From an uncultured Clostridia bacterium (lineage in GTDB: Bacteria; Bacillota; Clostridia; TANB77; CAG-508): a stretch of 64,000 bases of DNA. The stretch is taken from positions 115,981 to 179,980 of the forward strand of contig CANQPY010000001.1 in the NCBI GenBank assembly GCA_947625835.1, given 5' to 3'. Positions 1 to 64,000 of the stretch are shown in pieces (positions within the stretch are counted from its first letter, which is position 1; every line of letters starts with the position of its first letter). The translations under genes were made by a program, and so were the position numbers. The notes under the pieces were generated by a model. It did no database searches, was not told where the DNA came from, and worked only from the letters and a program-made list of their open reading frames with translations.

Positions 1-1
1 C

Positions 2-166
2 TGCAACTACTGCGGGCATGCAGGTATTTATATGGAGTCAGAAAAGAAGTGTTTGAGAAAATGTCCGTTTGCAGAACTATGTAAAAATGAATTAAATAAG
101 AGTGGATTGCCATGCGCACGTTGGAGAAAATATCTTGATGAAGATATAACCCTAAATATTGGCTAA
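2..166 (+). CDS. hypothetical protein, C-terminal fragment (Cys-rich)
   Basis: Frame open from window edge to TAA 164-166; translated CNYCGH..C..KC....C pattern; start lies upstream of window. Confidence 0.4.
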   Translation, partial: CNYCGHAGIYMESEKKCLRKCPFAELCKNELNKSGLPCARWRKYLDEDITLNIG

Positions 167-182
167 ATTTATAGGTGAATAT

Positions 183-764
183 ATGTTAGATTGTGAGGAA
201 AAAGAAGAGAAAAAGTGCTATGGGCTAGATATTCCCGTAAAAGGCAAGCCCAGGTGGGTTTATGAAAATCCTTACAGGTATATTGAAAAACAGGGATGTA
301 AGCCTGTTAATGATTATTTTGGTTATAATAGTTTTAGTGAAGATGAGGATATTGCAATAGAAGACCCGTTGTTCATTAATAAAATGCAGGCATTGGATTA
401 TAATCTAATGTTTTATAACCCTACAGGATTCAACTTTGGAAATCCTAAAAATAGACTTGCAAGTGCCTTTTGTCATGCATATGAATTTAAAACTCCCCAA
501 TATTCTGAGAAAATCAAACAGAGATATATAAAAGGGAGCATGATAATACTATTAAAACATAAAAGGTTTTTTAACCAGTCAGATAAAAAGCAATTAGTAA
601 AATATTTAAAAGATTTGGACTGGTTTGGTGGTTTCGAAGGGCTCAAGTTTTTTGATAATCACCCTGAATATCATCAAGATACTTCAGAAGAAGTTATAAA
701 TGAGATTAGAAAAAGATTACTTAATGGAGAAGAGTTAGGAACTTTCAATACTGACATTGAATAA
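183..764 (+). CDS. hypothetical protein
   Basis: ORF track 159..764; in-frame ATG 183 preceded by AGGTGA 173-178. Confidence 0.7.
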   Translation: MLDCEEKEEKKCYGLDIPVKGKPRWVYENPYRYIEKQGCKPVNDYFGYNSFSEDEDIAIEDPLFINKMQALDYNLMFYNPTGFNFGNPKNRLASAFCHAYEFKTPQYSEKIKQRYIKGSMIILLKHKRFFNQSDKKQLVKYLKDLDWFGGFEGLKFFDNHPEYHQDTSEEVINEIRKRLLNGEELGTFNTDIE

Positions 765-767
765 CTT

Positions 768-858
768 GGCGCCATGGTGTAATTGGCAACACAGAAGATT
801 GCTAATCTTTCCAGCGGATTAAACTGCTGTGCAGGTTCGAGCCCTGCTGGCGCCGCCA
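768..858 (+). tRNA. tRNA-Ser(GCU), CCA encoded
   Basis: Acceptor GGCGCCA/TGGCGCC, loop TTGCTAA, long variable arm, T-arm GCAGG-TTCGAGC-CCTGC. Confidence 0.9.
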
Positions 859-916
859 ATAATACTCAAATACCTCACTTAAATACTAGAAAGAAAGGGA
901 TCGACTATGAAAATAG

Positions 917-945
917 TTGATTCCTTTCTTTATCTGCTATATAAT
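917..945 (+). promoter_or_regulatory. early promoter cassette (TTGATT-17-TATAAT)
   Basis: AAAATAG-TTGATT, 17 nt, TATAAT, then ..AGAGAAATAAGTGAGGT leader and ATG 976. Confidence 0.75.
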
Positions 946-975
946 ATTTGCAGAGAAATAAGTGAGGTGAATGAT

Positions 976-1209
976 ATGGAATTAAATGTATTTTATGCAA
1001 GTGAAGACATAAATGAACGTGTATACCTTTTGGAATGCATGAACAATGTGGTTATCAACCTTGTTGATGAATCTTTTTACTACGACTCCTGGGTACTTGT
1101 TGTTCCTGATGGCGCGGATAAAGATGATTTCATTACCATAGCAGAAGATGATACCCTGTTTGACCTTGCATGTAAGACGTTTATGAAAATTATGAAAAAG
1201 GCATGCTAA
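976..1209 (+). CDS. hypothetical small acidic protein
   Basis: ORF 907..1209 trimmed to in-frame ATG 976 because promoter and RBS (GTGAGGTG) lie inside the longer ORF. Confidence 0.75.
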   Translation: MELNVFYASEDINERVYLLECMNNVVINLVDESFYYDSWVLVVPDGADKDDFITIAEDDTLFDLACKTFMKIMKKAC

Positions 1210-1224
1210 TTCAGCACTTTTTAG

Positions 1225-1253
1225 TTGATTTTTCTTTTAAGGTCTATTACAAT
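1225..1253 (+). promoter_or_regulatory. early promoter cassette (TTGATT-17-TACAAT)
   Basis: Same cassette; followed by GTAGAAATTAAGAGTGAGGTA leader. Confidence 0.75.
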
Positions 1254-1286
1254 ATCTGTAGAAATTAAGAGTGAGGTAGAAACCAT

Positions 1287-1592
1287 ATGTATTGCAGAAC
1301 TTACAATGTGAAACAAGAGAACCAGCAAGGGCAGCTTGACTATGCCATTATTCCTGAGAGTGAAGTACATCGCTTCTTTCAATATCATGATGAGTGCGAT
1401 TATAGGTGCCTCTCCTTTGGAAGTTTTGATAGAAAGTATAACTTAAGTTGTGTTCCTGAAGCCATGCGTTATTATATTGAAACCAAGAAGGGTATCTTGT
1501 TGTTCTTCCGCCAAGAAAAGAATATGTGGAAGTGGCTATATGAACACCATGATGATTTTCAAATTGAGGCTTATGGCAAATACAATATTTAA
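1287..1592 (+). CDS. hypothetical protein
   Basis: ORF track; ATG 8 nt after GTGAGGTA. Confidence 0.8.
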   Translation: MYCRTYNVKQENQQGQLDYAIIPESEVHRFFQYHDECDYRCLSFGSFDRKYNLSCVPEAMRYYIETKKGILLFFRQEKNMWKWLYEHHDDFQIEAYGKYNI

Positions 1593-1614
1593 AATTAAGA
1601 GTAAGGTAAAATGT

Positions 1615-1944
1615 ATGATAAAACTTGATAGAGGGTTTATTGCAGATCTGGGTAAGATTTTTACAGTGCTTAATAAATACTTTTTCCTTGAAGAGCTTCA
1701 AGTAACTATGGAAGAAAAGATGGATACCTATGGTGGTGATAAAGAGTATGTAGACGCATATATTCTTAAATTCAACTACAGAGATAGAAATATTCGTCTT
1801 GCAACTAGAGGTGATGGTTTTGTTCATACCCAGGTAGAAGGAAAGCCTGAAAGAGCGTTTGATTTTGATACAGGTACTGAAGAAAAGAATGAAGAAAATA
1901 TCAGGGCTTTCACAAATTGGGCCCAGACAAATCAAATGTGGTGA
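1615..1944 (+). CDS. hypothetical protein
   Basis: ORF 1450..1944 trimmed to in-frame ATG 1615 after AAGAGTAAGGTAAA RBS; upstream part overlaps previous gene. Confidence 0.7.
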   Translation: MIKLDRGFIADLGKIFTVLNKYFFLEELQVTMEEKMDTYGGDKEYVDAYILKFNYRDRNIRLATRGDGFVHTQVEGKPERAFDFDTGTEEKNEENIRAFTNWAQTNQMW

Positions 1945-1954
1945 GGTAAACTAT

Positions 1955-2200
1955 ATGATTAAGATTCAAGAATGTTATGAAATTGAAGATGGTGAAGAGT
2001 ATGAAATTCTTCATAGATACCTTCCCCATGAAGATATTCTAAAATTTGCTGATTGGTGCAAATTTTATAAAGATAGAGGACAAAAAATTACAGAAATCAA
2101 AAGAGAGAATAATGAGCTTACGATTTCTTTTGGAAATGTGGGAGATGTTGCTTTTGATATTCTTGCATTTGACATTAAACCCAGAATTGTAAGGTGGTAA
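1955..2200 (+). CDS. hypothetical protein
   Basis: ORF 1859..2200 trimmed to ATG 1955 after GGTGAGGTAA. Confidence 0.7.
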   Translation: MIKIQECYEIEDGEEYEILHRYLPHEDILKFADWCKFYKDRGQKITEIKRENNELTISFGNVGDVAFDILAFDIKPRIVRW

Positions 2201-2201
2201 A

Positions 2202-2489
2202 ATGAACAAAGTTATATATGATATTTTAAGAGAATGGTTAAATGAGGCCCTTCCTGAATGTGTTCACGGCAATATTTCATTTAGAAGAGTCAGAGACCCT
2301 GAAGATACTAGTAATCATATTTTTGAAATATATACCAACGTACCTGGTTATCTAATTGGGAAGGCTGGGTGTATCTATGATAAATATAAAGCCAAACTGT
2401 TGGAAGAACTTAAACATTGGGGATATAATGAAATTAGTATTGTTGAAGTTGAAGGATTTGTAACTCATAGACCTAAGAAGAAAATTTAA
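2202..2489 (+). CDS. hypothetical protein
   Basis: ORF track; AAGGTGG RBS; starts 1 nt after previous stop. Confidence 0.8.
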   Translation: MNKVIYDILREWLNEALPECVHGNISFRRVRDPEDTSNHIFEIYTNVPGYLIGKAGCIYDKYKAKLLEELKHWGYNEISIVEVEGFVTHRPKKKI

Positions 2490-2560
2490 AAATTAACATG
2501 TAAAAAATTGTATAACAATATATGATCCCCTAAAATAGGGGATTAAAAGGAGAATCACTT

Positions 2561-2977
2561 ATGGAAGATCAAGTTATTATTTATATTTGGAATAAATTGA
2601 ATAAGAAAAAGAAACTGGGCGTATTTGCGTATACAATTACATGGAGTAATAGCTCTAAGTCTTATAAAGCATTAAAACCTGTACGTACTAAATCTCTCCT
2701 TGATATTATGAGCCTCAATGAAGCCCTTAATACCTATTCCAAAACATCAATCGCTGAGATTAATAAGAAGCCCATTATTGTCTATACAAATGGAAAACTT
2801 GCAAGAAAAGTAAGAAGAGAAACTGTTAAGATTCCTGAACATATGGATAAGAATATCAGGCCAGCTCTTGAAAACTTTAATGTCCAGGTTTATACATTTA
2901 CACCTGAAACAAGAAGTTATCAGAAGAAATTGCAGGCTATGTGTACAGAATTAGTACCAGATGGAGTAAATAAATAA
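2561..2977 (+). CDS. hypothetical protein
   Basis: ORF track; AAAGGAG RBS 2546-2552. Confidence 0.8.
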   Translation: MEDQVIIYIWNKLNKKKKLGVFAYTITWSNSSKSYKALKPVRTKSLLDIMSLNEALNTYSKTSIAEINKKPIIVYTNGKLARKVRRETVKIPEHMDKNIRPALENFNVQVYTFTPETRSYQKKLQAMCTELVPDGVNK

Positions 2978-2992
2978 AAGAGGTAAATAAAT

Positions 2993-3331
2993 ATGAAAAA
3001 TATTCCCTTAACAAAAGACCAATTTATACATTATATTAATTTTATCAAGGAAAGAAAAGAAAAAGAAAACAAAATTAATGAGTTGTTTACGGAAGAATTT
3101 GAAGATTCTATTTTTTACCCCCACACAAGGTATGAAACAGAATTGATTAGTCTCCTTGAAACCATTTTTAATGATGAAGATGGTAATATTGGTTACTTTA
3201 TCTATGAATTGGATTTTGGTGAATTGGATTTTGCTAATGAATGTATTACAGAAGAAGATGGTACTACAATATCTCTTACTACACCTGAAGAACTTTATGA
3301 TTATTTAGTAAAGGAATATTTTTCTGAATAA
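2993..3331 (+). CDS. hypothetical acidic protein
   Basis: ORF track; AGAGGTAAA RBS. Confidence 0.8.
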   Translation: MKNIPLTKDQFIHYINFIKERKEKENKINELFTEEFEDSIFYPHTRYETELISLLETIFNDEDGNIGYFIYELDFGELDFANECITEEDGTTISLTTPEELYDYLVKEYFSE

Positions 3332-3342
3332 AAATAGAATAG

Positions 3343-3371
3343 TTGACTCTTTTCCATGTTTCTATTATAAT
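3343..3371 (+). promoter_or_regulatory. early promoter cassette (TTGACT-17-TATAAT)
   Basis: AATAG-TTGACT..TATAAT..GGTAGAAATTAAGTGAGGTA. Confidence 0.75.
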
Positions 3372-3400
3372 ACTGGTAGAAATTAAGTGAGGTATAGAGA

Positions 3401-3889
3401 ATGAAGGTAAGAAAGACATTTACTACTTATGAATTTGATGAAGCAAGTGGTAATATTGAGGAATACTACCATGATGAAATCAAAAAGGTAAAAGCAACAT
3501 CAAAATATAAAGTATATACATCTTTGTTTTTATTGTCCATTCTTCTTTGCATTGCTTTTGCCGCATGTGGTATTGCGTTTGCAGTATGTATAGATGTTAA
3601 TTTTCTACTGTTACTTTTTGGTGTGATTTTTTCGCTTATTCTCACAAATGGATTTGCAAGTCTTCGTGAGGATGAATATAACCATATTTGTCACTATTTA
3701 ACAAATTGGAGTGAAGAAAAGGAAGTAGAAGATAAGTCCCGCAAAGAAGCATGTGAATTAAGCGTTGAGTGGGAAAAGAAATATCCCCTAGAAGCACTGA
3801 TTAAAAAAGCACAACAAACTAAAAGTTGCTACGATATTGCAGAATTGGTGAGATTCCTATTGGAGTACAAAAGTGAAAGGGATTTGTGA
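3401..3889 (+). CDS. membrane protein (two hydrophobic helices)
   Basis: ORF track; SLFLLSILLCIAFAACGIAFAVCI and LLLLFGVIFSLILTNGF segments. Confidence 0.8.
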   Translation: MKVRKTFTTYEFDEASGNIEEYYHDEIKKVKATSKYKVYTSLFLLSILLCIAFAACGIAFAVCIDVNFLLLLFGVIFSLILTNGFASLREDEYNHICHYLTNWSEEKEVEDKSRKEACELSVEWEKKYPLEALIKKAQQTKSCYDIAELVRFLLEYKSERDL

Positions 3890-4109
3890 GAAATGGTGGA
3901 AAAACCATACAAAAGTTTTCCAAATAACTAACTATAAAGAAGATTGGAAGAAAGTGGGTAATAAACCAAGGTTTTGCATTTTCACAAATGGTGGAAAAAG
4001 ATCCAAAGGTGATAAGTGCTACGATTGGACAATGATTCTTGGATATACCATTTTTAATTACACAAATTTTGACCTGCAAAAAACAATACAGAAAAAACAC
4101 AAAAATTAG
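3873..4109 (+). CDS. possible small basic protein (uncertain)
   Basis: ORF track only; non-ATG start, no clear RBS, fills gap before next promoter. Confidence 0.3.
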   Translation: MKGICEKWWKNHTKVFQITNYKEDWKKVGNKPRFCIFTNGGKRSKGDKCYDWTMILGYTIFNYTNFDLQKTIQKKHKN

Positions 4110-4138
4110 TTGATCCTTCCTTTCATATATGATATAAT
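4110..4138 (+). promoter_or_regulatory. early promoter cassette (TTGATC-17-TATAAT)
   Basis: AAAATTAG-TTGATC..TATAAT..ATAGAGAGTGAGGTG. Confidence 0.75.
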
Positions 4139-4163
4139 GGATATAGAGAGTGAGGTGAAAAAC

Positions 4164-4337
4164 ATGTACACAATCTTATCCAAAAACGGAAGAATCCAAG
4201 AAGACGATTTGACAGTAGCCATTAACAAAGCAAAAGAATTGGCTAAACAAACCCAAGGATATGTTACCGTTTCTGAAGTCAGATATGGCAGCGAATGGAT
4301 CATCGTAGCATTTGATGGCAAGTATGACCAAATATAA
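4164..4337 (+). CDS. hypothetical small protein
   Basis: ORF 4110..4337 trimmed to ATG 4164 after GTGAGGTG; promoter lies inside longer ORF. Confidence 0.7.
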   Translation: MYTILSKNGRIQEDDLTVAINKAKELAKQTQGYVTVSEVRYGSEWIIVAFDGKYDQI

Positions 4338-4352
4338 AAGAGAAAAAATACC

Positions 4353-4541
4353 ATGATTATGAGCTTTGTAATTGTTGAATGTAATTCCAAGAACCATTTC
4401 ATCTATAATGCAGAAGAAGAAGTCATTAAAATGTTCGAAATGATCAAGAGAGATAACCTTCCAGGCAATTGGCAATTACGAATCAATGGAAGAATAGCAG
4501 GCAGATTTGTAGGGAAATCGGAGGAAACCTATGGAAATTGA
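4353..4541 (+). CDS. small protein, NLPGxWQ family
   Basis: ORF track; shares ..EEE..K.FE.I...NLPGNWQL with 4531..4818 and 31309..31467. Confidence 0.7.
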   Translation: MIMSFVIVECNSKNHFIYNAEEEVIKMFEMIKRDNLPGNWQLRINGRIAGRFVGKSEETYGN

Positions 4542-4818
4542 AGTCCATTTTAGTGATTTAAATCTTGATAAGCAAAGAGAGATCTATTCGATGCTTGGAA
4601 GTGATGGTGGCTATAACACCAAACCCATTGGAACCATTCATGTAGGTGATTACCAAATCATAGAATACAAGAGTGAAGATCGCTGGGTTTACGACACAGA
4701 AGAAGAGGCACGTACTGCATTTGCAAAAATAGAGGAACAAAATTTACCAGGTATTTGGCAACTTTTCGCCTTACCTCTTTGTAAGATGATTGATGAATTT
4801 ATTGGTCATTCGGACTAA
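4531..4818 (+). CDS. small protein, NLPGxWQ family
   Basis: ORF track; GGAGGAAACCT RBS; ..EEEARTAFAKIEEQNLPGIWQLF. Confidence 0.75.
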   Translation: MEIEVHFSDLNLDKQREIYSMLGSDGGYNTKPIGTIHVGDYQIIEYKSEDRWVYDTEEEARTAFAKIEEQNLPGIWQLFALPLCKMIDEFIGHSD

Positions 4819-4950
4819 AATAAAGGCCAATGTAATAATAATAGGAAAAATATTGTATAACATTGGTGATACTACAAAATCCCTATCAAAGATATTGTAA
4901 CAAATAATAAACAACTACGCTAAATTAATTAGAACAAAGTAATTATAAAT

Positions 4951-5026
4951 GAGAACATGGTCCGAAATGGCTAGGCGGTAGGTTGCAACCCTACATATGC
5001 AGGTTCAAGTCCTGTTGTTCTCTCCA
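4951..5026 (+). tRNA. tRNA-Cys(GCA)
   Basis: Acceptor GAGAACA/TGTTCTC, anticodon stem GTAGG/CCTAC, loop TTGCAAC, T-loop TTCAAGT, CCA. Confidence 0.85.
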
Positions 5027-5038
5027 TTATATATATAT

Positions 5039-5116
5039 CCACACTTAGCATAGATGGCCAAATGCGCCTGCCTGTCACGCAGGAGATCAGGAGTTCGAAT
5101 CTCCTAGTGTGGGCCA
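5039..5116 (+). tRNA. tRNA-Asp(GUC)
   Basis: Acceptor CCACACT/AGTGTGG, stem CCTGC/GCAGG, loop CTGTCAC, T-arm AGGAG-TTCGAAT-CTCCT, CCA. Confidence 0.9.
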
Positions 5117-5165
5117 TTTGTGGGATATTAAGTATCCTGGGATAGCAACCCTTAACAGCTAATCA

Positions 5166-5453
5166 ATATAAATTATATATTGGGACTAATCTGCGGACGA
5201 AAGTCTTTGGATTAAACAACACAGAAACGAAAACTGTGGAGATTGGGGGTTGGCAGAATCGTAACAAGGCTGCCATATATGTAGGGAAATTAGTCGGGGA
5301 AACCGAATGATGCCCGCGAAATGCCATTGAAAAAAATGGTTCCGTAGTGTAGAAACATTACCGTTGGCGTTGAAGACCGAGTTAAACGGCGGGGCTAGAA
5401 CGTGGTTAAAAAGGCGCTGAGAAGGGCGCGTACCCCAAATATATAATTTATAT
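5166..5453 (+). ncRNA. unassigned structured RNA (~288 nt) closed by a long terminal helix
   Basis: ATATAAATTATATATTGGG (5166-84) pairs with CCCCAAATATATAATTTATAT (5433-53). No plausible + strand ORF. Internal hairpins: GAC-GAAA-GTC, CACAG/CTGTG, TGGCAG/CTGCCA, CGG-GGAAA-CCG, CCATT/AATGG. Confidence 0.5.
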
Positions 5454-5458
5454 AACAT

Positions 5459-5535
5459 TGAGGAGTAGTTCAGTTTGGTAGAACGCTTGGTTAGGGACCA
5501 AGAGGTCGCGTGTTCAAATCATGTTTCCTCAACCA
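5459..5535 (+). tRNA. tRNA-Pro(AGG), unusual A34
   Basis: Acceptor TGAGGAG/TTCCTCA, D GTTC/GAAC, stem CTTGG/CCAAG, loop TTAGGGA, T-loop TTCAAAT, CCA. Confidence 0.75.
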
Positions 5536-5808
5536 AAATATAGGTGCACCATTTATTATTATTTCTTTTTTGCCTTAGTCAAGGGGTTATAAGCCCACAA
5601 TTTATGCAAGCGTTTGTAAGGAGTTAGCTTTGAATTAACCTTTGAGGTGGCGACTTTATATAAGCCTATAGAGTATGTCCTAGAGATTGACATACCGTTC
5701 CACGTACGATAAGCGTGTAAACAGTATGGTAGTAGGAATATGGTACCCCACCTACCCGGCAGAACTGATTGCAACAGCATATGATATAGTCCGTTAACTA
5801 TATTTTAT
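5536..5808 (+). ncRNA. ORF-free, relatively GC-rich spacer; possible structured RNA
   Basis: No + strand ORF between two tRNAs; GGTGCACC palindrome; hairpin ATATAGT-ccgtta-ACTATAT + T-run at the 3' end. Confidence 0.3.
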
Positions 5809-5885
5809 TGGGGAATAGCTCAGTTGGTAGTAGCGGCGGTCTGTTAAACCGTAGGTCGTGAGTTCAAGTCTCACTTCCCCAGCCA
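5809..5885 (+). tRNA. tRNA-Asn(GUU)
   Basis: Acceptor TGGGGAA/TTCCCCA, stem GCGGT/ACCGT, loop CTGTTAA, T-arm GTGAG-TTCAAGT-CTCAC, CCA. Confidence 0.85.
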
Positions 5886-5962
5886 TCTTGTGTATATCAG
5901 TTGGTTAGATAGTCGCTCTGATAAGGCGAAAGTCGATAGTTCAAGTCTATCCACAAGAACCA
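5886..5962 (+). tRNA. tRNA-Ile(GAU)
   Basis: Acceptor TCTTGTG/CACAAGA, stem TCGCT/GGCGA, loop CTGATAA, T-arm GATAG-TTCAAGT-CTATC, CCA. Confidence 0.85.
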
Positions 5963-5967
5963 GTTAG

Positions 5968-6006
5968 TACAAGTTAGTTTACTTCTCTTCTACTTGTATT
6001 ATTTTA
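5968..6006 (+). terminator. possible intrinsic terminator after tRNA-Ile
   Basis: TACAAGT..17 nt..ACTTGTA followed by TTATTTTA. Confidence 0.45.
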
Positions 6007-6048
6007 GAAAAGATCAGTAGGATTGGATCCTCTGAAATCATGATTAGG

Positions 6049-6056
6049 TGTATAAT
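6049..6056 (+). promoter_or_regulatory. extended -10-like element TGTATAAT
   Basis: ggTGTATAATg upstream of an ORF-poor segment and tRNA-Glu; same octamer upstream of 18458 and 23677 RNAs. Confidence 0.4.
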
Positions 6057-6255
6057 GTAGGTCTGTTAGGAACAGAATGCCATATTATACAAAATATAAA
6101 AAAGAGGAGTAATAGCAGTAAATGAGATCAGGCCTCGACTCCACTCCGTCTACCTGACTGCTAAAAAGAGAAAGAGTGGGCCTAGGTGTTTGCTGCAGCC
6201 TAGAGTGATACTTCTGTTTGAGTGCACCGAGCAGATAGTAAAGTGCAGCCTAAAT

Positions 6256-6332
6256 GCTGTCTTAGTGGAACAGGCTAACACGCTGGCCCTTCAAGCCGGA
6301 GATTGCGGGTTCGAGCCCCGCAGGCAGTACCA
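6256..6332 (+). tRNA. tRNA-Glu(UUC), C32-C33 loop
   Basis: Acceptor GCTGTCT/AGGCAGT (2 G:U), stem CTGGC/GCCGG, loop CCTTCAA, T-arm GCGGG-TTCGAGC-CCCGC, ACCA. Confidence 0.7.
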
Positions 6333-6338
6333 ATAAAT

Positions 6339-6414
6339 GGCTCCGTAGCACAATTGGTGGTGCAAGCGCCTCATACGCGTTAGGTTACTAGTTCAAACCT
6401 AGTCGGAGCCACCA
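6339..6414 (+). tRNA. tRNA-Met(CAU)
   Basis: Acceptor GGCTCCG/CGGAGCC, loop CTCATAC, T-arm ACTAG-TTCAAAC-CTAGT, CCA. Confidence 0.85.
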
Positions 6415-6431
6415 GTATTATATTTTTATAT

Positions 6432-6507
6432 CCCAGGGTGGTAGCAGTGGTAGCTCGTGAGCCCCATAAGCTCGAGGTCGTTGGTTCGAACCCAACCCCT
6501 GGAACCA
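6432..6507 (+). tRNA. tRNA(CAU) second copy (Met, fMet or Ile2 undetermined), C1-A72 mismatch, C32-C33
   Basis: Acceptor CCCAGGG/CCCTGGA, stem TGAGC/GCTCG, loop CCCATAA, T-arm GTTGG-TTCGAAC-CCAAC, CCA. Confidence 0.75.
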
Positions 6508-6634
6508 TTTTTTGCCTAACTATCAAGGCATTGTATTGATAGTCCTGTAATAGATAAAGTTACCATTGGTAACTACTAGGTAAAGGTAGTACCCCTCACT
6601 TTTTTCTTTTCAATTTATTCTGGGAGGCAATATT

Positions 6635-6910
6635 TTGGAAGAATTGGATTTAACAAAAACTATTGAATTTGAAGTGCTTGGAGATATCAAGCCTACCATA
6701 GTTGAAATTCTTGGTAGTTATGAGACTTGGATGTCCAGTGATTGTGATCTGCACTTAAAAGGGACACTTATAAGCTTACCAGCATATTGCAAATGGTTAA
6801 CTTATTATGGCAGTTTTCATGATATAAGAGATATGTCAACAGAACAAAGAATTATAAAGGCTCTGTATGAAAAAGGTCTTATTAAAGTTCATTATGTAAG
6901 ACCTGAATAA
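6635..6910 (+). CDS. hypothetical protein (TTG start)
   Basis: ORF track; TTG preceded by GGGAGG 6622-6627. Confidence 0.65.
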   Translation: MEELDLTKTIEFEVLGDIKPTIVEILGSYETWMSSDCDLHLKGTLISLPAYCKWLTYYGSFHDIRDMSTEQRIIKALYEKGLIKVHYVRPE

Positions 6911-6997
6911 TTTTTATTTTTTAACAACAGCGTGACCAAGATCTGATTTGGCCGTAAAGATATTCATTTTGATTACCTGGGAAAAGGTTTTCAAAGT

Positions 6998-7169
6998 GGA
7001 CGCCCTGAGAAATTGTTTTTCTCAGTTAAACTTGAAAAACCATCGAAAGATGATTGTATAAATAAGTGGGATGTCTTAGATTTGTGTCTAAGCGGCGAAA
7101 ATATTGTTTACGATATTTTCATTTCCAGGTGACCCGTAATAACAAGGGGTTCAAATCCCCTGGCGTCCA
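6998..7169 (+). ncRNA. 172-nt RNA with tRNA-type acceptor and T-arm but about 130 nt between them (tmRNA-like or interrupted tRNA, unresolved)
   Basis: GGACGCC (6998-7004) pairs with GGCGTCC (7162-68). T-arm AGGGG-TTCAAAT-CCCCT. Internal hairpins CTGAGAA/TTCTCAG, CATC-GAAA-GATG, CTTAGA/TCTAAG, AAAATAT/ATATTTT. No CCA encoded. Confidence 0.45.
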
Positions 7170-7207
7170 TCCGTGGGCGCGAGATCGGTCTGAGGGTACA
7201 CCTTTAT

Positions 7208-7282
7208 GCACGAGTGGTATATAGGCTTGTGCCTCGGCCCTCCAAGCCGATGAAGCCAGTTCGACTCTGGTCTCGTGCTCCA
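7208..7282 (+). tRNA. tRNA-Gly(UCC), C32-C33 loop
   Basis: Acceptor GCACGAG/CTCGTGC, stem TCGGC/GCCGA, loop CCTCCAA, T-arm GCCAG-TTCGACT-CTGGT, CCA. Confidence 0.8.
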
Positions 7283-7284
7283 AT

Positions 7285-7360
7285 GCTGGCGTAGCTCAAT
7301 TGGCAGAGCAAGGGTTTTGTAAACCCTAGGTTGTCAGTTCAATTCTGACCGCCAGCTCCA
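7285..7360 (+). tRNA. tRNA-Thr(UGU)
   Basis: Acceptor GCTGGCG/CGCCAGC, stem AGGGT/ACCCT, loop TTTGTAA, T-arm GTCAG-TTCAATT-CTGAC, CCA. Confidence 0.9.
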
Positions 7361-7367
7361 AAATTAT

Positions 7368-7443
7368 GGGGGAATAGCTCAGTTGGTAGAGCGCCTGCCC
7401 TGCAAGCAGGAGGTCGTGCGTTCGAATCGCATTTCTTCCACCA
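7368..7443 (+). tRNA. tRNA-Ala(UGC), C32-C33 loop
   Basis: Acceptor GGGGGAA/TTCTTCC, stem CCTGC/GCAGG, loop CCTGCAA, T-arm GTGCG-TTCGAAT-CGCAT, CCA. Confidence 0.85.
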
Positions 7444-7445
7444 AA

Positions 7446-7538
7446 AATTACTTTCCCTTATAATTTGCGGGGTAGCTTAATCTTCATAGAGCGTCGTCAT
7501 CCCGGTATGAAATCCGGGCCCCGCAAGGGAAAGTAATT
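7446..7538 (+). ncRNA. anticodon-less tRNA-like RNA enclosed by a 14-bp stem (Y-RNA/YrlA-like architecture), copy 1
   Basis: AATTACTTTCCCTT (7446-59) pairs with AAGGGAAAGTAATT (7525-38). 58-nt core GCGGGG..CCCCGC has the hairpin CCCGG-N8-CCGGG and no anticodon arm. Confidence 0.55.
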
Positions 7539-7551
7539 ATAATATGATCAT

Positions 7552-7806
7552 ATAGTTTACTGAGCTATTGGTACTTACTTCTTATTTAATTATCATGGAA
7601 AATTAGCATAGTACTAAAATATATTGTAAACTATTTGAATTTTTATTTACCTCACAGCTAGTAGTCCTTACTTCGCTTATAGCAACAATCTTTTAAATTG
7701 TAACTAGGACTACAATAAGAACATTTTTTATCTCAAAGCTATTGTGGCTTACTTCTAACATAATCGCATTTAAAATTATTATAGAGTCACAAAATATTCT
7801 TTGAGA
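7552..7806 (+). repeat. three long imperfect hairpins sharing the motif AGCTAnTnGTnCTTACTTC
   Basis: Motif at 7563-81, 7656-74, 7737-55. Stems ATAGTTTAC/GTAAACTAT, GTAGTCCT/AGGACTAC, TCTCAAAG/CTTTGAGA. Confidence 0.6.
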
Positions 7807-7825
7807 TTTTTTTTCTCATATCAAA

Positions 7826-9931
7826 ATGGAGGCAGATATGGAAGATCTTTATAAAAATTACTTGTTCAGTAAGGGATTTCTAGTTAGTGATCCTAAGGGA
7901 TCTCATGAACCCCAAGATGTTTTCAGTTCCCTAATTGGTCTTGGTAAACTATTTGGTATTGTAGTTACTAAACAGGCTAATCTTGCAGATGTAGCTATGA
8001 TCCATACTGCAGAGGAATGTTTAGGAGGGATTCATATAGCTGAACCTTTCTATAGAGGCTTTCCAGGCAGTGTTCTTAAATTAACTAGAGATCAATTAAT
8101 TATAGATCAACTTTATTCCTATTTTATTACTTATGGGATGGATGATTTTGAAGGTGAAGGGACAAGATCTATATTTGAGGACCAAATAAAGAGGGATGTA
8201 CTTAATGAAAAGACAGACCCTAAATATTTTGAAATTTTAACGGAAGAACAGGCATTTGAAAAGCTTGATAGTTATGTTGATGATCTTTTACTATCTACAA
8301 GACCTCTTAATGCTACCCAGTACAATCTAGTGAAAACCGTGGTTAACAGAAATATGGACCTCAATATAAAGTCTTTTAAAATTGCCAGTAAGAATACTGC
8401 AATAAAATTGCTAGTTGATACTAGATTAGAGTTATTTGCTGAGAGATTTCTTACTCTTCCTGACACTATTAAAGTTGTTGAGGAACTACTTAATACCCGT
8501 TATCCTGATCAAAAAATTAATAAACTTAACCTTACAAATAAGGATAGAAAGTTTGTTGGATGCTTGATCTTTGTTCTTACTCGTAAGGCTACAGAAAACC
8601 AGATGAGGGAATGTCTTGAGAAGAGAAAGATATGGAAGGGACTTCTCCATCATATTCATCTTAATCCTAGAAATCCTCGTGCACCTAGAAATAAGAATGA
8701 GGAAACATTTATCAAGATGATTTTTGATGATAGCCAACGCTCATGTTTGTCTTCTGTAGAATATTATATTAGCACTGGAAAAATTCACCAAGCTTGTGAT
8801 GTTTTAAAAACTACAAAAGGTGCTACTGCAGTTCTTAGAAATATGAATTATCTTCTTAGTAGATGTAAGACAGATGAAGATAAAGATTATGTAATAGAAA
8901 GTGCGTTTGAATCAAATTCCCCCATTGTTCTTATTCAGCAATTGTACAATTATTATAATTACGATACTGATAATAATGATTGCAGAACATTCAAATTTAC
9001 TAAGAATAATCTCTTTGTAGTTCATAAAGAAACAGCAGAGGAAAATTCAAGAAGAAAGTCATATATTACAGCTAAAGATAAGGAAAAGATAGCTCTTAAA
9101 CTTGAAAATAAACTCCAAGATGTTCTTAAGAACAGATTAGGTAAAGTTTATATAGATCCAGATATGGTCAATATTGCAGTTCCTATTCAAGAGACTACAG
9201 GCAATTCAGGTTATGGAGTACTTACTAGAGGAAGTAGAATTCCCCTTGATAGTAGAATAGTTAGATTGTTTACATATTGGGAAAAGGTAAACGATATTGA
9301 CTTATCAGCTATTGCCATAATGAATGATGGGAAGGCAACAGAATTTTCTTGGAGAACATTTGCGTCTATTCAAAACAACATTATTTGTTTCTCTGGAGAC
9401 CAAACAAGAGGCTATAATGGGGGTTCTGAATATATTGATGTAGATGTTGATAATTTCAAAGCCTACTATCCTGATGCTAAATATCTAATAGTTTGTGATA
9501 ACGTATTCTCAGGTGTTCCATTTGATTCTTGTGAATGTGCAGCTGGGTATATGGTACGCCAAGAAGTAAATAGTGGAGAAGTATTTGAGCCTAAGACAGT
9601 TAAAACACTGTTTTCAGTTAAAGGTAATTCAACTTTCTCCTACTTATTTGCAATTGATTTAGATACCAAAGAAATGGTATGGCTAAATGTAATGAGGGAT
9701 AGTAATGAAACTGTAGCTGGGACTACTGACCTTAAATTCCTTATTCCTTATATTGAATCTGTAAATGCTCTTAATTTGTATAAATTATTTACTTATTTAG
9801 CTACAGAAGTTGTAGATAATATGGGGGATGCAGATGTAATTGTGACAGACAAAGCACTAAAAGGTTTTGGGGATTGTCAAACACTTATTCATAGTAATGA
9901 TATTGAAAAAATCATGAAGCTAATTAACTAA
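7826..9931 (+). CDS. 701-aa protein: helical N-terminal region + C-terminal TerD-like domain (possible divergent Ro/TROVE-like protein)
   Basis: ORF track (alternative in-frame ATG 7838 after GGAGG). C-terminus NDIDLSAIAIMNDGK..FSGDQTRGYNGGSEYIDVDVD..YLIVCDNVF fits the TerD pattern. RKIWKGLLHHIHLNPRN weakly resembles Ro60 GWSHKDLLRLSHLKP. Confidence 0.85.
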   Translation: MEADMEDLYKNYLFSKGFLVSDPKGSHEPQDVFSSLIGLGKLFGIVVTKQANLADVAMIHTAEECLGGIHIAEPFYRGFPGSVLKLTRDQLIIDQLYSYFITYGMDDFEGEGTRSIFEDQIKRDVLNEKTDPKYFEILTEEQAFEKLDSYVDDLLLSTRPLNATQYNLVKTVVNRNMDLNIKSFKIASKNTAIKLLVDTRLELFAERFLTLPDTIKVVEELLNTRYPDQKINKLNLTNKDRKFVGCLIFVLTRKATENQMRECLEKRKIWKGLLHHIHLNPRNPRAPRNKNEETFIKMIFDDSQRSCLSSVEYYISTGKIHQACDVLKTTKGATAVLRNMNYLLSRCKTDEDKDYVIESAFESNSPIVLIQQLYNYYNYDTDNNDCRTFKFTKNNLFVVHKETAEENSRRKSYITAKDKEKIALKLENKLQDVLKNRLGKVYIDPDMVNIAVPIQETTGNSGYGVLTRGSRIPLDSRIVRLFTYWEKVNDIDLSAIAIMNDGKATEFSWRTFASIQNNIICFSGDQTRGYNGGSEYIDVDVDNFKAYYPDAKYLIVCDNVFSGVPFDSCECAAGYMVRQEVNSGEVFEPKTVKTLFSVKGNSTFSYLFAIDLDTKEMVWLNVMRDSNETVAGTTDLKFLIPYIESVNALNLYKLFTYLATEVVDNMGDADVIVTDKALKGFGDCQTLIHSNDIEKIMKLIN

Positions 9932-10000
9932 CCAATTTTTGAGAAGTGATTGTTTACCACTAAGCAACACTCTTTTTAATAAAAGAAAGTGGTATAATAT

Positions 10001-10083
10001 CCTGATGTGGCGAAATTGGCATACGCGCATGCCTTAGGAGCATGTGAGAGATCATGGAGGTTCGACCCCTCTCATCAGGACCA
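10001..10083 (+). tRNA. tRNA-Leu(UAG)
   Basis: Acceptor CCTGATG/CATCAGG, stem CATGC/GCATG, loop CTTAGGA, long variable arm, T-loop TTCGACC, CCA. Confidence 0.9.
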
Positions 10084-10114
10084 TTAAATAAGTAAATTGG
10101 AGGCAACAATTCTT

Positions 10115-10300
10115 ATGAATGAAGAGCTTACGGCTCAGCAAAAGCTGGATATTATTGTTAAATGCATTGATTATGGAGCACCTGCTCTTAAAGAAGACCT
10201 CATTAATTATCTTAACAATGTATTAAGCCTTGCTAATATATATCTCGCTAGCCAAGCAGTACCACCACAAACAGAAGAAACAGAAAATCAAATTAAGTGA
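10115..10300 (+). CDS. hypothetical small protein
   Basis: ORF 10097..10300; ATG 10115 is 11 nt after GGAGG; stop overlaps first 2 nt of tRNA-Ser. Confidence 0.65.
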   Translation: MNEELTAQQKLDIIVKCIDYGAPALKEDLINYLNNVLSLANIYLASQAVPPQTEETENQIK

Positions 10301-10388
10301 CAGGATGGCAGAGCTTGGCTGATTGCGCCAGTCTTGAAAACTGGATAGGGTAACACCTACGGGGGTTCAAATCCCTCTCCTGTCGCCA
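10299..10388 (+). tRNA. tRNA-Ser(UGA)
   Basis: Acceptor GACAGGA/TCCTGTC, stem CCAGT/ACTGG, loop CTTGAAA, long variable arm, T-arm GGGGG-TTCAAAT-CCCTC, CCA. Confidence 0.9.
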
Positions 10389-10415
10389 AAACATAAATAA
10401 AAATGGAGTATATAA

Positions 10416-10876
10416 ATGAATAATTTAACCAAGATTAATACTCCTGACCTCTCATTCACTGGGGGGGGGGCTCAAACTTTCTAGAGTGGCTTACTGACAA
10501 GATCTTCCCAGTTGGTACATATTTTTCAACCGAAAGTACTTTTAACCCTAATAGTACCTTTGCTGGAGAATGGAGCGAGTTACCTCAAGGCACCTTCCTC
10601 ATGGCGGTAGGAAGCGGCGGCACAGCAGGGCAGAAGGGCGGCAGCGCAGATGCGGTTGTGGTAAAACATAATCATACCATTGTTACGCTGTTGAACACTG
10701 GAAATGGTGTGCAGAGTGAAGATCTCACAATAATATATCCACAAGGATATAATAGTAGACAAATAAGCTACTATAATAAAAATCAGCCTGTTTATGCAGA
10801 AGATACAGGCGTTGACGGCACAGGCAAAAACCTTCCTCCTTATATTACAGCACACATTTGGAAAAGAACTAAATAA
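10416..10876 (+). CDS. fibre/baseplate-tip-type protein, interrupted at a G10 tract (out of frame in this sequence)
   Basis: GGAG + ATG 10416 gives MNNLTKINTPDLSFTGGG, then a stop at 10482. The frame after G10 (10461-70) continues into ORF 10601..10876: ..FPVGTYFSTESTFNPNSTFAGEWSELPQGTFLMAVGSGGTAGQKGGSADAVVVKHNHT. Confidence 0.65.
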
Positions 10877-10908
10877 AAACAAACAAATAAAAAGGAGCTT
10901 TATCTCTC

Positions 10909-10998
10909 ATGAAATGTAATATTTTTGTGGGGGGGGGGGCAAATAGACTAATTACCACCTCTCCTAAGAATAGAACCTCTCCAAAGGAGGTTTTATAA
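10909..10998 (+). promoter_or_regulatory. 29-codon upstream ORF with G11 tract, ending 1 nt before the fibre start codon
   Basis: AGGAG 10893-97, ATG 10909, G11 10929-39, TAA 10996-98. Anti-SD TCTCC 10978-82 can pair with GGAGG 10986-90. Confidence 0.6.
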
Positions 10999-10999
10999 T

Positions 11000-11930
11000 A
11001 TGGCAAATAATAATGCAATTCGATTCTTAAGAGGGGATAGTTCAAAGAAGAGTGCAGATATTACCCTACTTGCTGGGCAACCCTTCTATGAAACCAACAC
11101 TAATAAATTGTATGTTGGAGATGGTAAAACAGCGTTGAATAAATTATCATCAATAACTAGCAATGTGGAAAATAATATTAACACTTTAAATAATAGAGTT
11201 TCTAATCTAGATCCTTATAAATATTTTTGGCAAGGTTTGTTTTCTAAAAGACTAGCTGTAAGAGTAGGTGACAGATCATTTATTACAATAAACGAGTGTG
11301 CATTTCCGGCTTTATGCGTGGATACTTATGAGTCCTCCGGAAATATAAACAGCGTATGGCAAGTCAGTTACATCGTTGAAAAAAAAAGAGTTACTATTAA
11401 TTTCTCACCCTACATGGGGACAAACTAATTCGAATAAATGGGGAACTACAGTTATATATAATTACTTAAATAATGATATTTATAGCCTTCTTCCTACATA
11501 CCTTCAAAGTTGTATAGTCCCTGTAGATAAATCCATGGGAACTTACACTACAAGGCCGTCAGGTAGTACTTATTATGACATTGGTGCTTCATCTAGACTT
11601 TGGATTCCTTCAGCACAAGAGATTTGGGGGCCAAGTGTAAATTGGTTAAATGTTGATAGGAGAGGTATATCTGTAGATGGTGGTTCGACCCAGTTTGAGT
11701 ATTATAAACAATTGTTAGGGGATAATGCAAACCCTCAAGATTCCAAGGTAGCAGCTATGCTAGCTCCTACTATAAAAATATGGTTGAGAAATTATTCTGG
11801 GCCATATAATGAGGGCTTTTATCCAAGGGGTTGCTTATTAGACACTTCTGGGTTTTTAGACAATGGTGTGGACTATAGTCAGAAAAATTCCTTAGTTTTT
11901 TGTTTTGTTTTGGGCCAATTAAGTAATTAA
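11000..11930 (+). CDS. tail-fibre-like protein (HylP/Mtd N-terminal-type motif), split by an A9 tract
   Basis: ORFs 11000..11428 and 11376..11930 overlap at A9 (11379-87). Joined, they align along the full length of paralogue 15507..16298 (WQVSY..TWG..VPVDKSMGTY..LWIPSAQEIWG). Confidence 0.7.
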
Positions 11931-11976
11931 CAAATTTGATTAAACATTTCTTCCTAAAGGAACCGACTAAAAATAG

Positions 11977-12005
11977 TTGATTCCTTTCTTGTTGTTTATT
12001 ACAAT
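11977..12005 (+). promoter_or_regulatory. early promoter cassette (TTGATT-17-TACAAT)
   Basis: AAAATAG-TTGATT..TACAAT upstream of 12032. Confidence 0.7.
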
Positions 12006-12031
12006 AAAAGTAAGAAGGGGAAATATTTTAT

Positions 12032-12739
12032 ATGGGTAAGATAACCTTAACAAGCGATGAAATCAACCACCTGAAAGAAACTGCAAAGATTCTAATCAAC
12101 ATTTCTACAAATGATGAATCTTCTCTTGCCGATCTTCATTGCAATATGGATGAGCATATGGACTATTCCAACAGCATATTTAAGAAAATAGCTGATGATT
12201 ATGACCATTACTCCGATGCATTTGCTGATATTGGGAAAATTATTCAGGTAATTGCTGAAGAAACATCAGATGAAGAGAAAGCACCTTCTACACCTCAAGC
12301 AAAAAGGAAAATTGGATTAAAAGAACTTGAAGGGGATCATATTTTATCAGGTGTTGAACTTGGCCAGGCAATGCATAAACGGGATGGTTGGCCTGAAAAA
12401 GATTATTGTAACTATGTCAAGTTCACAATTGATAATATCCATTATAGAGTATTTGAAGACCCTAGTGATGGTTATCGTAGTTATTGTGAAGATCTTGAGA
12501 TTGTAGATGAACCCTGTAATACCAGACTTCCTGATATTGAAGTTGAAATAAAATATATTAGCGTTAAACATCTTGGCGACAGTGACTTTTGGGCTGAAGA
12601 TTGCGATGTTATCCAATTTATTGATAAAGCCAATCATAAGTTGGTCCTTGAAGTGGGTACTGAAAATGTTGGTGACTGGTATCCCAGTTGCGTATTCCAT
12701 TATTATCCCGAGAATATGTCTTGTAACGAAGGGCGCTAA
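12032..12739 (+). CDS. hypothetical protein
   Basis: ORF track; AAGGGGAAA RBS. Confidence 0.8.
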   Translation: MGKITLTSDEINHLKETAKILINISTNDESSLADLHCNMDEHMDYSNSIFKKIADDYDHYSDAFADIGKIIQVIAEETSDEEKAPSTPQAKRKIGLKELEGDHILSGVELGQAMHKRDGWPEKDYCNYVKFTIDNIHYRVFEDPSDGYRSYCEDLEIVDEPCNTRLPDIEVEIKYISVKHLGDSDFWAEDCDVIQFIDKANHKLVLEVGTENVGDWYPSCVFHYYPENMSCNEGR

Positions 12740-12758
12740 ATTAGTTGGAGAATTTTTT

Positions 12759-12986
12759 ATGTTAATTGCAATTATATTATTAATCCCTATTGTTTTTATG
12801 GCAATTGGAATTTTTATATTTTTATTTCCAAAGAAAAAATCAGATAAAGGCCCTAAAATTACAGATTTGTTCTATGCTGAAACAAAGGATAGTTGTAGAA
12901 CTGTCACTGAAATGTACACCATTATAGAAGATATCAAAAAGAATGGTGGTGAATATCTTAAAAATAAGAAAAAGGAAGAGAAATAA
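12759..12986 (+). CDS. small membrane protein
   Basis: ORF 12573..12986 trimmed to ATG 12759 after GGAG; N-terminal MLIAIILLIPIVFMAIGIFIFLF. Confidence 0.7.
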   Translation: MLIAIILLIPIVFMAIGIFIFLFPKKKSDKGPKITDLFYAETKDSCRTVTEMYTIIEDIKKNGGEYLKNKKKEEK

Positions 12987-12993
12987 AATCCAT

Positions 12994-13386
12994 ATGCAAG
13001 CTTTTATTTTGGAAAGAATAACCAATGATTATAATCTAGAAACTAAACTAATTTCTAACCCTGCTATGGCTGCAATAGAATTTGCGAAATGGATAAAGCA
13101 AATGCCTAAAGAGCAAGACAGGCAAGTAGCTTTTAGAGATGCAAATATGACTGTTGCCTATGTAGTAACACCCCATATGCCTACACCTTTATGGGCACTA
13201 ATAAAAATTCCATCAGGGAATACGCCAACAGTGGAGTTTTATGCAAGAGAAACAGAAAAATCATGGCGTAAGAAAATCTTAGAAGATTTAAAGTCAAGTA
13301 CAGTTATGGGGGGTATAAAAGCGGCATGTTTCTTAAACATGCAAACCCTAGTGATTGCAGAAAATTTTAATAAAGAAGGGGTGTGA
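12994..13386 (+). CDS. hypothetical protein
   Basis: ORF 12943..13386 trimmed to first ATG after previous stop. Confidence 0.65.
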   Translation: MQAFILERITNDYNLETKLISNPAMAAIEFAKWIKQMPKEQDRQVAFRDANMTVAYVVTPHMPTPLWALIKIPSGNTPTVEFYARETEKSWRKKILEDLKSSTVMGGIKAACFLNMQTLVIAENFNKEGV

Positions 13387-13392
13387 ATTACC

Positions 13393-13620
13393 ATGTACTG
13401 GCTGATATTTTTATTTTCAGGAATTGTTTTACTAATAGGTGCCATAGGAATTGCCTATTGTGAAGCGGCTGTTCATGACTCTGACAGCAAAAAATTTGTT
13501 CAATCTCTACGTAAAGAAAAAGTAGAAAAAGACGCTGAAGAGGTCATTAAGGAAGCCTTAAATAAACTTGAGGAAGAGGGATTTGAAAATTTTGATGTTT
13601 ATAAGCACAAATTCAAATAA
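13393..13620 (+). CDS. small membrane-anchored protein
   Basis: ORF track; N-terminal hydrophobic segment. Confidence 0.75.
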   Translation: MYWLIFLFSGIVLLIGAIGIAYCEAAVHDSDSKKFVQSLRKEKVEKDAEEVIKEALNKLEEEGFENFDVYKHKFK

Positions 13621-13627
13621 TTTTTAG

Positions 13628-13656
13628 TTGATTCTTTTTCCATTTTCATTTATAAT
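13628..13656 (+). promoter_or_regulatory. early promoter cassette (TTGATT-17-TATAAT)
   Basis: TTTTTAG-TTGATT..TATAAT..AAAAAGTGAGGTA. Confidence 0.75.
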
Positions 13657-13687
13657 AACAGAGAAGAAAAAAGTGAGGTAGTTGAAA

Positions 13688-13966
13688 ATGACCAAGAAGG
13701 AAATCTTTGAAAGTTGCGTGGCTAAGGAAGACAGAGAAGATCTAATCAATCTTTGCAAGATGTTTCTTAAGCATTACTATAAGGCAGAAAATAATAATTA
13801 CCACATGCAGCTTAGAGATCTCCTTAAGCGTACAATTCAACAACTTGCTTGGAAAAATGGGTTGAACGTTACATTCAATAATAACTATCCTGACAAAGTT
13901 AGATTTTTTAATTACAGCGCTGAGTTTAGAGTAGACGCCCTTGTAGGGAATATTATTGAGGAATAA
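13688..13966 (+). CDS. hypothetical protein
   Basis: ORF 13682..13966; ATG 13688 after GTGAGGTA. Confidence 0.75.
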   Translation: MTKKEIFESCVAKEDREDLINLCKMFLKHYYKAENNNYHMQLRDLLKRTIQQLAWKNGLNVTFNNNYPDKVRFFNYSAEFRVDALVGNIIEE

Positions 13967-14115
13967 AAGTGGGGTGTAAAAATATGTTTACGAATAAAGA
14001 GTTTACATGGGCAGATTTAGCGTTCATTTATACTACTGACCTTTTTGAAACAATTTTTGTTTCACAATAAACTACATAGTGCGCTTTCTGGTAAGAAAAA
14101 TTGAGCTAAATTCAG

Positions 14116-14571
14116 ATGAGGTGGAATGTGAATAAAATCAAATTTGCAGTCCTTGATATTAAAGAGGGGCTTAAAGTAGTTGAGGTTGAAGATATAAAAT
14201 ATTCAACATTATGTTCTTACCTCCATGAAGATTATCTTGACCATGAGCATCCTACAAATATTAGGGGTGTATGGATGATTGAAGATGATGCTTTTGAATA
14301 CGCTCAAAAGGATCAGAATATCAATCAAGATTATGTTAATAATTACAGTCTTCCATTTTTCAAAGATATGTCAGGTACTATGGGAACTTGTGTCTTATTT
14401 AGGCCTGGTAAAACATTTGGTAAAGAAGGCAATTTTGACGACATTATTTCCCTTACAGAGAAAGATATAAAAACTATTGAAGCAAAAGTTAACGAGATTA
14501 AACATTTTGAGGATCTAGCACAGGAGTTAGCACATGAGATTGAAGTTAATAAAGGAAGAGTTGTTGCTTGA
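14116..14571 (+). CDS. hypothetical protein
   Basis: ORF track; GTG 14128 after GAGGTGG is an alternative start. Confidence 0.7.
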   Translation: MRWNVNKIKFAVLDIKEGLKVVEVEDIKYSTLCSYLHEDYLDHEHPTNIRGVWMIEDDAFEYAQKDQNINQDYVNNYSLPFFKDMSGTMGTCVLFRPGKTFGKEGNFDDIISLTEKDIKTIEAKVNEIKHFEDLAQELAHEIEVNKGRVVA

Positions 14572-15076
14572 AGCCACTTGGAGAAATCAAGCAAACCTTC
14601 AAAGACACTTTGAAAAGCAAGTGTTGAAAGATGGGGAAAAATTCAATCCAGATGATCCTAAATTTGCTTCAACCATGACCATTGATGATTATAAACAAGA
14701 AGCAGAGAAATTATCAACAGCAAAAGCTGATAAATCTGTTTATAAAATATATGAGCAAGATATTGAAGGTAATAAATATGAGGTTCCTAAAAGATCTCCA
14801 AACCTTGTTTCTGATATAATTGGATGGGAATTACTCCCTCAACCTGGAAGAGAAGGAAGAATGCCTAGAAAAATTAAGATTTCCAAATATATCAATCCTA
14901 AATTCTTCCCTCCCGAAGCCAAAGGTACTGGTAGGTATAGAGCAGCTGTATTTTATGTAGATGAACCTTCAGAAGACAATATTATTAGTTTTTTTATTAT
15001 CAGAGATGATAAGTTCAAAAATCTTTTCAAATATCAATGGAAAGATGAGTTGCCTGAAAATCAAAATAAAGAATAA
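14534..15076 (+). CDS. hypothetical protein
   Basis: ORF track; overlaps previous gene by 38 nt, start uncertain. Confidence 0.6.
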   Translation: MRLKLIKEELLLEATWRNQANLQRHFEKQVLKDGEKFNPDDPKFASTMTIDDYKQEAEKLSTAKADKSVYKIYEQDIEGNKYEVPKRSPNLVSDIIGWELLPQPGREGRMPRKIKISKYINPKFFPPEAKGTGRYRAAVFYVDEPSEDNIISFFIIRDDKFKNLFKYQWKDELPENQNKE

Positions 15077-15104
15077 AAAATAAATTTGTGAGGTAAATAA
15101 AAAA

Positions 15105-15374
15105 ATGGCAAAACATCAAGATCGTAAGAAACCTTCCCCTTCATTCAGTAATTTTTCTGATTCGAATCCTTTGCTCAGTTATTCATTTAAGCCTTATAGG
15201 ATTTCATGCAATGCTTATTCTACATCCAGAGTAACACTACCAGAAGCGGAAGAAATTGCACGTAAAATGCTCCAATGGTATTCTGAAGTTTGGATTGATA
15301 CTCCAAATGGAATGCACATTAATGTTGGAGATGGTACAGCAGTTGATTTTAATGAACTTGCAAAGGCTGTTTAA
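15105..15374 (+). CDS. hypothetical protein
   Basis: ORF track; GTGAGGTAAA RBS. Confidence 0.8.
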   Translation: MAKHQDRKKPSPSFSNFSDSNPLLSYSFKPYRISCNAYSTSRVTLPEAEEIARKMLQWYSEVWIDTPNGMHINVGDGTAVDFNELAKAV

Positions 15375-15419
15375 AAAGATAAAAAAAAAAATAAAATTAA
15401 AAAGGAGTTCTCTTCTCAT

Positions 15420-15506
15420 ATGAAAACATTTAGTATTTCACGGGGGGGGGGCAAACAGTTTAGTTAGTCTCACCTCTCTCGAGAACCTCTCAAGGGAGGT
15501 TTTTTA
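15420..15506 (+). promoter_or_regulatory. fibre-gene leader with G10 tract; homologue of 10909..10998, in the short-uORF register
   Basis: AGGAG 15403-07, ATG 15420, G10 15442-51. The present frame stops at TAG 15465-67. With one more G the frame would run to a TAA overlapping ATG 15507 (TAATG). Confidence 0.6.
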
Positions 15507-16298
15507 ATGGCTGGAAATAATGGAATTAAATTTCTTAGGGGCACTTCAAGCTTAAGGCGAAGTAGCACTGCTAAGCTATTATATGGTCAACCTTTCTATG
15601 AAGCTGACACAAATCTATTATATATAGGTGGAAAAGATGGTACCACATTAAATGGAGCGACCCCAATAGGGCATAGCATTCAATACTATTGGGATTGCAT
15701 AAACTGGGCATGGGTAAGGGAAGGAGATTGTGCTTTCATAGAATTACTTAATGGAAATATTGTACCTGCACGTTGTGTTAACATTGATAATCAATATAAT
15801 ATTACATGGCAGGTCAATTATCCTTCTGTATTCGACATGGGGTACTCTTTAACCTGGGGTGAGACAACCTTATTTAATCAATTAAATACCACTATTATTA
15901 ATTTATTTCCTAGTACTCTTGCATTTAATATTGTACCTGTAGTTAAATCTTCAGGTACCTACAGCAATACATCTGATCCTGGTACTGAAAGCAAGCTTTG
16001 GATACCTTCAGCTGAAGAGATTTTTGGTCAGAATGGAATTTTTCCATCTGGTATGTCCCGAGATAGTGGGTCAGTTCAGTTTGGATACTATAGAGAATTA
16101 CTAGGAAGTAATAGAAGTGCAACAGGGTATAACCCAGAATTGAGAAGTGTATCTAATTGTTGGTTAAGAAATAGATATCTCACATATAATTCGCAATGGT
16201 TTGTGTTAAAGAATAATGGTGATGTAGAGTATACCTCCGTGGGAGCGTTTAATCAACAAAGCGCGATTTTTTGCTTTACAATGAAGATAAAAAATTAG
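15507..16298 (+). CDS. tail-fibre-like protein (HylP/Mtd N-terminal-type motif)
   Basis: ORF track; IKFLRGTSS..LLYGQPFYEADTNLLYIGGKDGTTL; C-terminal LWIPSAEEIFG..VQFGYYRELLG..CWLRN. Confidence 0.85.
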   Translation: MAGNNGIKFLRGTSSLRRSSTAKLLYGQPFYEADTNLLYIGGKDGTTLNGATPIGHSIQYYWDCINWAWVREGDCAFIELLNGNIVPARCVNIDNQYNITWQVNYPSVFDMGYSLTWGETTLFNQLNTTIINLFPSTLAFNIVPVVKSSGTYSNTSDPGTESKLWIPSAEEIFGQNGIFPSGMSRDSGSVQFGYYRELLGSNRSATGYNPELRSVSNCWLRNRYLTYNSQWFVLKNNGDVEYTSVGAFNQQSAIFCFTMKIKN

Positions 16299-16327
16299 TT
16301 GATATTTTCTTTAAGTTACATTATAAT
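16299..16327 (+). promoter_or_regulatory. early promoter cassette (TTGATA-17-TATAAT)
   Basis: AAAATTAG-TTGATA..TATAAT. Confidence 0.7.
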
Positions 16328-16333
16328 ATATAT

Positions 16334-16425
16334 GTAGATAGGAAGGAACGACGCAAGGTTGGGCTTTTCTGTCTGGACTAAAAAAGCATTTCACAGTGTT
16401 GCTTTGAAGAAATGCAATAACAACA
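16334..16425 (+). ncRNA. conserved ~95-nt leader/sRNA-like segment, copy 1
   Basis: GTAGATAGGAAGG..AAAAGCATTTCACAGTGTTGCTTTGAAGAA is near-identical to 17379-17470; hairpin AAAGCA-11 nt-TGCTTT. Confidence 0.45.
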
Positions 16426-16606
16426 GTGAGGCAAAAAATATGAAAAGATATTGTATTGATTTTCTCGGTGAATAGAAGAGATAACTAAACATTAAAAGGA
16501 TGGAATATGTTTAATAAATGAGAGGAAATTTAATTATATTTCTCCAAATAATAGATGTAAGTTTGAATTATCCTGGGAGAATGGTACAGGGTGGTATCAA
16601 GTAGAA

Positions 16607-16882
16607 ATGTATATCAACGCCATTGAAGAGACCCATCTTGGACGTCTCAAAATTATATGTGAAGAGAATGAAGTAACTAATATTGAATTTATTGACGATT
16701 TTATTCGTATTAAAGTTATTATTTATAAATGGGCTGGTAAATGGCATTTTCAATATAGGCTTCCAGACCCCGGTTCTTTTGCTGGTATGAACTGTCTTGT
16801 ACCTTATCTTGATGATTTGCAGGTAGAAGTTGTTTTACTCCAAGACCTTGAAAAGTATGTTAGACAGCTTGTTAGTGAATAG
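16607..16882 (+). CDS. hypothetical protein (start uncertain)
   Basis: ORF track. The frame is already open from 16496 (..NRCKFELSWENGTGWYQVE-M) with no canonical start or RBS in that stretch. Confidence 0.55.
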   Translation: MYINAIEETHLGRLKIICEENEVTNIEFIDDFIRIKVIIYKWAGKWHFQYRLPDPGSFAGMNCLVPYLDDLQVEVVLLQDLEKYVRQLVSE

Positions 16883-16901
16883 GTAAAGAAAAAACTAAAA
16901 A

Positions 16902-17337
16902 ATGAGATTATTTGAAGATTCAAATCTATATAAAGGTATTTTTTGGATTGTAGATGAAAATGATCCTTACAGTAATTCCAATTACTGTTTTAAAATTGAT
17001 TCTGATGTAAATGGCAATGCACTTGAACTGGATGATATTGGGAATAGCAAAAAGTGGAAGCACTTATAACCATAAACTTGTATGGGGTCAATTATCTAAA
17101 TCTCAAACGCATAACAAACCATATAATTACTATCCAAGAGGAAGAGTTGAAATTTATAATGGTGTTGCCAAAATTTTTCTTAACGGCAATATCAATTACG
17201 AAGATGTGATTACATTTCTTAAGCATGAATTTAATCTTACTCCTCATAAGGGAATAAAGAAAGTGCGGATTATTGAAGACAACAGCTTTCATTATCTTTG
17301 TTACTTAGATGCAGAAAAGGGTTGGGAGCCCGCGTAA
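16902..17337 (+). pseudogene. gene split by a frameshift at an A5 run (16902..17075 + 17011..17337)
   Basis: MRLFEDSNLYKGIFWIVDEN..DIGNSKK stops at 17073-75. The +1 frame continues SGSTYNHKLVWGQ..NYYPRGRVEIYNG. Removing one A at 17049-53 joins the two frames. Confidence 0.55.
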
Positions 17338-17343
17338 AAATAG

Positions 17344-17372
17344 TTGACTTTTATTTTTAGATATTATATAAT
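17344..17372 (+). promoter_or_regulatory. early promoter cassette (TTGACT-17-TATAAT)
   Basis: AAAATAG-TTGACT..TATAAT. Confidence 0.7.
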
Positions 17373-17378
17373 ATGTAT

Positions 17379-17470
17379 GTAGATGGGAAGGGGTGATATA
17401 AATATTGGTCTTTTCCGACTACAGTAAGAAAAGCATTTTACAGTGTTGCTTTGAAGAACTGTGCAATTAA
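17379..17470 (+). ncRNA. conserved leader/sRNA-like segment, copy 2
   Basis: GTAGATGGGAAGG..AAAAGCATTTTACAGTGTTGCTTTGAAGAA; directly precedes the tRNA-like gene at 17475. Confidence 0.45.
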
Positions 17471-17474
17471 ATAT

Positions 17475-17552
17475 CAGGTTGTACTTTCAATGATAGATTG
17501 CTTGCCAATAAAAGGCAAGCGGATGCTGGTTCAATTCCAGTCAACCTGACCA
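17475..17552 (+). tRNA. tRNA-like gene with atypical anticodon arm (6-bp stem, loop AATAAAA)
   Basis: Acceptor CAGGTTG/CAACCTG, T-arm GCTGG-TTCAATT-CCAGT, ACCA. Anticodon arm CTTGCC-AATAAAA-GGCAAG. Short variable loop, so not a normal tRNA-Leu(UAA). Confidence 0.45.
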
Positions 17553-17709
17553 TTTTGGTGTTGGTGCTAAGGTGTGGATAAGTGAAAGTAACGATGCATA
17601 GTGAACCTGTTCGATTCAGGCGCCCTGGGAAGTTCTGGGTGAGGGGAATCCACATATCCCTGTTGAAGGTCATGCATGGCCTACCGTTCGATTCGGCGAT
17701 GCTTCCCAG
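17553..17709 (+). ncRNA. two tandem tRNA-like modules that do not fold into cloverleaves
   Basis: T-arm-like CCTG-TTCGATT-CAGG (17606-20) and CCG-TTCGATT-CGG. 8-bp closing stem CTGGGAAG (17625-32)/CTTCCCAG (17702-09). Hairpin GGTCA-TGCA-TGGCC. Confidence 0.35.
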
Positions 17710-17726
17710 TAATTTTAATAATTATT

Positions 17727-17750
17727 CAGCTCTTGTATGAGCTGGTTTTT
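17727..17750 (+). terminator. intrinsic terminator
   Basis: CAGCTC-ttgtat-GAGCTG followed by GTTTTT. Confidence 0.7.
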
Positions 17751-17784
17751 ATAAAAAAAAATATTTGGGGTTTTTAGGTACTAT

Positions 17785-17964
17785 ATGGAAAAGTATATTG
17801 TAGAGTACATGAATGGTCGTACTAAACAGTTCGAGCTTTCACTTGATGATCTTATTGATAAGATGTTAAATAAGACAGGAAAGGAAACATCTGTGGTATA
17901 CATTTATGATATCAAATATAAAAAATTAGGAACCGCAAATTGTGGTTTTTGGTATCCAGCTTAA
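17785..17964 (+). CDS. hypothetical small protein (59 aa)
   Basis: Own translation MEKYIVEYMNGRTKQFELSLDDL..FWYPA; below the ORF-track size cutoff; weak AGGT RBS. Confidence 0.5.
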   Translation: MEKYIVEYMNGRTKQFELSLDDLIDKMLNKTGKETSVVYIYDIKYKKLGTANCGFWYPA

Positions 17965-17983
17965 AAAACCCCTTGTTTTTTAG

Positions 17984-18012
17984 TTGACTCTTCCCTTCAA
18001 CTATTATATAAT
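17984..18012 (+). promoter_or_regulatory. early promoter cassette (TTGACT-17-TATAAT)
   Basis: TTTTTAG-TTGACT..TATAAT..GGGAGTGGGGTAAA. Confidence 0.75.
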
Positions 18013-18043
18013 GTAAGGGAAGATTAGGGAGTGGGGTAAAAAT

Positions 18044-18250
18044 ATGAATTATGTAGAGTATGTTTGCGAAATTATCGACACAATGGAAAGAGTTACTGAT
18101 TGGCACTACGTATATGGTATTATTGATGCCTTGCAGTTTGCAGACAAGCTTTCATATGAAGAAGTACTGACACTTCGTGACGAAGCAGATAAGAAATTGG
18201 GTGTAATTACAGCCATGGAAGCAATTAAAAATACTGAGGTGGATGAATGA
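18044..18250 (+). CDS. hypothetical small protein
   Basis: ORF track; GTGGGGTAAA RBS. Confidence 0.8.
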   Translation: MNYVEYVCEIIDTMERVTDWHYVYGIIDALQFADKLSYEEVLTLRDEADKKLGVITAMEAIKNTEVDE

Positions 18251-18402
18251 ATAATAAATTCTATTTGAAGCAGGTAGAATTAAAAAGCGGTAAGATAACT
18301 GTAGTTGCCAGTTATGAAGACTATGGAAGTGCTGTTGATGATATGGTAGCACTTAGTAGTAATGATGGAAAATATAGTTATTTTGTTTCTGCCTATTGTT
18401 AA
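18247..18402 (+). CDS. hypothetical small protein (51 aa)
   Basis: ATGA start/stop overlap with previous gene; MNNKFYLKQVELKSGKITVVASYEDYG.. Confidence 0.5.
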   Translation: MNNKFYLKQVELKSGKITVVASYEDYGSAVDDMVALSSNDGKYSYFVSAYC

Positions 18403-18457
18403 TTTTGGGTAGACAGAGAGTGTATAATAGAGAGTAGGGAAGTAAAACATTAAATAT

Positions 18458-18533
18458 CGGCGAGTACCCGAGGGGTGAAGGGTCTAATCTTATAAATTAG
18501 TTGCCGTCTGTTCGAGTCAGACCTCGCCGACCA
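18458..18533 (+). tRNA. tRNA-Ile(UAU)
   Basis: TGTATAAT at 18421-28. Acceptor CGGCGAG/CTCGCCG, stem CTAAT/ATTAG, loop CTTATAA, T-arm GTCTG-TTCGAGT-CAGAC, CCA. Confidence 0.8.
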
Positions 18534-18603
18534 GTAACATTTTTCTCAAATATCTCTTTTTGTTATAAAATAAAATAGAGGATCCCAAATATGAATTCCA
18601 GGC

Positions 18604-18675
18604 ATCACTGTAGTTCAAAGGTTTGATCGTCGCTAGTCAGAGCGAAGATAGGAGGTTCGATTCCTCCCGGTGAGA
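18604..18675 (+). tRNA. tRNA-like gene with 6-nt (or 8-nt) anticodon loop, no CCA
   Basis: T-arm GGAGG-TTCGATT-CCTCC; acceptor ATCACTG/CGGTGAG (6 bp); anticodon arm TCGCT-AGTCAG-AGCGA. Confidence 0.4.
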
Positions 18676-18702
18676 GGTTTGTGAAGGCATATTTGGATAA
18701 AT

Positions 18703-18774
18703 AATCCCTTGGTGTAATTGGTAACATGCGAGTGACGAGATCACGTGATGTAGGTTCGAATCTTACAGGGATGT
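18703..18774 (+). tRNA. degenerate tRNA-like gene (anticodon stem 3/5 paired)
   Basis: T-arm GTAGG-TTCGAAT-CTTAC, D GTGT/ACAT, acceptor AATCCCT/AGGGATG; 17-nt anticodon region CGAGT-GACGAGA-TCACG pairs poorly. Confidence 0.35.
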
Positions 18775-18866
18775 GCAGCACCCCTTACCAGAGGGGAAAT
18801 TGAACTGCTGAGCAGTCTAGCGAATGGAGGTCCTGGCAGACCAACAGGAGCGAAGGGCTGCAATAT

Positions 18867-18952
18867 CGGGGTGTGGCGTAATGGCAGCCGCATAGCACTT
18901 AAAATGCTAGGTCCTTAGTGACGTGTGGGTTCAAGTCCCACCACCCCGACCA
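18867..18952 (+). tRNA. tRNA-Leu(UAA)
   Basis: Acceptor CGGGGTG/CACCCCG, stem TAGCA/TGCTA, loop CTTAAAA, long variable arm, T-arm GTGGG-TTCAAGT-CCCAC, CCA. Confidence 0.9.
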
Positions 18953-19109
18953 GCGCTATAACCTCACTTGAGGCTACTTAGAAACCAGGTCTTGTAAATT
19001 CTTCCTTATTAGAATTTACTTTAATTAGATCTTGTTGCGGAACATAAGTTCCTGTTTTATTTAGTTTCTCCTTATCTCTTCTAATTAAAAAGAGATAAAA
19101 AAAAAATAT

Positions 19110-19119
19110 TGCTAAATTA
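19110..19119 (+). promoter_or_regulatory. TGCTAAATTA motif (extended -10-like, class II promoter candidate)
   Basis: One of five exact copies; most lie 33-41 nt upstream of a start codon. Confidence 0.5.
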
Positions 19120-19250
19120 GATGTACATTAAAGGATAGGAGATTTATTCATGAAACGCTTTTGGCATAAATATTTTACAAAACTGAATAATCCCTATGTG
19201 ATTTCTTAATGTAGATTTTTCCGAATTCTTTCCATATTTCTTTATCCTAA

Positions 19251-19287
19251 GGGAGACTTCGTGTGTTTTCTGCATATGAAGTCTCCC
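19251..19287 (+). promoter_or_regulatory. 10-bp leader hairpin upstream of 19317
   Basis: GGGAGACTTC-17 nt-GAAGTCTCCC followed by a T-rich tract, between the motif at 19110 and the CDS. Confidence 0.4.
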
Positions 19288-19316
19288 CATTCTTTATTTC
19301 CCAGGAGAATATGTAA

Positions 19317-20174
19317 ATGCAATTAAAAGAAAGAACGCCCTATATGGTACGCAATGATGGTGAAATATTTGAATGCTGTTTTATGCACCCATACATTTTA
19401 AAAGATGTTAATGCTCCTTTTGAAGTTAATATAAATTATATTGCAATGTTTCCTGAGCAAATTAATTGGTTTGTAGAGCATTCTAAACAAAATTTGAAAT
19501 CTCTTTTAAATGATTGTTTCCAATGCTTAACAGATTGTGTTATGAGTCTTGATAATAACACTGCAAAAAAGACATTTGGAATGGAACATGTAGATTTAGA
19601 AAATGCATTAAAGGTTATAGGTCCTAATATTGCGCCTAATTTTATAGATGAGGTTAATACCAATTGCATTAAGAGCTGTGAGGCTGCTTGGAAAGAACTA
19701 AATAGTAGGCTTAATCAGGAATTTTTAAGGGCTAGAATGAATGGTAAATATTGGCAAGGATTAGGCAAAGATATATATTTTAGAATTAGCTCTTTTGATT
19801 TCAACTGGTTTGATATCATTTGGAATCTAATTCATGATAATCAAAATCAGCTTTCTTCTGTTACCATTTCTGCAGATCCTCAAGCTGGAAAAACCATAGG
19901 ACATGAAGTATATGTTATTAGTGGTAAGCCTGTAGATCATAGGGATATTGATGAGTTTCTTGAATTACCCGGAAATCCTCTTGTAGAAGATATGGAAAAT
20001 GAAAAAATAACTAAATTAAATCAAGGTATGTTCCTTAATGATATATTCCCTGATTTTGGTTATTTTCATAATACCGGAATATATGAAGCATATCGGGATA
20101 TTTACATTAGAACCCATTTCGTCGAAAGCAAAAAATCAAATAAGAGGGTATTTCTAAATAGGAGAGTCGTCTAG
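19317..20174 (+). CDS. hypothetical protein, paralogue of 27793..28497
   Basis: ORF track; shared PYMVRNDGEIF..HPYI, IYFRI..FNWFDIIW..DNQN, NKRVFL; last 15 nt overlap tRNA-Trp. Confidence 0.8.
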   Translation: MQLKERTPYMVRNDGEIFECCFMHPYILKDVNAPFEVNINYIAMFPEQINWFVEHSKQNLKSLLNDCFQCLTDCVMSLDNNTAKKTFGMEHVDLENALKVIGPNIAPNFIDEVNTNCIKSCEAAWKELNSRLNQEFLRARMNGKYWQGLGKDIYFRISSFDFNWFDIIWNLIHDNQNQLSSVTISADPQAGKTIGHEVYVISGKPVDHRDIDEFLELPGNPLVEDMENEKITKLNQGMFLNDIFPDFGYFHNTGIYEAYRDIYIRTHFVESKKSNKRVFLNRRVV

Positions 20175-20235
20175 CGGTCTAGGATAGTGGTCTCCAAAAC
20201 CATTGACTGGGGTTCGAATCCCTGCTCTCCTGCCA
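20160..20235 (+). tRNA. tRNA-Trp(CCA)
   Basis: Acceptor AGGAGAG/CTCTCCT, stem GTGGT/ACCAT, loop CTCCAAA, T-loop TTCGAAT, CCA. Confidence 0.85.
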
Positions 20236-20263
20236 TAATGTTTTCAGTTATGTTAAGGAATAG

Positions 20264-20292
20264 TTGATTTCAATACTCTTTTATATTATAAT
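20264..20292 (+). promoter_or_regulatory. early promoter cassette (TTGATT-17-TATAAT)
   Basis: GGAATAG-TTGATT..TATAAT..ATAGAAATTGGAGG. Confidence 0.75.
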
Positions 20293-20318
20293 GTTGATAG
20301 AAATTGGAGGTATTATAT

Positions 20319-20567
20319 ATGTTAACTGTACAAGAAGTTACTGATGTATTATTTGCAGTAGGCGCAGATGTAGAACTTTATGATGTACGTGGTACCAATC
20401 TTCTTAAAAATCCTAACCAACCTGAAACAACATACCCCACAGTTCCTTATTACAGAGCATTCTGTGAAAAGCACATTGCAGGATTTGAGGATAGAGAAGT
20501 AGTCGGGATGTTCACCAGGTGGGATGATGATTTTAAGGAATCTATAGTACACCTTATTATAAAGTAA
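20319..20567 (+). CDS. hypothetical protein
   Basis: ORF 20304..20567 trimmed to ATG 20319 after GGAGG. Confidence 0.75.
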   Translation: MLTVQEVTDVLFAVGADVELYDVRGTNLLKNPNQPETTYPTVPYYRAFCEKHIAGFEDREVVGMFTRWDDDFKESIVHLIIK

Positions 20568-20578
20568 TTTTAAAATAG

Positions 20579-20606
20579 TTGATTTTTTTTTTGTTTATTA
20601 TATAAT
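20579..20606 (+). promoter_or_regulatory. early promoter cassette (TTGATT-16-TATAAT)
   Basis: AAAATAG-TTGATT..TATAAT..GTAGAAAATAGGGTGAGGTG. Confidence 0.7.
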
Positions 20607-20635
20607 AGATGTAGAAAATAGGGTGAGGTGAATAA

Positions 20636-20953
20636 ATGAAAATTACTTGTCCTTACTGCAACCAGGAAGTTGAAATGGATTGGAGATGCCCTCATTGCCA
20701 TAACCGCATTGCATACGATATCAATAACGAATTGGAAAGAATCAATCCTCATAGGATATGGCAAAAATTGCAGTTTAGAAGGGAAGATTACGCAATTCAT
20801 TGTAAAAACCATTTGGATAAAAATAATATTTCTACGAAAGAAATACAGAAAGTAGATGACCATTATTTGGTTTATTATATGCCAATTGGTAAAGAACAAA
20901 GTGAATGGTGCCACGAGTTAGTTACTCAGTTAGTGGATCTTTGCTTATTTTAA
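20636..20953 (+). CDS. zinc-ribbon-type small protein
   Basis: ORF track; CPYCN..(9)..CPHCHN. Confidence 0.8.
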   Translation: MKITCPYCNQEVEMDWRCPHCHNRIAYDINNELERINPHRIWQKLQFRREDYAIHCKNHLDKNNISTKEIQKVDDHYLVYYMPIGKEQSEWCHELVTQLVDLCLF

Positions 20954-20959
20954 TTACAT

Positions 20960-21034
20960 GTGGTCTGTGGTGTAATGGTAGCACGGAGGATTGTGGCCCC
21001 TCAGGTGAGAGTTCAATTCTCTCCTTTCCAACCA
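20960..21034 (+). tRNA. tRNA-His(GUG)-like, acceptor stem only 4/7 paired (possible pseudogene)
   Basis: D GTGT/GCAC, loop TTGTGGC, T-arm GAGAG-TTCAATT-CTCTC, ACCA; acceptor TGGTCTG versus CTTTCCA. Confidence 0.4.
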
Positions 21035-21111
21035 GGTGCCTTGGTGGAACTGGATAACACGTCAGCCTCTCAAGCTGAAGATTATGCGTTCGAGCCGCAT
21101 AGGCATCACCA
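21035..21111 (+). tRNA. tRNA-Glu(CUC)
   Basis: Acceptor GGTGCCT/AGGCATC, stem TCAGC/GCTGA, loop CTCTCAA, T-arm ATGCG-TTCGAGC-CGCAT, CCA. Confidence 0.85.
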
Positions 21112-21164
21112 ATGTAAAACGAACCTGTTCTTCAAAGCTTCCGCAGTGAGAGAAGCGAATATAT

Positions 21165-21239
21165 GTCGGGTTAGCTCAACGGTAGAGCGCCTGTTTTACA
21201 CGCAGGAGGTTGTTGGGTCAGCACCAGCACTCGGTACCA
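21165..21239 (+). tRNA. tRNA-Val(UAC), non-canonical T-loop
   Basis: Acceptor GTCGGGT/ACTCGGT (3 G:U), stem CCTGT/GCAGG, loop TTTACAC, T-arm GTTGG-GTCAGCA-CCAGC, CCA. Confidence 0.7.
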
Positions 21240-21390
21240 TAAGGAAAGTAGTTGGCTTGATAGCCTAATGAAACCTTAACACCTGTCTTTTAATTCTTAA
21301 TTAGGAAACCACCCCTTAGTACCTAACTTATCAATAGGGAACAGGGGAGGAAATGTGGGGTAGAAAGAAGCCCGCCAGGTGTATAAATAT

Positions 21391-21463
21391 GCTGGTATAG
21401 CCTAGCGGATCAGGCAACCGCCTTCTAAGCGGTTTTAGGTGGGTTCAACTCCTACTACCAGTG
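21391..21463 (+). tRNA. tRNA-Arg(UCU), CCA not encoded
   Basis: Acceptor GCTGGTA/TACCAGT, stem ACCGC/GCGGT, loop CTTCTAA, T-arm GTGGG-TTCAACT-CCTAC. Confidence 0.85.
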
Positions 21464-21585
21464 GATTCCCGATAAACATTACCTTCACGTGGTGGGAATT
21501 GATAATTATCCATTTGGGATAAGCCAAACATGTTTAAAAACCCTTAGATTTAGGGTTCGAATTTGCCAAGCTATACCATAAACAT

Positions 21586-21629
21586 ATGCTAAATTATCCG
21601 AACATACATAGAAAAGGATAATTTAGCAT
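21586..21629 (+). promoter_or_regulatory. 14-bp hairpin pairing the TGCTAAATTA motif with the RBS and start codon of the homing endonuclease gene
   Basis: ATGCTAAATTATCC (21586-99) is the exact reverse complement of GGATAATTTAGCAT (21616-29); ATG is at 21628. Confidence 0.6.
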
Positions 21630-28528: not shown

Positions 28529-29074
28529 ATGGCTAATAACAGGGCACTCCAATTTTTAAGAGGTAGTGGGCATGATAAACCTAACATATTAAATCAAGGT
28601 CAACCTTATTTTGATTATACCAATAATTTACTATATATAGGAGATGGTAAGACAGCCTTAAGAAATTTGAATCCTTTATTTAATAATGAGTTTACAATTA
28701 TAAATAATAAAATAGACAGTTTGGACAGGCATAAGCCTGATAAAGAAGACTGTTGGTTAAAGCCTAGTCGTACTACATTTGTATCTTCAGGGAATTCAAA
28801 TAATAAAGCCTATATACTCTTTAAAGATGCTTTAGGCCTTCCTTATGCCATATATTATATATACATACCAAAGGCTGTAAAAAATAGGCAATACACGTGG
28901 CCATTCAGGTTATCAAGCGTTACAGCTGTAGGCATTATGGCTCCTAAGGGTGATGCACAAACATTACGTCAAGTAATTACAACTACAGATAGTGGATTTT
29001 CATTCCCTGAAACTAATAATGATATAGACATGTATGTATTGGCTTTTGGGGCTTTATATCCTTTCCAAATTTAA
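28529..29074 (+). CDS. tail-fibre-like protein (HylP/Mtd N-terminal-type motif), third paralogue, different C-terminus
   Basis: LQFLRGSGHDKPNILNQGQPYFDYTNNLLYIGDGKTALRNL; no poly-G leader. Confidence 0.8.
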   Translation: MANNRALQFLRGSGHDKPNILNQGQPYFDYTNNLLYIGDGKTALRNLNPLFNNEFTIINNKIDSLDRHKPDKEDCWLKPSRTTFVSSGNSNNKAYILFKDALGLPYAIYYIYIPKAVKNRQYTWPFRLSSVTAVGIMAPKGDAQTLRQVITTTDSGFSFPETNNDIDMYVLAFGALYPFQI

Positions 29075-29094
29075 TTAATCAGAGGAAATAAATT

Positions 29095-29442
29095 ATGTTT
29101 TATAAAGATGGGAATTTTTATTTAGAGCAATCTAAAGAAGGTGACCGCGTTGAAATTACTGAAGAATACCATGATTTTTTACTTGATCAACAATATACTC
29201 ATGGAATGGTTATATATGATGATAATGGCTACCCAAAAGTAAAAGAATATGTAATACCAGAAGAAACCAAATTAAGTTTAGAAATCGACAAACTGAAAGA
29301 AAGTTTGTCTGCGACCGACTATCAAGCAATAAAATTTGCAGAGGGTGAACTTTCCGAAGCGGAATTTGCTCCTGTTCGAGAGCAAAGAAAGACGTGGAGA
29401 GCACGCATTAATGAAATTGAAAAGGATCTTCAAATTGGCTGA
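29095..29442 (+). CDS. tail-fibre assembly/chaperone-like protein
   Basis: Immediately downstream of the fibre gene; ..SATDYQAIKFAEGELSEAEFAPVREQRKTWRARINEIE resembles Tfa/XkdW-type C-termini. Confidence 0.55.
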   Translation: MFYKDGNFYLEQSKEGDRVEITEEYHDFLLDQQYTHGMVIYDDNGYPKVKEYVIPEETKLSLEIDKLKESLSATDYQAIKFAEGELSEAEFAPVREQRKTWRARINEIEKDLQIG

Positions 29443-29448
29443 TTTTAG

Positions 29449-29477
29449 TTGATTTTTATTTATCTTCATAATATAAT
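29449..29477 (+). promoter_or_regulatory. early promoter cassette (TTGATT-17-TATAAT)
   Basis: TTTTAG-TTGATT..TATAAT. Confidence 0.75.
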
Positions 29478-29511
29478 GTTTACGAAGATAAAGGAATGAG
29501 GCAAAACAACC

Positions 29512-29808
29512 ATGAAAGTACAACTTCAAAACCTTACAGAACTTGAAAAAGCAACACTAAAAGAAATGCTTAGTTATGGGTTTGCTTATGATGACTACAG
29601 CAGAGAAAATCCTGTACCTAATGTTTTTCTTTGTTGGGGTTTCGGAGATGAAGAAGAAGATAAAAAATACAGAGGTTGTGTTCATTCTCTTGTGAAGAAG
29701 GGAATCGTTAAAGCAACTAAAGATGGTAGAGATACCATGATAAATCTTACCAATGGATTGACAGTTATTAATATAGAAGAAGCCATTGGGCGGAGCTTAT
29801 TCAATTAA
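29512..29808 (+). CDS. hypothetical protein
   Basis: ORF track. Confidence 0.8.
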   Translation: MKVQLQNLTELEKATLKEMLSYGFAYDDYSRENPVPNVFLCWGFGDEEEDKKYRGCVHSLVKKGIVKATKDGRDTMINLTNGLTVINIEEAIGRSLFN

Positions 29809-29839
29809 AAAAAAAATAGGAATCAATTATAAAAAATAG

Positions 29840-29868
29840 TTGATTCCTTTTCTTATCTATGTTATATT
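29840..29868 (+). promoter_or_regulatory. early promoter cassette (TTGATT-17-TATATT)
   Basis: AAAAATAG-TTGATT..TATATT..GTAGAAAATAAAGAGTGAGG. Confidence 0.7.
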
Positions 29869-29901
29869 ATTAGTAGAAAATAAAGAGTGAGGAAATTAAA
29901 T

Positions 29902-30132
29902 ATGCTTAACAGAACTACACAGTTTGAAGATATTTTTATTATGTGGGACCCAGATATTTTTGATACTTCCATGACCTGGAAAGGGGTTGTAAATTATAAG
30001 AAACAAAAAGGGATGTCTCCCAAGGGCTGTGTTGTGCTAACCATGGAAGAATATCAAGCAGTTATGGAGCTGATTGATGAAGTTAAATGGCAAGCATTTG
30101 ATGCTGGGATTAAAGAAGGACAAGGCGATTAA
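29902..30132 (+). CDS. hypothetical protein
   Basis: ORF 29887..30132 trimmed to ATG 29902 after GAGTGAGG. Confidence 0.75.
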   Translation: MLNRTTQFEDIFIMWDPDIFDTSMTWKGVVNYKKQKGMSPKGCVVLTMEEYQAVMELIDEVKWQAFDAGIKEGQGD

Positions 30133-30133
30133 G

Positions 30134-31117
30134 ATGCAATATATTTATGTAATGGTTGGGCTTCCCGGAAGTGGTAAGAGTACGCTTACCAAGGAAATTT
30201 TGAAATTTCAACATTCTAATTTTGGGGTTGCAGTGGTCTCCTCAGATATGATTAGAGAAGAATTGACTGGGGATGAGGGTAATCAGGAACATAATGAAGA
30301 AGTTTTTAAACTTTATTATGATACCTTTAAGGGGCATCTTAGGGCAGGGCGCGATGTTGTTCTTGATGCAACCAACATTAATATCAAGGCAAGAAAGCAG
30401 GTCTTTATGCATTTGAACGAATATTTTAAAGACACTGAAAACTATAATGTACATAATCAGTCTCGTCAGGATTTCAAAATTATTGCTTGTGTACTACCCA
30501 CGTCTTTCTGGGAATGTGTAAGAAGGGATAGCCTTCGTAAGAGATCTGTGGGCGAAGATGTAATTCGTAAGATTATGAGTAACTTTCAATTTCCCCAGAA
30601 ATACGAAGGGTTTGATGAGATCTTTATTGAAGGGTATATGAGCGCCAATATGGGCCTTTATGACCAATATAAGGCGCAAGCATTTATGGATAAAATGTCC
30701 ACGTTTGACCAAAAGAATCCCCATCACAAATTTACCCTTCTCAAACATAGTACGGCGCTTGAAGCACTTTGTATGAATGATCCTGTTATGAAAGTTGCAG
30801 GTCTTTGGCATGATGTAGGTAAATTATTTACGCAACAAATTGATGAAAATGGGGTTGCGCATTATTATGGGCATGATTCTGTAGGTACGTATTTTCTCCT
30901 TGATAATTTGAATGTTTTTGGGCTTAGCAATTGGAATAATATTTTTGAAGTTTTATTTTATATTAATTTTCATATGAAAGCTCATAAAGACCTAAGAAAC
31001 CCCAAAGCCGAAAGAAAATATAGGAATTTGTTTGGTAATAATAGGTATGATAGATTGATTGATTTTGCAAATAAGGATATGGTTGCCTCTGGAATGTTTG
31101 AGGAATATAAGAATTAA
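30134..31117 (+). CDS. P-loop polynucleotide-kinase-like domain fused to an HD phosphohydrolase domain
   Basis: ORF 30074..31117 trimmed to ATG 30134. VMVGLPGSGKSTL..SSDMIREE..VVLDATN. C-terminal LKHS..GLWHDVGK..YYGHDSVG..HMKAH. Confidence 0.75.
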   Translation: MQYIYVMVGLPGSGKSTLTKEILKFQHSNFGVAVVSSDMIREELTGDEGNQEHNEEVFKLYYDTFKGHLRAGRDVVLDATNINIKARKQVFMHLNEYFKDTENYNVHNQSRQDFKIIACVLPTSFWECVRRDSLRKRSVGEDVIRKIMSNFQFPQKYEGFDEIFIEGYMSANMGLYDQYKAQAFMDKMSTFDQKNPHHKFTLLKHSTALEALCMNDPVMKVAGLWHDVGKLFTQQIDENGVAHYYGHDSVGTYFLLDNLNVFGLSNWNNIFEVLFYINFHMKAHKDLRNPKAERKYRNLFGNNRYDRLIDFANKDMVASGMFEEYKN

Positions 31118-31120
31118 AAT

Positions 31121-31312
31121 ATGAGCATTGCTTGGTTAATAGTAATAATTATTGCTGCTGTTTGTATAGTAGATACTATATTTTTAACTTTATATTGCCA
31201 TTTTCTGAATTGGGATAAATATGATTATCCTCCTCCTGTGCTTGGGGCAGGCATGGGGGTACTATTGATTTTGATTATTGCCCTATTAGTATCTATAGTG
31301 AATGCAGTATGA
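31121..31312 (+). CDS. small membrane protein (two TM segments)
   Basis: ORF track; hydrophobic throughout. Confidence 0.75.
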   Translation: MSIAWLIVIIIAAVCIVDTIFLTLYCHFLNWDKYDYPPPVLGAGMGVLLILIIALLVSIVNAV

Positions 31313-31467
31313 GAACTTTTGAATTATTTGTAGAGACACTTCAAAAAGTAGAAGTGCAAGCAGAAACAGTAGAACAAGCTGAACAAATTGTACAGAGACA
31401 ATTGGAAAGTAACCCTAAAAATGTTCCAGGAATCTGGAAAATTATCAGACCTCAAGAGGTGAATTAA
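31309..31467 (+). CDS. small protein, NLPGxWQ family (52 aa)
   Basis: ATGA overlap with previous gene and TAATG overlap with the next; ..QAEQIVQRQLESNPKNVPGIWKII. Confidence 0.55.
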   Translation: MRTFELFVETLQKVEVQAETVEQAEQIVQRQLESNPKNVPGIWKIIRPQEVN

Positions 31468-31814
31468 TGGAGGTAAATGTGGAAACTGGTGTAACTTTAG
31501 AAAGTACCCCTGAAAGAAAATGCAGGTGTGATTGCTGTGGTAAACTAATGGATCATACCAATGCATTGTGTTCTGGAATTGCAGCTATGTCTTTTAATTA
31601 CTGCAATGATTGTGCAAGAAAAGATCTTGAGCCCTATAGTGTTTTGGTTCCTTATTTTGCAGGAACATTATGGAGAGACCTTACAGCTTATTGGCAAAAT
31701 ATTATTAGGGAAAGTTGTGAAGTAAATGGGCATACGCTTGAACAATTTCATAAAGATTGTGATGATTATATGGAAAGTTGTAGACGTTGGAGTGACAAAT
31801 TAATAAAGGATTAA
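31467..31814 (+). CDS. Cys-rich protein
   Basis: ORF track; CRCDCCGK..CSG..CNDC. Confidence 0.8.
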   Translation: MEVNVETGVTLESTPERKCRCDCCGKLMDHTNALCSGIAAMSFNYCNDCARKDLEPYSVLVPYFAGTLWRDLTAYWQNIIRESCEVNGHTLEQFHKDCDDYMESCRRWSDKLIKD

Positions 31815-31827
31815 ATGGGGGATAAAG

Positions 31828-32154
31828 ATGCACAAATACTATAAATTTAAAGACTTTAGTGAGGAATATAATATTTGGTTACAGCCAAGAGAATATAATT
31901 GGGGAGGTAGGCATAATCTTGCTGTTCAAGCTTGGACAGAGGATGGAGAACCATTTGCAGTAGTTACAGTTAATCTTCCTGATGAAGAACTTTCAGATGA
32001 TGAGAGTTGCACTGCATTTATTGATGAGAATAATACCCCCGGAATCTATAATTTCCTTATTGAGAATGATATTGCAAATTTTACAGGAAAAATTGCGCAT
32101 AGTGGCTTTTGCGACTATCCAGAATTTATATTTGATTTGGAAAAGTTGGGGTGA
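31828..32154 (+). CDS. hypothetical protein
   Basis: ORF track; GGGGGA RBS. Confidence 0.8.
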   Translation: MHKYYKFKDFSEEYNIWLQPREYNWGGRHNLAVQAWTEDGEPFAVVTVNLPDEELSDDESCTAFIDENNTPGIYNFLIENDIANFTGKIAHSGFCDYPEFIFDLEKLG

Positions 32155-32160
32155 TATTAT

Positions 32161-32541
32161 ATGTTTTTAGGGTTAGAAATTAAAAAATCAAAAATTTTAA
32201 GCTCTAGAATAGATAAATTAGAAAAAATTGTCGAGGAGCAGGCTGAATTACTTCGATTTTTATATAATCATGGTAGAGATACTGTAATTATAGTTGGGAA
32301 TCTTGCATTGAATCCTACCATTGAATATGTTTACAATGGACAACTCTATAAAATACCTTTTGAAGATGCAAGTCTTCATAGTAGTTCATACGCTATTGTA
32401 AAAAATGAGGAAACCCAAACCATCATCAAGATAGATTTAGATAAGAAAGGGACCAAACCTAGGCTCTACCTATTGGATAAACCTAAAAAGACGGTAATTA
32501 GAATACCTGATAGTCTTGGAGATGTTATAAATGATAGATGA
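32161..32541 (+). CDS. hypothetical protein
   Basis: ORF track; GGGGTG RBS. Confidence 0.8.
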   Translation: MFLGLEIKKSKILSSRIDKLEKIVEEQAELLRFLYNHGRDTVIIVGNLALNPTIEYVYNGQLYKIPFEDASLHSSSYAIVKNEETQTIIKIDLDKKGTKPRLYLLDKPKKTVIRIPDSLGDVINDR

Positions 32542-32710
32542 GGAACGTTTAAAAAATTATATGGGGGAAGTAAGGAAGGAAATGAAAAGGTTGGGTGCTG
32601 GTAATGGTTTTATTAAAAATCATTTAACTCAACTTCTTTGTATTCATGGTATTCTTGATAATCAGGCCCCCGAAGAGGTTGCTTTACAAGTTATTGGAGA
32701 TAAAGACTAA
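32531..32710 (+). CDS. hypothetical small protein (59 aa)
   Basis: Own translation MIDEERLKNYMGEVRKEMKRLG..; overlaps neighbours by 11 nt and 1 nt (TAATG). Confidence 0.5.
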   Translation: MIDEERLKNYMGEVRKEMKRLGAGNGFIKNHLTQLLCIHGILDNQAPEEVALQVIGDKD

Positions 32711-32928
32711 TGTATCATGTTTACGTTACTAGCTATGAAGAATTAGAAAATAAACTAAATAATCTTCCTTCAAATGAGGAACTATTTTCTATTACTTCAG
32801 CAGGATCACAAGCTATTGTAATTACAAAAGATAAATCTAATATAAATAAGGCAGAAGATTTAATTTCTACAAGACAAAGATTACTCGAACAAATGAATAT
32901 GAGAATTGATTCTGGGAAGATAAATTAA
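32710..32928 (+). CDS. hypothetical protein
   Basis: ORF track. Confidence 0.75.
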   Translation: MYHVYVTSYEELENKLNNLPSNEELFSITSAGSQAIVITKDKSNINKAEDLISTRQRLLEQMNMRIDSGKIN

Positions 32929-32988
32929 GATAAAAATACATTTGCTAAATTAAACGATAATTTATAAAAAAAATATCTGGAGAATAGT

Positions 32989-33621
32989 ATGGCTGATAAA
33001 GTACAATTTCTTGCATCTAGCTTCAAATCAGAGCAGGATAATAATGGTACAGAATATTCTGCAGGTGAAATAATAAATAACGATAAGACTATTACGTTAC
33101 CTGATAAATCAGGCGTTTTGGCTCTCAATATACCTAGAATATTATGGGCATCATTTATACCATATGCAAAAGATAGTAATAATAGTGAGTACAGCGTTCT
33201 TAGGGTAGCAATAGAAAATTATGAATCACTTGTCCCTAAAGATAATTATGTAGTGGCTATTAGAACATGGCGTTTAAGAAAACATAAAACCCCCGTTCAA
33301 ACATTTAATTATGGTAAAAAATTAGAAATTAAATATTTGTTATCAACAGGTGAAAAAGTCACTTTAACCAACCCTAATGATAACTTAACTTATATAGAAT
33401 TTAAAGTTCCAGACAATTGGAAAAAGGGTCTTCAAAGTCCTCTAATCCATAATTATTCTAATAGTACCAAAACAAGATACTGTAATTTAATAACCGTGGC
33501 TTTAGGCTACAATGTACAAAGTTTACCATCTAATACTCCCTATTTTAGTGAACTGACCTTATACCAACAGGGAGTAAATACCAAAAATTCCACACCATTT
33601 GTATATAAAAGCTGTTTATAA
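32989..33621 (+). CDS. putative virion/fibre-type protein
   Basis: ORF track; N-terminal ..KTITLPDKSGVLAL motif, common at fibre N-termini. Confidence 0.65.
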   Translation: MADKVQFLASSFKSEQDNNGTEYSAGEIINNDKTITLPDKSGVLALNIPRILWASFIPYAKDSNNSEYSVLRVAIENYESLVPKDNYVVAIRTWRLRKHKTPVQTFNYGKKLEIKYLLSTGEKVTLTNPNDNLTYIEFKVPDNWKKGLQSPLIHNYSNSTKTRYCNLITVALGYNVQSLPSNTPYFSELTLYQQGVNTKNSTPFVYKSCL

Positions 33622-33748
33622 AAGAATATAAATGTTTAACTTTAAATGTGGATGAGGTCTGTAGGTCGCAAGTTGTGGCATCTGGTTAATTTCTCGCAAT
33701 TGTGGGAAGGTAATTTATACGCGTTTAATTTTAAATATTTTATATTGG

Positions 33749-33783
33749 AAACAGCTGAGGTTTTCTTCAGCTGTTTCTTTTTT
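33749..33783 (+). terminator. intrinsic terminator
   Basis: AAACAGCTGA-8 nt-TCAGCTGTTT followed by CTTTTTT. Confidence 0.8.
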
Positions 33784-33859
33784 ACCTTAATGTTGTAATT
33801 TAATTAGTTATTCATTCTTATTCCATCATATTTTTTCAAAAAGGATCAGTTTAAAATAG

Positions 33860-33888
33860 TTGATCTTTTTTCTTGTCTGTTATATAAT
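33860..33888 (+). promoter_or_regulatory. early promoter cassette (TTGATC-17-TATAAT)
   Basis: AAAATAG-TTGATC..TATAAT..GGTAGAAATTAAGAGTGAGGTA. Confidence 0.75.
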
Positions 33889-33921
33889 AATGGTAGAAAT
33901 TAAGAGTGAGGTAAGAAACGT

Positions 33922-34392
33922 ATGATCAAGTTTGAGGTTGGTAAGATTTACAGGTGCAATGGTGTTTTGGGCGACCGCGAAATGTTTAAGGTACTTAAGA
34001 GAAATGATAAGAACCTTTGGACAGTTTTTGTTACAGAAGATGGTCGCGAATATGATCTCGACTTCACTTACAGAAAGATTAAAACTACAGATTGGTTACA
34101 TGGGGATGAAAATTATGAATATGTCACCTTCCCAGTTGGTATTCCTGGACTTACCTTCAACGCAACAAATATAGTTGATAACTATGATGAAATTGTAGAA
34201 AATGCCAAGAAGAAGGAAGAAAAGAAAAAAGCTGAAAAGGAAGCAAGAATACAAGCCCAAGCAGAAGAATTGAAGAATTTTCTTAAGGAAAACAACATCA
34301 CCCTTGAATTTGCAGAAAAAATTGAAAATGGGATGCGTATGTTTAGTAGTAATGTTATTGAAGCGGTACGTGAAGAAAGCAGGAATGACTAA
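33922..34392 (+). CDS. hypothetical protein
   Basis: ORF track. Confidence 0.8.
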   Translation: MIKFEVGKIYRCNGVLGDREMFKVLKRNDKNLWTVFVTEDGREYDLDFTYRKIKTTDWLHGDENYEYVTFPVGIPGLTFNATNIVDNYDEIVENAKKKEEKKKAEKEARIQAQAEELKNFLKENNITLEFAEKIENGMRMFSSNVIEAVREESRND

Positions 34393-34399
34393 ATAATAG

Positions 34400-34428
34400 T
34401 TGATTTTTCTCCCAAAATACATTATAAT
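34400..34428 (+). promoter_or_regulatory. early promoter cassette (TTGATT-17-TATAAT)
   Basis: AATAATAG-TTGATT..TATAAT..AAAGGTGAGGTA. Confidence 0.75.
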
Positions 34429-34461
34429 ATAAATAAGAGTTAAAGGTGAGGTATTAATAAT

Positions 34462-34875
34462 ATGGAAAAAGAATTCAAGTTTCGCAACTACACCAGGGAT
34501 CAATTGAGGGAGCTTCATTTCTTTGCTCCTATTCAGCCTAATGATGTTCTTCTTCCCATGCTGGGATTTTCCCTCAAGTCTGGCAATCGTTGGGAAGGTA
34601 TTCCTGTTGAGTGCAAGATCTGTGAACGTCGCTGGAAGTTGGAGGAGGGTGATAGTTTTTGGCCTTACAAGATTGAGCTTGAGCCTATTGATCCTGATCT
34701 TATTCCAGTATTTGGCAGGGAAGAATATTATGGCTGTGATTTTGAAAGTCTTGTCAATCAGGATGCTATTCATCTTAAACAGGCTCCTACTGAACATGTT
34801 GAAATTGCTAAATGGCGTGAACCTCTTACGAAGAACTGCTATATCGAACATGAAGGATATGTAATTGTAGCTTGA
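34462..34875 (+). CDS. hypothetical protein
   Basis: ORF track. Confidence 0.8.
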   Translation: MEKEFKFRNYTRDQLRELHFFAPIQPNDVLLPMLGFSLKSGNRWEGIPVECKICERRWKLEEGDSFWPYKIELEPIDPDLIPVFGREEYYGCDFESLVNQDAIHLKQAPTEHVEIAKWREPLTKNCYIEHEGYVIVA

Positions 34876-34885
34876 GGTGAATAGG

Positions 34886-35086
34886 ATGAGAGAAAACATT
34901 TGGATCGTTCATGCAAAGAGACAAGAGAAAAAGGCCTTGGAATTTTATGAGATGGGCTTAGTCGATGAAGCCAAAAGGCATGAAGATCTTGCTAAAAGAT
35001 TTTATAGGAATGGAGGAGTAGTTGATTATCAACCTCCTTATCCACAGGAACTTCAAAGAAATAAGAAGAAATCTAAGCGCCATTAA
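34886..35086 (+). CDS. hypothetical small basic protein
   Basis: ORF 34877..35086 trimmed to ATG 34886 after GAGGTG. Confidence 0.7.
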   Translation: MRENIWIVHAKRQEKKALEFYEMGLVDEAKRHEDLAKRFYRNGGVVDYQPPYPQELQRNKKKSKRH

Positions 35087-35160
35087 TCCATGAAACCCTC
35101 CTCTCATTATAAATAGTGGCATGAGGAGTATATATATATATAAGATCAACTAATCTTTAG

Positions 35161-35189
35161 TTGATCTTTCTTTTTACTTCTGTTATAAT
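35161..35189 (+). promoter_or_regulatory. early promoter cassette (TTGATC-17-TATAAT)
   Basis: The -35 lies in the 3' arm of the 11-bp hairpin AGATCAACTAA-tct-TTAGTTGATCT. Confidence 0.75.
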
Positions 35190-35255
35190 GTTAATAGAAA
35201 ATAAAGTATATGGTAGATATAAAGCTGCTTACATTTTTACAGTGAGGAAAAGAAA

Positions 35256-36488
35256 ATGAAGCTTTCAAATAACATCAAAAAGATTTTTAAGCTTTTCCAA
35301 CAATTTAATAAGCAAATCTACCTTGTTGGTGGTTGTGTAAGAGATATTGTAATGGGGAATACTCCTCATGATTATGATTTTACTACAAATGCAACTCCTG
35401 ATGAAATGAAAGAGATTGCTAAAAGTGCAAATATTGAAATTATTCCTACTGGCGAAAAATATGGTACTCTTACTTTTCATATTGATAATGAATTTTATGA
35501 GATCACAACATTCAGATCCGATGGAAATTATAGTGATGGAAGAAGACCAGATGAAGTTGTTTTTTCTAAAGAGTTGAGGGATGATCTTTGTAGAAGAGAT
35601 TTTACTTTTAATTCCATGTGTTTTTCCTTTGATGAGAAAAATAATGGGGTTAAGTTAATTGATATCTATAATGGTAGGAAAGACATTGAAAGTGGGGTTG
35701 TAAATACCATTGGTAAAGCAGAGGATAGATTTAATGAAGATGCATTGAGAATTCTTAGAGCAATTAGATTTGCTTATAAATTTGGGTTTAATCTTTCCTT
35801 AGATATTAGAAGAGCAATTTCCAAGCAGGTAAATCTTCTTAATAATGTTTCTATGGAAAGGATTAGAGAGGAAATTTTCAAGATCCTAGAATACTATAAG
35901 CCCAGTGAAATCAATGATAAATCATTGCAAATTGTTCTTAATAAGATTTTGGGTGGTTCTAATATTGATTTTATAGATGAATTTGGTGAAAATATCCTTA
36001 TTGAAACTAGATTGCTTTATGTTTTAAATTTTAAATTGAATAGAGAAGAAATTAATAATAAGTTGGTTGAATTGAAATGCAGTAATAAATTTATTAAAGA
36101 TTCTCTTACAATTTATGACTGTTTTAAATGCCTTGAATATTATAAAAAACAAGAGGATTTGAGATTTGCCTTTAAGAAATGTTTGAATAGGTGTAATAAA
36201 GATTTTAATCTTTTTACCCAGTCCCTTATTTTGTTTATTAATAATAATATTGAATTTCTCTTTGATTATGAAGATCTTATTAGATTGGGCCAAACCATTT
36301 TGGAAAATAATGAACCAATCACCCTTGCAGATCTTGTAATTAATGGGGATGACCTTAATGGTTGGGGGATTAAAGGAAAGAAATGTGGGGAATTGCTTGA
36401 GACAATCCAGGAAAAAGTTTGGTTGGATCCTGCATTTAATAGTAAAGAAACAATTAAAGAATTTGTTAAGGTTAAAGCTACCTGTTAA
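35256..36488 (+). CDS. cca: tRNA nucleotidyltransferase (CCA-adding enzyme)
   Basis: LVGGCVRDIVMGNTPHDYDFTT, ..GTLTF..EITTFR, RRDFTFNS, ALRILRAIRFA. Confidence 0.9.
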   Translation: MKLSNNIKKIFKLFQQFNKQIYLVGGCVRDIVMGNTPHDYDFTTNATPDEMKEIAKSANIEIIPTGEKYGTLTFHIDNEFYEITTFRSDGNYSDGRRPDEVVFSKELRDDLCRRDFTFNSMCFSFDEKNNGVKLIDIYNGRKDIESGVVNTIGKAEDRFNEDALRILRAIRFAYKFGFNLSLDIRRAISKQVNLLNNVSMERIREEIFKILEYYKPSEINDKSLQIVLNKILGGSNIDFIDEFGENILIETRLLYVLNFKLNREEINNKLVELKCSNKFIKDSLTIYDCFKCLEYYKKQEDLRFAFKKCLNRCNKDFNLFTQSLILFINNNIEFLFDYEDLIRLGQTILENNEPITLADLVINGDDLNGWGIKGKKCGELLETIQEKVWLDPAFNSKETIKEFVKVKATC

Positions 36489-36541
36489 CCTCGCCTTTTA
36501 TTGTAAAATTATTTACTTACTGCCTGAAAAATCAATCACAA

Positions 36542-36575
36542 ATATGGGAGTCGCATAATTTGCCGACTCCCATAT
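36542..36575 (+). terminator. 12-bp hairpin after cca (terminator candidate)
   Basis: ATATGGGAGTCG-10 nt-CGACTCCCATAT, followed by a moderately T-rich tract. Confidence 0.55.
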
Positions 36576-36706
36576 CTTGTCTGGTTTCTTCGGCTATTTT
36601 CAACATTTAAAATTGCACTTAAAAAACCTGCCAAAGCCCACCAAATAAATTATAATGAGAAATTGTGAAAAAAGAGAAAAAGGACAATTTTACCAACTTT
36701 GACTAA

Positions 36707-36716
36707 TGCTAAATTA
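36707..36716 (+). promoter_or_regulatory. TGCTAAATTA motif (class II promoter candidate)
   Basis: Exact copy; 331 nt upstream of ATG 37038, before the repeat region. Confidence 0.4.
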
Positions 36717-36764
36717 AATAGAAAAAATAAACAATTCTTCAATAAATAAAGAAGAGTAAAGGAT

Positions 36765-37010
36765 GAGTTTTTAACTTTAATTGAAAAAAGTTAAAAACTC
36801 ATATACACATACACATATATATATATACGACGTTATGATATATATTTAGATATGTCTAATGATATATATATATATCTAGATATATATATCATAATATGTC
36901 TGACGATATATATCTGACGACATGTCTGCTAACATTTTCGATACTTAAGTTTTCGATGCTAAAAACTTAAGTACATAGGTTTTTGATGCTAAAAATTTTA
37001 TATCTAAAAT
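36765..37010. repeat. AT-repeat, palindrome and iteron region (origin, packaging or regulatory candidate)
   Basis: 13-bp hairpin GAGTTTTTAACTT/AAGTTAAAAACTC. (TA)n tracts. Palindrome ATGATATATATATATAT-CTAG-ATATATATATCAT (36859-92). ATGTCT and TCTGACGA repeats. TTTTyGATGCTAAAAA repeated 2-3 times. Confidence 0.6.
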
Positions 37011-37037
37011 TTAAGATAGAGAAAGGTAAAAATAAAA

Positions 37038-38144
37038 ATGGATAAAAAAGGGTATACACTTGCGGAATTAAAAAAGAAATATGCCGAAATGAGTAAGAAA
37101 AAGGGTTACAGAGGTTGGTATGAAGCAACCAAACGAAATGCAGGTAATGTACCCCTCAATAATGCTATTTTTAATATGATGATGGGCAGTTCCAAATCAG
37201 TAGATATGGCACAAGTAAATACAAATAATTTTATTGGAGACGCCCCAGCATCAACTGCTGCAGCACCTGCAGTAGCAACGCCAGATGGAGGAGTTGGAAT
37301 GGTAGGGATGGCAGAAGATATTAATAATGAACCCCTAACATTAAAAGTTACTTTTGATGATGGAGATTACTTAATAACCCAATATGAAGGAACTTTCAAA
37401 AATGCTAAAGACCACTTTATAGGAAATTCAATAAAATGGGAAGATGAAGATACAGGAAAGAAAGGGATTGATGTAAAATTAGTTTCTACTGATAGTCATG
37501 TTGCGAGGAAAGAAAATATGAAGATCCAAGAATCTTTTGATAGTAATAAAATAAATGATGCAATTAGAGATCTTGGTAGTGTAGCTAGTTTTACAGCTGA
37601 TGATTGGGTTGCCTTAAAAGACTCACCAGCATTAAATAATATCAGAGATGACCTTTGGATGTATGGTAATGAAGTAAGAGCATTAATGGCTTATGTATTT
37701 GAAGATGAACCCCGTTACGATACAGTTGATATGGTTTATAATAAATATGCGCCTAGAATAGGTATAAGCGTTGATCGTGTTCTTAAAGAATTACAAAAAA
37801 GAGAAGACGAAGAAAGAGAAAAGAAATGGGAGCAAGAAAAAAAGCCAGACCATTTTGATGAAGGTTTCAATGGTGATGAGCATGCACTTATTGAAAGAAT
37901 TAGTAAGCTTAAAGAAGACGAAGTATTAAGATTAAAAAATTCTCATAATGATATAAGTTTAGAACAACCCTTAACAATGTGTATCAAAAAGAACCCTAAA
38001 TTCCCTGGTAGATATATCCTTTGGAATGAAGAGGAAAGTGGCGAGAAATTAAATATTATTAATTTTTCATCTCTTGATAATGCTGTTGCTTGGGCAAAGC
38101 AAACAGACGAATTCCTTGCAGAATCCAAAAAGGAGAACAACTAA
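37038..38144 (+). CDS. hypothetical protein (first gene of the late block)
   Basis: ORF track; GAAAGGTAAA RBS. Confidence 0.85.
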   Translation: MDKKGYTLAELKKKYAEMSKKKGYRGWYEATKRNAGNVPLNNAIFNMMMGSSKSVDMAQVNTNNFIGDAPASTAAAPAVATPDGGVGMVGMAEDINNEPLTLKVTFDDGDYLITQYEGTFKNAKDHFIGNSIKWEDEDTGKKGIDVKLVSTDSHVARKENMKIQESFDSNKINDAIRDLGSVASFTADDWVALKDSPALNNIRDDLWMYGNEVRALMAYVFEDEPRYDTVDMVYNKYAPRIGISVDRVLKELQKREDEEREKKWEQEKKPDHFDEGFNGDEHALIERISKLKEDEVLRLKNSHNDISLEQPLTMCIKKNPKFPGRYILWNEEESGEKLNIINFSSLDNAVAWAKQTDEFLAESKKENN

Positions 38145-38146
38145 TT

Positions 38147-41100
38147 ATGGAATATATTGAATTATTTTATCCAGACCTTCATGTTGAGTTTGATTATGGT
38201 GATGTAGATTGGGAAACTAGAAGGGGTAAAGAAGAATTTGACCAATATGTTGAATATACCTATAAGATAGATAAAGATTCAATTAAGGAAGCAATTCTAA
38301 ATATTATTCCTGAAGATAAATATCAGGAAATTACAAATAGTGCTTCGGATCCTGATAATGAGCTTGATATTGCTTATAAATATATATCTGATCACTTCGA
38401 TGAACTGTTTAATCAATATCAAGATGAAATTTTAGATGAGTTTAGAGACGATGCAGAAGAAGAAGCCAGAAAAACGATAAATCCTGAAGATTATGGTTAT
38501 ATTCCCCTTGAGGAGAGTAAGAAAATGAGTGAATCAACAAGCAAAATCAAAGAAGATTTTGATAATGAGTATTATGAGGATGAAAAGTTTGGTTTTGATA
38601 AAGCAACCCAAGATAAATTTGAGTTCTTAAAAGGCCACAAACGTTATGATGGGCACTTCTCCAAAGACATTGCAGTTTGGGATTTAGATCTCACAGAAAA
38701 GCAAAAAGAATATTTTGATGGTTTTACTGACAGTGATAACTTTGATGATTTCTGGGATGAGAATGAAGAACTATCCAGAGATATTTATATCTCAGGTATA
38801 GAAATGGACCATCTAACCCTTCAAAGTGAACGCCTTGAAGAACCTTTAGAATATGATCCTTTTAACTTCCAAGTAGAAGATGTTGATGAAGCCTTTAAAC
38901 TTTGGTGTAATAATGTCTATGATTTATATCCTCATGAGCGTGCTTATAATGATGAAGAGATGGATGAATTAAAGCAAGAATTTATCGATTGGATTAATGG
39001 CGCATACAAAACACTTAAAGAATTTGATAAAAGGACAGATAAACTAGTAAGCCTACTTAAAAAATCCCTTAATAATTATATAGAACAAGTAGAAATATCT
39101 TCAGAGGGCCCTACAGAAACGCTACAGGAAGACCTTGATGATAAGGATAAAGTATTTGACGATGTAATAAGAAATAAATTTGAATTCTTAAAGAATCATA
39201 AAACACATGATGGTAAATTCTCTAAAGATGTTAAGGTTTGGGATCTAGATCTTACACCCAAACAAGAAGATTACTTTTATGAATTTCTTGAAAGTGGTGC
39301 TCTTGAAAGTTTTTGGGTTGAGAATGAAAAACTAGCCAAAGATATCTACCAAGAAGGTAGATCAATGGGCCATCTAGTGTTAGGTAGTGATAATTGGAGA
39401 AATGAACCAGATTATTACGAAGCAGACAGGTTCCTAGATAATTATGTAGAAGAGTGCTTCGCAGATTGGTTTGATGATTACTACGGTATGAGTCCTGAAG
39501 ATTACGAAGAATCCTGGCCAGAAGATTTCGAAGATGCCAAAGAAGAATTCATTAAATGGATTAATAATGCTTATGAAGCGGTTACTGGATTTGATGAAAG
39601 AGCAGATGAACTTGTAGAATTATTTAAACAATCTCTTGATGACTATATAGAAAAAATAGAAGCACCTTCAGATGATCTTACAGAAACAATGTTTTCAGAA
39701 GTAGAAGATATTGAAGAACCGGAATTGAATAAACCAGAACATGATGAAATAAATGAATCATATTTTGACCCAGCTGCCAAGTATCTGGTAGTGGATGTAA
39801 GTGGTAATTACTTAAATGATTTTGAAGATGCAGATGAAGCAATTGATTGGGTAGAATCTGTTTGGAAAGCATTTGAAGTACAAGAAATAACAGATGATTC
39901 AGCCATTACAATTTGGAGAAGAAATGGATTTCCTGATGGCGACAAAGATGATTTTGACGAATGTTATGATAATGCTTCAGATGAGCTTCCTAAACTAGAA
40001 GAGTCAGTGGATTTCAACCCAGATTTTGATGATGATTTTGCAGGCCACCATTACACATCATATGATCTTTATAAGGCACAGCAGGAAGAAGAGGAAAAAG
40101 AATACAGCGATGAAGAAGCATTTGAGGAAAGAGATCCAAATCGTTACGATGACGAGCATGCAAGAGAATGGATGAAGAGACATCCCCACGGCTGGTACAA
40201 TTCTGAGTCAGATTATGGAGTGGGGGATGAAGACTTTGATGAGTCTTGGAACCCATATGATGAAGAGGACGATGAGGGCGAACCTTTTGAACCTTATTAT
40301 GTAGTAATAGGAACATCAGGTCATTGGATTGGCGATTTTGATTTTCAAGATGATGCAATTGAATTTGCTGAGAAAAATAAAAATGCTGTAAAGGTAGATA
40401 AACAAACGCCTTATGGTCCTAAAACAATTTGGACACGCAAAGAAAAGATGGCAGAAAAACTTTCAGATAAAGCTGAAGCAATTTCATCTAAACTACACAA
40501 AATATATTATAACACAATTGATAGTTTAAGAGATGAGGAGGGTAAGGTTCCCCACGATGATGTTCAAAAAGTATTAGATGCTGTTGATAAGGCCTATGAA
40601 TCCCATCAAGGCGATCCAGATTGGGATGCTGCATATGAAGATGTTTATAAAACAATTTATGACTTTGATGAATCTCTTGAATTAAATGAGTCCTATTTTG
40701 ATTATAACAAATATAAGCTTCCTCGTGATGTAGTTAAGTTCATTAAAGAAACAGCAGAGAAAGATATAAAAGAAAGACTTCATTTTAGTGACCAAGATTG
40801 GTCAGCAATGGATAGTCAAGACACTTCAGATTGGGTGATGGATAGAATAGAGATCAAATTCCCAGGTTGGAAGTGGACAGATGCGAATATGAGCTATGTT
40901 GAAACCATTGTTGATGATATTTTTGATGATATGAGAAAACAAAGCTTCAATGAAGGTGTAATGTCAGACCTAGACTTGGATGTTCAAGAAGCAGGTGATA
41001 AAGATACCCTAATAACTAAACTTGAATATGATGTTAAAAAGTTAAGGCAAGAAATGCACTTCCTAACAAAGCAAGCGCCAAGAGAAGTAGGAAAAGGTGG

Positions 41101-41203
41101 AGCATTTGATTCCCAAGAAGAAATAGATGATGCTCTTAAAGCTACAGAAAGAGCATTGAATAGAGCTGAATTAAAACTCAGCATCTTAAGAGGTAACAAA
41201 TAA
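38147..41203 (+). CDS. large acidic repeat protein (1018 aa)
   Basis: ORF 38090..41203 trimmed to ATG 38147 after AAAGGAG. Internal duplication (DKFEFLKGHKRYDGHFSKDIAVWDLDLT.. / NKFEFLKNHKTHDGKFSKDVKVWDLDLT..). Confidence 0.85.
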   Translation: MEYIELFYPDLHVEFDYGDVDWETRRGKEEFDQYVEYTYKIDKDSIKEAILNIIPEDKYQEITNSASDPDNELDIAYKYISDHFDELFNQYQDEILDEFRDDAEEEARKTINPEDYGYIPLEESKKMSESTSKIKEDFDNEYYEDEKFGFDKATQDKFEFLKGHKRYDGHFSKDIAVWDLDLTEKQKEYFDGFTDSDNFDDFWDENEELSRDIYISGIEMDHLTLQSERLEEPLEYDPFNFQVEDVDEAFKLWCNNVYDLYPHERAYNDEEMDELKQEFIDWINGAYKTLKEFDKRTDKLVSLLKKSLNNYIEQVEISSEGPTETLQEDLDDKDKVFDDVIRNKFEFLKNHKTHDGKFSKDVKVWDLDLTPKQEDYFYEFLESGALESFWVENEKLAKDIYQEGRSMGHLVLGSDNWRNEPDYYEADRFLDNYVEECFADWFDDYYGMSPEDYEESWPEDFEDAKEEFIKWINNAYEAVTGFDERADELVELFKQSLDDYIEKIEAPSDDLTETMFSEVEDIEEPELNKPEHDEINESYFDPAAKYLVVDVSGNYLNDFEDADEAIDWVESVWKAFEVQEITDDSAITIWRRNGFPDGDKDDFDECYDNASDELPKLEESVDFNPDFDDDFAGHHYTSYDLYKAQQEEEEKEYSDEEAFEERDPNRYDDEHAREWMKRHPHGWYNSESDYGVGDEDFDESWNPYDEEDDEGEPFEPYYVVIGTSGHWIGDFDFQDDAIEFAEKNKNAVKVDKQTPYGPKTIWTRKEKMAEKLSDKAEAISSKLHKIYYNTIDSLRDEEGKVPHDDVQKVLDAVDKAYESHQGDPDWDAAYEDVYKTIYDFDESLELNESYFDYNKYKLPRDVVKFIKETAEKDIKERLHFSDQDWSAMDSQDTSDWVMDRIEIKFPGWKWTDANMSYVETIVDDIFDDMRKQSFNEGVMSDLDLDVQEAGDKDTLITKLEYDVKKLRQEMHFLTKQAPREVGKGGAFDSQEEIDDALKATERALNRAELKLSILRGNK

Positions 41204-42015
41204 TGGCAGAAAAATTAAGTGAAGCAGTAGAAAAAGTAGGTTATGATATTCTCCCAGAAGCTAAGCCAGAAGATTTTGAAGTAACTACTGTAGCAGCAGT
41301 TTCGGAACCTTTTGCAGATGCTAAAGTTAGAAATAAGGCAGCTAGAGAAAAATTTAAGAAAATGATTGATACTCAGACTAAACAAGCCAAAGAAACATTA
41401 AAACTTGATGATCAATTAAAAGAAAGACAAGTAAATGGGAATGGTAAGTTAGTTGAAAAAGTACATAGTAATCAAGAGGTCAAAGATGCTGTAAAAAAAG
41501 CATTTGATGAATCTTACCAAAATGTTTATAATTACATTTATGAAGATCTTGCAGCTAAGCTTGAAGAAAATGGAGTATATAATGAGCCAGCTTTTTATTA
41601 TGTTCCAACCACAATAAAATCAGGGCTTAAATCTCTTTATGATGATATTCAGGCTGATTATCTTAAAGACTATATAGGCATAAAAATAAACGAGAATAAC
41701 AATCAACCTAAACCTAAAATCTCCCTTGACGAAGGATTATTTGAAACAGTTATTACTCCTACGAACATTAAAGAAAGTACAGATTCTAAAAAACTAACAG
41801 AAGCAAAAATCATTGCTGATGTGAGAGAATATAAACCTTGGCAAGGCGCAGTTACCACATATGAAAAAATTCAAGAAGCAGACAAATTAGATAATTTTTA
41901 CGATTTACTTGATGAAGTATACCCAGCTGGTATAGACGTTCAGGCATTAAATGATTTACTTTGGTTTGAGGCTGATTGGATTTATGAAATGCTTGGTATG
42001 GAGGTAGAGCAATGA
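41203..42015 (+). CDS. hypothetical protein
   Basis: ORF track; TAATG overlap. Confidence 0.85.
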   Translation: MAEKLSEAVEKVGYDILPEAKPEDFEVTTVAAVSEPFADAKVRNKAAREKFKKMIDTQTKQAKETLKLDDQLKERQVNGNGKLVEKVHSNQEVKDAVKKAFDESYQNVYNYIYEDLAAKLEENGVYNEPAFYYVPTTIKSGLKSLYDDIQADYLKDYIGIKINENNNQPKPKISLDEGLFETVITPTNIKESTDSKKLTEAKIIADVREYKPWQGAVTTYEKIQEADKLDNFYDLLDEVYPAGIDVQALNDLLWFEADWIYEMLGMEVEQ

Positions 42016-43424
42016 AATTTATAAAGGAATCTATTGAACTCAAGGGTATAGAAGAGGCTATTGAAGAATGTATCCATCCAGTTCAAGAAGAAAAAAATAA
42101 AATTTCAAGAAGATGGGGCCATACCTGGTATTTTGATAGACTAGGCAATGTAGAAAAAGTAAAAGCCAAAGATGGTACAGTTTTACATAGGGGTGAAAAA
42201 TTCCAATCCGGTAAAGATTTTTATGTTATAAATGGGTTTGACCCAGATACTGATACCGTATTTGTTGTAGAACCAGATAATTATGATCCCCATGATTGGG
42301 ATGCTGGTATTGATTATGCAGTTGAAGATGTTGCAGAAATTTTTAAGGGTTGGGATAAACAATCCTTAGATGAATCTAAAATAAAAACTGTTGAGAAGTG
42401 GGGTCATACCTGGTACATCAATGAGGACAGTAAGATAGAAGGCCAGAAAGTAGAAAAAGTTGAGACTAAGAATGGTGTTACTATCAAATTAGAAGATGTT
42501 CTTACAGATGAACAAGGTAATAAATATCATGTAAATAGTCTTCAAATAGATGATGATACAGTTTCTCTATTTAATGAAAAAACAGGTGGAGAGGGTAGGC
42601 TAGATATAGAAGAAGCCGAAGAAATGGTTAAGAATCCCGGGCAAGTAGAAGAACGCCCAGCCCAAGAATATATTGCAACTTTTTCTAAAAATACATTAGA
42701 TGATCTTCCTGGATTCCCTGAAGATATGCATTGGTATGCAAATAGATATGCGCTTGATTTTAAGACTTCCGACCATTCAAGTTATTACACAGTAACAGGT
42801 ACAAAAGAAGACGTTGATAGATTTGTTAGAGACTTTGATATCAAGGTTTTTGATGAATCCCTTAATGAGGAGATGGAGCGCAATATTTATAGAGTTACCT
42901 ATGTAGTAGATAAAGATGCAAATATCTTCAGTGCTGTAATGATTAATGCAAGAGGCGAAGCTGATGCACAGTCAATTTTTCTAAAGAAATTTCCTGATAT
43001 AGAAATTCTTGGTATTAGGAAGTTGGATGATAGGGAAGTAGAAACCAATAAGAAAAAAGGAATGAGCCTTATTGAAGATCTCAATGTAGACGCACTTGAA
43101 GCTGAAGAGGAAGCTACGGAAAATAATCCTGAACCTCCAGTTGCAGGTGAAGAAAGTGCAGCAGCATCTATTATCAACTCCCTAATTAGAGATGAATGGT
43201 TAGCTATTGAGCAATATAATACTGCAATGGTTAACTTAAAAGAATATGGTATAGACGAAAAAATAATAGAAGTTCTTAACCATATTATGATGGATGAAAA
43301 TACCCACGTAGGAAACCTACAAGAAGTTTTAGCTTTACTTGCCCCAGCTACAGATAAAATTGAGAAAGGTAATGAACAAGCTGAACAAATTCTTGGTACT
43401 GAAAATGAAGAAGTTGGAGTTTAA
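42012..43424 (+). CDS. hypothetical protein with possible ferritin-like helical C-terminus
   Basis: ORF track; internal repeat RWGHTWYFDR / KWGHTWYINE; C-terminal ..RDEWLAIEQYN..MMDENTHVGNLQE. Confidence 0.8.
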   Translation: MKFIKESIELKGIEEAIEECIHPVQEEKNKISRRWGHTWYFDRLGNVEKVKAKDGTVLHRGEKFQSGKDFYVINGFDPDTDTVFVVEPDNYDPHDWDAGIDYAVEDVAEIFKGWDKQSLDESKIKTVEKWGHTWYINEDSKIEGQKVEKVETKNGVTIKLEDVLTDEQGNKYHVNSLQIDDDTVSLFNEKTGGEGRLDIEEAEEMVKNPGQVEERPAQEYIATFSKNTLDDLPGFPEDMHWYANRYALDFKTSDHSSYYTVTGTKEDVDRFVRDFDIKVFDESLNEEMERNIYRVTYVVDKDANIFSAVMINARGEADAQSIFLKKFPDIEILGIRKLDDREVETNKKKGMSLIEDLNVDALEAEEEATENNPEPPVAGEESAAASIINSLIRDEWLAIEQYNTAMVNLKEYGIDEKIIEVLNHIMMDENTHVGNLQEVLALLAPATDKIEKGNEQAEQILGTENEEVGV

Positions 43425-43428
43425 TAAA

Positions 43429-44202
43429 ATGAGACAGATTAAAAGATTACAAGAAATGTCAAGACCAGTAGGTACTAAAAATATCCCTTTACAAAAATAT
43501 GGTTTTGTAAGAGTACCTGAGAAAGATTTTACAGATGATGGTGCAAGATTCACAGCATATGCTTATGACCCAGAAGGAAAGGGTGACCAAACCTTTATTA
43601 TGACCAAAACAATTTATGATGGCGAAGCCTATCTTTCTGTAGGATATACTCTTCCTGGCACAAACCGTACCAAATATATAGATGATCTTAATGGTGTTTC
43701 TATTGATGAAGCAATTGAAGGACTGCCAGATTTGATTAAGAAAATTCAAGAAGCCCAAAAAGAAGTTGCAAGCTTTACTGCACAGACTCTTACAGATGAA
43801 GAAATTGAAAAATTTTCTGATGAAGTTGCTGAAAAAGCTACAAAAGATAATGGATGGGAAACAGCTAAAGAAGTTCTCAATCAACATGGTTTTGATGCAG
43901 ATCAATTGGAAGCATCTGTTGCTATGAAGTATAGGAAAGCATGGGAACCAAAAGTTAAAAATAAATTTACCGCAACTCTTAGTAAAGACAAGCTTAGAGG
44001 TATAGCTGCAGATCTATTAAAAAAAGCGATTGCAAATTATAAATATTCCGATTTTAATATTGAAAAAGCAATAGATAATGCTTCTGCATATATCCGTGAT
44101 AAAGATGGGTATATCTACATTAGTGATCTTGATCCAGAAACTGTTAAAAGAATGAAGGAATGGGCTAAGCGTAAATTAACTTCAGCTGATGATTTTGAAT
44201 AA
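43429..44202 (+). CDS. hypothetical protein
   Basis: ORF 43339..44202 trimmed to the first ATG after the previous stop. Confidence 0.8.
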   Translation: MRQIKRLQEMSRPVGTKNIPLQKYGFVRVPEKDFTDDGARFTAYAYDPEGKGDQTFIMTKTIYDGEAYLSVGYTLPGTNRTKYIDDLNGVSIDEAIEGLPDLIKKIQEAQKEVASFTAQTLTDEEIEKFSDEVAEKATKDNGWETAKEVLNQHGFDADQLEASVAMKYRKAWEPKVKNKFTATLSKDKLRGIAADLLKKAIANYKYSDFNIEKAIDNASAYIRDKDGYIYISDLDPETVKRMKEWAKRKLTSADDFE

Positions 44203-44214
44203 GAGGAATTAAAT

Positions 44215-44727
44215 ATGAAATATGTTGAAATAGGTGCAAGACGTGAAGCATATAGTGTAGATGATGTTGCTGGAAGCACACTTACAGTAGGCGAACTAAT
44301 AGACATATTAGAAGAAATTGGGGACGAAGTTGGGGAGGATGCTCCTATTGTTGTAAGTCATGATGGCGGTTACACTTATGGTTCCATTCATGAAAGTTAT
44401 ATAAGCATAGCAGAAACAGATGAAGAGCCTGAAGAAGAGGAAGAAGAAGAAATTGAAGTAGATGATACTTTTGAAGAGTCTTTTGGTTATAGGGCATGCG
44501 GAGAAGATAAAGAACCAGAAGATGATGGTTCTGATGGTTTAGATGAGCATTGTCTCCATTGTGATGGTGAAGATGATGATTTTGAATGTGATGATGATTT
44601 TGGCGACCATGAAAATTCCTATGACGTTGATGAAGCATACTCTTTCAAGGGTCTTAATGATAGGTTTGGTGGTAAGACACTAGCAGAAAGTCTTCGTCCT
44701 AGAACGATTAAGGGAAAGAAAAAGTAA
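44215..44727 (+). CDS. highly acidic protein
   Basis: ORF track; TDEEPEEEEEEEIEVDD. Confidence 0.8.
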   Translation: MKYVEIGARREAYSVDDVAGSTLTVGELIDILEEIGDEVGEDAPIVVSHDGGYTYGSIHESYISIAETDEEPEEEEEEEIEVDDTFEESFGYRACGEDKEPEDDGSDGLDEHCLHCDGEDDDFECDDDFGDHENSYDVDEAYSFKGLNDRFGGKTLAESLRPRTIKGKKK

Positions 44728-44745
44728 CGTTTTGGAGGTAACTAA

Positions 44746-45318
44746 ATGTTACTACAAAAAGAAAATATAAAAAGACCTGTCAGAAGAACTCCAATAAGAG
44801 AATCAATGGATGACAGATTATACATAACTAAAAAGAAAGCCTCATTGAGAGAGGACGACGATGTAGTTATAGATTTTGATGATGATATAGATGGAATTGA
44901 ATTTGAAGGGAATGGTTACCAACCTAAAAAAGACAAATATGAAATCCCCTCACATGATTCTAATATAAGACATCCATCAGACAATATTCAATCAATTTTA
45001 CTTGAGATCAATGATAGATTAGCAAATATAGAAAACATGTTACGTAGTAATAATGAACAAAAAGTAACAGTTACTACTCAACAAACAACCACAACCCCAG
45101 TAAATGAATCTTTAATGAATGGGGATATTATGAATAGGTTAAGACCACCTCAAAATGTGGTACCTGAAGGATCTATGTTGGGGGAAATTCAATCAGTACT
45201 TGCACAACAGGCCAGTTTAACAGGAAATGATTCTCAAACAACTGGTGCTGCAGACGTTTCTGGGATATGTACATTACCTACTTCAGCTTATGATGATGAA
45301 GTTCCAGATATAGAGTAA
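44746..45318 (+). CDS. hypothetical protein
   Basis: ORF track; GGAGGT RBS. Confidence 0.8.
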   Translation: MLLQKENIKRPVRRTPIRESMDDRLYITKKKASLREDDDVVIDFDDDIDGIEFEGNGYQPKKDKYEIPSHDSNIRHPSDNIQSILLEINDRLANIENMLRSNNEQKVTVTTQQTTTTPVNESLMNGDIMNRLRPPQNVVPEGSMLGEIQSVLAQQASLTGNDSQTTGAADVSGICTLPTSAYDDEVPDIE

Positions 45319-45343
45319 AATAAAAAGTAGGGGAGAGAGAAAC

Positions 45344-45976
45344 ATGCCTTTAGATAGATTTATGAATTACAAATTAATTCCTGAAGATTATGTACCTGAT
45401 AATATCCATCAACCCCAAATTCAACCTAAAGAGCCAAAGCTTCCCCTAGTTGCATATAATAAGCAGGGTGATCCAATAGGATTTACTTGGAATTATGGTG
45501 ATACAATATACCTAGAATTTAATACTGAGGGAAGTGTTACATATGATCCTGGAGATCCAGGCTACAAAGATTTTTCTAATATAGAAGAAGAGGCATCTCT
45601 TTATCTTTCTTCAAAAACCCCTTCTGATTATCCTCATTCAGACGATAATGGAATAAAATTAAAAAGTGAAACATCTTCAGTTAGTGATGATGAAGATGAA
45701 AATGAACATTCTGCAGAAGAATATTTAAATGAGGAAGATGGTTCTAAAATATTTCAGGTATTGATTTATAATTTTAGATATGAGGTTGTTGCCTGGTGTG
45801 AAGCCAAGGCTTCAGATAAAGTAGTTGTACTATCAGATAGTTTTTATCCTCATAGCTTAGTTAAAGGTACATACAAATTAAAACTAAATTTAATAGATAA
45901 AAACGCAGGTACTCAATTAACACTAATTCCAGATAATAATGGTACAGGTGAAGAGTGTATCCTTTTCATTAAATAA
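45344..45976 (+). CDS. hypothetical protein
   Basis: ORF track; GGGGAGAG RBS. Confidence 0.8.
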   Translation: MPLDRFMNYKLIPEDYVPDNIHQPQIQPKEPKLPLVAYNKQGDPIGFTWNYGDTIYLEFNTEGSVTYDPGDPGYKDFSNIEEEASLYLSSKTPSDYPHSDDNGIKLKSETSSVSDDEDENEHSAEEYLNEEDGSKIFQVLIYNFRYEVVAWCEAKASDKVVVLSDSFYPHSLVKGTYKLKLNLIDKNAGTQLTLIPDNNGTGEECILFIK

Positions 45977-45989
45977 AGAGGTAAATCAT

Positions 45990-46544
45990 ATGCAAAATAA
46001 TTTACATACAACTATAAAAGCATACGTTAAATTAAGTCCCTCAGTATTATCTAATTATGTAGAATCAGAAGACTTAAAGAAACAACTACAGGATTATGTT
46101 AAAGAAGCACCTACTGATGGTTTTACATATGGTAGAAGGAATAAAGAATGGGTTGAACTAGAAGCAACCGCTGTTAGAAATGTAAGATTAAGATGGGGTA
46201 CCAGCATTAAAGAAATATTTACATCTGGGTCTGATGATATAACTAATCTTGAATTTAGACAAGATATTTATAAAGAAGGCCAAGATAAATATGTGCTTAG
46301 GAAATCACTTCCTGTAACTTCTAACAGTTATGGTTGGATATGCTGTTCACATAAGATATTAAGTATTCAATGCAAATTAGGTGAGGGATATATGGGTCCC
46401 TGGGATTCTGAATTAACTCCAAAAGAAACAGTTATGGGCGCTGATGGTGTTCCTTATTACTGTTACAGAACAGTTGATAAATTGGGCTCTGGTCATTCCT
46501 GGGAGTTATTAATAGAAATTGATGCACATAAAGAATCCGACTAA
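45990..46544 (+). CDS. hypothetical protein
   Basis: ORF 45939..46544 trimmed to ATG 45990 after AAAGAGGTAAA. Confidence 0.75.
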   Translation: MQNNLHTTIKAYVKLSPSVLSNYVESEDLKKQLQDYVKEAPTDGFTYGRRNKEWVELEATAVRNVRLRWGTSIKEIFTSGSDDITNLEFRQDIYKEGQDKYVLRKSLPVTSNSYGWICCSHKILSIQCKLGEGYMGPWDSELTPKETVMGADGVPYYCYRTVDKLGSGHSWELLIEIDAHKESD

Positions 46545-46571
46545 TGTAAATAATATAGGAGCTTACTTGCT

Positions 46572-49500
46572 ATGATTAATTTACCTTTTAAAGTAGGGCC
46601 TGGAGTAGCGGATAGACATATTACTGGGGCCGAATATATAAATGGTAGCTTTGTATTTGTTGATACAATCACAGAATTTCAAGAATTATCTACCAATAAC
46701 AAGTATAGCTTAAAAGAAGGCGTACCTGTATATGTTAGAGCTGACGCTGCAGGTAACATTATTAATAAAATATATAAATATAAAAAAGATGTAGCTGATG
46801 TAAATAGTTTACCCAGTTATGAGTTCCTAGCTGAAGATTTAGAATTTGACCATTTATATGTTTGGAAAAATAATGAATGGTTTGATATTACTGATCTATT
46901 AGATATACAAGCAATTAAAGATGAGCTTAACGAATTAAAAAGAAATTTAAGTATAGAAATCGCAACCCGAGAGCAAAATGAAGCCAATATTAACCTTAGA
47001 TTAGAGGCGCTTGAAAAACTTGGGCAAACTGTAATAGAAATAAGAAATGAACTTAGCTTAGTAAAAATAGATTTAGATAGTGAAGTAAATAGAGCAACTG
47101 AAGCTGAGAAAAATATAGAAAATTCAGTTAAGGAACTTAATGATAATTTAAGTAATAGTACAGCAAACCTTAGACAAAACATTAATGAAGTCAAAGAAGA
47201 AGTAGATAAAAATAAATTGTCCATAGATGGAGATATATCAGAACTAAATAAAAAATGTAGCGAATTGGATAATGATATTTTTAATACTAGAGCAGACCTT
47301 ACTGATAAGATCGAAGAAGAAAAACAAAGAGCTAAGGATGCTGAAGATAATATAAGATCTGATGTAGGTAATAATAAAGTAGAAATTGGAAAACTACAAA
47401 GATCTATTAGTGATGAAGCATTAATTAGACAAAATAGTATAGAGCAAGAAGCCAACGAAAGAAAAGCAGCAGATACAGCATTAACTCAGGCTTTAAATGA
47501 TGAGATTACCCGGGCAAAAACGGCTGAACAAAATATAAACGATAAAATAGGTACAGGATTTTCAGCAGAAGATACAGTAGCTAAAAAAATTAATGATAAT
47601 AAGGATGCAATAGAAGCCGAGGTTAGAAGAGCAACAGGAGTAGAAGGTTCTCTAGATGCCCTAAATGAAAATCTTACTAAATCTACATTAGTAGATGCAA
47701 TTAATAGTAATGCTTCCCATATTGGAGATCTTTCAAATCTACAGACAGATAATAAAGATACAATTGTTGGTAGTATTAATGAAGTAGCGGAAGATATAAC
47801 CAATCTAGATACTAGATTAAGTGGCGATATAAAAAATATAAATGATAAAATTCCTGCTACAGCATCTGAATCCAACAAACTAGCAGATCAAGCATTTGTA
47901 AATAGTAGTATTAATGCTATGGCTGCCTTTTATATTACAAGAAATGAACAAGGCGATCCATTCTTTACAAATGAAGATCTAACAAGTACAACTTCATATT
48001 TTTCAGGTGGAGTTCTAAGAAACCCTACTAAGAATGACTATGCTATTGTAGTTGCAGATGAATCTGTAGGTGAGAAAGTACAAGGATATGAATCATTTAC
48101 AACCACAGATCAATATATTAACTATTATGTTCTTTTTGAGAATAAAGAAGTTGACGTCACTGCGGATAATAAAGATGACCTAAATATAGAACCAGGTACT
48201 ACGATTGCTTATAAATCACTGCCCACTACAAGATATACCTATCAGGGTGAAGAATATCCAAATGGTCAGTGGCAATACCAATACATAATAAATAGAACGG
48301 CATTAACAGCGGCGCAAATAGCAGCTATTAATAGCGGTATTACTAAAAATCTTACTGATCAAATTACAATAAATCAAAATAATATTACAGACATTCAAGA
48401 AAAAAATAATAAACAAGATACTGCAATAGCAGGTGTTAAAGCTACAGCAGATAAAGCAGCCAGTGATATTGGTAATACCCAGTCCTTAACTACAAATGCT
48501 AAAGATACCTTAGTTAATGCAATTAATGAATTAAATAGTAATCTTAGTACATCATCTTCAACTCTACAAACAGCTATTGAAAATGAAAAAAATAGAGCAA
48601 TTGCAGAAGAAGAAAAGCTCCAATCCAATATTGATACTGAAGCCGCAACAGCGAGAGCAGCAGAAAAAGAAAATGCTGATAATATTGCAGCAGAAGCAGC
48701 AAGAGCAAAAGCCGAAGAAGCAAAAAAAGTAAATAGTAGCGGAGGTGAGTTGAAAGATACCGTTGTCACGTTTGATGATGCAACGGTAGATGCAAATATA
48801 GTGAGTGGGGAAACTACTGCTACTTTATTCGGAAAAATCAAACGTTGGTTTGGGCGTTTGAAAGCACTTGCATTTAAAGCAACTGTTGGCACGGCAGATA
48901 TTGACAACGGCTCTGTTACGAATGCAAAACTCGATAGCGATTTACAAACCGCAGTTGAGAATGCAAATAACGCGATGCCAAAATCGGGAGGAAAATTTAC
49001 GGGGCGCGTTTCATGGCAAGATAGCAGTTTGCCAGCGCAATCCGATTCCCCATATTTTGTCACGATTGAAGCGTTTGCAAACGGCGGGAAAACCTATTAT
49101 ACTTCACAACCAAACGTAAAAAGGAACCTTGGCGTTACCGCTCTTGAAGATTCTTTGTCTACATTGCGTGATGAATTTGATGAGTTTTCTTACAAAACAC
49201 CTACATTAACTCTTAGTCTTACAGGTGAAACTTCCCCCGTAGACTTAACAGCAACTAATTTAACTCGTTCAATTACTGGATTTACCTTCACTACAACTAG
49301 TACAGATAAAATCAGTGGCGACTTAACATTTTCAGGTGAAGGAAAGAGTGAAACTGTTGCACCTGCAGCAAGTGGATCAAAAGTGTTTGATTCAGCACTT
49401 GTTATAACTTTTGCACCAAATAAGACAAGTGCATCTTTTACATTAAAAGGTACAAGCATTAAACAAGAGCAATTGACTGCAAGTGCAAGTATAACTTCTT

Positions 49501-49811
49501 ACTATCCTTTATTTTACGGTGCCTCTGCAACTACACCTACAACAGCTAATTTTGATTCTGCCATAACCAACACTACTGTAAGTTCAGGGTTTGGAAAAAA
49601 GGCATCTTCAGGTAATTCTGGTAGCTATACTATCTCGTATAAAGAAGGGGATTATGTATGGTTCTGCACAACAGGTACTATAAGTAAAATTACATCAAGT
49701 GGTTATGATGTTACAATAGTACAAGATGGTACTCTTTCTTATAAAGGTGGGACTTATAAATTATATAGAACTTTGCAACTTACCAATGGTTCAGCAACCT
49801 TTGTTATATAA
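46572..49811 (+). CDS. long tail fibre protein (1079 aa, coiled-coil shaft)
   Basis: ORF track. Long heptad-like region. Recurrent fibre motifs ..DTIVGSINEV.., ..DTLVNAINEL.., ..STLVDAINS.. Confidence 0.8.
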   Translation: MINLPFKVGPGVADRHITGAEYINGSFVFVDTITEFQELSTNNKYSLKEGVPVYVRADAAGNIINKIYKYKKDVADVNSLPSYEFLAEDLEFDHLYVWKNNEWFDITDLLDIQAIKDELNELKRNLSIEIATREQNEANINLRLEALEKLGQTVIEIRNELSLVKIDLDSEVNRATEAEKNIENSVKELNDNLSNSTANLRQNINEVKEEVDKNKLSIDGDISELNKKCSELDNDIFNTRADLTDKIEEEKQRAKDAEDNIRSDVGNNKVEIGKLQRSISDEALIRQNSIEQEANERKAADTALTQALNDEITRAKTAEQNINDKIGTGFSAEDTVAKKINDNKDAIEAEVRRATGVEGSLDALNENLTKSTLVDAINSNASHIGDLSNLQTDNKDTIVGSINEVAEDITNLDTRLSGDIKNINDKIPATASESNKLADQAFVNSSINAMAAFYITRNEQGDPFFTNEDLTSTTSYFSGGVLRNPTKNDYAIVVADESVGEKVQGYESFTTTDQYINYYVLFENKEVDVTADNKDDLNIEPGTTIAYKSLPTTRYTYQGEEYPNGQWQYQYIINRTALTAAQIAAINSGITKNLTDQITINQNNITDIQEKNNKQDTAIAGVKATADKAASDIGNTQSLTTNAKDTLVNAINELNSNLSTSSSTLQTAIENEKNRAIAEEEKLQSNIDTEAATARAAEKENADNIAAEAARAKAEEAKKVNSSGGELKDTVVTFDDATVDANIVSGETTATLFGKIKRWFGRLKALAFKATVGTADIDNGSVTNAKLDSDLQTAVENANNAMPKSGGKFTGRVSWQDSSLPAQSDSPYFVTIEAFANGGKTYYTSQPNVKRNLGVTALEDSLSTLRDEFDEFSYKTPTLTLSLTGETSPVDLTATNLTRSITGFTFTTTSTDKISGDLTFSGEGKSETVAPAASGSKVFDSALVITFAPNKTSASFTLKGTSIKQEQLTASASITSYYPLFYGASATTPTTANFDSAITNTTVSSGFGKKASSGNSGSYTISYKEGDYVWFCTTGTISKITSSGYDVTIVQDGTLSYKGGTYKLYRTLQLTNGSATFVI

Positions 49812-49837
49812 GGAAAAAGAAATAAAGGAGATATCCA

Positions 49838-50923
49838 ATGTCAATTCCTATTTTCGATGAATTAAATGTGCAGACTCTAGAAGGTGTTCTTGCAGATATC
49901 TCTCAAATACGTGGAGCTCCAAAATTTAAATTAACAGGGGACGCGATAGAAGATAAAGGGGGTGTAGGAACCGCATATACATTAAATACCAAGGACTTAA
50001 CCCCCACTACACCAGCTTCTATTTCGGGAGATGTAGTAATATTTTCTACTACTAAATCATCTTATTTGGCTAAAGTTAATAGTGCAGATAGTACGAATGT
50101 AGAAGTTACTGTTGTTGAGGCTTTAGGTAGCAGCAGCAGCGCAGGTTATGATACTATTATTTCTAACCAAGAAGAGTTTGAAGCATGGTATGCCGAACTT
50201 GATGCAGGTACTTATGAGGGTGAAAGCGTTCTTATATTAAGTGGTACCTATACGAGAGATGACGGAAATGGATTGCATTTTCCTGATACATTAAAACAGG
50301 TGTGTGGGCTTGGAAATGTTCAAATTAAAATAAGTAATTTTAAAGATAATAATAGTGGGAAAGGTGGAATATGGTATACTGTACTACCTGAAAATGAGCA
50401 ATATTTTATAAAAAATATTGATGTTATTATATCTGCTGGTGACCAAGGTTATGGAATACTTCCTGCTTTTATAAAATGTAAAAATTTAATTAATTGTGTT
50501 GGTGAAAGTAATAGCAGTAGTTCTGGTTATTCTCCTTGTAGCTTTCAAGAGTGTGTAAATTTAATTAATTGCATAGGCAAAAGTACTTATAGTACTGATG
50601 TTGTTGGTATTGCTTATGGTTTTTTTAAATGTACCAATTTAATTAATTGTACTTGTAATACCAGCGCTAGGGGTGGAAGTAGTCGTAGTTTTGCTGTTTG
50701 CAAATATTTAATTAGTTGTACTGGTAGCGCTATTGGTAAGAATAATAGTTATACTTTCTCTGATTGTAATATATGTTCTAACTGCCATCAAGACCTAGAT
50801 AATGCTTCTACAACTGCAACGTGGGGTGGGAATAATACCAATGTAGACCCTAATACATGCCCTGAATATACTGGTTCATATAATACTGCCATTCCAATTA
50901 CAGACTTAAGAGGTGTAAATTAA
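49838..50923 (+). CDS. receptor-binding-type protein with Cys-containing leucine-rich repeats
   Basis: Repeats FIKCKNLINCVG / FQECVNLINCIG / FFKCTNLINCTC / FAVCKYLISCTG (BspA/LRR_5-like). N-terminal module shared with 54586..55869. Confidence 0.75.
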   Translation: MSIPIFDELNVQTLEGVLADISQIRGAPKFKLTGDAIEDKGGVGTAYTLNTKDLTPTTPASISGDVVIFSTTKSSYLAKVNSADSTNVEVTVVEALGSSSSAGYDTIISNQEEFEAWYAELDAGTYEGESVLILSGTYTRDDGNGLHFPDTLKQVCGLGNVQIKISNFKDNNSGKGGIWYTVLPENEQYFIKNIDVIISAGDQGYGILPAFIKCKNLINCVGESNSSSSGYSPCSFQECVNLINCIGKSTYSTDVVGIAYGFFKCTNLINCTCNTSARGGSSRSFAVCKYLISCTGSAIGKNNSYTFSDCNICSNCHQDLDNASTTATWGGNNTNVDPNTCPEYTGSYNTAIPITDLRGVN

Positions 50924-50924
50924 C

Positions 50925-51605
50925 ATGTCTTATTATGATGTTTATATAGATGGAAAACCTTATAGGCTGTATATGGGGGGGGGGGCATATGATGCTTTCC
51001 TAAAAGATACAGGAGATGGAAAATTAACAATAGCCGTAGCAAAGTTATCAGTAAGTTATGATTCAACTACAAACATGGTAAATTGCACAATAGAAGATTT
51101 AAGTGAAACAGGAAAAAGAATAAAAGATCAATTAAGGTTAGAATTTGAATATAAGCATGGAGAACCGCTTTATAGAAATTATAGTGAGACTGTAAGTAGT
51201 TCTTTGCTGGATTATAGCAGACCTTATAATCCTGATAATGGTCACTATCAAGGAAGACATGCAATTATAGATACTAATAGAGTATGGTGCGCTTCTCCTT
51301 TTTTAACAAAAAATCTTGCAGATGATTTTGGTTCTAATAACTCACCCAGTTCTAATAGGACACTATCTAAAAATAATCCTCCATTAGATATAGGAGTAAC
51401 TGTTAGTTATAATTTATCTGATCTTTTTTCTGGAGAACCTAATGTACTAAATGGGAATCCACGCAGTGCTGAAAATGGGTTTTATACTTATGGAGATTAT
51501 GATTATTATTTAGATACGAGATTTTATATTCGTAATAGGCGAACGGATAGATTTCTTAAAACTATTTCTCCAGTTTTACGTTTGACTTATAAAAAATTAA
51601 ATTAA
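50925..51605 (+). CDS. hypothetical virion protein with an in-frame G11 tract; paralogue of 51694..52398
   Basis: MSYYDVYIDGKPYRLYMGGGAYD.. versus MSYYNIYIGDKPYQLYIEDIAYD..; G11 at 50975-85. Confidence 0.8.
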   Translation: MSYYDVYIDGKPYRLYMGGGAYDAFLKDTGDGKLTIAVAKLSVSYDSTTNMVNCTIEDLSETGKRIKDQLRLEFEYKHGEPLYRNYSETVSSSLLDYSRPYNPDNGHYQGRHAIIDTNRVWCASPFLTKNLADDFGSNNSPSSNRTLSKNNPPLDIGVTVSYNLSDLFSGEPNVLNGNPRSAENGFYTYGDYDYYLDTRFYIRNRRTDRFLKTISPVLRLTYKKLN

Positions 51606-51637
51606 ATATAATATATTGGTGCCGTCTGTCGTGTCGT

Positions 51638-51661
51638 GGGGGCGGTGGGTTGGGTTAGGGG
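51638..51661 (+). other. G-quadruplex-consensus sequence in the intergenic leader
   Basis: GGGGG-cggt-GGG-tt-GGG-tta-GGGG followed by ATTTTTATATA and the RBS of 51694. Confidence 0.5.
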
Positions 51662-51693
51662 ATTTTTATATATTTGAAAGAGGTTTTTATATT

Positions 51694-52398
51694 ATGTCAT
51701 ATTATAATATTTATATAGGTGATAAGCCTTATCAGTTATATATAGAAGATATAGCTTATGATATAAGTGACGATAATGTATTACCTGATAATATATATGG
51801 TAAATTAAGTGTAACTTATGATGATAGTACATCAAGTTTTACAGTCAAAGTAGATAGTTTAAGTAATCGTGGTAAATATGCCATGAAACATAATAGACTA
51901 TATGTTGTTCCTGAAGTGATGGTGGGTTCTCACTTTAGTAGTTATAGATCCCTTGGTCAAGGAAATTATGTTGATAGAAAAGTCAGAGAAAATTCTCTTA
52001 GAAATACAGCGGGTAACTATTGGGGATTAGCATATACAGCTATAAATAACAGAGGACAAAATAATAATCCTTTTGATGGGGAAAAAATCGATAAAATTGG
52101 AGAAATTCTTTATTTCCCACGAACAACTTTTATATATAAACTTGAAAATTTTATAGCCTGCCATAGCAATTCCAGAATAGGAGTTAATGCTGCTTGGAGT
52201 TATGTGCAAAAAAAATACGATGTTGGTAGAGAACATCCAGATCCTCCAATATGGGCTAAAGTAAGATTTTATTTAATATGTTTTGATAAAGATCCTAATG
52301 GAATTGTAGATTTTACACGTGGAGTTGATGGTATACCTTCTTTTAGATTTAAAAAAACTATTTCTCCAGAAATTACACTTTATTCTAAATTATTTTAA
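51694..52398 (+). CDS. hypothetical virion protein, paralogue of 50925..51605
   Basis: ORF 51616..52398 trimmed to ATG 51694 after AGAGG. Confidence 0.8.
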   Translation: MSYYNIYIGDKPYQLYIEDIAYDISDDNVLPDNIYGKLSVTYDDSTSSFTVKVDSLSNRGKYAMKHNRLYVVPEVMVGSHFSSYRSLGQGNYVDRKVRENSLRNTAGNYWGLAYTAINNRGQNNNPFDGEKIDKIGEILYFPRTTFIYKLENFIACHSNSRIGVNAAWSYVQKKYDVGREHPDPPIWAKVRFYLICFDKDPNGIVDFTRGVDGIPSFRFKKTISPEITLYSKLF

Positions 52399-52410
52399 AA
52401 AATATTTATT

Positions 52411-52450
52411 GGTGGGGGATGCGCGTGCATTCACTCGGGTGGGATAGGGG
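52411..52450 (+). other. second G-rich leader element, homologous to 51616..51670
   Basis: GGTGGGGG-18 nt-GGG-t-GGG-ata-GGGG followed by TTTTATATAA and the RBS of 52486. Confidence 0.45.
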
Positions 52451-52485
52451 TTTTATATAAAATATAACAATGAGGTATAATACAT

Positions 52486-52878
52486 ATGCCTAATTTAAAA
52501 GAAATTATAAAAGTAACAAAAGCGCAAATGGAGACACTTATTGGAGGTGGCTCTGTAGGCGATCATACTTTATCAGATGATGTTCTCTATGCAGTAGAAA
52601 AAGAAGAAGGCGGTGGAGGAAGCGGAGCTCCAGGTCTATCAATTTATGATTCTAGTGAGTTCTCCGGTACAGATGAATCAACTGCAAGAGGAACTACATC
52701 TTTACAAATAAGATACATTACAGTACCAGAAGGTAGACAATTACAAATTGGTGATTTAATTATTGCGCATTATTATTATTTATATAGAATCACAGCAATT
52801 GCTACTGATAGGGTTACTGTAACTTATTTGCATCCTATAGCTCCAATAATTTATTCTATAGATGTAGCACTTGTCTGA
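52486..52878 (+). CDS. hypothetical protein
   Basis: ORF track; TGAGGTA RBS. Confidence 0.8.
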   Translation: MPNLKEIIKVTKAQMETLIGGGSVGDHTLSDDVLYAVEKEEGGGGSGAPGLSIYDSSEFSGTDESTARGTTSLQIRYITVPEGRQLQIGDLIIAHYYYLYRITAIATDRVTVTYLHPIAPIIYSIDVALV

Positions 52879-52895
52879 TAAAGGAATCTTAAAGT

Positions 52896-54191
52896 ATGCA
52901 ATATGATCTTAATTTTAAAAATTATGATGGTACTGTAATATCCACAGCCTCATTATATATTCCTGATGAGCCAGGAAGATATAATATTCCTAGTGATTTT
53001 ATAAGTTCATCAGATGTAGTTGTAAATTCGGATGTTAATTCTGAAATAGTGGTTAATAAGGCAGAAAATAGATATGAGTTAACCTTTTATTATAGGCCTA
53101 ACATTTATGCTAGGGGCTATTTTACAACTAATGCTGTTGAAAATTACACTGAGTATGCCATAACACGACCTTTTTTTGCGCTTCCTGTTTCAGGTTCTTT
53201 TACAGATTACTATGTTGAGGACAGGGATATACTTGGAAATCAAGATGAATTATCAGCAAAATTTTCTAACAGTATGGCTATTGAAGAGTATTATGTTGGG
53301 GATTTAAGTGTAAATGATTACTCTAATTATAGTGATGTTTTTCTTGAAGCTAGGGATTTTATGAGCGATAAAGTATTTATTTATTCTCTTGGATTGGATC
53401 CAAACGATATTGTCCAGATGGCTGCTGATACTGGGTTTTTGGATGATGGCGACACCCCAATGATTTTTATAATTAATAAAAATGTTTCCTCCATTTTTGA
53501 TTCCTATTCACTAAATCCGGAGTATTTTGATAGAGAAGTTAATGGTTATAATTGCTATTATTGGGATGTTTTTAAAGATTTTAATGTCTATAATTTCTTC
53601 CCAACGTCTTTTTCACTTACGGATGTTTTTCAATACCCTGATATTTCAAACCCACTAAAATTTGTATATTTTTCCTTTACAGATTTCCCAGGTTCAACTC
53701 TCCTATATGATGAAATATATTATTATATACTGAACCTGTTTGAGGGCATTCCTGAGGATAATGTTAAATCAATCCCTATAGAAATGAACTCATCTGATGA
53801 TCCCACTCAGGCACTTCAATTACTAGTTGATACATTTGATAGAATGCGACAAGAATACGATAATCAAACAGATAATGTTTTATTAATTATTCCTGGATCT
53901 TACCTTGGGATGCTTTGCCAAGCGCTAGAACCAGGGGCAATTGACCCAAATAATTGGCTTGTACTTTCTATAGATGCCCCACCAGCAGTGATGGATAATA
54001 TTCTTTATGGTAATGATGATATAATTTCTCGATTAAACTTTCCATTTTACTATACTTACCCTTACGTAAATTATGACAGTTTTGATCTTGTTCTTTCTAA
54101 TATCTTAACAAAGGTAAATGAGGGCGAATCACCAGATTGCAACCTTAAAGTGGTGGAATTTGCACCCTGGATTGAAATAATACCAATATAG
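52896..54191 (+). CDS. hypothetical virion protein
   Basis: ORF track. Confidence 0.8.
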   Translation: MQYDLNFKNYDGTVISTASLYIPDEPGRYNIPSDFISSSDVVVNSDVNSEIVVNKAENRYELTFYYRPNIYARGYFTTNAVENYTEYAITRPFFALPVSGSFTDYYVEDRDILGNQDELSAKFSNSMAIEEYYVGDLSVNDYSNYSDVFLEARDFMSDKVFIYSLGLDPNDIVQMAADTGFLDDGDTPMIFIINKNVSSIFDSYSLNPEYFDREVNGYNCYYWDVFKDFNVYNFFPTSFSLTDVFQYPDISNPLKFVYFSFTDFPGSTLLYDEIYYYILNLFEGIPEDNVKSIPIEMNSSDDPTQALQLLVDTFDRMRQEYDNQTDNVLLIIPGSYLGMLCQALEPGAIDPNNWLVLSIDAPPAVMDNILYGNDDIISRLNFPFYYTYPYVNYDSFDLVLSNILTKVNEGESPDCNLKVVEFAPWIEIIPI

Positions 54192-54200
54192 GAGCTAAAT

Positions 54201-54566
54201 ATGAATTCTATATCCAATAATGGTTTTATATTACTAACCAGAGGAGATACTTTTAAGGCTCCTTTATTTATAAACTGGGGTTCAAAGGCTTGCCCTGTGA
54301 GATATTATATTAAACGTCACCCAGAAGTCACAGTATATCTTGGCATTATGGAACCTCACCAACCATTTGAAAATGCAGTGATAAGAAAAACATATAATGC
54401 TGAGAATGCAGAAGTTAATGAATGTGGTGATATAATAGTAAAATTAAAATCGACAGATACTGAATATTTACTTCCTGGTAAATATTATTACGAAGTTAAA
54501 ATAGATTTGGGAGATTCAGATATAGATACTATTATCCCAAAAACAGAATTTTTCATTTTGAATTAA
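54201..54566 (+). CDS. hypothetical protein
   Basis: ORF track; TAGGAG RBS. Confidence 0.8.
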   Translation: MNSISNNGFILLTRGDTFKAPLFINWGSKACPVRYYIKRHPEVTVYLGIMEPHQPFENAVIRKTYNAENAEVNECGDIIVKLKSTDTEYLLPGKYYYEVKIDLGDSDIDTIIPKTEFFILN

Positions 54567-54585
54567 AATTTGGAGGTTATACCAA

Positions 54586-55869
54586 ATGGATTATTTATAT
54601 GGTGAATTAAATACAAGAGCAGTTAAAGTAGAATATGAAGGTAAGAATACAGGCCCCACAGTAGAAGTTACAGTAGATAATGAAAATTGCACTATATCAG
54701 CAGATGTTAAGCCCTTGTCTTTATCTCCAAATTATATAAAAGCTAGCATACCTTCACAAACAGGTAATTACTTTATGATACTTCAAAAATTGCCAGATAT
54801 TGCATCTTTTAATTATAGTAAAGATTTACCTGAAGATATGATTAGTAGTATTATTAATGCGAATAAATTATATGATTTATTACAAGCAGGGGATAATATC
54901 ACCCTAACACCTCAGGAATCAGGAAAATTAAAAATTACATCTACCTTAGCTGGAATTACAAGATTTTCTGAAAGTACTCTTCCTTCTGTACTTAGCGGCA
55001 GCGATACTACTCAATTATTAAGAAGTAACATTATTGGTAGTAAAACAGATATAGGGCAGGGAGATACAGTAATATTCCCTGATAAAGATAAACTTGTAAC
55101 ATTTATAGGTACAGTAACAGATAAAAATGAAACTCAGATTACAGTGGGCGATATTAAGTATCTAAATAATACAATTACCATAGTAAAAGATGAATGGAGT
55201 AAAGGTCCCTCCAACTACCCTCAACAATATCCCTATAAAGGGTACTACTGGTTATGCCAAAAGAATGATGTAAATGAAGCACCAACTGATGGAGAAGATT
55301 GGTTACGGCTAGGGCCAATAAAGGATAATACTACATACTATAGTACTAGTGAAGTTGAAGATCAAGGGGGGATAGGAACTGATTACACCTTAAATTTTGA
55401 AAATCTTCAACCCACTTCACCTTTACCCCAAGTTAATGACTTTGTAGTATTTTCAACTAGTACCAATAATTATATAGGTAAGATTACAGAATTACCTACA
55501 ACTAGTACAGCAAAAGTCAATGTAATATTACAAGCACTAAAAACAACAACGCCAGTATCTTATCTTCACTCAATTAAGGTTACGGGTACATCAGAAGTAG
55601 GGAGTAATAATTATACTTTATATTTTAATATTACCAATTCAAAAAAGGAACCTTACAGTGATATAGCAACACTTGGAAGTGATATTAAATTAGGATTTAT
55701 TTACCCAGCTACTGGCGCAAGAGATACAGATAAGGAAATTGTCACTGGAGTACAAGTAAGAGAGGGTGGAGTACAAATGGCATTAACTACAGTAGACTTC
55801 TCAAATGAGATAACATTAAACAATTTGGTTATTCTAAATTCAGTAAATATAGTAGATGAAGTTAAATAA
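54586..55869 (+). CDS. fibre/baseplate-type protein sharing a module with 49838..50923
   Basis: GIGTDYTLNFENLQPTSPLPQVNDFVVFSTSTNNYIGKI versus GVGTAYTLNTKDLTPTTPASISGDVVIFSTTKSSYLAKV. Confidence 0.75.
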   Translation: MDYLYGELNTRAVKVEYEGKNTGPTVEVTVDNENCTISADVKPLSLSPNYIKASIPSQTGNYFMILQKLPDIASFNYSKDLPEDMISSIINANKLYDLLQAGDNITLTPQESGKLKITSTLAGITRFSESTLPSVLSGSDTTQLLRSNIIGSKTDIGQGDTVIFPDKDKLVTFIGTVTDKNETQITVGDIKYLNNTITIVKDEWSKGPSNYPQQYPYKGYYWLCQKNDVNEAPTDGEDWLRLGPIKDNTTYYSTSEVEDQGGIGTDYTLNFENLQPTSPLPQVNDFVVFSTSTNNYIGKITELPTTSTAKVNVILQALKTTTPVSYLHSIKVTGTSEVGSNNYTLYFNITNSKKEPYSDIATLGSDIKLGFIYPATGARDTDKEIVTGVQVREGGVQMALTTVDFSNEITLNNLVILNSVNIVDEVK

Positions 55870-55896
55870 ATTTATAACTAATTTATAAATCTTCTT

Positions 55897-55906
55897 TGCT
55901 AAATTA
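55897..55906 (+). promoter_or_regulatory. TGCTAAATTA motif (class II promoter candidate)
   Basis: 39 nt upstream of ATG 55936. Confidence 0.5.
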
Positions 55907-55935
55907 TATGAAATGATTAAGGTAGGAATGTAACC

Positions 55936-64000: not shown

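Follow-up and report, generated by a model that had tools for sequence, protein, structure and literature searches.

Results

The locus and its phage setting

The element lies at positions 5166-5453 of the window (i.e. the whole stretch of 64,000 nucleotides that was analysed), between the genes for tRNA-Asp(GUC) and tRNA-Pro(AGG) in the 24-tRNA island of the contig C1. All the genes and tRNAs around the element are on the + strand, and the coordinates of the features are collected in Table 1. The anticodon of the tRNA-Pro at 5459-5535, AGG (with A34), is unusual among bacteria and phages.

The window was taken from positions 115981-179980 of C1. This contig is 198.9 kb long and has a G+C content of 32.9%, while the other contigs of the assembly (1.9 Mb in 86 contigs) average 27.1%. 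C1 encodes terminase-like and tail-fibre-like proteins, a GIY-YIG homing endonuclease, a CCA-adding enzyme and an AAA_33 protein (polynucleotide-kinase-like, with a weak HD match). It also carries 24 of the 49 tRNA genes of the assembly, as called by ARAGORN. From the G+C contrast with the bin, the phage-type genes and the 24 tRNAs, C1 is best read as a jumbo-phage contig that was binned into the MAG of an A+T-rich, small-genome bacterium. The putative link between this phage and its host comes from the binning only. Public sequencing runs assigned C1 to the rabbit gut, and no RNA run was listed among those that contain the sequence. The MAG has a contamination of 6.7%, and the phage contig may account for most of that figure.

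We made some further observations on the tRNA genes of the window. The AAA_33 kinase and the CCA-adding enzyme (30074-31117; 35256-36488) are encoded downstream of the tRNA islands, suggesting a phage toolkit for tRNA repair and maturation. A dense cluster of nested, (TA)n-rich palindromes (36801-36914) directly follows the gene of the CCA-adding enzyme. Three Rfam tRNA matches that ARAGORN did not call (22623-22701, 22829-22912 and 23257-23402) adjoin the GIY-YIG homing endonuclease gene at 21628-22560. The last of these matches is 146 nt long, and it may represent a tRNA with a large insert or an intron.

Table 1. Coordinates, in the window, of the flanking genes, the predicted parts of the element and its diverged copies from other gut metagenomes.
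Feature	Positions	Strand	Description	Pair probability
tRNA-Asp(GUC), upstream flank	5039-5116	+	CCA encoded	
Spacer, tRNA-Asp to element	5117-5165		49 nt, unstructured; fold z -0.4	
5' arm	5166-5184	+	16 A/T positions + GGG	0.94 (16-bp part), 0.61 (GGG/CCC)
H1	5187-5214	+	7-bp outer stem, 1x1 internal loop, 4-bp inner stem, GAAA loop	0.89, 0.99
H2	5220-5238	+	5-bp stem, 9-nt A-rich loop	0.99
H3	5251-5275	+	6-bp stem, 13-nt loop	0.96
H4	5284-5315	+	4+4 bp, 1x1 internal loop, GGAAA loop	0.90, 0.96
H5	5323-5340	+	6-bp stem, A-rich loop	0.96
H6	5344-5361	+	7-bp stem, AGAA loop	0.96
H7	5367-5403	+	imperfect arm, poorly defined	0.42-0.64
H8	5414-5429	+	5-bp G+C-rich stem, GAGAAG loop	0.99
3' arm	5433-5453	+	pairs with 5' arm; ends 5 nt before tRNA-Pro 5' end	
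tRNA-Pro(AGG), downstream flank	5459-5535	+	CCA encoded	
Copy, X6 record 8	5166-5277		contig of 574 nt; 4 differences, 1 gap; 96% identical	
Copy, X7 record 16	5185-5300		20 differences	
Copy, X7 record 17	5275-5397		13 differences, 1 gap	
Copy, X5 record 2	5203-5397		contig of 636 nt; 21 differences, 11 gap positions	

A 19-bp terminal helix closes the element

The earlier note had claimed that the ends of the element pair in a terminal helix of about 19 bp, and both the fold and an inverted-repeat search gave the same result (16 + 3 bp). Positions 5166-5181 pair with 5438-5453 in 16 perfect A-U pairs, and the helix continues past a 1-nt bulge, where GGG (5182-5184) pairs with CCC (5434-5436), to a total of 19 bp.

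We further examined how exceptional this stem is. The arms are unique within the contig, and the stem is the longest perfect long-range inverted repeat (i.e. with its halves 50-600 nt apart) of the whole 199-kb contig. When the contig was shuffled in composition-preserving blocks, a perfect long-range inverted repeat of at least 16 nt appeared in 3 of the 30 shuffles. Two repeats tie for second place, and one of them (7446/7525, 14 nt) is in the same 2.5-kb island, where it closes another non-tRNA RNA, which is small and tRNA-like. As this tied-second repeat also closes an RNA, closing stems appear to be a design feature of the island.

The arms are A+T-rich and both contain -10-like hexamers. 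They might therefore act at the DNA level as a promoter or operator, in which case the complementarity would be incidental and the RNA would start past the 5' arm. A weak sigma-70-like match (TTAACA-N18-TATATT, 5152-5181) does overlap the 5' arm, and a TATAAT at 5441-5446 stands 13 nt before tRNA-Pro. If the promoter at 5152-5181 were used, the transcript would start near 5188 and the stem could not form, and this counts against the reading of the element that we prefer (an RNA gene; see Discussion). One of the diverged copies also has homology starting at 5185, as a DNA-level signal would allow, and in the related locus L004 an inverted repeat of similar geometry consists of two palindromic promoters round a small gene.

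The comparison of the arms speaks against such a signal. They match 16/16 as an inverted repeat and at best 13/16 as a direct repeat, so that they are not two copies of one palindromic promoter, and the pairing reaches into GGG/CCC, which is not palindromic. The inverted complementarity of the arms is real. Moreover, the strong promoters of this phage have the near-consensus form TTGATT-N17-TATAAT with a palindromic, A+T-rich -10 region, and a good -35 is absent at both arms. The region does not exceed chance in its number of promoter-like matches either (9 found, 10.5 expected). We consider a purely DNA-level role of the arms to be quite improbable.

Sites of the strong promoter type were observed in the window at 917-945, 1225-1253, 3343-3371, 4110-4138 and 11977-12005. 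The nearest of these to the element is 4110-4138, and no convincing terminator was found before the element, so that co-transcription with the tRNAs is the default assumption.

The locus L004 also provided a case that we rejected. Its segment 902-1189, an apparent analogue of the element, turned out to be two near-palindromic TTGATT-N17-TATAAT promoters flanking a small gene that has a ribosome-binding site. The promoter sites in L004 are at 886-926 and 1150-1190; promoter pairs of this kind can mimic inverted repeats. Elsewhere in L004 (1508-1612), upstream of the tRNA island, a 16-nt stem with 94% complementarity closes a 73-nt stretch that is richer in G+C, and its geometry resembles that of a module at 7446-7538 of the window.

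The element is G+C-rich and has no coding capacity

The interior of the element has a G+C content of 0.45-0.49, which is the level of the tRNA genes. The tRNA-free 200-nt windows of the contig have 0.327 +/- 0.042, placing the interior in the top 0.2%, in keeping with the GC-richness that had been noticed from the letters. The + strand of the element is G-rich, with a GC skew of about +0.3.

No + strand ORF was found within 5166-5453 in any of the three frames, each of which has several stops. Since TAA is present in every + frame, no single stop-codon reassignment opens an ORF on this strand. The ORFs of the element (90 aa and 54 aa) are antisense, which agrees with the earlier observation that the sole ORF here was antisense.

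We considered whether the antisense 90-aa ORF (5186-5458, - strand) could be a real protein gene, it being the only sizeable ORF in the stretch. No relative of it was found among 5.8 billion proteins, and its orientation is opposite to that of all the neighbouring genes. Opposite a strand rich in G and A, one expects the antisense frame to be open, and the 11 gap positions in the 195 nt of one diverged copy would break the frame. It is thus scarcely credible as a gene.

The interior is predicted to form a row of local hairpins

For the whole element, the fold energy on the + strand is -89.2 kcal/mol, as against -66.0 +/- 4.4 for its shuffles (z -5.3), and the z score on the - strand is -3.2. 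The terminal helix contributes most of this value of -5.3. When folded alone, the interior (5185-5433) gave z scores of -2.1 to -2.3 on the + strand and -0.5 on the - strand, so that the + strand folds better than the - strand in the whole element and in its core. For the part present in diverged copies (5185-5397), we obtained z scores of -1.3 to -1.6. Three coding controls from the window scored -1.7, +0.2 and -1.9. The global fold energy of the interior is therefore only modestly better than expected by chance, and it is not better than that of the best-folding coding controls.

The signal is stronger in the local pairs. We counted as confident those pairs with a probability above 0.9 and a span of up to 40 nt. 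The interior has 33 of them, as compared to 8.6 +/- 7.0 in dinucleotide shuffles, and none of the 150 shuffles reached 33. At least seven hairpins have a mean pair probability of >=0.9. Among the hairpins are GAC-GAAA-GUC (5195-5206) and UCGG-GGAAA-CCGA (5294-5306), so that the at least six hairpins, with one GAAA and one GGAAA loop, that had been claimed for the element are all accounted for. H1 (5187-5214) and H4 (5289-5311) have a common layout, in which a 1x1 internal loop separates an outer stem of A-U pairs from a 4-bp G-C stem with the GAAA or GGAAA loop. In the centroid structure H4 may extend further, with 5284-5286 pairing with 5313-5315 (GGG/CCC). These predictions suggest stable hairpins in a row within a long clamp, with no demonstrably intricate global fold.

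We also folded other spacers of the island. The spacer 5963-6255 gave a z score of -3.6 (+ strand), and 6508-7207 gave -5.5 and -5.2 on its two strands. The spacer 5536-5808 folds no better than its shuffles (z -0.6).

The element matches no known RNA family

When the window was searched with Rfam 15 at gathering scores, tRNAs were the only matches. A second search, with permissive filters and E values up to 10, covered 2.7 kb (4900-7600). Here the element yielded one noise-level match, to RAGATH-33, with 15 bits against a gathering score of 120.

The earlier note had refrained from calling the element RNase P and had named RNase P, group I, group II and tmRNA as the families to check in Rfam. 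None of them matched at E values up to 10. The caution over RNase P was well placed, as neither RF00010 nor RF00011 matched, whether at gathering score or with E values up to 10. Two short segments of the element loosely resemble CR-I and CR-V of RNase P, and we examined whether they could form its P4 helix. The CR-I-like segment GACGAAAGUC forms a local GAAA hairpin (pair probability 0.99), and by inspection the CR-I-like and CR-V-like segments pair over at most 4 positions, without the canonical bulged U.

Other families were evaluated in the same way. ARAGORN in tmRNA mode found no tmRNA in the window or in the contig, and there was no Rfam tmRNA match. The element has the location that is typical of the GOLLD and ROOL RNAs (in a phage, adjoining tRNA genes), but RF01998 and RF03087 gave no match. 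The model of YrlA (bacterial Y RNA, RF02553) matched weakly over tRNA pairs elsewhere in the island, with no match in 5166-5456. SRP RNA, 6S RNA and T-box had no Rfam support. That the element has diverged from one of the established catalytic or stable RNA families (RNase P RNA, tmRNA, group I or group II introns, GOLLD, ROOL or YrlA) would fit its genomic position and the two RNase P-like segments. With these results this explanation is largely refuted, and we regard it as extremely improbable.

Two of the three candidates put forward in the earlier note lose ground here. An intron remnant is rejected, given the lack of a group I or II Rfam match and the place of the element, which is between complete tRNA genes and not inside one. 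The reading as a large ribozyme-like RNA is unsupported, since the interior is a string of local hairpins and the global fold signal is modest. The third, a novel non-coding RNA co-transcribed with the tRNAs, is the survivor and the best supported of the three, as a candidate rather than a demonstrated RNA.

Diverged copies occur in other gut metagenomes

We looked for homologues of the element at several distances. A blastn search in distant mode against 50,697 phage records found none. BLAST of its own assembly returned the element itself only, i.e. it is present in a single copy in 1.9 Mb, and in 40 relatives and 400 genomes from the family of the bin only chance matches (17-37 nt) came up. 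The neighbouring 701-aa protein (7826-9931) was used as an anchor to collect 174 related loci (14 from IMG/VR, 80 from GTDB genomes and 80 from metagenomes; about 2.6 Mb). The element was absent from these loci by nhmmer and blastn, and from the full records of the five nearest relatives. We also built a single-sequence covariance model, with the predicted fold of the element as its structure, and it found no homologue in the anchored loci, in the assembly that contains C1, in the five records or in 150 genomes of the family. IMG/VR was scanned with five patterns (two exact, three hybrid R/Y), and all of these scans were empty.

Among the loci anchored on the 701-aa protein, the closest with DNA is L017, from a rabbit-gut 'Bacilli' MAG, with 61% identity. 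Its tRNA order (Ile-Leu-...-Trp-His-Glu-Val-Arg) is that of the window at 18458-21464. There are also two protein relatives, P0001 at 96% and P0002 at 86%.

We aligned the assemblies of four further gut runs, which came from two other studies, to 3400-7800 of the window. Diverged copies of the element were present in three further gut metagenomes (Table 1), so that it is found in more than one assembly. The copies have identities of about 83-89%, with one at 96%, and the neighbouring spacers have about 84-87%; the element is thus no better conserved than the spacers.

In X6, 463 nt that are unlike the window precede the match, which starts exactly at 5166, where the 5' arm has its outer edge. 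The X5 and X7 matches, which start at 5185 or 5203, end at 5397, inside H7. The surroundings, and perhaps the arms, therefore vary between the copies. As two of the copies span 5185 or 5203 to 5397, conservation may not extend to the arms of the stem and the hairpin on the 3' side. In one X5 contig the end of tRNA-Asp (5116) is joined to 5609, with about 65 other letters between, and this contig is without the element and tRNA-Pro(AGG) together. In this respect the element behaves like a cassette.

In other gut samples the island shows many clean replacements and deletions (5900-7400), with a cassette-like mosaicism. For example, 130 nt at 6123-6254 are replaced by 142 nt, 595 nt are inserted at 6915-6951, and two tRNA-Met genes are skipped at 6332-6634. 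The island is a mosaic of cassettes, of which the element, probably with tRNA-Pro, is one.

A mobile element or a neutral spacer

An element with such ends could also be a MITE-like, non-autonomous mobile element that inserted beside tRNA-Pro, with the 19-bp arms as the terminal inverted repeats recognised by a transposase. The arms do form perfect terminal inverted repeats. The match in the 96% copy sets in just where the left arm has its outer edge, and one relative lacks the element. However, the deletion in that relative (5116 to 5609) takes tRNA-Pro as well, so that it is not a precise empty site, and no target-site duplication is visible in the flanks (AATCA and AACAT). The element is in a single copy in the 1.9-Mb assembly, with unique arms, and no transposase gene was noticed nearby. 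Strings of G+C-enriched hairpins are also not typical of MITEs. A mobile element of this type is improbable.

The serious one among the rival explanations is a neutral spacer, i.e. the decaying remnant of old island cassettes (tRNA or RNA genes) that is passively transcribed and discarded in tRNA maturation, its stem being a matter of chance or a recombination scar. Several of the results above agree with it: the interior has a fold energy near that of the best-folding coding controls, the copies are conserved to the same degree as the neighbouring spacers, and relatives differ in this mosaic island by many insertions, deletions and replacements. The element is also an orphan, with no homologue in the roughly 2.6 Mb of related loci, the five whole records and the family genomes (400 by BLAST, 150 by the model). 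Against this, junk in a phage of 33% G+C should drift towards A+T, and the element stands at 0.45-0.49. Decay would not be expected to yield so many confident hairpins, nor so exceptional a terminal stem, and no trace of a tRNA was found in Rfam at E values up to 10. On balance, we consider a neutral remnant to be unlikely.

Discussion

A candidate RNA gene of a phage tRNA operon

Several features of the element are established: a stem formed by its ends, no coding capacity, a G+C content like that of tRNAs, better folding on the + strand, an excess of local hairpins, and diverged copies in other samples. The explanation that we prefer, to which we give about even chances, is that the element is the gene for a non-coding RNA of about 250-290 nt and a module of the phage tRNA operon. 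For such an RNA we infer transcription, processing, stability and any function.

Promoters upstream of the island would drive transcription of the + strand, in which the element would be joined to the flanking tRNAs. A cut by RNase P at the 5' end of tRNA-Pro would leave a tail of only 5 nt on the 3' side of the terminal stem. From here two routes can be proposed. The host RNase III, for which a gene is present in the bin, could cut the 19-bp stem and free a G+C-rich core of roughly 250 nt. Alternatively, the stem could stay as a clamp and shield both ends from exonucleases. The released RNA would carry about seven stable hairpins with purine-rich, partly GNRA-type loops, and could bind a partner. 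Its pairing, as an antisense or a decoy, with the 49 tRNAs in the assembly did not exceed that of shuffled controls; rRNA genes are absent from the bin.

The RNase III route has known counterparts. In Bacillus subtilis, the scRNA precursor has a closing stem that Bs-RNase III cleaves on its opposite sides (PMC1935012). In RNase III stems of this kind (rRNA and the Bacillus scRNA), a long helix is formed from the 5' and 3' flanks, and the element has a comparable predicted stem of 19 bp together with an RNase III in the bin. The 16 + 3 bp, with one bulge, provide the two turns or so of double-stranded RNA that are expected for an RNase III stem, so that by analogy the stem, with its classical layout and its about 19 bp, may be a substrate. 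The element differs from the processed precursors in that its stem is almost pure A-U, and the enclosed RNA is neither SRP RNA nor rRNA.

Comparison with other RNAs of phage tRNA islands

The tRNA region of phage T4 gives rise to two stable non-tRNA RNAs, RNAC and RNAD (species 1 and 2), whose role is still unknown (PMC3014915). These are non-tRNA RNAs inside a phage tRNA cluster, as the element is predicted to be, and the T4 pair is transcribed with the cluster (PMC3014915). The likeness is one of position: the element belongs to another host and phage lineage, and no sequence kinship with the T4 RNAs is expected.

GOLLD (RF01998) and ROOL (RF03087) are large structured RNAs of phages and prophages that are often found near tRNA islands; they are possibly co-transcribed with tRNAs, and their function is unknown (PMC5737381; bioRxiv 10.1101/2024.12.08.627333). 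They measure 580-800+ nt and have multistem junctions and pseudoknots backed by covariation, whereas the element has 288 nt and local hairpins predicted from a single sequence. By its position, the element would belong with T4 RNAC/RNAD, GOLLD and ROOL, i.e. with the stable non-tRNA RNAs among phage tRNA genes.

In size, RNAC and RNAD are about 120-140 nt, and the element is about twice as large.

A wider and more tentative possibility, which we hold to be doubtful at present, is that the element represents a broad, unpublished class. These would be cassette-like, stem-closed RNAs among the tRNA genes of large phages, released by RNase III and RNase P and exchanged with adjacent tRNAs (here tRNA-Pro(AGG)). 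They might act in trans on host translation or on tRNA-targeting defence.

The element is a single-sequence candidate, and its value is that of a lead and not of a result. Its closing stem, the adjacent RNase P site and its cassette-like inheritance with the rare tRNA-Pro(AGG) make for easy testing in vitro. Phage tRNA islands hold non-tRNA RNAs whose function has been unsolved for decades, as with T4 RNAC/RNAD, GOLLD and ROOL. If the element does encode a real processed RNA, it would be a compact example, of about 290 nt, from the tRNA island of an animal-gut jumbo phage.

What the first reader, a model, noticed from the sequence alone, without database searches (positions are those of the whole stretch)
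7446..9931. Anticodon-less tRNA-like RNA with a closing stem beside a TerD-domain protein carrying a Ro60-like motif
Seen in the RNA:
- A perfect 14-bp helix (7446-59/7525-38) encloses a 58-nt core.
- The core has a 6-bp acceptor-type stem GCGGGG/CCCCGC, a D-like region, and a hairpin CCCGG-N8-CCGGG. It has no anticodon arm.

Seen in the protein (701-aa ORF, 290 nt downstream):
- The C-terminal part of the protein follows the TerD pattern closely (D-I-D-L-S-A..GK..SGD.T.G..GG.E.I.V.V...Y.IV...F).
- The N-terminal two-thirds looks all-helical and contains RKIWKGLLHHIHLNPRN. This is only a weak match to the Ro60/TROVE signature GWSHKDLLRLSHLKP.

Established knowledge:
- Bacterial Ro60 (Rsr) genes lie next to YrlA Y RNAs.
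- YrlA has a tRNA-mimicking module without an anticodon.
- Its paired termini form the Ro-binding stem.

Inference: this may be a divergent Ro-Y-RNA-like RNP in which a TerD-like domain replaces the usual vWA domain. As far as I know that combination has not been described.
Basis: partly seen in the sequence, partly recalled or inferred. Interest (0 to 1): 0.8.

Follow-up and report, generated by a model that had tools for sequence, protein, structure and literature searches.

The report
Y-RNA-like locus lacking Ro60
The flagged tRNA-like RNA is real but is an odd member of a phage tRNA cluster, and the neighbouring protein is not Ro60; however, its gene is always preceded by small structured RNAs that in relatives are true Y-RNA (YrlA) look-alikes next to the RNA ligase RtcB, which points to an undescribed Ro-like RNA-protein system.

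Summary
The RNA at 7446-7538 exists as described: a 14-bp closing helix, a 6-7-bp acceptor-type stem, a D-like arm, one hairpin and no anticodon arm. It has a paralogue at 23012-23107 and is conserved like a tRNA. It is not a Y RNA. Its topology is the reverse of YrlA, its hairpin is not a T arm, Rfam gives no match, and its distribution does not follow the protein.

The 701-aa protein has a helical N-terminal part and a distantly TerD-like beta-sandwich. No test found TROVE: Pfam on 34 homologues, Foldseek twice, and hhalign against Ro60/Rsr at 0.25% probability.

The RNAs that are conserved with this gene are three ~80-nt stem-loop units in the spacer (7553-7812). These units precede the gene in every relative examined. 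In six distinct sequences at nine fetched loci, one unit carries a covarying YrlA-type permuted tRNA module (Rfam YrlA, E 5e-10 to 4e-3, all below gathering score). In three of four chromosomal lineages RtcB lies within 5 kb, recalling rsr-yrlBA-rtcBA.

The Ro/Y-RNA-like idea is therefore supported in spirit, but for a different RNA and a non-TROVE protein. Binding and expression are untested.

The parts
7368..7443 (+). tRNA-Ala(UGC) with encoded CCA. It ends 2 nt before the flagged RNA.
   Evidence: ARAGORN; Rfam tRNA 66.7 bits
7446..7538 (+). 'A-type' anticodon-arm-less tRNA-derived RNA. Outer helix 7446-59/7525-38; bulge 7460-66; acceptor-type stem 7467-72/7519-24; D-like stem 7475-78/7489-92; 8-nt linker 7493-7500; hairpin 7501-05/7514-18.
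   Evidence: Sequence. Fold z = -5.97. 97.9% identical in L001. Recognised at 22 bits (E 4e-3) by a model built only from B-type copies.
23012..23107 (+). 'B-type' paralogue. 12-bp outer helix 23012-23/23096-107; 5-bp acceptor-type stem 23028-32/23089-93; D-like arm 23035-39/23046-50; mini-hairpin CCGA-GUAA-UCGG at the anticodon position 23051-54/23059-62; 7-bp T-position stem 23068-74/23082-88. It lies just 5' of tRNA-Leu(CAA).
   Evidence: Pattern search. Fold z = -5.26. Orthologues in L002 and L006/L146 are 92.9% paired, with 6 pairs changed on both sides.
7553..7637 (+). Y-RNA-like unit 1: P1, AGCUA, 7-bp P2, UUACUUC loop, P2', AAUAUA, P1', then a U run.
   Evidence: Model R1 57.5 bits; anatomy; U run
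7646..7724 (+). Y-RNA-like unit 2
   Evidence: R1 47.1 bits; P2 7/7 paired
7727..7812 (+). Y-RNA-like unit 3. P1 is UCUCAAAG/CUUUGAGA followed by U8. It ends 14 nt before the ATG.
   Evidence: R1 63.1 bits
7826..9931 (+). 701-aa protein. N-terminal alpha/beta plus helical region (aa 1-436, nt 7826-9133); TerD-like beta-sandwich (aa 438-640, nt 9137-9745); small C-terminal alpha/beta domain.
   Evidence: ORF. AF2 model. PHROG 33734. NF041916 partial match E 1e-29. Sub-threshold TerD in homologues. At least 512 homologue clusters.

Best explanation
There are two separate things here.

(1) The RNA at 7446-7538 is a tRNA-derived small RNA without an anticodon arm. It belongs to the phage's tRNA array and is one of two paralogues; the other is at 23012-23107. 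It is most likely transcribed with the tRNAs. The stack of closing helix, acceptor-type stem and hairpin probably serves as a handle for tRNA-processing enzymes. This would yield a stable tRNA-body mimic that cannot decode. Its role is unknown; my best guess is a decoy or competitor for a factor that recognises the tRNA body. It is not the conserved partner of the ORF.

(2) The ORF encodes a protein with a helical part and a TerD-like part that is not TROVE. Its conserved RNA neighbours are the three ~80-nt units at 7553-7812. These belong to a new Y-RNA-like family: P1, AGCUA, a 7-bp P2, a loop starting UUACUUY, P2', RAUAUC, P1'. In bacterial relatives and some phage relatives, one unit carries a complete YrlA-type permuted tRNA module in its loop. 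In two chromosomal relatives RtcB is directly adjacent. Most likely the protein binds the conserved stem module to form a Ro60/Y-RNA-like RNP, and this RNP acts on damaged or misfolded RNA alongside RNA repair enzymes (RtcB in cells; Pnk, Rnl1 and CCA-adding enzyme in these phages).

Shown: the RNA structures, their covariation, the gene-RNA linkage, the YrlA-type module, the RtcB neighbourhood, and the absence of detectable TROVE.
Inferred: transcription and processing, protein-RNA binding, and the repair role.
For: A and B elements:
- Fold z-scores are -5.97 and -5.26.
- A is 97.9% conserved between the window and L001, against 78% for the spacer.
- B orthologues show 6 pairs changed on both sides and are 92.9% paired, against 31-45% when the partners are slid.
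- A model built from B alone recovers A.
- Both elements sit tightly packed among tRNAs on the tRNA strand.
- The phage encodes a CCA-adding enzyme (35256-36488) and a Pnk-like kinase (30074-31117).

Units:
- P2 is 95.8% paired, with 59 cells changed on both sides and 0 of 500 shuffles reaching this.
- 62 of 63 model hits in 493 kb (both strands) lie within about 550 nt upstream of the gene on the same strand. This includes loci not used to build the model.
- In an RNA-first scan of IMG/VR, 11 of 15 pattern hits have the gene immediately downstream.

YrlA-type module:
- Rfam YrlA hits directly upstream of the gene in L164, L165, L170, L166, L167, L128 and L169, and upstream of RtcB in L168. 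E-values run from 5e-10 to 4e-3.
- Neither ARAGORN nor the Rfam tRNA model calls a tRNA at those positions.
- Across five distinct sequences the structure is 98.5% paired. 16 of 26 pairs change on both sides, including 5 of 6 in the closed acceptor stem.

RtcB: adjacent in L166 and L168, and 4.4 kb upstream in L164. Rnl1 lies 1 kb downstream in L002 and L006.
Against: - There are no expression or binding data of any kind.
- All YrlA hits (32-49 bits) are below Rfam's gathering score of 69, and the similarity is confined to the tRNA-like module.
- The window's own three units carry no tRNA-like module, and the window has no YrlA hit at E<=0.5 and no RtcB.
- The units lie just 5' of the ORF, and 18 of 41 are followed by a U run against a 9% background. 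This fits a cis-acting attenuator or riboswitch equally well.
- The protein shows no similarity to any known RNA-binding fold.
- The A/B family was found in only four related phage lineages, and its hairpin is not a T loop. A tRNA-like 3D shape is therefore uncertain.
Confidence: 0.55

Rival explanations
1. One reading: the RNA at 7446-7538 is a YrlA-like Y RNA whose closing stem binds a divergent TROVE (Ro60) domain in the N-terminal two-thirds of the ORF product.
For: It resembles a tRNA without an anticodon arm and has paired termini. It lies 288 nt upstream of the ORF. The protein has a W..GLLHHIH string and a helical region.
Against: - The topology is the opposite of YrlA, and there is no GNCGAA motif or canonical T loop.
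- Rfam gives no hit at E<=10.
- The element is absent next to the gene in L002, L003 and L006, and in all 18 IMG/VR loci. A paralogue lies 15 kb away.
- Pfam TROVE is absent in 34 homologues.
- Foldseek with the full-length protein and with residues 1-436 finds no Ro60 or Rsr in the 50 listed matches and nothing at E<1e-3.
- hhalign against a 17-sequence TROVE alignment gives probability 0.25%.
Confidence: 0.04
2. The three units are a cis-acting leader and not trans-acting Y-like RNAs. They would be a tandem transcription attenuator or riboswitch array controlling the ORF, with a ligand or the protein itself stabilising P1, which doubles as a terminator stem.
For: The units always lie 5' of the ORF on the same strand, and the last one ends 27-56 nt before the ATG. 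In the window, L002 and L003 all nine units are followed by a U5+ run. Overall 18 of 41 are, against a 9% background. Tandem copies are typical of cooperative regulators.
Against: - In relatives one unit carries a full YrlA-type tRNA mimic, which no known attenuator needs.
- In L168 a YrlA-like unit and a second unit precede RtcB instead of the TerD-like gene.
- In L164 a separate canonical terminator follows the second unit, as expected for a stand-alone sRNA gene.
- Salmonella Y RNAs are likewise encoded inside the rsr-rtcBA operon. This point rests on my own knowledge and on papers listed that I did not read.
- The two readings do not exclude each other.
Confidence: 0.25
3. The 7446-7538 element and its paralogue are decaying tRNA pseudogenes or recombination scars of a dynamic tRNA array and have no function of their own.
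For: - The array does contain relics, such as an orphan tRNA-Phe 3' fragment at about 22725-22755.
- The family is restricted to four related lineages.
- There is no CCA and no canonical T loop.
- The A copy is a lineage-specific insertion.
Against: - A's core is identical between the window and L001 while the adjacent spacer is 78% identical.
- B keeps all five helices through changes on both sides across three lineages whose protein is only about 61-63% identical.
- The closing helices are long (12-14 bp) and differ in sequence between A and B, yet both pair. A decaying gene would not be expected to keep this.
Confidence: 0.15

Closest known systems
Bacterial Ro60 (Rsr) with YrlA/YrlB Y RNAs and RtcB (the rsr-yrlBA-rtcBA type locus)
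   Same: - One to several small structured RNAs are encoded next to a ~60-80 kDa protein gene and, in cellular genomes, next to RtcB.
- One RNA carries a permuted tRNA mimic in the order T arm, closed acceptor stem, D arm, opening into a long stem. It has a canonical GGUUCGAnUCC T loop and a G18G19 D loop.
- A second, shorter RNA in L166 keeps only a T-arm-like hairpin, as reported for YrlB.
- The system also occurs in phages.
   Different: - The protein has no detectable TROVE or vWA domain. It combines a novel helical region with a TerD-like beta-sandwich.
- The stem module carries AGCUA/UUACUUC/RAUAUC in place of GNCGAAN0-1G.
- There are up to 5-6 tandem copies.
- In this window the units have lost the tRNA module altogether.
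Canonical tRNA, and tRNA-like stable RNAs of phage tRNA clusters (T4 species 1 and 2 RNAs; from my own knowledge, not tested here)
   Same: The A and B elements sit in register within a tRNA array on the tRNA strand. Their 5' halves match the acceptor and D-arm consensus (UAGCU..A..AGAGC). The acceptor-type stem plus the adjoining hairpin stem totals 12 bp, as in a tRNA (7+5 in A, 5+7 in B).
   Different: They have no anticodon arm (A) or only a 4-bp GUAA hairpin (B), no T-loop consensus and no encoded CCA. The termini are locked in a 12-14-bp helix. ARAGORN does not call them, and the Rfam tRNA model does not call A; for B, one search reported no tRNA-family hit over 22690-23111, which stops 4 nt past its core.
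TerD domain proteins (PF02342) and the NF041916 MXAN_6230/SCO0854 RING-domain family
   Same: There is a beta-sandwich at aa 438-640 with the D-I-D-L-S ... SGD.T.G..GGSE pattern. TerD is hit at sub-threshold level over the matching stretch in P0004. The region 306-629 aligns to the middle of NF041916 at E 1e-29. One homologue is named 'TerD family protein' by NCBI, and the best BFVD match is named 'tellurium resistant like'.
   Different: The hit is below Pfam's cut-off, and this protein itself gives no hit at all. The acidic Ca-binding GDGDDE motif is replaced. There is no RING region, and the score of 103 bits falls far short of the 600-bit cut-off. There is no ter operon context.

Membership tests
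YrlA / bacterial Y RNA (applied to the flagged RNA 7446-7538) | [quoted passage not shown] | tested here: not met
   Here the termini extend the acceptor-type stem, and the anticodon position is an 8-nt linker. Definition taken from PMC4201824.
YrlA / bacterial Y RNA (applied to the flagged RNA 7446-7538) | Canonical T arm and D arm with tRNA tertiary-pair nucleotides | tested here: not met
   The D-arm sequence is tRNA-like but lacks G18G19. The hairpin loop UAUGAAAU is 8 nt and has no GTTCRANYC.
YrlA / bacterial Y RNA (applied to the flagged RNA 7446-7538) | Match to the Rfam YrlA / Y RNA covariance models, and a GNCGAAN0-1G motif in the terminal stem | tested here: not met
   No such hit at E<=10 in 7420-7830 or at E<=0.5 in the whole window. 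There is no GNCGAA in the sequence.
YrlA / bacterial Y RNA (applied to the flagged RNA 7446-7538) | Encoded next to a TROVE-domain Ro60 orthologue | tested here: not met
   No TROVE in the ORF or in 52 other window ORFs. hhalign against TROVE gives probability 0.25%.
YrlA-type Y RNA (applied to leader units of relatives: L164, L166, L167, L128, L168) | Permuted tRNA module (T arm, closed acceptor stem, D arm) opening into a long terminal stem | tested here: met
   Rfam YrlA at 32-49 bits, E 5e-10 to 4e-3, below the gathering score of 69. 98.5% paired, with 16 pairs changed on both sides. No tRNA is called there.
YrlA-type Y RNA (applied to the window's own units 7553-7812) | Presence of the tRNA-like module | tested here: not met
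   The loops are 36-39 nt with no T- or D-arm sequence, and there is no YrlA hit. The window's units share only the stem module with the YrlA-type units.
Ro60 / TROVE protein | TROVE HEAT-repeat ring (PF05731) followed by a vWA/MIDAS domain | tested here: not met
   - Pfam at E<=1: none in 34 homologues.
- Foldseek against PDB, with the full-length protein and with residues 1-436: no Ro60 or Rsr in the 50 listed matches; best helical matches have E>0.3 and TM<0.2.
- hhalign A1 against A9: E 0.24.
- The C-terminal domain is a beta-sandwich, not the alpha/beta fold of vWA.
Ro60/Y RNA RNP | Physical binding of the protein to the RNA stem | not testable with these tools
   Needs RIP/CLIP, EMSA or a complex structure.
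TerD domain (PF02342) | Score above the Pfam gathering threshold; Ca-binding GDN.TG.GDGDDE motif | tested here: inconclusive
   The window protein gives no hit at E<=1. P0004 scores 20.9 bits against 25.3, over residues 478-567; 3 of 34 homologues are hit. The motif is degenerate (SGDQTRGYNGGSE). The beta-sandwich is modelled at high confidence.
Canonical tRNA | Cloverleaf with anticodon arm; detection by ARAGORN or Rfam RF00005 | tested here: not met
   ARAGORN calls neither A nor B, and Rfam RF00005 does not call A. For B, no tRNA-family hit was reported over 22690-23111, which stops 4 nt past its core.
tmRNA tRNA-like domain | Acceptor stem plus T arm joined to an mRNA-like tag region | tested here: not met
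   ARAGORN finds no tmRNA. The only Rfam hint is a 12-bit permuted-tmRNA match at E 2.3 near B.

The most novel reading that the evidence does not exclude
The helical/TerD-like protein family (at least 512 clusters; PHROG 33734) is a non-TROVE functional analogue of Ro60. It would bind the AGCUA/UUACUUC stem module of a new Y-RNA subfamily in Lachnospiraceae-type bacteria and their phages. In phage lineages whose units have lost the built-in tRNA mimic, the free-standing tRNA-like RNAs without an anticodon arm (7446-7538 and 23012-23107) would supply that effector-recruiting module as a separate, unpermuted RNA of the same RNP system.
Probability: 0.12. Interest if true: 0.9.

Novelty: new variant of a known kind. 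Interest (0 to 1): 0.65.

Why it matters
In every Y RNA system I know of, the protein partner is Ro60. A second, unrelated protein scaffold genomically wedded to YrlA-type tRNA mimics and to RtcB would show that the design 'tRNA-mimic RNA plus stem-binding protein' evolved, or was re-used, beyond Ro60.

It would also give a first functional lead for a large unannotated family: more than 500 protein clusters, PHROG 33734, and the core module of NF041916. And it would tie these RNPs to the contest between phage tRNA arrays with their RNA repair genes and host RNA-damaging defences.

The unit RNA is absent from Rfam 15, so it is a candidate new RNA family with strong covariation.

Separately, the two tRNA-like RNAs without an anticodon arm add a small, testable class of non-decoding tRNA derivatives in phage tRNA clusters.

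Tried and rejected
- Rfam at gathering and E-value thresholds on the flagged RNA, the spacer and the whole window gave no family other than tRNAs.
- The loose pattern TAGCTTAA..CCCGCAAG in IMG/VR returned about 120 chance matches and was useless.
- The specific pattern found nothing in IMG/VR or JGI metagenomes, and only a duplicate of L006 in GTDB genomes.
- blastn and tblastn against GenBank phages found only tRNA matches and eight distant protein hits, all unannotated.
- PADLOC gave no hit.
- PDB sequence searches with the single protein and with the family profile gave nothing.
- The sigma-70 promoter and terminator scan was no better than shuffles.
- A structural scan for other elements with a closing stem and a tRNA-like core, in the window and eight further fetched loci, found none beyond A and B.
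- My first tandem-unit pattern had the wrong spacing (N7 in place of N6) and wasted a scan.
- Of the 15 hits from the corrected scan, four were not bona fide arrays: two coding repeats, one exact DNA repeat and one solitary unit.
- Literature searches for SCO0854/MXAN_6230, for stable RNAs in phage tRNA clusters, and for an RtcB-TerD link found nothing relevant.
- I rejected retron ncRNA (no reverse transcriptase nearby), intrinsic terminator (no U run after the A helix) and a MITE with terminal inverted repeats (B's helix keeps G-U pairs that work only on the + strand RNA).
- UUACUUU occurs in A's 5' arm and resembles the unit signature. It is absent from B and no AGCUA or P2 partner accompanies it, so I treat it as unexplained and possibly coincidental.
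Full report
**Setting.** The window is phage-like DNA. All genes lie on the + strand, there are 24 ARAGORN tRNAs and four more Rfam tRNA calls, and it carries homing endonucleases, a holin and a tail fibre gene. It also encodes a CCA-adding enzyme (35256-36488) and a Pnk-like kinase (30074-31117). There is no close relative in GenBank phages. Related contigs of 60-140 kb come from ENA and Logan assemblies (sample types not checked), and one is binned into a 'Bacilli' MAG whose isolate name ('Lapin') suggests a rabbit source.

**Checking the RNA observation.**
- The arms form a perfect 14-bp helix, followed by a 7-nt 5' bulge and a 58-nt core.
- The core has GCGGGG/CCCCGC, a D-like arm, an 8-nt linker in place of the anticodon arm, and the hairpin CCCGG-N8-CCGGG.
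- The MFE fold reproduces this at -39.7 kcal/mol, z = -5.97.
- The element starts 2 nt after the CCA of tRNA-Ala.
- Two qualifications apply. The hairpin loop (UAUGAAAU) is not a T loop, and only the 5' half resembles tRNAs. No CCA is encoded, whereas the neighbouring tRNAs encode it.

**The RNA has a family, and the family does not follow the protein.**
- A second copy ('B-type') lies at 23012-23107, just 5' of tRNA-Leu(CAA). It has a 12-bp closing helix of unrelated sequence and a 4-bp GUAA hairpin at the anticodon position.
- Orthologues of B occur in L002 and in L006/L146. They are 92.9% paired, with six pairs changed on both sides, against 31-45% pairing when the partners are slid.
- A covariance model built from B alone recovers the flagged A copy at 22 bits.
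- A is 97.9% identical between the window and L001, with the differences confined to the bulge. The adjacent spacer is 78% identical and the ORF DNA 86.7%. The elements are therefore under constraint.
- The A copy exists only in the window and L001. In L003, whose protein is 61% identical, tRNA-Ala is followed directly by the spacer.
- B lies 15 kb from the ORF in the window, 1 kb away in L002 and 4 kb away in L006.
- None of 18 IMG/VR loci carrying the protein has either element, and 11 of them have no tRNA within 10 kb.
- Specific pattern scans of IMG/VR, JGI metagenomes and GTDB genomes added nothing new.

**Why the RNA is not YrlA.** According to PMC4201824, YrlA has three defining features. 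[quoted passage not shown] Its termini pair at the anticodon-stem position and carry GNCGAAN0-1G. It is encoded beside Ro60. The flagged RNA has the opposite topology, no such motif, no T loop, and no Rfam hit at E<=10.

**The protein.**
- Pfam finds nothing in the window protein. PHROG 33734 (unknown function) and a partial match to NCBIfam NF041916 (E 1e-29, far below its cut-off) are the only family hits.
- At least 512 homologue clusters exist, almost all unnamed.
- The AF2 model (pLDDT 81.7, pTM 0.81) has a mixed N-terminal lobe, a helical region at 140-435, a beta-sandwich at 438-640 and a small C-terminal domain.
- TerD is hit only below threshold, in 3 of 34 homologues. In P0004 the hit covers exactly the DIDLS...SGD.T.G stretch. 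I therefore accept 'distantly TerD-like' but not membership.
- TROVE was tested in four ways. Pfam on 34 homologues found none. Foldseek against PDB with the full model and with residues 1-436 found no Ro60 or Rsr in the 50 listed matches and nothing at E<1e-3, only generic helical repeats at E>0.3. hhalign of the family against a 17-sequence Ro60/Rsr alignment gave probability 0.25%. The RKIWKGLLHHIH string is not aligned to the TROVE signature.
- None of the 52 other window ORFs scanned is TROVE, vWA or RtcB.

**What is really conserved beside the gene.**
- The 288-nt spacer holds three copies of an ~80-nt unit: P1, (A)GCUA, a 7-bp P2, a loop starting UUACUUY, P2', RAUAUC, P1'.
- Across 24 units P2 is 95.8% paired, with 59 cells changed on both sides and 0 of 500 shuffles reaching this.
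- A model of the unit gives 63 hits in 493 kb searched on both strands. Sixty-two of them lie within about 550 nt upstream of the homologous gene on the same strand, in every locus except the truncated L145, including 37-46%-identical ones not used to build the model.
- Searching IMG/VR from the RNA side, 11 of 15 tandem-pattern hits have the gene immediately downstream. The other four are two coding repeats, one DNA repeat and one solitary unit.
- Rfam 15 has no family for the unit.

**The turn.**
- Homologues also sit in bacterial chromosomes, for example in a 468-kb contig with uvrA, uvrB, an amylase gene and a LexA-like gene.
- There, the loop of the first unit contains a complete permuted tRNA: a T arm with GGUUCGAGUCC, a closed acceptor stem, and a D arm GCUCAAUUGGUAGAGC.
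- Rfam YrlA hits it at 48.6 bits, E 5e-10.
- The same is true upstream of the gene in L166, L167, L170/L165, and the phage loci L128/L169. In L168 the hit lies upstream of RtcB. Scores are 32-48 bits and E runs from 6.5e-8 to 4e-3, always below the gathering score of 69.
- ARAGORN and the Rfam tRNA model call no tRNA at those positions, so these are not tRNA dimers.
- Aligning five distinct sequences gives 98.5% pairing. Sixteen of 26 pairs change on both sides, including 5 of 6 in the closed acceptor stem. All five carry the CAGCUA...UUACUUC...AUAUC stem module.
- The second unit in L166 keeps only a T-arm-like hairpin, as reported for YrlB.
- RtcB lies immediately upstream of the RNAs in L166, flanks them in L168, and is 4.4 kb away in L164. 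In the phage relatives L002 and L006, Rnl1 lies 1 kb downstream.
- This layout parallels rsr-yrlBA-rtcBA, with the TerD-like protein in Ro60's place.
- The searchable literature holds no description of such a link.

**Mechanism and its limits.**
- I infer that the protein binds the conserved stem module of these Y-like RNAs and acts in RNA repair or quality control, with the variable loop (tRNA-like in relatives) recruiting partners. Binding, expression and function are untested.
- A cis-regulatory reading remains viable and is compatible with the first. Eighteen of 41 units are followed by a U5+ run against a 9% background, and the last unit ends 27-56 nt before the ATG.
- In this window the units lack the tRNA module, and no YrlA hit exists at E<=0.5.
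- For the A and B RNAs I infer co-transcription with the tRNAs and recognition by tRNA-processing enzymes. The acceptor-type stem plus the adjoining hairpin stem totals 12 bp in both, as in a tRNA (7+5 in A, 5+7 in B). The phage encodes a CCA-adding enzyme.
- Whether A and B serve the same system as a free-standing tRNA mimic is an open, low-probability possibility.

**Verdict.** The locus is best filed as a new variant of the Ro60/Y-RNA/RtcB theme, and it contains a candidate new RNA family.

Noticed in passing
window 22919-23004: A tRNA-like gene with a long variable arm, a canonical T arm and CCA, but an aberrant anticodon stem-loop (UCUG-UAAAAGUG-CAGA, an 8-nt loop). ARAGORN misses it, and Rfam gives only tRNA-Sec at 27.6 bits, below threshold. 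The stem keeps pairing through a G-C to A-U change in L002.
   Followed up: partly
window 23257-23402 (L002 about 5130-5245; L146 3322-3396): The tRNA-Lys(UUU) gene carries an insertion of about 70 nt in the anticodon loop (about 44 nt in L002, none in L146). This is far too short for a group I intron. It is notable because tRNA-Lys(UUU) is the PrrC target and these phages carry Pnk and Rnl1.
   Followed up: partly
window about 22725-22755: An orphan 3' fragment of a tRNA-Phe (T arm, acceptor 3' strand and CCA) lies beside a different, intact tRNA-Phe at 22623-22701. This shows turnover within the tRNA array.
   Followed up: no
window 36760-36930: A dense cluster of AT-rich palindromes and inverted repeats, including a perfect 16-bp hairpin at 36763-36802. 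It lies between the CCA-adding enzyme gene and the next ORF and could be a replication origin or a regulatory region.
   Followed up: no
window 871-969 and 5146-5252: Other long closing-stem structures lie next to tRNAs: a 19-bp hairpin nested in an 11-bp outer helix after tRNA-Ser, and a 107-nt multi-hairpin element after tRNA-Asp. They are unrelated in sequence to the A/B family.
   Followed up: no
window 35256-36488 and 30074-31117: A phage-encoded CCA-adding enzyme (PolyA_pol head plus tRNA_NucTran2_2) and a Pnk-like P-loop kinase (AAA_33). Relatives L002 and L006 add an Rnl1 RNA ligase 1 kb downstream of the TerD-like gene.
   Followed up: partly
L132 17428-17664: A HEARO RNA (Rfam 122 bits) lies in a phage locus that also carries the TerD-like gene.
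   Followed up: no
L155 about 1950-2100 (- strand): Three exact direct repeats of GGGTTCCCAGCTATCTAACCTTACTTTTT lie upstream of a gene in an unrelated viral contig. They share the GCTA-N6-CTTACTT string of the units but have no P2 partner. This may be a promoter or operator repeat, or a coincidence.
   Followed up: no
L149 4766-4836 (= L129 19395-19465): A solitary Y-like unit with an intact 7-bp P2 lies inside the tRNA array of the L129 phage, about 9 kb from its TerD-like gene and just upstream of a tRNA.
   Followed up: partly
window 7448-7454: The 5' arm of the flagged RNA contains UUACUUU, the signature heptamer of the Y-like units, and AAUAU follows its 3' arm. The B paralogue has neither. 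Unexplained, and possibly coincidence.
   Followed up: partly

Follow-up and report, generated by a model that had tools for sequence, protein, structure and literature searches.

The leaders of two paralogous fibre-like genes in a ~199-kb tRNA-rich phage appear to be slipped-strand switches. In each leader, the length of a G homopolymer within a short upstream ORF (uORF) would determine whether ribosomes translate through the hairpin that buries the Shine-Dalgarno (SD) sequence of the fibre gene. Judging from comparison of sequences across phages, this combination of leader-ORF translation and translational coupling, possibly with some transcription attenuation as well, is the probable mode of action, although well short of certain. 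A somewhat weaker case, still tilted in favour, can be made that several unrelated phage lineages share an undescribed class of contingency switch, in which a homopolymer in a non-functional leader ORF gates a receptor-binding gene with a hairpin-locked SD. Such a switch would give a heritable, reversible ON/OFF choice that leaves the protein sequence untouched and, in some genomes, is layered on mutagenesis of the same gene by a diversity-generating retroelement (DGR). An initial annotation of this DNA had proposed a slipped-strand switch acting by translational coupling, and the comparative evidence (ten diverged leaders, both registers, one-G differences, and recurrence in IMG/VR) appears to support that proposal. 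Its authors knew of no description of the arrangement, and no prior description was found.

Leader of locus 1

All features described here lie on the + strand of the window, i.e., the whole 64,000-nt stretch of DNA that was analysed. The locus 1 leader opens with the uORF SD sequence AAAGGAG (10891-10897), kept as AAAGGAG or AGGAGG in 10 of 10 homologous leaders. It is followed by an 11-nt C/U-rich spacer (10898-10908) that is complementary to the poly-G tract and pairs with it in most leader folds. The C fraction of the leader spacers is 0.3, versus 0.09 for the spacers of window genes, and the uORF SD-ATG spacing (11 to 12 nt versus a mode of 8) lies in the tail of the phage's own distribution. 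The uORF AUG is part of a small predicted hairpin (10906-10931) that forms the inner part of a larger one, hairpin A; an equivalent self-complementary stretch is present in every leader, with a different sequence. Because the AUG is enclosed in a stable predicted hairpin and the spacing is long, initiation at the uORF may be weak.

In the read-through register, the uORF (10909-10998) consists of 29 codons and a TAA stop (10996-98) and encodes the peptide MKCNIFVGGGANRLITTSPKNRTSPKEVL. It contains the proposed slipped-strand element, a tract of 11 G residues (10929-10939), shortly after which come stops in the two other frames (10944-10951), TAG at 10944-46 and TAA at 10949-51. With G10 or G13, the uORF would end at the latter, and with G9 or G12, at the former. 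No tract length can fuse the uORF to the fibre gene, which agrees with the earlier view that the structural gene itself is not frameshifted. A role of the poly-G as an N-terminal extension of the fibre is ruled out, since the fibre-frame register (G10/G13) meets the TAA at 10949-51.

Further downstream is a first CCTCTCC copy (10958-10964), an alternative anti-SD that is paired with the poly-G when the whole leader is folded. In the minimum-energy fold, hairpin B (10970-10996), in which 10970-80 pairs with 10986-96, buries the fibre SD GGAGG (10986-90) and is followed by UUUUAUAAU. This hairpin, which lies inside the uORF, has a predicted energy of -13 kcal/mol (z = -2.2) and was flagged as terminator-like in a scan. 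The uORF TAA stops 1 nt 5' of the fibre ATG at 11000; in the registers without read-through, the uORF ends 4 to 9 nt past the tract, approximately 20 nt before the hairpin.

The motif positions in the initial annotation (AGGAG 10893-97, ATG 10909, 11 G at 10929-39, GGAGG 10986-90, TCTCC 10978-82, and CCTCTCC 10958-64) were all confirmed, and so were the 29-codon frame with G11 ending 1 nt before the fibre start and the early stops with G10 (TAA) and G12 (TAG). The pairing of the fibre SD with the TCTCC region is likewise predicted by the fold. That annotation had missed the conserved 5' hairpin between the poly-G and the C/U-rich spacer, as well as a possible function of the SD hairpin and its U run in transcription attenuation.

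An Rfam search of positions 10380-15600 returned no known RNA family. No sigma-70-like -35/-10 pair spanning 10929-39 or the locus 2 tract at 15442-51 was seen at the scan threshold; with flanking hexamers lacking, a promoter-spacer homopolymer was rejected. Exact look-up of the predicted uORF peptides and the A8-fused fibre (see below) in a protein collection gave no matches, a result that is uninformative for such short peptides.

Locus 2 and the fibre-like genes

The leader at locus 2 (15401-15509) is a paralogue of the locus 1 leader, with AAAGGAG at 15401-07, ATG at 15420, G10 at 15442-51, a hairpin at 15472-15500, and TAATG at 15505-09. Its uORF is off register and stops at TAG 15465-67; G9 or G12 would restore read-through.

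The fibre-like gene at locus 1 (11000-11930) matches the Pfam domains Mtd_N and DUF6273 and consists of two ORFs (11000-11428 and 11376-11930). It is broken at a run of nine A residues (A9, 11379-87) in all assemblies, whereas A8 would fuse the two parts, so the ON leader may gate a non-functional or slippage-dependent gene. The paralogue at locus 2 (15507-16298) is intact and encodes a 263-aa protein, for which an AlphaFold model has a pLDDT of 89. The Mtd_N match of the fibre-like protein scores 25 bits, just below the cutoff of 26.3, and DUF6273 was also matched. In the model of the locus 2 product, the N-terminal ~50 residues superpose on the N terminus of HylP, a tail fibre of a streptococcal phage (probability 0.99, rmsd ~2 A); a profile search against PDB sequences found no match to the fibre-like protein. 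The gated gene is thus predicted to encode a fibre or Mtd-like receptor-binding protein, with an N-terminal fibre module and a variable C-terminal binding domain. The fibre-like genes are situated outside the structural module of the phage.

One homologue with the same poly-G leader (L136) has, downstream of it, an RVT_1 gene and a TR/VR pair, with mismatches nearly all at TR adenines, and is a DGR target. No RT or TR was seen in the window.

Poly-G tracts of the phage

The window contains four tracts of 10 or 11 G residues, all on the + strand. Two of them are intragenic; the other two are in the homologous 120- to 130-nt leaders, each 5' of a paralogous Mtd-like fibre gene. These four tracts account for 14 G8 matches, whereas shuffled sequences average 0.42 and never exceed 4, in line with the previous estimate that an 11-G run is unlikely by chance. 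Only two other G runs are present, both G6, making the distribution of G-run lengths bimodal (up to G6 or G10-11), and C runs of at least 6 are absent from the window. The G11 tract at 10929-39 exceeds the 8-nt minimum taken as a mark of slippage-prone homopolymers and is far longer than chance would give.

The first intragenic tract is a G10 (10461-70) in a Gp10_C-like tail gene (10416-10876), out of frame in the window and in frame (G11) in other assemblies; the second is an in-frame G11 (50975-85) in the ORF at 50925-51605. In two of the other assemblies, L146 and L147, the tract at 10461-70 is G11 instead of G10, the only difference from the window over 12.4 and 2.1 kb, although homopolymer length in short-read assemblies may be off by one. 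From this difference, poly-G in the phage is, as far as assemblies can tell, hypermutable. At locus 2, all four assemblies of the phage have G10. The tract at 10929-39 is G11 in the window and three further assemblies (L001, L146, and L147) and is therefore no one-off assembly artefact. The initial annotation had regarded an invariant tract length as evidence against a switch: locus 1 is indeed invariant across the four assemblies, whereas its homologues vary (G13/G14 and G11/G12).

Searches for nucleotide relatives of the phage gave no match among INPHARED phages, and neither a fibre relative nor a leader of the window type was found in IMG/VR. Stop-codon reassignment in this phage is unlikely, as its long ORFs end at TAA, TGA, and TAG (37, 10, and 5, respectively).

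Homologous leaders

Homologous leaders were collected via homology of the fibre proteins, not via the leader sequence. The set comprises ten leaders, those of locus 1 (W1) and locus 2 (W2) and L002-8, L135, L136/7, L138, L139/L140, L141, L142, and L148. All ten have a common plan: AAAGGAG, a C/U-rich spacer, ATG, 6 to 12 codons, and a tract of 9 to 14 G residues, followed by prompt stops in two frames, with the third open through a hairpin that buries the fibre SD. The TAA of the open frame is placed 2 to 7 nt 5' of the fibre ATG or overlaps it; the homologues have either TAATG or a gap of 1 to 4 nt (TAATG, TAAtATG, TAAcattATG). The uORFs have 28 to 38 codons with a conserved SD, ATG, and A-rich second codon, and the tracts of 9 to 14 G are retained across leaders with diverged flanks. 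The long uORF frame, whose conservation in related genomes had been suggested as a check, is kept open in ten diverged leaders. A scan for the L023-type uORF revealed no locus beyond the three already known.

Four of the ten leaders are in the read-through (ON) register and six are OFF; taken with 1 ON of 9 in IMG/VR (see below), ON registers are no more frequent than the one-third expected if the register were irrelevant. Leaders L141 (G13, OFF) and L142 (G14, ON) have one substitution between them. L139 (G11) and L140 (G12) precede genes for the same fibre protein and are both OFF; L139 has lost 38 nt that correspond exactly to the 5' arm of the SD hairpin, and its predicted SD pairing is down to 0.39.

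The offset of the open frame from the tract end in eight leaders is 2, 2, 2, 2, 2, 0, 0, and 1. It thus differs between lineages while the frame remains open, indicating that the frame has survived frame-shifting indels. Paired off-frame stops soon after the tract are present in 7 of the 8 leaders tested; in L138, one off frame extends into the hairpin loop. When the linkers are shuffled, a leader has an open coupling frame, with the two others closed before the hairpin, at a probability of 0.05 to 0.30, whereas 7 of 8 leaders comply; for five distinct patterns, the product is ~5e-6. The open frame alone is less discriminating, with a null of 0.35 to 0.76 per leader and a product of 0.015.

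All intact leaders are predicted to form the SD hairpin, with energies between -13 and -26 kcal/mol and, in 5 of 6 folded, z values around -2.2 to -2.9; the stem sequences differ between leaders, e.g., CCUCUCU/AGGGAGG versus CCCCCUUCCA/UGGAAGGGGG. Predicted SD pairing probability in the leaders is 0.79 to 1.0, being 0.79 at locus 1 and at least 0.95 in 6 of 8 leaders, compared with a median of 0.64 for ordinary window genes, 13% of which reach 0.9. W1, W2, L135, L136, L138, and L140 have a U-rich tail after the hairpin, which L141, L142, and L148 lack. The whole-leader predicted 5' hairpins are very stable (z down to -6.3), and the RNAalifold consensus of a MAFFT alignment pairs the poly-G with the first anti-SD copy; covariation in this consensus is of limited use because the leaders align poorly, and per-sequence folds were used instead.

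Varying the tract from G7 to G15 near the native lengths leaves predicted SD burial unaltered, making the reading frame, rather than RNA structure, the plausible read-out of tract length; sensing of length by structure alone is unsupported. As sigma-70-like hexamer pairs are also lacking, the frame is the only obvious read-out.

Poly-G leaders in unrelated phages

In unrelated poly-G leaders from IMG/VR, the long frame ends -5 to +4 nt from the downstream gene start in 9 of 10 cases. The null for this stop-at-start geometry is 0.20 to 0.29, which gives binomial probabilities of 4e-6 to 1e-4. The ON register is found in 1 of 9 of these leaders, and several of the downstream genes are tail-fibre-like.

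Proposed mechanism and alternatives

Replication slippage would alter the number of G residues at high frequency, and the leader ORF would be translated. In the read-through register, translating ribosomes would melt the SD hairpin, after which the terminating ribosome might re-initiate or the freed SD might recruit a new 30S subunit, and the fibre would be made; in the other registers, the hairpin would remain shut and the fibre gene silent. Given the U run after the hairpin, translating ribosomes may, in addition, keep transcription from terminating too early, an attenuator-like second layer. Probable roles of the 5' hairpin, in which the C/U-rich spacer and poly-G enclose the uORF AUG, are to restrict or time initiation at the uORF or else to hold the poly-G off the anti-SD. 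Location of the tract in the leader lets the gene be switched without insertion of poly-Gly into the conserved fibre N terminus. Two marks of translational coupling are read from the sequence or predicted at locus 1: the uORF stop (TAA 10996-98) is within a few nucleotides of the downstream start (ATG 11000), and the downstream ribosome-binding site is predicted to be sequestered in a structure (10970-96) within the upstream ORF.

The poly-G might instead be a structural element of the RNA only, pairing with C/U-rich partners in cis (the uORF spacer and the anti-SD copies) or in trans (an sRNA, cf. RepG), so that its length gradually tunes folding, stability, processing (e.g., by RNase III on the long 5' hairpin), or SD access, the frame is irrelevant, and the uORF is not functionally translated. 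The conserved complementarity of spacer and tract, the stability of the 5' hairpins, the consensus pairing of poly-G with the first anti-SD copy, the buried uORF AUG with its long SD spacing, and the chance frequency of ON registers are all compatible with this, and there are precedents in the targeting of a G-repeat leader by RepG (PMC8295292) and in the hmw repeat, which is in a 5' UTR and involves RNase III (PMC12721329). Such a purely structural role is nonetheless unlikely, given the constant SD burial from G7 to G15, and it leaves unexplained the paired off-frame stops, the frame kept open through indels, the stop-at-start geometry in 10 homologous and 9 unrelated leaders, and the conserved SD, ATG, and A-rich second codon.

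About equally doubtful is a mainly transcriptional switch, in which the SD hairpin and U run form an intrinsic terminator blocked by a ribosome on the long frame (leader-peptide attenuation, with tract length as the gate) or promoter geometry changes with the tract, as in promoter-spacer phase variation. The terminator-like hairpins followed by UUUUAUAAU in W1 and UUUUUU in W2, a layout resembling that of classical attenuators (5' hairpin, SD hairpin, and possible poly-G/anti-SD pairing), and the absence of a sigma-70-type early promoter (TAGTTGAT-N17-TATAAT) directly upstream speak for it. However, three leaders lack the U run, neither tract is flanked by a -35/-10 pair at the scan threshold, and the nearest AT-rich hexamer lies 2 to 12 nt from the tract end, depending on the leader; moreover, the attenuation form is a variant of the favoured coupling mechanism and no true rival. 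Less probable still is the absence of any switch, with the leader and poly-G being an inherited boundary of fibre-gene cassettes, prone to recombination, and the open frame a by-product of stop-poor C/U- and G-rich hairpin arms, or with the tract lengths being assembly noise. The hairpin arms are indeed stop-free in all frames, so that only a linker of 15 to 37 nt must stay open (the null of 0.35 to 0.76 given above). The leader also always accompanies the conserved N-terminal fibre module and is dispensed with in paralogues L133, L134, L143, L144, and the window gene at 28529, with TAATG also present at the leaderless L133 and L134. Nevertheless, the joint pattern is improbable under shuffling, the geometry recurs independently in unrelated phages, the window G-run lengths are bimodal, the 9- to 14-G tracts are kept despite diverged flanks, and they are reproduced in independent assemblies.

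Relation to known systems

Phage contingency loci have been reported (bioRxiv 10.1101/2025.10.21.683753), and in Campylobacter phages, receptor-binding genes contain hypermutable poly-G tracts (Sorensen et al. 2021, Cell Rep 35:109214, as cited in PMC12823448 and PMC10877375). The phage described here likewise has G homopolymers at host-recognition genes, slippage of which creates ON and OFF subpopulations in the Campylobacter phages, and its tracts at 10461-70 and 50975-85 are exactly of that intragenic kind. Whereas the Campylobacter tracts lie inside the structural ORF and frameshift the protein, the locus 1 tract is in a separate 29-codon leader ORF, and its proposed read-out is ribosome passage through the SD hairpin.

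Translational coupling by a short uORF is known for iraD (PMC5574718), and termination-reinitiation, described at ATGA/TGATG overlaps, requires overlaps or very short stop-start gaps, according to PMC6728339 and PMC10666635. The very short gaps at the leaders match that requirement and count in favour of coupling. Leader-peptide translation attenuation operates in the erm and cat genes. As in these coupled systems, the short leader ORF reaches up to the downstream start or overlaps it, and a hairpin-sequestered SD could be opened by leader translation. Their input, however, is a regulator, a stalled ribosome, or constitutive, whereas here the frame would be set by the length of a DNA homopolymer, a heritable and reversible input.

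Homopolymers in promoter spacers cause phase variation by repeats outside the ORF. In Haemophilus influenzae hmw, a 5'-UTR repeat is associated with an RNase III-targeted hairpin (PMC12721329). The poly-G leaders share with both a simple-sequence repeat outside the regulated ORF and a structured 5' UTR, but those repeats act on transcription or mRNA processing, and promoter hexamers flanking the tract are absent here. The Helicobacter pylori tlpB mRNA leader has a variable G-repeat targeted by the sRNA RepG (PMC8295292); it, too, is a length-variable G run in a 5' leader that acts post-transcriptionally and pairs with C/U-rich RNA. RepG works in trans, graded with length and independently of frame, whereas the C/U-rich partner in the phage leaders is in cis, and what is conserved there (start codon, off-frame stops, and stop at start) depends on the frame.

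If the proposed mechanism holds, gating of a translationally coupled leader ORF would be a third route of switching by simple-sequence repeats, beside ORF frameshifting and promoter spacing. Standard annotation misses such switches because the tract is "intergenic" and the uORF has only 28 to 38 codons. Large uncultured phages would then keep several alternative receptor-binding proteins under stochastic control, and consensus genomes are mostly in the OFF state. This would bear on host-range prediction from sequence, on phage therapy design, and on how metagenomic fibre genes that look silent or "pseudogenised" are interpreted. The leader design would also be a compact, portable part for synthetic stochastic switches.

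In Bordetella phage BPP-1, a DGR acts on the Mtd-like tropism protein. The genes gated by poly-G leaders share an Mtd_N-like N terminus, and the L136 relative has both the leader and a DGR. The DGR rewrites the receptor-binding surface, whereas the leader would set the gene ON or OFF.

Leader of the locus 1 fibre gene

The leader of locus 1 carries on its + strand a Shine-Dalgarno (SD) sequence, AAAGGAG (10891-97), and an ATG (10909) that opens an upstream ORF (uORF) containing a tract of eleven G (10929-39). This frame remains open up to a TAA (10996-98) separated by a single nucleotide from the start codon of the fibre-like gene (ATG 11000), and the sequence agrees with the initial annotation at every coordinate. 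The SD of the fibre gene, GGAGG (10986-90), faces TCTCC (10978-82), and the additional CCTCTCC copy is found at 10958-64, both as described there. The early stops predicted for other tract lengths are recovered on recomputing the frames: with G10 or G13, the uORF ends at TAA 10949-51, and with G9 or G12, at TAG 10944-46. At no tract length is it fused to the fibre frame. The read-through register, in which the uORF ends at the fibre start, is referred to here as ON and the other two registers as OFF.

Leaders of homologous fibre genes

Further leaders were collected with the fibre protein, and not the leader sequence, as the search query, so that the leader features are independent observations. 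The same whole plan is found in ten leaders, of which 4 are ON and 6 are OFF; the share of ON registers is what chance would give. The homologous leader of locus 2, upstream of the paralogue at 15507 (+ strand), contains AAAGGAG, an ATG (15420), a G10 tract (15442-51), and a hairpin (15472-15500). Read-through to the end of its long frame, at TAATG 15505-09, would take G9 or G12; at G10, the stop is TAG 15465-67. In addition to locus 1 (G11), the ON leaders are those of L138 (G9), L142 (G14, with a 37-codon uORF already called as a gene), and L148 (G11, with a 38-codon uORF and TAATG), whereas the OFF leaders include locus 2 and those of L002-8 (G9, seven contigs), L135 and L136/7 (G11 in both), L140 (G12), and L141 (G13). 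No conservation of the uORF peptide beyond the constraint imposed by the RNA is seen among the compared leaders; if anything counts, it is the act of translation.

Some homologues lack the leader (L133, L134, L143, and L144/5). A third paralogue in the window (28529-29074) has the N-terminal module (MANNRALQFLRG...GQPYFDY) and a plain SD-ATG, with no poly-G leader. The terminal TAATG is also found at leaderless paralogues.

The initial annotation proposed a comparison of related genomes for conservation of the long uORF frame, and such a frame stays open in the leaders compared. Since no frame contains a stop within the hairpin arms, shuffling was limited to the linker of 15 to 37 nt that separates the tract from the hairpin. 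The coupling frame is open in such shuffles with a probability of 0.35 to 0.76 per leader (product over eight leaders, 0.015), and it is open with both other frames closed before the hairpin with a probability of 0.05 to 0.30. The latter, stricter pattern is seen in seven of the eight leaders (~5e-6, counting one leader per distinct stop pattern), these values being indicative only, as the criteria were picked post hoc and the leaders are related. The pattern persists despite differing offsets of the open frame from the tract end (2, 2, 2, 2, 2, 0, 0, and 1); therefore, frame-shifting indels were accommodated.

RNA structure of the leaders

In every intact leader, the fibre SD is predicted to be buried in a hairpin (−13 to −26 kcal/mol), with z scores of −2.2 to −2.9 in five of the six leaders folded. 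Its stems vary in sequence, from the perfect CCCCCUUCCA/UGGAAGGGGG in L002 to ACCUCUCU/AGGGAGGU in the locus 2 group and ACACCUCU/GGAGGUGU in L141. The predicted pairing probability of the SD core is at least 0.95 in 6 of 8 leaders and 0.79 at locus 1; for ordinary genes of the window, the median is 0.64, with just 13% at 0.9 or above. In L139, a loss of 38 nt removes exactly the 5′ arm of this hairpin and lowers the predicted SD pairing to 0.39. L139, with a coverage of only ~3.6×, may represent a natural derepressed variant.

A second conserved feature, absent from the initial annotation, is a 5′ hairpin. The spacer between the uORF SD and ATG is 11 to 12 nt long (versus a mode of 8) and rich in C (fraction of 0.3 versus 0.09). 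In most leader folds, it pairs with the poly-G tract, enclosing a small hairpin with the uORF AUG; in the minimum-energy fold of locus 1, the tract pairs instead with the first CCUCUCC copy. Whole-leader z scores range from −1.8 (locus 1) to −6.3. In an in silico series from G7 to G15, burial of the SD is essentially constant near the native tract lengths.

Proposed mechanism

Several features of the leaders would require translation: the conserved SD, ATG, and A-rich second codon, the prompt stops in two frames, the one frame open through the hairpin, and the stop at the start codon. Combined with a predicted structure that is insensitive to tract length, they favour a switch that reads the frame. 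In one register, ribosomes would pass through the SD hairpin, opening it, and reach their stop at the fibre start, where they could re-initiate or a new 30S subunit could bind; in the two OFF registers, they would halt ~20 nt before the hairpin. The 5′ hairpin may restrict or time uORF initiation or insulate the poly-G tract from the anti-SD, and among the features of the leader it is the main reason to suspect that the uORF could be weakly translated. The U run that follows the SD hairpin, flagged as terminator-like, might add a layer of attenuation in most leaders, although it is absent in L141, L142, and L148. On balance, we consider frame-gated coupling moderately probable, and the comparative evidence supports the original proposal that tract length might gate hairpin-opening translation.

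Full-text literature searches turned up no account of a leader ORF that is gated by a repeat and coupled to the gene after it; locus 1 joins known parts in a combination of which no description was found. Among the closest known systems are the intragenic poly-G tracts of Campylobacter phage RBP genes and overlap translational coupling (PMC6728339, PMC10666635), a recent preprint on phage contingency loci, uORF translational coupling (PMC5574718), the RepG-targeted G-repeat leader of Helicobacter pylori tlpB (PMC8295292), and the hmw 5′-UTR repeat (PMC12721329).

Variability of the poly-G tracts

The window contains four tracts of G10-11 (10461-70, 10929-39, 15442-51, and 50975-85), each of them on the + strand, giving 14 matches to G8 versus a mean of 0.42 in shuffles. 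Apart from these, G runs are limited to two of G6, and no run of C is as long as 6.

Length variation, as anticipated by the initial annotation, is not seen at locus 1, where G11 is also read in three more assemblies of this phage, but homologous leaders differ by a single G. Thus, the leaders of L141 and L142 differ by one substitution and G13 versus G14, and L139 and L140, from two samples, encode the same fibre protein behind G11 versus G12. Lengths of homopolymers taken from assemblies are error-prone. The neighbouring Gp10_C-like tail gene (10416-10876, + strand) carries an intragenic G10 (10461-70) past codon 15, which leaves it out of frame in the window. With G11, it would yield a 153-aa product, and this exact protein is present in the protein collection, encoded by L146 (97.7 kb, 39× coverage) and L147. 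Over 12.4 kb and 2.1 kb, respectively, these contigs match the window at every position save for one G in this tract; their leader tracts and the A9 run of the locus 1 gene are the same. Judging from this tract, poly-G appears to be hypermutable in this phage.

Two short fibre-homologue contigs, L009 (1-8) and L132 (1-9), start inside the leader homopolymer, L132 with G9 and L009 with C8 instead of G; such tracts tend to break assemblies. An ORF of unknown function adjoining the tail module (50925-51605) contains an in-frame G11 (50975-85) encoding GGG. A cluster mate on another contig, P0062 (176 aa), starts at the internal Met51, which suggests an out-of-frame variant there. Just 5′ of this gene, within ORF 49838-50923, are three tandem repeats of ~75 to 78 nt (50468-50672) with 65 to 71% identity to the reference copy.

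Putatively gated genes and their phage

The window is a portion of a ~199-kb phage contig with 24 tRNA genes and 33% G+C. The standard code applies, because long ORFs end with all three stop codons. No close relatives are found in INPHARED or IMG/VR; relatives were obtained from gut-type assemblies (ENA and Logan) and from a MAG of rabbit-gut origin labelled "uncultured Bacilli." In two independent contigs, L130 and L131 (one of 192 kb), a fibre-like N terminus (MSIQFKRGKSTAKNSS*TLLAGQPFYETD, ~1501-1560) contains an in-frame TAG, perhaps because the phage in question reassigns or suppresses amber codons.

The gated genes encode an Mtd_N-like N terminus and DUF6273. In the AlphaFold model of the intact paralogue at 15507 (pLDDT 89), the first ~50 residues superpose on the N terminus of HylP, a streptococcal phage tail fibre; the best whole-chain match is the IgA peptidase of Thomasclavelia ramosa (E = 1.7e-4). 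In the relative phage L136 (ERZ27249248, 10001-12840), a fibre homologue with a poly-G leader (G11) is followed by an RVT_1 reverse transcriptase. The VR at the 3′ end of this homologue (10664-10764) and the TR upstream of the RVT_1 gene (11312-11412) form a 101-nt pair, and the mismatches are nearly all at TR adenines, which identifies a diversity-generating retroelement (DGR). Given the domain content, the HylP-like model, and the DGR, a putative assignment as receptor-binding fibre proteins is reasonable. The gated genes are located amid tRNA and nucleotide-metabolism genes, outside the structural module.

At locus 1, an A9 run (11379-87), present in all four assemblies, breaks the fibre gene up into two ORFs, 11000-11428 and 11376-11930; with A8, a 309-aa protein would align with homologues across the junction. 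This run could mark a pseudogene, a second contingency tract, or a transcriptional-slippage site. Consequently, the consensus genome combines an ON leader and a broken gene at locus 1 with an OFF leader and an intact gene at locus 2.

TAGTTGAT-N17-TATAAT, a promoter-like motif with GTGAGGT and ATG after it, is found at ~15 sites in the window (e.g., 1222-1289, 11969-12012, 16288-16351, and 33857-33924), probably representing early promoters. None precedes the poly-G leaders, where an A-rich ATAAAA-type sequence is found instead.

Recurrence in unrelated phages

A pattern search of IMG/VR specifying only AAAGGAG, an ATG, and at least eight G matched at least 120 loci, about half of them intragenic tracts. 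Ten leader-type loci remain when the downstream gene has at least 100 codons, an SD, and a start 30 to 140 nt past the tract. In nine of these, the longest frame ends −5 to +4 nt from the gene start (ATGA, TGATG, TAATG, or TAAtATG), compared with 20% (IMG/VR loci) or 29% (window) for pseudo-tracts before ordinary genes (binomial P of 4e-6 to 1e-4). Only one of nine is ON. Strong SD burial is predicted in about half of these leaders, and tail-fibre-like genes follow several of them.

The intragenic matches include a Gp10_C-like family (MAIGDLNIAGGGG...YPIGSIYMS) with N-terminal poly-G of G8 to G12 among near-identical contigs (L019, L028, L029, L033, L046, L085, L094, L097, L103, and others); an in-frame TAG is conserved in this family at a position occupied by Trp in homologues (GGT*E). 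G10-11 is also present in the signal peptide of a lipoprotein-like family (L012, L015, L043, and L048).

Follow-up and report, generated by a model that had tools for sequence, protein, structure and literature searches.

A poly-G tract in the leader reading frame of a phage tail-fibre-like gene: a candidate register switch shared by related uncultivated phages

Phase variation by repeat slippage is usually read as the work of a tract in a promoter or of a tract in a coding sequence, and the promoter-spacer type is exemplified by porA and opc of Neisseria and by the tpr genes of Treponema. Classical translational coupling is another way in which a reading frame acts on the gene behind it, with SD-sequestering hairpins, UAAUG or AUGA junctions, and the ermC and pyrBI leader peptides as familiar cases. 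Such coupling is constitutive, or it is governed by ribosome stalling or by the spacing between a UTP-limited RNA polymerase and the ribosome.

The closest described system is pil1 of S. gallolyticus, a phase-variable leader peptide with attenuation that has been proven experimentally (Danne et al. 2014, PMC3894217). Frame changes there yield either a short peptide, with its stop ahead of a hairpin (low state), or a longer one with its stop in or beyond the hairpin (high state), and the ribosome is the effector (PMC3894217). Among phages, the Campylobacter Fletchervirus group is described, as far as the citing articles relate it, as carrying hypermutable polyG in receptor-binding genes (Sorensen et al. 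2021, Cell Rep 35:109214; cited in PMC10579305, PMC10877375). In H. pylori the sRNA RepG pairs with a variable G-repeat in the 5' UTR of tlpB, as outlined in PMC8295292 and mentioned in PMC12721329.

We analysed a stretch of 64,000 nucleotides, hereafter the window, that contains DNA of an uncultivated phage of about 200 kb. A leader of 105 nt (15403-15507, + strand) precedes a tail-fibre-like gene in this phage. We propose with moderate confidence that this leader is a contingency switch for the downstream gene, and that it would work via a leader peptide.

Leader, reading registers and fibre gene

All the elements that the earlier note had listed for this leader were found in place on the + strand. 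The first SD (SD1, AGGAG, 15403-15407) lies 12 nt upstream of the ATG (15420-15422) of a short uORF, behind a pyrimidine-only spacer, Y1 (TTCTCTTCTC, 15408-15417). The poly-G tract is ten residues long (G10, 15442-15451) and falls within codons 8-11 of the uORF, so that its length fixes the reading frame. Further downstream lie CACCTCTCTC (15471-15480), two CCTCTC anti-SD copies (15473-15478 and 15486-15491), the SD of the fibre gene (SD2, GGGAGG, 15494-15499) followed by a T6 run (15500-15505), and a TAA (15505-15507) that overlaps the fibre ATG as TAATG. Of the 46 genes of the window, 36 have an SD motif ahead of them. Long G runs are rare by chance in a genome of about 34% G+C: 0.42 matches to a G8 window were expected in the window, and 14 were observed, all on the + strand and all within four tracts of G10-G11.

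Translation in the present G10 register gives a short uORF (15420-15467), MKTFSISRGGGKQFS followed by the TAG at 15465-15467, as had been claimed. The same stop serves G7 and G13, while G8 and G11 lead to the TAG at 15461-15463; the G11 variant reads MKTFSISRGGGQTV before this early stop. The long frame, which ends in GANSLVSLTSLENLSREVF at TAATG, does exist, but the step thought to reach it has to be corrected: it is entered not with one more G but with G9 or G12, that is, by a change of -1 or +2.

The gene behind the leader (15507-16298, + strand) encodes a tail-fibre-like product of 263 aa with a putative Mtd_N/HylP-type N-terminus and a putative DUF6273-like C-terminal domain. In Pfam searches DUF6273 scored 21 bits with this product, below the cutoff of 23.5, and Mtd_N scored 23.2 bits, below its cutoff of 26.3, in the paralogue only. 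The AF2 model of the product has a pLDDT of 74. It matches DUF6273, tail-collar fibre and RBP proteins of BFVD with E values of 2.5e-10 to 1e-5, and its N-terminus matches HylP and Mtd structures of the PDB with E values of 0.05-0.5. From its sequence and its model, we take the product to be fibre/RBP-like. The residues MAGNN form the conserved start of these fibres, leaderless homologues included. All three frames are closed by stops between the tract and ATG 15507, which places the tract outside the fibre coding sequence. A uORF-fibre fusion or a programmed frameshift was rejected on account of these stops and of the N-terminus conserved in leaderless homologues.

Searches of the GenBank phages in INPHARED by blastn and tblastn found nothing that matched the locus, the fibre or a structural protein. 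Relatives or leader-like patterns were likewise not found in scans of IMG/VR, JGI metagenomes and GTDB genomes; the sole JGI match (L009) was discarded as a chance match, being DNA of 48% G+C without a fibre. PHROGs and Pfam searches yielded almost no information on the large virion genes.

Related leaders and variation in tract length

Leaders of the same design were found in related phages, amounting to six independent ones, or seven with one orthologue. They are about 70% identical to each other and precede fibre genes that are 28-45% identical. All seven have a GGAG 10-12 nt ahead of the uORF ATG, then 6-8 codons and a tract of G9-G12. The spacer is pyrimidine-only in six of them, with one A in the locus-1 type. 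In every leader both off-frames stop within 1-5 codons past the tract, and the distance between a TAA and the fibre ATG is -1 to +2 nt. The frame defined by this TAA is open for 17-20 codons in the six diverged leaders, where it holds none of the 22 post-tract stop triplets. We tested the full frame pattern, meaning that the TAA-defined frame stays open and each of the other two is closed within about six codons: shuffling gave p values of about 0.03-0.04 per leader, and the pattern recurs in six diverged leaders. Five of the seven leaders sit in a short register. Leaderless fibre homologues share the MAGNN N-terminus and have an ordinary SD. By these sequence signs the design is real and conserved in related uncultivated phages, and the leader appears to be an add-on to the fibre gene.

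The earlier note had regarded the long frame as the conserved one, which agrees with the absence of stops from it. It had based this on the likeness, in length and sequence, of the long-frame peptide to that of locus 1. This likeness is no evidence of a conserved peptide, being dictated for the most part by the SD and anti-SD nucleotides. A conserved leader peptide was rejected: the N-terminal peptides of the uORFs are unrelated (MKCNIFV, MKTFSISR, MIRNHYM, MKFNQTS, MKLFKFY and MNKNIRFYE), and the C-terminal likeness coincides with these same nucleotides.

Poly-G upstream of a gene classically acts as a promoter spacer; by this account the tract would lie between a -35 and a -10 element and its length would set promoter strength. 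We give this account almost no credence here. The scan detected no sigma-70-like promoter across the tract (phage-specific promoters are outside its range), the flanking hexamers TTTCAC and TTTAGT match the consensus poorly by eye, and neither the frame pattern nor the SD1-ATG pair upstream of the tract would be explained.

Locus 1 carries a paralogous leader (10893-10999, + strand) with SD1 at 10893-10897, ATG at 10909, a G11 tract at 10929-10939 and TAA at 10996-10998, which is in the long register. The two loci stand in opposite registers, as had been noticed, because locus 1 is long and the leader at 15403-15507 is short. This is not equivalent to one fibre on and one off: the locus-1 fibre gene (11000-11930, + strand) is split into two ORFs by an A9 frameshift at 11379-11387, while a related strain has A8 and an intact gene of 309 aa. 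The only long-register leader of the window thus precedes a frameshifted fibre, so that in the consensus state both fibres would be off or low.

Two tracts of the window lie inside ORFs. One is in a Gp10_C-like baseplate/RBP gene (L0, 10416-10876, + strand), where G10 at 10461-10470 leaves the gene OFF; three contigs that are otherwise 100% identical (L016, L017 and L018) have G11 and the gene ON, with 153 aa. The other is in an ORF of the structural module (L3, 50925-51605, + strand), which is ON in the window with G11 at 50975-50985 and OFF with G10 in L024, a contig with 0 mismatches over 4.5 kb. Besides these G10/G11 and G11/G10 pairs, the sister tracts T1, T2 and T4 vary between G9 and G10.

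Assemblies that are 99.6-100% identical to each other have every indel at a poly-G tract, and those of about 40x coverage show zero substitutions over 4.5-14 kb and differ at poly-G tracts only. The locus-1-type leader has G11 in the window strain, G10 in five contigs and G9 in L020; its orthologue in a strain 94-97% identical over the region has G10 or G9. In contrast, the tract at 15442-15451 is G10 in all three independent assemblies that span it, namely the window (with the identical contig L001) and the same-strain contigs L016 and L017. One of about 22 leader observations differed within strains, and the in-ORF tracts vary more often (L0, T1, T2, T4 and L3 each varied). A poly-C variant in L002, which begins with C8 where its orthologue L015b has G11, was treated as a contig-end artefact. 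The proposal of a stochastic switch driven by G length is supported in part: comparison speaks strongly for a paralogous poly-G leader in which the register governs whether the uORF extends to the fibre start, sister tracts vary and the long frame is preserved, but this particular tract is invariant in the assemblies available.

That invariance would also fit a plain mutational hotspot without regulatory role, or length differences that are artefacts of sequencing or assembly, with the fibre expressed constitutively from its own SD. The second-strain contigs have a coverage of only 7-9x, so some of their length calls could be homopolymer errors, and one Logan contig breaks exactly at a tract. 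We nevertheless consider such an explanation very improbable. The assemblies of about 40x differ at poly-G alone, the in-ORF changes toggle otherwise intact ORFs, and the poly-A tracts (A8-A11) do not vary between same-strain assemblies. The architecture is kept in leaders of about 70% identity ahead of far more divergent fibres, and the fibre's own SD is predicted to be sequestered in all of them.

Predicted hairpins and proposed mechanism

RNA folding predicts two hairpins in the leader. In hairpin A (15407-15452, + strand), Y1 and the AUG1 region pair with uORF codons 5-7 and the poly-G tract, Y1 and poly-G forming the outer stem. In hairpin B (15456-15513, + strand), a core formed by ACCTCTCT (15472-15479) and AGGGAGGT (15493-15500) is predicted to sequester SD2, and an outer stem to extend to the fibre AUG. 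Each of the seven leaders has a predicted hairpin A (-14 to -20 kcal/mol, z -3.0 to -4.1) and a predicted equivalent of hairpin B that sequesters SD2 (z -2.3 to -6.9). Across leaders, helix 1, which joins Y1 to poly-G, is 97% paired, and 92% of cells are paired, compared to 50-70% in slid controls. Compensatory changes between SD and anti-SD occur among the leaders, for instance GGAAGGGGG with CCCCCUUCC. The formal covariation test fell short of significance (in 44-49 of 500 column shuffles the observed values were reached), since purine- and pyrimidine-rich arms pair in nearly any arrangement. Support for the structures therefore comes from pairing that is predicted consistently and from a few compensatory changes.

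In predictions for naked RNA, SD2 stays paired at every tract length from G7 to G11 (probability of being unpaired at most 0.04). An effect of tract length through RNA folding alone was ruled out on this basis.

This insensitivity speaks against the idea that the G tract acts as RNA, in a structural or regulatory role, with the uORF left undecoded. Hairpins A and B would then set mRNA stability or translation, and tract length would tune the outcome quantitatively or the tract would be the target of a CU-rich small RNA, as for RepG and tlpB. The predicted pairing of poly-G with the conserved pyrimidine-only spacer in all leaders is in line with this, CU-rich stretches are also found upstream of in-ORF tracts, and control by a G-repeat and an sRNA is on record, to the extent that PMC8295292 and PMC12721329 describe it. 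We judge both variants of this idea improbable. Each would leave unexplained the three-base periodicity of six diverged leaders, in which one frame is open to the TAA and two close, as well as the conserved SD1-ATG pair. Rfam 15 covariance models run over 10200-16500 found only a tRNA and one sub-threshold chance match, hence no family for the leader.

A leader-peptide switch, our preferred reading, would account for the frame pattern as follows. Replication slippage would alter the length of the G tract, as seen in the sister tracts and supposed at 15442-15451. The putative uORF has its own SD and ATG, and the sequence shows that tract length picks its frame. In two of the three registers, G10 included, the ribosome would halt 3-5 codons past the tract, upstream of hairpin B or just touching it, where the predicted stem pairs the fibre SD and a U-run lies behind. 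In the third register (G9/G12) the ribosome would traverse hairpin B and terminate at TAATG. The long register alone would then open the hairpin and bring a terminating ribosome to the start codon, allowing the fibre to be made, and in the short registers the SD would remain sequestered and the fibre off or low. The geometry is consistent with such a scheme: the short-register stops (15461-15467) lie upstream of the core of hairpin B (15472-15500) and the long-register stop (15505-15507) lies beyond it, the TAATG overlap arises in the long register only, and SD2 is predicted to be paired in the free mRNA.

From this layout we infer the polarity in which the long register is ON, and the present G10 locus is predicted to be OFF or low, one deletion step from ON. 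Since the short-frame stops are only 4-9 nt from the hairpin arm at this locus, the ribosome could partly open the hairpin, and the switch may have graded instead of binary states. A spacing of 10-12 nt between SD1 and ATG is rather long, and AUG1 lies inside hairpin A, so that translation of the uORF could be inefficient.

Ribosome transit may also block the formation of a terminator at hairpin B and T6, which together with SD2 look terminator-like. Taken to its end, this is pure transcription attenuation of the pil1 kind: hairpin B and the T-run would be an intrinsic terminator, the long uORF would keep a ribosome on the nascent hairpin, and RNA polymerase would read into the fibre gene, with SD sequestration and stop-start coupling merely incidental. 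Hairpin B is G+C-rich with T6 (15500-15505) behind it, U-rich runs follow its equivalent in all leaders, the paralogous hairpin at 10978-10990 resembled a terminator in our scan, and the mechanism itself is proven (PMC3894217). The same scan called no terminator in the leader at 15403-15507, and the U-runs of the other leaders are interrupted (UUAUUUAAU, UUCUUUAAU). A pure attenuator, moreover, has no need of a hairpin whose 3' arm is the fibre SD in every leader, nor of a long frame ending within -1 to +2 nt of every fibre ATG. As the whole explanation attenuation seems to us unlikely, although it deserves more weight than any other alternative. Attenuation and SD sequestration with coupling are compatible and not mutually exclusive.

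Poly-G switches would act on several candidate receptor-binding genes of the phage, this leader module being one of them and the others lying within coding sequences, and together they would give virion subpopulations with differing fibre sets. Whether it is in fact a portable phage cassette, in which a heritable one-base length change turns a receptor-binding gene, itself unmodified, on or off (or sets it to one of three graded states) via uORF register and translational coupling, seems to us an evenly balanced question. If true, a phase-variation switch based on a uORF would be seen in a virus for the first time. Such a cassette would allow host-range bet-hedging without a glycine run in the structurally constrained fibre N-terminus, and would travel with fibre alleles between strains. 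If the mechanism holds, phages diversify their receptor-binding equipment by register switches of leader peptides, and the part that does so is compact and transferable (about 105 nt, cis-acting, with the ribosome as sole requirement). Assemblies could then be read by a simple rule, with ON given by G9/G12 at this locus and by G8/G11/G14 at locus 1. A tract in a leader ORF is missed by annotation of promoter tracts and of coding tracts alike; the gene callers used here report an intact fibre and are silent on its state. With the in-ORF tracts nearby counted in, these phages look as if they hedge their host range at several loci, which bears on strain-level interpretation of viromes and on the design of phage therapy.

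Comparison with known systems

What the phage leader shares with RepG and tlpB is a G homopolymer of variable length, placed ahead of a gene in the mRNA, and a C/U-rich RNA partner. In that system, as far as the cited accounts go, an sRNA acts in trans as the partner and a uORF plays no part, whereas the phage leader has its partners in cis and a frame pattern that speaks for decoding.

The likeness to Fletchervirus is one of organization: several poly-G tracts are tied to receptor-binding or tail genes, with phase-variable virion subpopulations. The Fletchervirus tracts reportedly lie inside coding sequence. Tracts of that in-ORF type are present here as three tracts or tract groups (L0, L3 and the Gp10_C paralogues). 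The tract at 15442-15451 differs from them in being outside the fibre gene, in a uORF, with a proposed action that is indirect.

The resemblance to pil1 is closest in logic. In both cases the repeat is inside a short leader ORF with its own SD and start, and a change of frame moves the stop relative to a hairpin. The pil1 repeat is made of about 22 GCAGA pentamers and belongs to a bacterium, and a G homopolymer in a phage takes its place here; the single bacterial precedent would thus be extended to viruses and homopolymers if the mechanism holds. One of three registers is long in the phage leader, while out-of-frame repeat changes yield longer peptides in pil1. The pil1 mechanism was shown by experiment, and that of the phage leader is a proposal from sequence. 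Unlike in pil1, the SD of the target lies in the predicted hairpin and its start codon is where the long frame closes, which makes translational coupling at least as likely as anti-termination.

As in classical coupling, the upstream ORF ends at the downstream start (TAATG), and the downstream SD lies in a predicted hairpin that upstream translation would have to melt. What differs is the control: here a heritable length mutation would decide whether the upstream ribosome arrives.

The phage and its fibre-like gene

The window is phage DNA with every gene on one strand and a G+C content of about 34%, from a source contig of 198,913 bp. It carries 24 tRNA genes (768-27679), a GIY-YIG/NUMOD homing-endonuclease-like gene (21628-22560), a tRNA nucleotidyltransferase gene (35256-36488) and the gene of an ART-PolyVal domain protein of 989 aa (57719-60688). 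No nucleotide or protein similarity to this phage was found among GenBank phages. Shine-Dalgarno (SD) motifs precede 36 of the 46 genes in the window, and SD-based control is therefore plausible in the host. The 263-aa product of gene 15507-16298 has a weak Pfam match to DUF6273, while its paralogue at locus 1 weakly matches Mtd_N. The body of its AF2 model (pLDDT 74) resembled DUF6273, tail-fibre and RBP proteins of gut phages in structure comparisons (E 2.5e-10 to 1e-5), and residues 1 to ~50 of the predicted model were similar to the N-terminus of HylP and Mtd. Sequence and model together suggest that the protein is fibre/RBP-like.

Re-reading the sequence recovered in place every leader element that an earlier note had claimed, all on the + strand: the uORF signals SD1 (AGGAG, 15403-07) and ATG (15420), the G10 tract (15442-51), the anti-SD CACCTCTCTC (15471-80), its second copy CCTCTC (15486-91), SD2 (GGGAGG, 15494-99) and a TAA (15505-07) overlapping the fibre ATG at 15507 (TAATG), from which the ORF runs to 16298. 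Translation also returned the claimed short uORF at G10, MKTFSISRGGGKQFS followed by TAG 15465-67. The note was wrong in expecting the long frame from one extra G: the G11 peptide, MKTFSISRGGGQTV, is short as well, and translation of length variants showed that the long frame (..GANSLVSLTSLENLSREVF, stop at TAATG) requires G9 or G12. A promoter-spacer role for the G tract would call for promoter-like support, which was absent from a scan of the locus for sigma-70-like promoters. An A11 run at 15381-15391, between the stop of the upstream gene and SD1, is the same in all assemblies and served as homopolymer error control; similar A-rich stretches also lie 5' of the other leaders.

Leaders in related phages

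Fibre homologues are rare, and their contigs supplied five further leaders: L003 (G9, identical in six contigs), L012a (G10, orthologous to locus 1, from a strain with 94-97% identity in this region), L012b (G10, at the position of the 15403-15507 locus in the L012 strain), L015a (G12) and L015b (G11). Identity is about 70% among the leaders and 28-45% among the fibres behind them. Every leader has GGAG 10-12 nt 5' of the uORF ATG, that ATG with 6-8 codons before the G tract, two frames closed 1-5 codons past the tract, and, in the remaining frame, 17-20 open codons ending in a TAA placed -1 to +2 nt relative to the fibre ATG; the spacer is pyrimidine-only in 6/7, the locus-1 type having one A. 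Of the 22 stop triplets found 3' of the tracts in the six independent leaders, none is in the frame defined by the TAA; the long frame is the conserved one, as previously proposed. Shuffling gave p ~0.03-0.04 per leader for the whole frame pattern, values whose product overstates significance because the leaders share ancestry. A non-decoded structural RNA or an sRNA target would leave this frame periodicity unexplained.

A leader profile search of the window returned two copies only, and an Rfam search with the leader gave no match. Distant fibre homologues (L010, L011, L013) are without the leader, retaining the MAGNN start behind an ordinary SD. A decayed leader at L013 1681-1740 (and L014 1114-1169) has its tract interrupted (GGGAGGAGGG) while retaining SD, pyrimidine spacer and ATG; it precedes a terminator-like hairpin and is not followed by a fibre gene. 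The corresponding site of the sister strain (L012/L019 5243-6694, compared with window 15375-16298) holds one additional Gp10_C gene, which has a G9/G10 tract itself, and another leader-plus-fibre cassette (fibre 35%, leader 71% identical) within flanks of 94-97% identity. A leader and its fibre seem to be swapped between strains as one unit.

Length variation at poly-G tracts

G10-G11 tracts occur four times in the window, each time on the coding strand; the expected number of G8 windows is 0.42. Two are in leaders and two within ORFs on the + strand: G10 at 10461-10470 in a Gp10_C-like baseplate/RBP gene (10416-10876), predicted OFF, and G11 at 50975-50985 in ORF 50925-51605 of the structural module, predicted ON. 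L016, L017 and L018, assembled for the same strain from other samples, match the window at 100% identity across stretches of up to 14.5 kb except for a single gap at 10461-70, where their G11 restores a 153-aa Gp10_C protein. Over 4.5 kb, L024 has 0 mismatches to the window and differs solely in G10 for G11 at 50975-85, an OFF state for which gene calling begins at Met51 instead. Indels within the second strain (L012, L019-L023; contig coverage only 7-9x) likewise occur exclusively at poly-G tracts, with G9 <-> G10 in three in-ORF tracts. Poly-A tracts (A8, A9, A11) showed zero differences between same-strain assemblies. A mutational hotspot or artefact would leave unexplained both this confinement of indels to G tracts, at ~40x coverage, and the conserved leader architecture. 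The 1-kb Logan contig L002 starts with C8 (1-8) at the point where L015b, its orthologue, reads G11. Probably the contig broke, or an artefact arose, at the homopolymer, an example of poly-G tracts fragmenting assemblies.

For the locus-1-type leader, five contigs have G10, L020 has G9 and the window strain has G11; all three registers of one leader therefore exist in nature. Tract 15442-51 is G10 in 3/3 independent assemblies reaching it, and L003 and L012b (three contigs) are likewise constant. Variation in consensus sequence is thus rarer at leader tracts than at in-ORF tracts. The stochastic switch proposed earlier is partly supported: the architecture is conserved and sister tracts vary, but 15442-51 is G10 throughout. 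The opposite registers proposed for the two fibre genes hold for the leaders, that of locus 1 (uORF ATG 10909, G11 10929-39, TAA 10996-98, one base before ATG 11000) being long and that at 15403-15507 short, but the locus-1 fibre is frameshifted by an A9 (11379-11387) that divides it into ORFs of 142 and 184 aa. With A8 instead, the related strain (94-97% identity in this region) has an intact 309-aa fibre. The A9 is unchanged in four same-strain assemblies; it may represent a fixed frameshift, another switch or a site of transcriptional slippage.

A CCTCTC-type pyrimidine stretch lies 7-9 nt 5' of the in-ORF tract of each Gp10_C paralogue (window 10440-10470; L012 100-133, 690-723, 5290-5322), and the leader profile matches the 5' ends of these paralogues weakly (E 0.002-0.005). 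The uORF module and the switch inside the gene may have a common origin, or have in common a hairpin that pairs the G run.

Predicted hairpins and the proposed switch

Two hairpins were predicted in 7/7 leaders. In hairpin A (15407-15452), the pyrimidine spacer and AUG1 region pair with uORF codons 5-7 and the poly-G, a stem that tolerates tract-length change because G pairs with both C and U. Hairpin B (core 15472-79 : 15493-15500, outer stem up to the fibre AUG) is predicted to bury SD2, and a T6 run comes after it. Across leaders, changes in the SD are matched by changes in the anti-SD (GGAGG with CCUCUCC; GGAAGGGGG with CCCCCUUCC; GGGAGGGG with CCUCUCCCC). Paired cells amount to 92% of the leader alignment vs 50-70% in slid controls, with double changes at three pairs; formal covariation is weak, because column shuffles attain the observed values in 44-49/500 trials. 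Folding of naked RNA gave SD2 a P(unpaired) <=0.04 for G7-G11, and tract length therefore cannot act via folding alone. This predicted insensitivity points to the reading frame.

The sequence shows that the uORF frame follows the length of tract 15442-51, two registers ending before hairpin B and one crossing it to stop on the fibre start codon. Long-register ribosomes would melt hairpin B, with subsequent reinitiation or handover at AUG 15507 (translational coupling), and may also block transcription termination at hairpin B and its U-run; in the short registers, SD2 would stay sequestered. By this logic, G10 would be OFF or low at 15403-15507, with ON one deletion away. Because the short-frame stops lie 4-9 nt 5' of the hairpin B arm, the registers may give three graded levels instead of a strict ON/OFF choice. 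With the locus-1 fibre split by A9 behind a leader predicted ON, and the other leader OFF or low, the consensus genotype of the window strain would give low output of both fibres, unless slippage bypasses the A9. Pure attenuation, of the type of Streptococcus gallolyticus pil1, is compatible with the leader but leaves the SD in the stem and the stop-start junction unexplained. We lean towards a phase-variable leader switch as the best explanation.

The poly-G tracts of the Campylobacter Fletchervirus study reportedly lie within coding sequence. Phase variation of receptor-binding genes by poly-G is established in these phages (Sorensen 2021, as cited in PMC10579305 and PMC10877375). Control of a downstream operon by a leader-peptide repeat, via ribosome-dependent hairpin disruption, has been established once, in S. 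gallolyticus pil1, which uses pentamer repeats and a terminator (PMC3894217), whereas at 15403-15507, in a phage, the repeat is a homopolymer, the hairpin is predicted to sequester an SD, and the stop of the long frame overlaps the fibre start codon. A 2025 review of phase variation leaves leader peptides, attenuation and translational coupling unmentioned, and a full-text literature search found no further uORF-based case. The leader at 15403-15507 would join phage poly-G phase variation with pil1-type leader-peptide control: each idea alone is known, and their union in one phage locus would be new.
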